Shown here piece by piece: positions 1-11,795 of a DNA stretch of 11,795 nt; position 1 is the first letter of the stretch, and every line of letters begins with the position of its first letter. A model generated the notes under the pieces. It was not told the origin of the DNA. It did not search any database and saw nothing but the letters and a program-made list of their open reading frames with translations. A program made the translations under genes and the position numbers. Location of the stretch: the NCBI GenBank assembly GCA_964421955.1, contig CAYQYU010000019.1:1-11795 (forward strand), read 5' to 3'. The DNA is from an uncultured archaeon (GTDB lineage Archaea; Nanohalarchaeota; Nanosalinia; Nanosalinales; Nanosalinaceae).

Positions 1-86
1 ATACAGCAGATATAGTCCGGTATATATAATCCAGAGCATCATAACTGAATAGTAACAAATATAAATGCGTTCTATGATTTATTACT

Positions 87-476
87 GTGGCATCTGAAAG
101 CTACGATCCGGAGGCCTGGAACCTGGACGAATTCTCGACCGAGATAGATGGAAAACCGCTCTCTGGACTGGAGACTCTTTCTGGCTTTTACGGTCTCGCG
201 AAGAGAAATGAGCAGTTTCAGGAAATGTATACCAGTTACAGGAAATACCACAGATTGATGAGCATGGGCGGGTTTCGAGATGGGAACAGAAAGGTTGAGC
301 AGGCCCGAGAAGACTTCTATGACGGTGTTGAGAGCTATTTCGGACTGGATCTCGATGATGGCGAGCTAGAGAGCCAAGCACTTGGTATGATCTCGAAACT
401 TAGCACCGATGAGATTGAGGCGCTGGGACAGAACCCTCTCTCTGAAGACCAGATCAGAGAAATGTTAACCGACTAA
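87..476 (+). CDS. Hypothetical acidic protein (129 aa, GTG start)
   Basis: ORF with host-like acidic composition. TATAAAT at 60-66 lies about 25 nt upstream, and the stop overlaps the convergent glutaredoxin stop. No family recognised. Confidence 0.75.
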   Translation: MASESYDPEAWNLDEFSTEIDGKPLSGLETLSGFYGLAKRNEQFQEMYTSYRKYHRLMSMGGFRDGNRKVEQAREDFYDGVESYFGLDLDDGELESQALGMISKLSTDEIEALGQNPLSEDQIREMLTD

Positions 477-724
477 CCGTAATGCTCTTCCAGGTATTCT
501 ACGATGTCGTCGCTCTCCGGCATCACTGTATCAGTGTTAGGATCCACAAGTACCGGTACTCCTGTCTGACCCGAAATTTCCTCTACCCTTTGACGATCAC
601 CTTTGGGTTCTACCTGTCTCGCGACAAAGTCGATTCCCAGATCCGTCATTTTCTGCCGGACTTTTGAGCAGTAAGGGCATCCTTCGAACTGGTATACCTC
701 CAGCATTTCTTCGGGCTGTGTCAT
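473..724 (-). CDS. Glutaredoxin / glutathione S-transferase N-terminal domain protein
   Basis: CPYC redox motif, cis-Pro 'GVPVLVD' and 'MPESDDIVEYL' GST-N signature. Confidence 0.92.
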   Translation of the reverse strand: MTQPEEMLEVYQFEGCPYCSKVRQKMTDLGIDFVARQVEPKGDRQRVEEISGQTGVPVLVDPNTDTVMPESDDIVEYLEEHYG

Positions 725-747
725 GTGGAAAATTTGATTTTGAAACC

Positions 748-1191
748 TTAAGACTGTTGGCCAATTTTTTCCGCCGCCTTCTCAAGAAGCTCCCGGTTAT
801 CATCGTACTCTAGCAGCGGCTTCGCATCCCTCGGCCGGAAGAAGAATCCCTTCTCGTGCTCGTCATGAGGGTTGTTCCGGACATCAACGTTTGCGCCTTC
901 AGCCACCTTCACAAGGTAGCCGCGATACTCCTTCTTCCTCTTCTCCCCGTCGCGCTCGTATTCCCAGGAAACCTCCTGGTCCAGGTCCCGGATTTCCCGG
1001 ACCAGTTCCCCTGATATCCCGGCCTCTTCCTCGAGCTCCTGCCTGACTGTTTCCTCATAGTCATTGTTTTCGAGGCGGCCCTTGGGAGTCTCCCAGCCCT
1101 CCCAGTTCTTCTTCCGCTTCAGGACGAGGAACCGGGGGTTACTGTCGCCCTGTTTGTAGGCAACGATCATGACGCCTTTTTCAGTCTCCAT
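748..1191 (-). CDS. Nudix hydrolase, Ap4A-hydrolase-like
   Basis: Nudix-box variant 'WETPKGRLENNDYEETVRQELEEEAGI' and downstream 'DEH'. Start moved from 1272 to ATG 1191 (METEKGVMIVAY), which has GGAGGT upstream. Confidence 0.88.
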   Translation of the reverse strand: METEKGVMIVAYKQGDSNPRFLVLKRKKNWEGWETPKGRLENNDYEETVRQELEEEAGISGELVREIRDLDQEVSWEYERDGEKRKKEYRGYLVKVAEGANVDVRNNPHDEHEKGFFFRPRDAKPLLEYDDNRELLEKAAEKIGQQS

Positions 1192-1286
1192 ACCGATTTC
1201 TTGGACCTCCGGGCTTTTATTACTCAAACGGCCGATCAAATAGTTTTTATACGTTCCTTCCCGATTTATCATTAGCTGGTGTCAAA

Positions 1287-1913
1287 ATGATAAAGCGGTT
1301 GAGAGAATTCTTTAACAGCTTCTTCAGTGACTCGGATAGGGACGACTTCTCCATCGGTATATATGGACCGCCGAACGCGGGCAAGTCAACGCTCGCCAAC
1401 CAGATTTCGATGGACCTCACAGGAGAAGAGATGAGCAACGTTTCAGAGGTGCCGCACGAAACCAGAGCAGTGGAGAAAAAGGAGCGCGCAACAATCGAGG
1501 CCAATGGCCAAGAGATCGAGATGAACCTGCTGGACATGCCAGGGATTTCGACAAATGTTGACTTCAAGGACTTCACGGAACACGGAATCGAGGAGGACGA
1601 GGCTAAAGGCCGTGCGAAGGAGGCCACAAAGGGAATTGTAGAAGCGATCAAGTACCTTGATAATGTTGATGCGTGCCTGGTCATCTTTGACTCGACAGAG
1701 GATCCCTACACCCAGGTTAACGTCACTATAATCGGCAACCTTGAAGCCAAAGATATTCCGATACTGGTCGTGGCAAACAAGATCGATCTCGACGACTCAG
1801 ATCCGCAACGTGTGAGAGATGCGTTCCCACAGCACCCTGTTATAGAGATTTCAGCGGAAGAAGGCACCAATATCGACAAACTTTATGAGGAAATAGTCGA
1901 AAGGTTAAGCTAA
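1287..1913 (+). CDS. oapA: Era-like small GTPase OapA/ArvA
   Basis: G1 GPPNAGKS, G2 HETR, G3 DMPG, G4 NKID, G5 ISA and an N-terminal amphipathic segment MIKRLREFFNSFF. Followed by DUF2073-like and Zn-ribbon genes as in the known operon. Confidence 0.92.
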   Translation: MIKRLREFFNSFFSDSDRDDFSIGIYGPPNAGKSTLANQISMDLTGEEMSNVSEVPHETRAVEKKERATIEANGQEIEMNLLDMPGISTNVDFKDFTEHGIEEDEAKGRAKEATKGIVEAIKYLDNVDACLVIFDSTEDPYTQVNVTIIGNLEAKDIPILVVANKIDLDDSDPQRVRDAFPQHPVIEISAEEGTNIDKLYEEIVERLS

Positions 1914-2299
1914 TGGCTGAAGACGGAGTGACAATTGAGTTCCTCTCGAAAGAACACCTTTCCAGCGAGGAGACGTTTGAAGACAAGCTAGAATTTGTTC
2001 TCGACAAGGTGAAAGATAATGCCGTACTTGTGCTTGAAGAAGCATGGACCCCTGATGAGAAGAGGAAGCTGATCGAAACTTCGGTGGAGGAAGCTGACGA
2101 GGACTTTCCCGGCGTCGAGTTCATGGGTTTTGACGGCGAAAACTCCAGATTTGCGAAGGCAAAAAGTTTACTTTACGAAAAAGTTCTGAACGAGCAGTAC
2201 CGGCGCGGACTGACCATAGTCGGAAACTCCCGTGTAATGGAAAAGATCAAGGAAGAACCAGACACTGTTTCCTTCCTTGCCAAACTGGAAGAGGACTGA
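1913..2299 (+). CDS. oapB: OapB/ArvB family protein (DUF2073-like)
   Basis: 'VLVLEEAWTPDEKRKLIE...FPGVEF...LTIVG' resembles DUF2073. TAATG stop/start overlap with oapA. Confidence 0.85.
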   Translation: MAEDGVTIEFLSKEHLSSEETFEDKLEFVLDKVKDNAVLVLEEAWTPDEKRKLIETSVEEADEDFPGVEFMGFDGENSRFAKAKSLLYEKVLNEQYRRGLTIVGNSRVMEKIKEEPDTVSFLAKLEED

Positions 2300-2304
2300 T
2301 ACCC

Positions 2305-2685
2305 ATACCTCATCGATGCATGAACTGCGGCGAGACCTATGATGACGATTCACAGGAGCTTATAGATGGCTGTACCTGCGGCTCCTCGCTCTTCATGTAC
2401 GAGCAGGACGGGGACCAGGAGATGACCGATAAGGAGAAGCGAGAGGTAAAATCCGAGATCAGGGATATGGCTGCCCAGGGAATCGAGGAGCGAGGCGACA
2501 TCAAGTTCGAGTTCGATCTCGACTCGATAAGCATCAAGGAGGAAGGAGTCTACCAGATCAACGTGTCACGACTCCTGAAGGAAATCCCATTAGTTATAAG
2601 GAAGGAAGAAGGTAGTTACTATATACAGCTACCCTCTGCGTTCAACCCGGAGGATGCAAAACTCGAAATGGAGGACCTAGAATGA
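2305..2685 (+). CDS. oapC: OapC/ArvC Zn-ribbon protein (DUF2072-like), probable ATA start
   Basis: Reading from ATA 2305 gives (M)PHRCMNCG...GCTCGSSLFMY, which restores the first CxxC. C-terminal 'SISIKEEGVYQINV...EEGSYYIQLP' is typical of the family. The first in-frame ATG (2320) lies inside the CxxC. Confidence 0.85.
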   Translation: MPHRCMNCGETYDDDSQELIDGCTCGSSLFMYEQDGDQEMTDKEKREVKSEIRDMAAQGIEERGDIKFEFDLDSISIKEEGVYQINVSRLLKEIPLVIRKEEGSYYIQLPSAFNPEDAKLEMEDLE

Positions 2686-2720
2686 CGCAAATCGAAGACT
2701 TGCTGGCTTGCACAAGATCG

Positions 2721-2730
2721 GGAGGTGATC
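2721..2730 (+). promoter_or_regulatory. Shine-Dalgarno site for the 2739 ORF
   Basis: GGAGGTGATC is complementary to the archaeal 16S 3' end and sits 8 nt before ATG 2739. Confidence 0.75.
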
Positions 2731-2738
2731 TTTGAACA

Positions 2739-3002
2739 ATGGCAGAAGACCGCTTTGGATTCAAGAAAATGAACACAAACCAGGAAGTGGCAGCATCTTT
2801 CACGCTTTTTGTCCTTGGATCACTTCTGGTGATCTCTAATGTGATGCCCCTGATTGGACTGGTAGATCTGGCACCCGCAGTTCTTGGACTGGTGATGCTT
2901 GGAACCGGCTACCTTTTCGCAATCGAATCAATCAGGGAACTCGAGGAGAAAGATCACTTCCTGTCCAGAAAGCTCGAAAACCAAGAAGAGGAAGAGGAGT
3001 GA
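2739..3002 (+). CDS. Small membrane protein, two predicted TM helices
   Basis: Two hydrophobic stretches (VAASFTLFVLGSLLVI; LAPAVLGLVMLGTGYLFAI), an acidic tail and a strong SD. Confidence 0.85.
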   Translation: MAEDRFGFKKMNTNQEVAASFTLFVLGSLLVISNVMPLIGLVDLAPAVLGLVMLGTGYLFAIESIRELEEKDHFLSRKLENQEEEEE

Positions 3003-3046
3003 CCTACCTTAAGAAATAAAACGTTTCCTTTTATACTTTTTACAAT

Positions 3047-3322
3047 ATGTCATCCGAAGAAGTAGAGCTTGATTTCGAATTCTCAAACGAGGAGCTTGCC
3101 AACTTTCTCGAAAACTTTGCTGAGAAAATAAGAGGGGGAGAAGTAGGACTCTCCTTCAAGGGACGTGAAGAAGTACACATCGAACCCAACAAGGACAACA
3201 ACCTCGAACTCGAGTTCTTTGAATCAGGTCAGAAACGCCAGCTTGAACTCGATATAGTTCTTAGCGAAGACATTGAGAGCACTGAAGAAGGCAGAAGAAA
3301 GATCCCTGTCAAAGTAGTATAA
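3047..3322 (+). CDS. Amphi-Trp-domain-like protein
   Basis: 'SNEELANFLENFAEKIRGGEV...VHIEP...LELEF...LELDI' follows the amphi-Trp pattern, but the terminal Trp is absent. Confidence 0.7.
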   Translation: MSSEEVELDFEFSNEELANFLENFAEKIRGGEVGLSFKGREEVHIEPNKDNNLELEFFESGQKRQLELDIVLSEDIESTEEGRRKIPVKVV

Positions 3323-3331
3323 CCGACAAAA

Positions 3332-3595
3332 ATGGCCGCCGACAAAGAACTCACATCTCTGATGAATAGTTTAGAAGGAACGTTTGCACCGGAAAGTATA
3401 GAGCACGAGCTGGAAGAACACGGCTACGAAATAGAGCTCCAGGACTCAAACGAACCTCCCCTTGAAGACCATAGAAGCCGTGGAAGAACCGCACTTTACC
3501 AAGTTAGAGACCCTGAAGAAAACTATCAGTTCCAGATCAAAGCCTTCGTAGATCCTTACACGCCGAAAATGAGTTTAGAGGTTATCCTAGAATAG
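3332..3595 (+). CDS. Hypothetical protein (87 aa)
   Basis: Acidic ORF starting 9 nt after the previous stop. Its end abuts the convergent gene. Confidence 0.75.
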   Translation: MAADKELTSLMNSLEGTFAPESIEHELEEHGYEIELQDSNEPPLEDHRSRGRTALYQVRDPEENYQFQIKAFVDPYTPKMSLEVILE

Positions 3596-4066
3596 CTAGC
3601 TGCCGAAACTTTCGAGTATCTCGATCATTCTCTGGTTCTGTTCTATGATCCGGTCGAGCTTCTGCTCTACCGCTGACATATCGGAGTCCGATGCAGAAGG
3701 TGGAGAACTAGATGAGCTGCTCGAAGAACTTCCAGACATTCCTGTCGAAGGAAGTCCCGATCCAGAGCTTTCCTGAGACCCCGAGGTCAGCGAGCCACCA
3801 CTGGAACTCGACTCGGTTGAAGAACTCATTCCTGACTCCTGCTGCTGTCTCTGCTCGCGCTGCTTCTGCTTCTGTGTTTTACCTCCCTGATTGAGACCCT
3901 CATCCAGGACTTCTATCTCGGTTCCGTCACCGGTTTCTTCATCTTCCTCCTCGGAAGATTCTTCAGCTGCCTGCCTCAGGGTCTCGAAGTTGGCTCTAGC
4001 ATCCTTGGTTTCCTTGTCCTTCACGGAGTCCTTGACATTATCATAGTAGCTGATCGGTACCACCAA
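3596..4066 (-). CDS. Ser-rich low-complexity protein with C-terminal coiled coil (start uncertain: TTG 4066, GTG 4063 or ATC 4054)
   Basis: Acidic and Ser-rich disordered middle region, ending 'VEQKLDRIIEQNQRMIEILE'. Overlaps the 3' end of the upstream paralog. Confidence 0.75.
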   Translation of the reverse strand: MVVPISYYDNVKDSVKDKETKDARANFETLRQAAEESSEEEDEETGDGTEIEVLDEGLNQGGKTQKQKQREQRQQQESGMSSSTESSSSGGSLTSGSQESSGSGLPSTGMSGSSSSSSSSSPPSASDSDMSAVEQKLDRIIEQNQRMIEILESFGS

Positions 4067-4406
4067 CCTCTGCCTTGATGTCCTTCAGTAGACCTATGAT
4101 CTCCTTGTTCTGTTTGTGAATATCGCCCATTTCAACGTCTTTTGAACTGGAGGGTGTGGAAGTCGAAGAATCTGATCCCATTCCGGGCAGCATGCTCTCG
4201 GATCCAGAACTCGGCGAGCTGCTCGAAGAGCTTCCTGTAGAGCCGGCGCCAGGCAGAGATGATTCCGTGTTGGAGCCTGTTTCTGAGCTTCCAGCTATCT
4301 CGGTCTCTACCTCGCTCCTGAGACGGCTTTCCTCGACCTCTTCCTTCGCAGAGGATATCTCGACCTCGTCGGTCTGCTCCTCTGAAATCCTGTCGGAAAG
4401 TTTCAT
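4041..4406 (-). CDS. Ser-rich low-complexity protein with C-terminal coiled coil
   Basis: ATG start, Ser-rich linker, and C-terminal 'DIHKQNKEIIGLLKDIK' similar to the downstream gene. Confidence 0.78.
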   Translation of the reverse strand: MKLSDRISEEQTDEVEISSAKEEVEESRLRSEVETEIAGSSETGSNTESSLPGAGSTGSSSSSSPSSGSESMLPGMGSDSSTSTPSSSKDVEMGDIHKQNKEIIGLLKDIKAEVGGTDQLL

Positions 4407-4460
4407 TACTTCTCTATTGGAAAGGCTTAAATAAAAGCCTTGGCCGCCTAATACCGGATT

Positions 4461-4940
4461 ATGAAAGCTGAAATCGTGCCTACAGAGAAAATCGAGGTTC
4501 TCAAGGAAAATCTCGAGAAGCGAGTTGAATCGATCGAGATCGATTCAGGCCGCCTGATAGCGGAACTTGAAAGCGCAAAAATACTGGAGAGGACGCCTGG
4601 AATCGAAAAATTCCGGGTTAAAGGAGAAGAAAAAGAAGGTCTAAAGGGAAAACCAATCGACGAGCAGGCTTACGCCCGGCTCGAGTCCAGAGAGGACGCA
4701 GCGAAGGCGTTGCTCGCAACCATCATGGGCTACGATCTCCGGATACTCGAGACCGACCGGGAGTGGGACTACAGGAACCTGAAACGTTACAATCCGGACA
4801 TAAAACATCTCAAGTTCTCCGAGCCACAGGAATTCCTAGAGATTGAAAAAGCGATCTTCAGATCGGAAGGTCTTGAAGAGATCGAGATAGAGGTCTCACA
4901 GGAAGAAGTTGAAGAAATCTACAGGAAGATGCTGACCTGA
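4461..4940 (+). CDS. Hypothetical protein, possible degenerate ThiI-derived fold
   Basis: Acidic 159-aa ORF with TTAAATAAAA about 25-30 nt upstream. Weak by-eye similarity to ThiI segments (see findings). Confidence 0.75.
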   Translation: MKAEIVPTEKIEVLKENLEKRVESIEIDSGRLIAELESAKILERTPGIEKFRVKGEEKEGLKGKPIDEQAYARLESREDAAKALLATIMGYDLRILETDREWDYRNLKRYNPDIKHLKFSEPQEFLEIEKAIFRSEGLEEIEIEVSQEEVEEIYRKMLT

Positions 4941-4998
4941 ATCCCCGATCTCCGGGTTGAAAAACTTAAAACTTAGACGTTCCAAAGTATAGATACAG

Positions 4999-5310
4999 AT
5001 GAAAGAGATCGACTACGACCGGGCGGAGTATGTGACCAACCGCAAACTGGAGGATGACAAAGGCGAAGAAACGGGCCGCATCAAGATGTTCTCCTACGAT
5101 AACGAAACATTCCACTTCCAGATGAAGTGCCCCTACTGTGGCAACGAGTTCGAACGCAGCGAGGAGCTCGGCTCCCGGCCATGGTGGATTGAATGCCCGG
5201 AATGCGAGAGAAGCAGCAACGTCAAGCGGATCAAGGACGCGGCAAAAAGGAAGATCAAGAACAGGGGGCCCGACGCAGATGTCGACGATGCAGACGTCGA
5301 CGTTACATAG
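4999..5310 (+). CDS. Zn-ribbon protein (CPYC-x18-CPEC)
   Basis: Two CxxC pairs. TTAAAA at 4966-4971 suggests a leaderless start. Confidence 0.85.
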   Translation: MKEIDYDRAEYVTNRKLEDDKGEETGRIKMFSYDNETFHFQMKCPYCGNEFERSEELGSRPWWIECPECERSSNVKRIKDAAKRKIKNRGPDADVDDADVDVT

Positions 5311-5338
5311 AACTATTCTTACCCACGAAAAAACCAAC

Positions 5339-5353
5339 TATTTAACTGTTACA
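5339..5353 (+). promoter_or_regulatory. tRNA-Thr promoter: TATA box plus TGTTACA motif
   Basis: TATTTAA at 5339-5345 follows an A-rich BRE-like run. TGTTACA at 5347-5353 also occurs at the tRNA-Pro promoter. Confidence 0.6.
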
Positions 5354-5422
5354 GAGCCAGCATCTTCTATAGTCGGTTGCGCAGCAACCGTCCCAGCATG
5401 ATGAAACTCTGCTAGGAGTTTC

Positions 5423-5566
5423 GCCTCCATGGCTCAGTCTGGCTAGAGCGGCCCCCTTGTAAACCTCAAGTTCTCCAGGAGGAGAACGAGGACCCAGGAG
5501 CGAACGTGGGCGACTTCGCAACGACAAGCTAGGGGCAGGCCGTGGGTTCAAATCCCACTGGGGGCT
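5423..5566 (+). tRNA. tRNA-Thr(TGT) with a 69-nt intron at canonical position 37/38 (5462-5530)
   Basis: Acceptor GCCTCCA/TGGGGGC, D stem GCTC/GAGC, anticodon stem GCCCC/GGGGC, loop CT-TGT-A|A, T arm GTGGG-TTCAAAT-CCCAC and discriminator T. Splice motif: CTTG (5456-5459) pairs with intron CAAG (5525-5528), with a 3-nt bulge CT|A. CCA is not encoded. Confidence 0.93.
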
Positions 5567-5571
5567 TTCTA

Positions 5572-6000
5572 CTAGTAGACGCAGTTGTCCAGGATCTCTA
5601 CCTCGCAGTCCGCACTCACCTCTACTTCCCTGGATCTACATTTCTCCTCAACATTGCACGCTTTGATCTCCACCCTGTAATCATTTCCGCCCTCTGCCTC
5701 GAATGAAACCGGGCTCGCGTAATAGTCATCGCTGTTGGAATCCCATAAACCTTTTCTCGCGACTCTCCGGTCCTGCGAGTAAACCTCAAACCATACCTCT
5801 TCAATCGAGAATTCGGAATCAACCACCCTGGCACCCACATAAACGTCGTCACCGTTGCCTATGTCGTCCGGTACAACCTCTACTTTTTCTATCTCCAGAC
5901 CTCTATCGACCCCGGAACTATTCTGGGCCGCTGCAGAAGTTAGAAAAGCTGTGAGAGTTAAGATACCTAGAACCGCCAGCCTGAAACCATGTTCTTTCAT
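5572..6000 (-). CDS. Secreted or surface protein, probable beta-sandwich with Cys pairs
   Basis: ATG 6000 gives the signal peptide MKEHGFRLAVLGILTLTAFLTSAAA, followed by alternating beta-strand patterns and four C-terminal Cys. Confidence 0.78.
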   Translation of the reverse strand: MKEHGFRLAVLGILTLTAFLTSAAAQNSSGVDRGLEIEKVEVVPDDIGNGDDVYVGARVVDSEFSIEEVWFEVYSQDRRVARKGLWDSNSDDYYASPVSFEAEGGNDYRVEIKACNVEEKCRSREVEVSADCEVEILDNCVY

Positions 6001-6133
6001 GTATACAATCCACTGAAATCTGCTTTTTAAATTTGCTGCGCTCAACCTCAATAAAAATAGATTTAAGCATTTTATATGATTTTAAAAGTTTTATTAAATC
6101 TGCTAAACTTTTCTTAGAATATTTGGAATATTT

Positions 6134-6949
6134 TTAGTCCTTTGTACCCCAGTCAAACTTGTTGCGGCGCCCATCTTGTCCCTTGGGAAGAGTATTAGTC
6201 TTGATATAGTGTGATGCTATGAGAGCCGACTCCACATCTTTCAGGTTGGAATCCAGAGCCGCCACTGAGAACCTGGCCGAAGATCCAAACTTTTTCTCAT
6301 GCTTCAACAGCCTGTTCGCAACGTTGGTGCTCTTGCCGATGTAGGCCAGAGGGGGCGCAAAATAGGGGAACCATATCCTGTAGACAACGCGGGAGTCATC
6401 GATCTCGCTCCGCTGATCCAATCTACGGGGCCCGGTCCAGTCAAGCCCCATCCATTCCTTTGAGGTGATCTCTTGAGCACCCCAGTCCAAGTCTTCCAGA
6501 ACCGCCTCGGTTCCCGGATCACTTGAGAGCTGCCTGTCCAGGTTGACAGTCGGGCTTCTACCAGTCTGCCGGATGTGTGTCGCAAGCATCACGTTCTCAA
6601 GTCCTATCCGGTCAATTTCCGAGCGAGCGATGTTCGGGTTGGCGTACGAGAACTCGAACCTGCCCCCGGAATCGCCGAGCTCCCAGAGATGGCTGGTTGA
6701 ACCGCCGCTTCCCGGTTTCTCGTCTGCGTTCAGATCGTTCGCGAAATGGACTATTCTCTCCTTAAGCTTCCTTCCTGTCTGTCCGACGTACTCAAGACCC
6801 GGACGGGAGGTCTGCTTTATACGGAAGAAGCCAGGTGTCTCCGGGACCTGTGAAATTCTGTTCGATCCTGGGTTGAGTATCGCCCAGTCCGACCAGTCGA
6901 ATCCCAGCCAGGAGCTGCTTTCGACATCTTCCTCATTGACAGGTCGCAT
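6134..6949 (-). CDS. GIY-YIG nuclease family protein with two tandem domains
   Basis: Domain 1: 'PGFFRIK...LEYVGQT...LKERI...GLE'. Domain 2: 'VVYRIW...LAYIGKS...VANRLLKH...DVE'. Each is preceded by W(L/M)G(F/L)DW(S/T). Confidence 0.82.
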   Translation of the reverse strand: MRPVNEEDVESSSWLGFDWSDWAILNPGSNRISQVPETPGFFRIKQTSRPGLEYVGQTGRKLKERIVHFANDLNADEKPGSGGSTSHLWELGDSGGRFEFSYANPNIARSEIDRIGLENVMLATHIRQTGRSPTVNLDRQLSSDPGTEAVLEDLDWGAQEITSKEWMGLDWTGPRRLDQRSEIDDSRVVYRIWFPYFAPPLAYIGKSTNVANRLLKHEKKFGSSARFSVAALDSNLKDVESALIASHYIKTNTLPKGQDGRRNKFDWGTKD

Positions 6950-6987
6950 CCAGGGATTATTTGGTTATACAGGGTTAAAAATAGCAG

Positions 6988-8346
6988 CTAGAGTTGCCTG
7001 AAGGCGCGCTGGACTACCTCGTTCAGGGCAGGATGTATATGAACCGTGTCCTTGATGTCTTCAACCATTCCGGAGCCCGCTCTCATGGCGACGAGCACCT
7101 CGTGGATGATGCTGGAGGCTTCCGGACCTACTATGTGGCACCCCAGTACCTCACCTTCTCCCGATGCCAGAACCTTCACGAAGCCTTCCTCCTCCTTGAG
7201 CGCCAGGCCCATGCCCGTACTCGAATAGTCATAGCTCGCCTTCACGTATTCTTCGCCCTCTTCCTCCAGTTCTTGCTCGGTCTTCCCAACTCCAGATACC
7301 TGTGGAGAGGAAAAGATGGCGTGCGGCATCGCCCTGTACTCGAGCGGATCTTGGTTGCCGGAAACGATGTTCCTGAAAACATGCTTTGCCTCGAGATTCG
7401 CAGAGTGCTTGAACATCCAGTTGTCAGCGATATCTCCCAGAGCGTAGACCCCGTTAACCGAAGTCTCCATGTATTCATTGGTCTCGATGAAACCGCGGTC
7501 ATCGGTCTTAATACCCGCCTCCTCGACCTTTAGACTGTCAGTGTTCGGGACTCTTCCCGCAGCAACAAGCAGTTCATCGCCCGAGAACGAGTGTCTGTTG
7601 CCTTCTTCGTCCTCAGCGACCACATTTATCTTTCCCTGCGCTTCCTCAACTTTCGAGGCCTTTAACCCGAGATTTACGTCCCATTTTTCCCTGGCGAGTT
7701 CGGTAAATTTCTCCGCGACCTCCAGATCCTCCCTGCCTACCAGCGATTCCTGCATCTCGATTATAGTTATATCAGTTCCGAGCGCCCCGTAGAAGTGGGC
7801 AAGTTCCACAGCGATGTATCCGCCACCGACTATTACCATCTCGTCCGGCAGTTCCTCTAGCTCCAGGGCTTCCTTGCTCGTGAGGTAGCCAACCTCGTCG
7901 AGACCTTCAACTGGAGGTATTAATGGCCGGGAGCCCGCGGCCACGACAATATTGTCGGCGGTTATTTCTTCACCCTCAACCTCCAGGATTTTCTCATCGA
8001 CGAACTCGGCCTCGGTCTTGAACAGGGTATGGTTTTCCGAGTTCTCTATACCGCGCTCGATCGACTCCGCATCCTCAGAAACAGTCCTGTTGACCTCTTC
8101 AACTATTGCATGGAAATCAACATTTTGAACCTCAGATTTGATATGAAACTTCTCCGAGCTCTCAACGGTATCTAAAATATCCGCGTGGTGTATAAGCATC
8201 TTCGAAGGTATACATCCCCTGTTGAGGCACGTACCACCCATCGGGCCAGGCTCGATCACCGCCACATTTTTCCCGCGGGAGGCAAATCCTGATGCAACGT
8301 CGAGACCCGAACCCGCGCCTATTACGATTAAATCAAACTCTTCCAT
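6988..8346 (-). CDS. Class-I pyridine nucleotide-disulfide oxidoreductase (dihydrolipoyl dehydrogenase / mycothione-reductase-like)
   Basis: FAD motif GAGSG, redox disulfide GGTCLNRGCIPSK, NAD motif GGGYIAVE and C-terminal HIHPALNE. Confidence 0.93.
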   Translation of the reverse strand: MEEFDLIVIGAGSGLDVASGFASRGKNVAVIEPGPMGGTCLNRGCIPSKMLIHHADILDTVESSEKFHIKSEVQNVDFHAIVEEVNRTVSEDAESIERGIENSENHTLFKTEAEFVDEKILEVEGEEITADNIVVAAGSRPLIPPVEGLDEVGYLTSKEALELEELPDEMVIVGGGYIAVELAHFYGALGTDITIIEMQESLVGREDLEVAEKFTELAREKWDVNLGLKASKVEEAQGKINVVAEDEEGNRHSFSGDELLVAAGRVPNTDSLKVEEAGIKTDDRGFIETNEYMETSVNGVYALGDIADNWMFKHSANLEAKHVFRNIVSGNQDPLEYRAMPHAIFSSPQVSGVGKTEQELEEEGEEYVKASYDYSSTGMGLALKEEEGFVKVLASGEGEVLGCHIVGPEASSIIHEVLVAMRAGSGMVEDIKDTVHIHPALNEVVQRAFRQL

Positions 8347-8428
8347 TACAGCCGAATTTACCGTGGAACTTGAAAAAGACTGTAGCCTGCCAGATAATTT
8401 TATTAATTAACAGTGGTAACAAAAAAGC

Positions 8429-9124
8429 ATGGCGGTTGCAGCAGAACCCGATGGTGGAGACGAAGATACCGAGGGAGAACCGGAGCCAGAGCAGATAACA
8501 GAAGAAGTAGAGCCGGAAGAAGCTGAAACCGGTGAAGAAGAGGGAGACCCCGGATACCTTGAATACGGCGGAGCTCCTGAAGACCTCGCAGAAATAGTAA
8601 CGGAGGCAAACGATCTCATAAATGTCGAAGGCTCCCAGAAGAAAGAATACAGCATCAGAGGAGGCATAGTTGGGCTAGGTGCCGGCATTCTAGGATCATT
8701 CTTCGCACCCTTTGCCGCGCCAGTAATCGCCGGAGGGGCACTCACTGGCGCACTGGGCACTGGAACAGCCTGGGGTTACCGGGCACGAAAAGAAAGACGA
8801 ATAAGGAAGAACGCTGAAAAGTACACTGTTCTCGGGGGAGACGAGCTGGGAGAACTGATGGATGAAGCCTACGATCTGGCCAAGTGGAATGATGAAGAGT
8901 ATGAATGGCTGGAAGTAGAAGGTTTCGATGCTGGCTCGATACAGCTCTACCGGTCGCTCGGCTCCTGCAGGGACAACGACAGGTTCGAACTTTCGACAAT
9001 CGGCGGCGCAGGAGTTTCAACCTACCGCGGAAAACTGGACTCAAATGCGTCGGAGTACGAGGGAGGAGAAACACTCGCCTCCGATGAGGAAACGCTTGAA
9101 CAGGCAGCAGAGATTCTTAGTTGA
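8429..9124 (+). CDS. Hypothetical membrane protein with Gly-rich hydrophobic hairpin
   Basis: Acidic N-terminus, then 'GGIVGLGAGILGSFFAPFAAPVIAGGALTGALGTG' and the basic stretch RARKERRIRK. TATA-like TTTATTAA upstream. Confidence 0.8.
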   Translation: MAVAAEPDGGDEDTEGEPEPEQITEEVEPEEAETGEEEGDPGYLEYGGAPEDLAEIVTEANDLINVEGSQKKEYSIRGGIVGLGAGILGSFFAPFAAPVIAGGALTGALGTGTAWGYRARKERRIRKNAEKYTVLGGDELGELMDEAYDLAKWNDEEYEWLEVEGFDAGSIQLYRSLGSCRDNDRFELSTIGGAGVSTYRGKLDSNASEYEGGETLASDEETLEQAAEILS

Positions 9125-9162
9125 CCGACAGCTTTAACTGGGATATTCACAAAATGCTCCTC

Positions 9163-9606
9163 ATGAGAGCTGGATTGATAGCTGTTCTGCTGATCGCGGT
9201 CCTGTCATCAGGATGTGTAAGCATGTCCTCGGAGGATACAGACACAACACCCGATGAAATGCCGGAAACACAGCCTGATACAGACAACAACGGCCGGCAG
9301 ACCCAGAACAACACTGTATTCTACACTGATTCCGGCTTCCAGCCCCAGACAATCGAGATAGAACAGGGCGAGACAGTTACGTGGCTCGACCGCTCCAGCA
9401 ACCCCATGTGGGTGGCGTCGAACAGGCACCCCTCACATACCCAGTACGATGGAAACTCCCTGAGCCAGCACTGCGGATCCGGGGAAGAACCATTCGACCA
9501 GTGTGAACCTGGGGAAGTGTTCAGCTTTACGTTCGAGAAACAGGGGACCTGGCAGTACCATAACCACAAGGCCGCGGGCGACCAGGGAACCGTCGTCGTA
9601 AACTAG
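9163..9606 (+). CDS. Cupredoxin-fold (plastocyanin/azurin-like) lipoprotein
   Basis: Lipobox-like AVLSSGC, 'GFQPQTIEIEQGETVTW' and 'FSFTFEKQGTWQYHNH...GTVVV'. Start is ATG 9163 or 9154. TTTAA at 9133 favours 9163. Confidence 0.85.
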   Translation: MRAGLIAVLLIAVLSSGCVSMSSEDTDTTPDEMPETQPDTDNNGRQTQNNTVFYTDSGFQPQTIEIEQGETVTWLDRSSNPMWVASNRHPSHTQYDGNSLSQHCGSGEEPFDQCEPGEVFSFTFEKQGTWQYHNHKAAGDQGTVVVN

Positions 9607-10667
9607 AACAGATTCCTCAGCTTGAGTCCTAACTGTTTCTCCCTGAGGAGGAACCAGTATCTCATCCGGATAAGATCCTTTAAGTACCGGAAAAACCTGC
9701 TCTCATAAGTTCTATCGCCGTAGATGAACATTCCTGTGCTGCCAAGGGACACCACCAGAGGGTTTGTCCCTTCAACATAGGGTTTCAGTGTCTCGCTGTC
9801 GGCCCTGTCAAGGTTCTCTGCGAGAATATCCGCCTGCTCCATCGCGTTGTGCGCGGTCTTCAGGCAACCGGTGTCCGCGCTGTCGCCCGCTGCAAAAACT
9901 TCGGCATTTTCGGAGTCCGATAGCCCAGGGTTGACATCGATACCTGCAGGACCACAGTCGAAACTTTTCTGCACGAGATCGGGAGCCTTTACGCCACCGG
10001 CCCAGAGAACCAGGTCCGCCTCCAGCGTATCACCGCTTTCAAGTTCGACGCCTCCTCCATTAACTTGAGTCACACTAGAGCCACCGCGGAAGCTAATATC
10101 TTTCTCGTCAAAGTAGTCCAGAACTATATGCGAACTCTTCTCGTTCGAGTTGGGCATCGGTCTAGTGGACTGGTCAACTACTGTCACATCCAGACCTCTT
10201 TCCGCGAGCTCTCCTGCCACCTCGACTCCAACGTAACCAGAGCCAACTATGAGAACGGTTTCAGAGCCCTCAATCTGTTCCGTTACCTCTTTCGCGCCTC
10301 CAAAGCCGTAGGGAAGGTAGGCATCAGAAACATCGATCCCAAATGTCCGGGGATCTCCCCCAAGCGTAACGACAAGGTAGTCGTAGACGTGGAGATCCTC
10401 ATCGGTCGAAACAGTTTTTCTCTCGGTATCAATTCCATCGATAGTCTCGTTGCAGAACTCGACTCCCGTACCCTCGAAAAAACCTTCCAGATCTAATTTC
10501 AGACGGTTCTCGGACACCCTTTCCCTGAAGAAATTAATCAGTCCAGGAGTGTACTCGTGATCACAATTTTTGTCGATCAACCTGACTTCGTATCCCCGCG
10601 ATGCCAGTTCCAGCGCAGTATTGACGCCTGCAAAGCCTGCGCCCGCAACAACCACTTCTTCCGCCAT
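9603..10667 (-). CDS. NAD(P)/FAD-dependent oxidoreductase (NDH-2/SQR/AIF-like family)
   Basis: Two Rossmann motifs (GAGFAG; GSGYVGVEVAGE), 'LWAGG', 'VFAAGD' and 'TAHNAMEQA'. Start set at ATG 10667. Confidence 0.9.
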   Translation of the reverse strand: MAEEVVVAGAGFAGVNTALELASRGYEVRLIDKNCDHEYTPGLINFFRERVSENRLKLDLEGFFEGTGVEFCNETIDGIDTERKTVSTDEDLHVYDYLVVTLGGDPRTFGIDVSDAYLPYGFGGAKEVTEQIEGSETVLIVGSGYVGVEVAGELAERGLDVTVVDQSTRPMPNSNEKSSHIVLDYFDEKDISFRGGSSVTQVNGGGVELESGDTLEADLVLWAGGVKAPDLVQKSFDCGPAGIDVNPGLSDSENAEVFAAGDSADTGCLKTAHNAMEQADILAENLDRADSETLKPYVEGTNPLVVSLGSTGMFIYGDRTYESRFFRYLKDLIRMRYWFLLREKQLGLKLRNLF

Positions 10668-10735
10668 CAGCACAAAATCTGGAGCGCTACCTTAAAAATC
10701 TCTCCGAAACCGATTCCTGTCCAGAATCGACAGCG

Positions 10736-10750
10736 TTTATAATTGTTACA
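10736..10750 (+). promoter_or_regulatory. tRNA-Pro promoter: TATA box plus TGTTACA motif
   Basis: TTTATAA at 10736-10742 and TGTTACA at 10744-10750. Confidence 0.62.
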
Positions 10751-10834
10751 AGCAGACGAAATAATACCAGCTATTCTCGACCTACGGTCGAGCACCGTCG
10801 AAGACTGTGATGGTGATCAAACTTCCAGAAGTTT

Positions 10835-10907
10835 GGCGGGATGGTGTAGTGGACTATCATCGGGCGTTTGGGACGCCTGGACCCCGGTTCAAATCCGGGT
10901 CCTGCCA
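10835..10907 (+). tRNA. tRNA-Pro(TGG)
   Basis: Acceptor GGCGGGA/TCCTGCC, anticodon arm GGGCG-TT-TGG-GA-CGCCT, T arm CCCGG-TTCAAAT-CCGGG and discriminator A. Confidence 0.96.
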
Positions 10908-10916
10908 ATTGCATAT
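10895..10916 (+). repeat. 22-bp direct repeat, copy 1 (attL-like; tRNA-Pro 3' end plus 9 nt)
   Basis: CCGGGTCCTGCCAATTGCATAT, identical to 11771-11792. Confidence 0.95.
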
Positions 10917-10999
10917 CTCCAGATTTTAGAGAAATCCCGAAACTGCCAATGGAAATTTCTTGAGTTAATTTGTTTAAAATTCGACTCGAAATTTGAATT

Positions 11000-11758
11000 A
11001 TGGTTGCGAGAAAAGAATTAGTTTCGTGGTTGAACAACGAACTAAATGCAGAACATTTTAATGAGATTGAAGATGCAGACTTCAACGGTGCAATGGTGAA
11101 GGCATCAGATGAAATAGATAAAATTGGTTTATGCACCAATACGACTTTTGAGAATATTGAATCGGCTTCCGAACTTGAATGTGACCTGGTAATATCTCAT
11201 CATGGGGGATGGAAGAGATTTGATATGGATTTGTTTGAAGACAAGAAACAGAAAATGAAGAATAGTAACTTGACCTGGTATATAGCTCACCAGACCCTTG
11301 ACTGTGCGGACGAATACGGCGTATGTGTAGCTCTGGCAAATAAACTTGGTATAGAAGTAGATGGAGAATATTGTGAACTCCAAGGAGGTCCGCACGGAAG
11401 ATACGGACATTTAGAAGTCTCAAAGAAAGAATTCATGGAAAAGCTGGAAGAAATAGAACCGGATTATGATGTAGTTGGAGAAATAGGAGATATAGAGAAC
11501 CAAAAAATAGGTATAGTAGGCGGAGGCGGCGGAGCATTCGGCGAAATAGTGAAAGAAACAACAGAAATTGGATGTGAGGTATTCATCACAGGAAACACCA
11601 TGTTTGCCAACGAAATCTACGCATATGAAAAAGGATTGACAATGATAGTTCTCGAAGAGACATCAAGCGAGAAATGGGGAGTCTATGCCTTGGGGGACAA
11701 ACTGGAAGAAGAATTCCCAGAAATTGAGACTCACAGAATCAAAGAAATAAACTGGTAA
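11000..11758 (+). CDS. Nif3/YbgI (DUF34) dinuclear metal-centre family protein, divergent
   Basis: 'NG..V', 'DLVISHHG', 'YIAHQTLD', 'IGIVGGGGG', 'FITG' and 'TSSEKWGV' match the Nif3 pattern. TTTAAAA at 10973-10979 suggests a leaderless start. Confidence 0.9.
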   Translation: MVARKELVSWLNNELNAEHFNEIEDADFNGAMVKASDEIDKIGLCTNTTFENIESASELECDLVISHHGGWKRFDMDLFEDKKQKMKNSNLTWYIAHQTLDCADEYGVCVALANKLGIEVDGEYCELQGGPHGRYGHLEVSKKEFMEKLEEIEPDYDVVGEIGDIENQKIGIVGGGGGAFGEIVKETTEIGCEVFITGNTMFANEIYAYEKGLTMIVLEETSSEKWGVYALGDKLEEEFPEIETHRIKEINW

Positions 11759-11770
11759 ACCCAAGATAGG

Positions 11771-11792
11771 CCGGGTCCTGCCAATTGCATAT
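11771..11792 (+). repeat. 22-bp direct repeat, copy 2 (attR-like)
   Basis: CCGGGTCCTGCCAATTGCATAT, 12 nt after the nif3 stop codon. Confidence 0.95.
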
Positions 11793-11795
11793 ACC

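Follow-up and report, generated by a model that had tools for sequence, protein, structure and literature searches.

A single-gene unit beside tRNA-Pro

The window that we analysed, 11,795 nt in length, is the entire contig C19 of a 0.92 Mb, 27-contig bin (genome G000) from an uncultured nanohaloarchaeon. All of the features that we annotated on it lie on the forward strand. A tRNA-Pro(TGG) gene occupies positions 10835-10907 (Rfam RF00005, 50.7 bits), and ARAGORN placed the same gene at 10834-10908. An exact 22-bp direct repeat, with copies at 10895-10916 and 11771-11792, brackets one AT-rich gene of the NIF3 family behind this tRNA. A first, sequence-only reading of the window had described copy 1 as beginning directly past the T loop and covering the final 13 nt of tRNA-Pro plus 9 nt further, and the sequence, ARAGORN and Rfam agree on this placement. 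The pair (D7), with a spacing of 876, is the sole 100%-identical direct repeat of ≥20 nt among the 15 repeat families in the window. When the 22-bp pattern was searched for in the whole genome, two exact matches were found on C19 and one match with 2 mismatches on contig C14, while the reversed control gave none; the further repeats that the first reading had proposed to look for are thus represented by this third copy.

The gene between the two copies, nif3 (11000-11758, 252 aa), starts 83 nt after copy 1 and ends 12 nt before copy 2. Its product matches PF01784 (DUF34_NIF3) with an E value of 8.9e-30 and a score of 104.6 bits (cut-off 23.4), residues 4-248 being aligned to positions 3-251 of the 256 in the profile. 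The GC content of the gene is 0.40-0.41, compared with ~0.50 for the contig, and the initial description of a single AT-rich nif3 gene between the copies was therefore borne out. An A/T-rich stretch at 10973-10979 resembles a TATA box and precedes the nif3 start codon by ~24 nt; by analogy with archaeal promoters in general, it is a candidate for the cassette's own promoter, from which a leaderless mRNA would be made. In the unit as a whole (10909-11784), nif3 is the sole gene, with sites on both sides; the unit carries no integration or transfer genes, and no gene remnants were found within its 876 bp. The label "integrase-free" consequently holds for this unit and, with no PF00589 match on either contig, for C19 and C14, whereas the interior of the island to which the unit appears to belong lies outside the bin.

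Contig C19 stops 3 nt past copy 2. In two sequencing runs from one study, one of which may be the source sample, Logan contigs extend beyond this point. The contig from run X1 (record 8, 1597 nt) lies with its positions 1-899 on 10897-11795 and continues for ~698 nt beyond the window end, and that from run X2 (record 16, 812 nt) lies with its positions 1-573 on 11223-11795 and continues for ~239 nt. As two runs yielded contigs that cross copy 2 and go on, copy 2 is not a contig-end artefact, and the objection that the first reading had raised against itself falls away. The continuation of copy 2 is absent from all 27 contigs of G000, no 55-nt end overlap among these contigs involves C19 or C14, and an exact 39-nt search with the window end gave 0 matches in JGI metagenome contigs. 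Copy 2 itself comprises the tRNA-like left half-site of the cassette (11771-11781), a palindrome (11782-11787) and the start of the right half belonging to the next unit; a left boundary truncated in the same way was found in G064:C23 and G047:C31. The final 3 nt of the contig (11793-11795) match site variants with the same opening in G010, G063 and G064 and probably belong to the beginning of another full site. Site variants opening in this manner are also present in the metagenomes of the runs aligned to the window.

The third copy of the repeat gave a view of the other end of the locus. On C14, a 28-nt copy of the tRNA end lies at 22998-25, beside genes that flank tRNA-Pro in the relative G010; in G010, one flank of tRNA-Pro corresponds to genes of C19 and the opposite flank to genes of C14. 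The order at this end of the island is a NUDIX gene, a 177-aa ORF, a 42-nt empty module and the 28-nt copy. As in islands targeted to tRNA genes, an intact tRNA-Pro is accompanied by direct repeats of its 3' part (11771-11792 and C14). With these neighbours at the third copy, the contig sequences place the nif3 unit at the head of a larger AT-rich island, as its first unit, and the interior of this island is absent from the bin. In run X1, a loose end past 10912 leads into the host flank on C14, and both a C14 junction and an empty tRNA-Pro site fit this observation. Four runs gave no report of a circle junction, an empty site or any other joint, their data being contigs, in which rare forms are lost; the mobilisation in trans, the circles and the empty alleles envisaged at the outset were thus not observed.

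Anatomy and distribution of the site

The 22-bp repeat is the centre of a conserved site of ~65 nt. Around it, a 36-bp dyad-symmetric core (10891-10926) can be read from the sequence, with inverted arms of 8 nt (10891-10898 and 10919-10926) that are complementary at 7 of 8 positions. A 6-bp palindrome (10906-10911) lies exactly at the dyad, its first two bases being also the final two of the tRNA gene. This first site has the terminal 17 nt of the tRNA as its left arm, and copy 1 of the repeat comprises the left half-site, the central palindrome and 5 nt past it. The claim that the repeat is a tRNA 3' end is therefore right with regard to the overlap, but the functional repeat extends beyond 22 bp, and its centre is the palindrome, one base beyond the end of the tRNA, and not the tRNA 3' end itself. 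To the right, a conserved stretch (10912-10948) that travels with the nif3 cargo shows 72-98% identity in other genera and contains an imperfect hairpin (10919-10939) and a second box resembling the tRNA 3' end (10932-10948). We aligned 26 sites over 67 nt and found no indels in the conserved 45-nt part and a mean column identity of 75%. The dyad layout recurs in this alignment, in columns 16-23 and 44-51.

We also considered whether the conserved motif could be a small RNA. Besides the two tRNAs, no Rfam family was found at E≤0.1, RNAalifold returned no consensus structure for the aligned sites, and covariation in the proposed hairpin was weak, with 75.5% of cells paired against 72.1% after shuffling. 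The small-RNA reading was rejected on these grounds, and the balance is in favour of a DNA site bound by protein.

BLAST searches revealed that the 45 nt after the tRNA are matched in 17 of 50 family genomes. These genomes span 11 of 21 genera, and a single genome has as many as 8 matches. Under a strict site pattern, 24 matches were obtained in 14 of the 70 genomes of the order, all of them within this family, and the control gave none. Across 185,579 species genomes, the site context was present in 17 of 49 matching stretches, and 16 of these 17 were titled Nanohaloarchaea, Nanohalobium or "uncultured archaeon". An exact 16-mer search of IMG/VR gave 11 matches, none with the site context (0/11), so that these are attributed to chance and no viral carrier was found there.

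Where the sites occur, they form arrays. Among 27 loci we obtained 22 inter-site intervals, of which 19 measured 521-2068 bp (median 876) and 3 measured 42-93 bp; sites thus recur every 0.5-2 kb around one or two genes. The proposal of a gene-sized unit bounded by a recombination-type site is supported. Some arrays lie away from any tRNA gene, such as the one after a ribonucleotide reductase gene in G064:C23 and another at 87-89 kb in G009, and some sites are degenerate. In 14 of the 19 units the largest ORF runs opposite to the site strand, and in 5 it runs along it. Because the same site separates other single genes in related archaea, the cassette with its short recombination site looks swappable rather than like a chance repeat.

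Cargo, integrases and the origin of the units

The cargo genes include NIF3, NUDIX, CYTH and peroxiredoxin-like genes, HEPN-MNT pairs and genes for secreted acidic proteins. The distribution of nif3 is patchy, with matches in 5 of 50 family genomes (one of them weak, at E 7e-4), and the G047 copy is a pseudogene that is truncated at its 5' end and carries an in-frame stop. Relatives of nif3 were found on AT-rich metagenome contigs; homology to them is confined to the ORF, with no larger element in common. An all-against-all comparison of 20 units revealed cargo common, in part or as a whole, to three genus pairs at 78-90% nucleotide identity, although one of these pairs has only 505 nt in common. 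The recurrence of cargo in other genera is site-bounded in the two cases that were aligned: the matching sequence breaks off at the sites, and different units stand on the left. In these alignments the site is divided between its neighbours, the left half accompanying the cargo upstream of it and the right half the cargo downstream, and in the pair sharing a 159-aa product the composite junction on the right is also common to both. From these homology break points we infer that the core is the crossover region.

Four PF00589 matches were found in G000, on C7, C6 and C2. Integrases do stand next to the site in two other genomes: in G047:C26 the stop codon of the integrase gene is 8 nt before a degenerate site, and in G064:C37 an integrase is likewise adjacent to such a site. 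The integrases encountered here are proteins of 405-429 aa with a zinc-ribbon. The closest relative of the G047 integrase in G000 shows 45% identity by tblastn and 49% in a second comparison, and lies at tRNA-Gly with a different repeat; at the tRNA-Gly on C6 the order is tRNA, one gene, repeat, integrase. Homologues of the G047 type (E≤1e-20) were present in 9 of the 17 genomes with sites, as against 9 of the remaining 33, a weak association among genomes that are themselves related. The G064:C37 type is located at other tRNAs in G044, with upstream motifs of its own, and a 97%-identical copy in G004 has no site after it. After the homologues of both types had been mapped, no cognate integrase could be assigned to the site. 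In G009, a single contig with sites, the one PF00589 match is >450 kb away from them; in G010 a single match falls below the cut-off, and G062 lacks matches altogether. When five integrases (that of G047:C26 and the four from G000) were compared by tblastn with a set of 67 loci and the G000 contigs, matches were found only at integrase genes.

We consider it the better-founded expectation, held with some reserve, that the 876-bp segment is an integrase-less cassette of a tRNA-Pro-anchored, functionally integron-like array built by site-specific recombination. In such a scenario, an island at the 3' end of tRNA-Pro(TGG) would have been built in this nanohaloarchaeon by recombination of the tyrosine-recombinase type, with the left arm of the core of the ~65-nt site being either the terminal 17 nt of the tRNA or an imitation of them carried by the cassette. 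A cassette would begin with a right half-site and end with a left one, enclosing a promoter of its own and one or two cargo genes, and once circularised it would hold one complete site. Insertion beside the tRNA would leave the tRNA intact and push older units outward; nif3, as the tRNA-proximal unit, would then be the most recent addition if new units insert next to the tRNA, and at least one further unit would lie beyond it. The recombinase may be supplied in trans, by a unit with an integrase in another part of the island or genome, or by a visiting element. The suggestion that nif3 is the first unit of an integron-like array thus gains from the third copy on C14, from the synteny that joins C19 to C14 via G010 and from the arrays in relatives, but a canonical integron is not what we see, with no IntI or attC-type site in sight and the largest ORF on the opposite strand in 14 of 19 units.

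A serious rival, which we regard as possible but distinctly less probable, is the decay of larger elements. According to this explanation, kb-sized integrase-bearing elements integrated serially at tRNA-Pro, and deletions left att-flanked stumps of the CIME type, immobile alone or moving only in cis when joined to a functional neighbour. Its ingredients have precedents: passages of PMC8371274 describe tandem integration and integrase-less integrated elements in archaea, the preprint 10.1101/2020.12.28.424599 depicts Prochlorococcus islands with serial integrations split by partial tRNAs and with scattered remnants, and the CIME route is defined in a section of PMC5704250. In our data, integrase-bearing units adjoin small units, and the degenerate sites, the 42-93-nt empty modules and the nif3 pseudogene fit decay. 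However, stumps left by deletion do not account readily for units that are regularly gene-sized (19 of 22 intervals), for a unit that recurs with the same boundaries in two genus pairs, or for the absence of integrase remnants from the tblastn comparison, in which the five integrases matched integrase genes and nothing else. In addition, the homology of nif3 to its non-cassette relatives coincides exactly with the ORF.

It is improbable that the cassettes are moved by the host's chromosomal Xer-type recombinase instead of an element integrase, in which case they would be akin to IMEX elements or to the plasmid-borne pdif modules of Acinetobacter. The dyad symmetry of the core fits such an enzyme, as does the scarcity of clear PF00589 matches in several site-bearing genomes (G009, G010 and G062). 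Nevertheless, the sites flanking a unit are direct rather than inverted repeats, and the site is present in just 17 of 50 family genomes, whereas a Xer recombinase is expected to be universal. The core arms of 8 nt, 20 nt apart, also differ from the archaeal dif arrangement of 11-nt arms around a 6-nt spacer, as given in a passage of PMC8371274.

We give very little credence to a canonical integron or a CALIN (an attC cluster without integron integrase), as reported in Archaea. The array-like order and the short conserved sites between single genes are reminiscent of one, but no integrase stands beside the anchor, PF00589 being absent from C19 and C14, and the site is one fixed sequence including a tRNA end rather than a structure-defined attC, in line with the lack of a consensus fold. 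The cargo, moreover, is mostly on the opposite strand, in contrast to co-oriented promoterless cassettes, and the strings "nanohaloarchae" and "tRNA" are absent from the main text of the archaeal integron preprint (10.1101/2022.02.06.479319). A chance repeat or a contig-end assembly artefact, to which the stop of the contig 3 nt past copy 2 might point, is for practical purposes refuted by the uniqueness of the exact repeat in the window, the empty reversed control, the contigs of two runs that cross copy 2 and the conservation of the site across genera.

Comparison with known systems

Nanohaloarchaea have genomes of ~1 Mb and depend on haloarchaeal hosts, and the gain and loss of their accessory genes is poorly understood. 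We put forward more tentatively, as a conjecture that may well fail, that they own a gene-capture platform in which a tyrosine recombinase acting in trans inserts and shuffles cassettes that hold one or two genes and their own promoters, at a 36-bp dyad core mimicking the tRNA-Pro 3' end, with arrays at tRNA-Pro and at secondary sites and exchange between genera; this would be an analogue of the integron that arose independently in DPANN. If this is true, a conserved family-wide cassette site provides a concrete, searchable mechanism for the flexible gene pool of nanohaloarchaea, and a second, independent array-forming cassette system exists besides integrons, testable via a defined 36-bp site and a few candidate integrases. 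If the units are merely decay products, the tRNA-anchored accretion islands known from Prochlorococcus and streptococci are extended to DPANN archaea. Within the library that was searched, no paper on such cassettes in Nanohaloarchaea came to light; the supplements of the tycheposon and nanohaloarchaeal virus papers, which were outside the search, might list integrase-less units.

Several known systems share features with these units. The pdif modules of Acinetobacter plasmids likewise consist of one or a few genes between short sites, with the recombinase encoded elsewhere. However, pdif sites are 28-bp XerC/D sites that are inverted and plasmid-borne, whereas the sites described here are direct repeats that are chromosomal and linked to tRNA. 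Elements of the SNJ2 type, as portrayed in parts of PMC5861418, also belong to halophilic archaea and combine a tyrosine integrase with a core identical to a tRNA 3' end and conserved flanking arms, and their att site is close to where the int gene ends, an arrangement also present in G047:C26. SNJ2 itself, in the same account, is a provirus that has two accessory proteins, Orf2 and Orf3, and uses a 14-bp core within tRNA-Met.

The tycheposon islands of Prochlorococcus, as outlined in sections of 10.1101/2020.12.28.424599, resemble the present island in their tRNA anchor, in growth by repeated integration, in the partial tRNA copies between units, and in residing in the streamlined genome of a small-celled microbe with niche or accessory cargo. 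Tycheposons, according to those sections, have a tyrosine (or serine) recombinase, usually a replication module, and a size of several kb, whereas the units here measure 0.5-2 kb and have no mobility gene; in addition, the host is an archaeon, and the repeat runs past the tRNA into a conserved arm. With integron cassettes and CALIN, as far as the main text of 10.1101/2022.02.06.479319 describes them, the units share their gene size, the lack of an integrase, one site split over two ends, tandem arrangement at one anchor and many arrays without a nearby recombinase. They differ in that the anchor is a tRNA 3' end instead of an attI beside intI, with no IntI seen, in that a fixed ~65-nt site with a dyad core takes the place of a structure-defined attC, and in that the cargo mostly runs antisense to the site, probably under promoters of its own.

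The closest parallel to the decay explanation is found in CIMEs and ICE-IME accretion, for which PMC5704250 describes tandem elements at a tRNA 3' end that have kept attL and attR and lack integration genes. By the definition given there, CIMEs are decayed larger elements mobilised in cis, whereas the units at the nanohaloarchaeal sites are uniformly gene-sized and recur with identical boundaries. Because of this uniform size and recurrence, the comparison suggests that the unit itself moves.

The nif3 unit and the borders of its island

The last kilobase of the window begins with a tRNA-Pro(TGG) gene (10835-10907), followed by 92 nt of non-coding DNA and a NIF3/DUF34 gene (nif3) encoding 252 aa (11000-11758; PF01784, E 8.9e-30). 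A 22-base repeat begins directly after the T loop of the tRNA (copy 1, 10895-10916) and recurs 12 nt past the nif3 end (copy 2, 11771-11792); the copies are identical and form the sole exact direct repeat of at least 20 nt within the window. The GC content of the nif3 region is about 40%, vs. about 50% for its contig, and an A/T-rich stretch at 10973-10979, about 24 nt ahead of the start codon, is a candidate promoter of the unit. These results bear out all factual statements of the sequence-only reading, namely the exact 22-bp repeat, its start at the T loop, the single AT-rich nif3 gene and the 12-nt gap. We found nif3 in 5 of the 50 genomes of the family, one of them by a weak match (E 7e-4). 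In the related genome G047, the gene is 5'-truncated and interrupted by an in-frame stop; a second gene follows it, and after that comes the same truncated site as copy 2. The metagenome sequences closest to nif3 (79% aa identity) come from site-free contigs of 38% GC, where they are surrounded by co-directional genes, and their homology to the window is confined to the ORF.

The window is the complete contig C19 of a genome (G000) of 27 contigs and 0.92 Mb, rated 98.8% complete. Although 55-nt overlaps join five pairs of its contig ends, neither C19 nor C14, the contig with a third copy of the repeat, is among them. In two metagenome runs of one study, one of which may be the source sample, Logan contigs span nif3 and copy 2 and extend past the window end, by about 698 nt in X1 (1597-nt contig) and about 239 nt in X2 (812-nt contig). 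Therefore, copy 2 is real DNA with more sequence behind it, which excludes the contig-end artefact that had been named as a possible refutation. Many contig ends of this genome are AT-rich, often after tRNA genes, which fits variable islands that break assemblies. On C14, 1.6 kb from the contig end, there is a 28-nt copy of the tRNA-Pro 3' end plus five more bases, with a partial site nine bases upstream; beyond this site, the DNA is AT-rich and contains a NUDIX gene and an ORF of 177 aa, and on the opposite side of the copy lies DNA of normal GC. In the related genome G010, genes on one side of tRNA-Pro match those of C19, and on the other side a single AT-rich cassette and further genes are followed by genes matching C14. 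Thus, this synteny and the C14 copy identify C19 and reverse-complemented C14 as the two borders of one tRNA-Pro island, of which nif3 is the first unit. The interior of the island is absent from the 27-contig bin. C14 also holds an empty module, bounded by two sites and free of cargo (locus L003, reverse strand, about 1466-1508).

Further features were noted at other tRNA genes of this genome. A second tRNA of the window (5423-5566; Rfam tRNA, 49.8 bits) was called by ARAGORN, with introns allowed, as an intron-containing tRNA-Thr(TGT). Just past it, at 5800-6400, the GC content falls to 0.405 across two ORFs, one of 159 aa and one of 271 aa that weakly matches GIY-YIG. The region may represent a further small insertion, and a search nearby revealed no second copy of the tRNA 3' end. 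On contigs C1 and C14, 3'-end copies lie 46-163 nt downstream of tRNA-Met, tRNA-Lys(CTT), tRNA-Ser(TGA) and tRNA-Ser(CGA), the last two having one downstream duplicate in common. Integration and excision may have left these copies behind, or they may be empty modules.

Structure and distribution of the site

The repeat lies at the center of a site for which 26 distinct examples could be aligned over 67 nt. A 6-bp palindrome (10906-10911), beginning at the last two bases of the tRNA-Pro gene, is flanked symmetrically by two 8-nt arms that are nearly complementary (10891-10898 and 10919-10926). At the first site, the tRNA end itself serves as the left arm, and internal sites have a cassette-borne imitation in its place; to the right of the palindrome, an imperfect hairpin is followed by a second box resembling the tRNA end. 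We read this as a putative protein-bound DNA site. An RNA reading was dropped because the hairpin was weakly supported (75.5% of cells paired vs. 72.1% in shuffles; both-sided changes in 4 of 8 pairs), RNAalifold gave no fold for the aligned sites, and the Rfam search returned no family beyond the two tRNAs. The tRNA-like left arm and the palindrome are separated in at least six genomes by an inserted module of about 52 nt, which comprises two small hairpins and a six-base copy of the tRNA end of its own (e.g., L022 of G010, about 12895-12970; L058, about 937-1010; L055, about 10925-10997).

The 45 nt 3' of the window tRNA-Pro matched 17 of 50 family genomes, in 11 of 21 genera, at 72-98% identity and up to 8 times per genome; host DNA flanking the site outside the tRNA had no match in those genera in the DNA search. 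A strict site pattern gave 24 matches in 14 of the 70 genomes of the order, all in the family of the window, and its reversed control gave none. In a wide survey of one genome per species (185,579 species), 17 of 49 matching stretches had the full site context, and the other 32 were rejected as bare chance matches without context. Sixteen of the 17 were titled Nanohaloarchaea, Nanohalobium or 'uncultured archaeon'; the remaining one, a 2.3-kb contig filed under Paceibacteria (L102, record title Candidatus Paceibacteria), is probably a mis-binned nanohaloarchaeal contig. In runs X1-X4, the summed contig depth was 95-372 over 10872-10938, which covers the tRNA end and the site, vs. about 2-10 on either side, revealing that the site is high-copy across the community; many alternative continuations of this region were seen as loose ends.

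Cargo, signs of exchange between genera and recombinase candidates

Across 27 non-redundant loci, we counted 22 intervals between neighboring same-strand sites. Three were empty (42-93 nt), such modules being located, for example, in C14, L036 and L055 (10901-10994). The other 19 ranged from 521 to 2068 bp, and their median of 876 bp is the exact size of the window unit; a mechanical ORF listing gave one or two ORFs for each. Units also occur away from tRNA-Pro: in G064 (C23), a three-unit array of about 640 bp per unit follows a ribonucleotide reductase gene rather than a tRNA, and in G009 the sites lie at 87-89 kb and the tRNA-Pro gene at 789 kb. Pfam identified NIF3, CYTH, an AhpC/TSA-like protein, a HEPN and nucleotidyltransferase pair, NUDIX and RDD as cargo. 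In 14 of 19 units, the largest ORF runs antisense to the site, and the units probably have their own promoters. A separate observation comes from G016 (L020, 10726-10837, reverse strand), in which tRNA-Pro and a HEPN/nucleotidyltransferase pair are followed downstream by a repeat of tRNA-Pro positions 23-59, then 53 nt of inserted sequence, the tRNA 3' end and a variant site; further out lie a 177-aa ORF and two small ORFs (101 and 77 aa) that resemble RelE on visual inspection alone.

An all-against-all comparison of cargo from 20 units revealed three pairs common to different genera: an acidic secreted protein (G064 and G047, in part G052), a 159-aa protein (G046 and G064), and a 505-nt stretch (90% identity) that makes up about 40% of each unit (G048 and G054). 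In the two pairs that were aligned, homology spans site, cargo and next site and ends at the site, the left-neighbor units differ, and the left half of the site, relative to the palindrome, goes with the upstream cargo and the right half with the downstream cargo. In the 159-aa pair, the composite junction on the right is conserved too. This partition, together with the ends of homology, places the exchange point in or beside the central palindrome. If so, a unit that circularized would contain a single complete site. These comparisons provide signs, at the sequence level, of unit-level exchange of cassettes between genera.

Searches for integrases (PF00589) gave four matches in the window's genome and none on C19 or C14. 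Contig C26 of G047 encodes an integrase of 405 aa that has a zinc ribbon at its C-terminus; the gene stops 8 nt short of a degenerate site, and two more site-bounded units follow. This gene (L060, 3085-4302) and a copy in another genus (G004:C16, L081, 10045-11262) are 97% identical in protein and 90% in DNA, a sign of recent transfer between genera; their homology ends at the C-terminus, a few codons short of the stop, at the start of the att site in G047, and no site follows the G004 copy. The closest relative in the window's genome (45% identity by tblastn, 49% in another search) is a 429-aa zinc-ribbon integrase on contig C6 (61863-63989, L005), which runs there from tRNA-Gly(TCC) through one oppositely oriented RDD-family gene and a 17-nt repeat of the tRNA-Gly 3' end to the integrase and the contig end, the layout of the window with another tRNA and another repeat. 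On C37 of G064, tRNA-Pro and a one-gene unit precede an integrase from a different clade. By our own tally, homologs of the G047 integrase occur in 9 of 17 site-bearing genomes vs. 9 of 33 others; in G009, a single contig, the sole PF00589 match and the sites are more than 450 kb apart, and the one match in G010 falls below the cut-off. A related integrase is not consistently present in site-bearing genomes, and therefore no enzyme is assigned to the site. Candidate sources of the recombinase are a unit in the unseen island interior and visiting elements; alternatively, it may be a Xer-type protein of the host.

Comparison with known systems

The sequence-only reading had proposed a cassette mobilized in trans, perhaps in an integron-like array. 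The cassette-like unit, the array anchored at tRNA-Pro, the conserved site and the signs of unit-level exchange uphold this proposal in part, and the nif3 segment is probably a cassette of such an array. Pure decay of larger elements is less likely but a serious rival; its precedents are CIMEs, att-flanked elements without integration genes that are defined as decay products (PMC5704250), and the tandem integration and integrase gene loss noted for archaeal elements in a review (PMC8371274). The rest of our confidence goes to variants. The array is not a canonical integron: it resembles integron cassettes and CALINs in function and layout, but integrons are defined by IntI, attC and co-oriented promoterless cassettes, whereas no IntI was found on C19 or C14, the aligned sites are not of the attC type, and most cargo is antisense.

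The main text of an archaeal integron preprint (10.1101/2022.02.06.479319) contains neither 'nanohaloarchae' nor 'tRNA', and in the literature searched, supplements excepted, we found no account of gene-sized, site-bounded units in Nanohaloarchaea. SNJ2-type haloarchaeal integrases use a core that equals a tRNA 3' end and lies near the end of the int gene (PMC5861418). The tycheposon islands of Prochlorococcus are described as anchored at tRNA genes and enlarged by successive integrations, their units being separated by partial tRNAs and remnants being scattered among them (10.1101/2020.12.28.424599); tycheposons carry their own recombinase aboard, whereas the window unit consists of nif3 alone.
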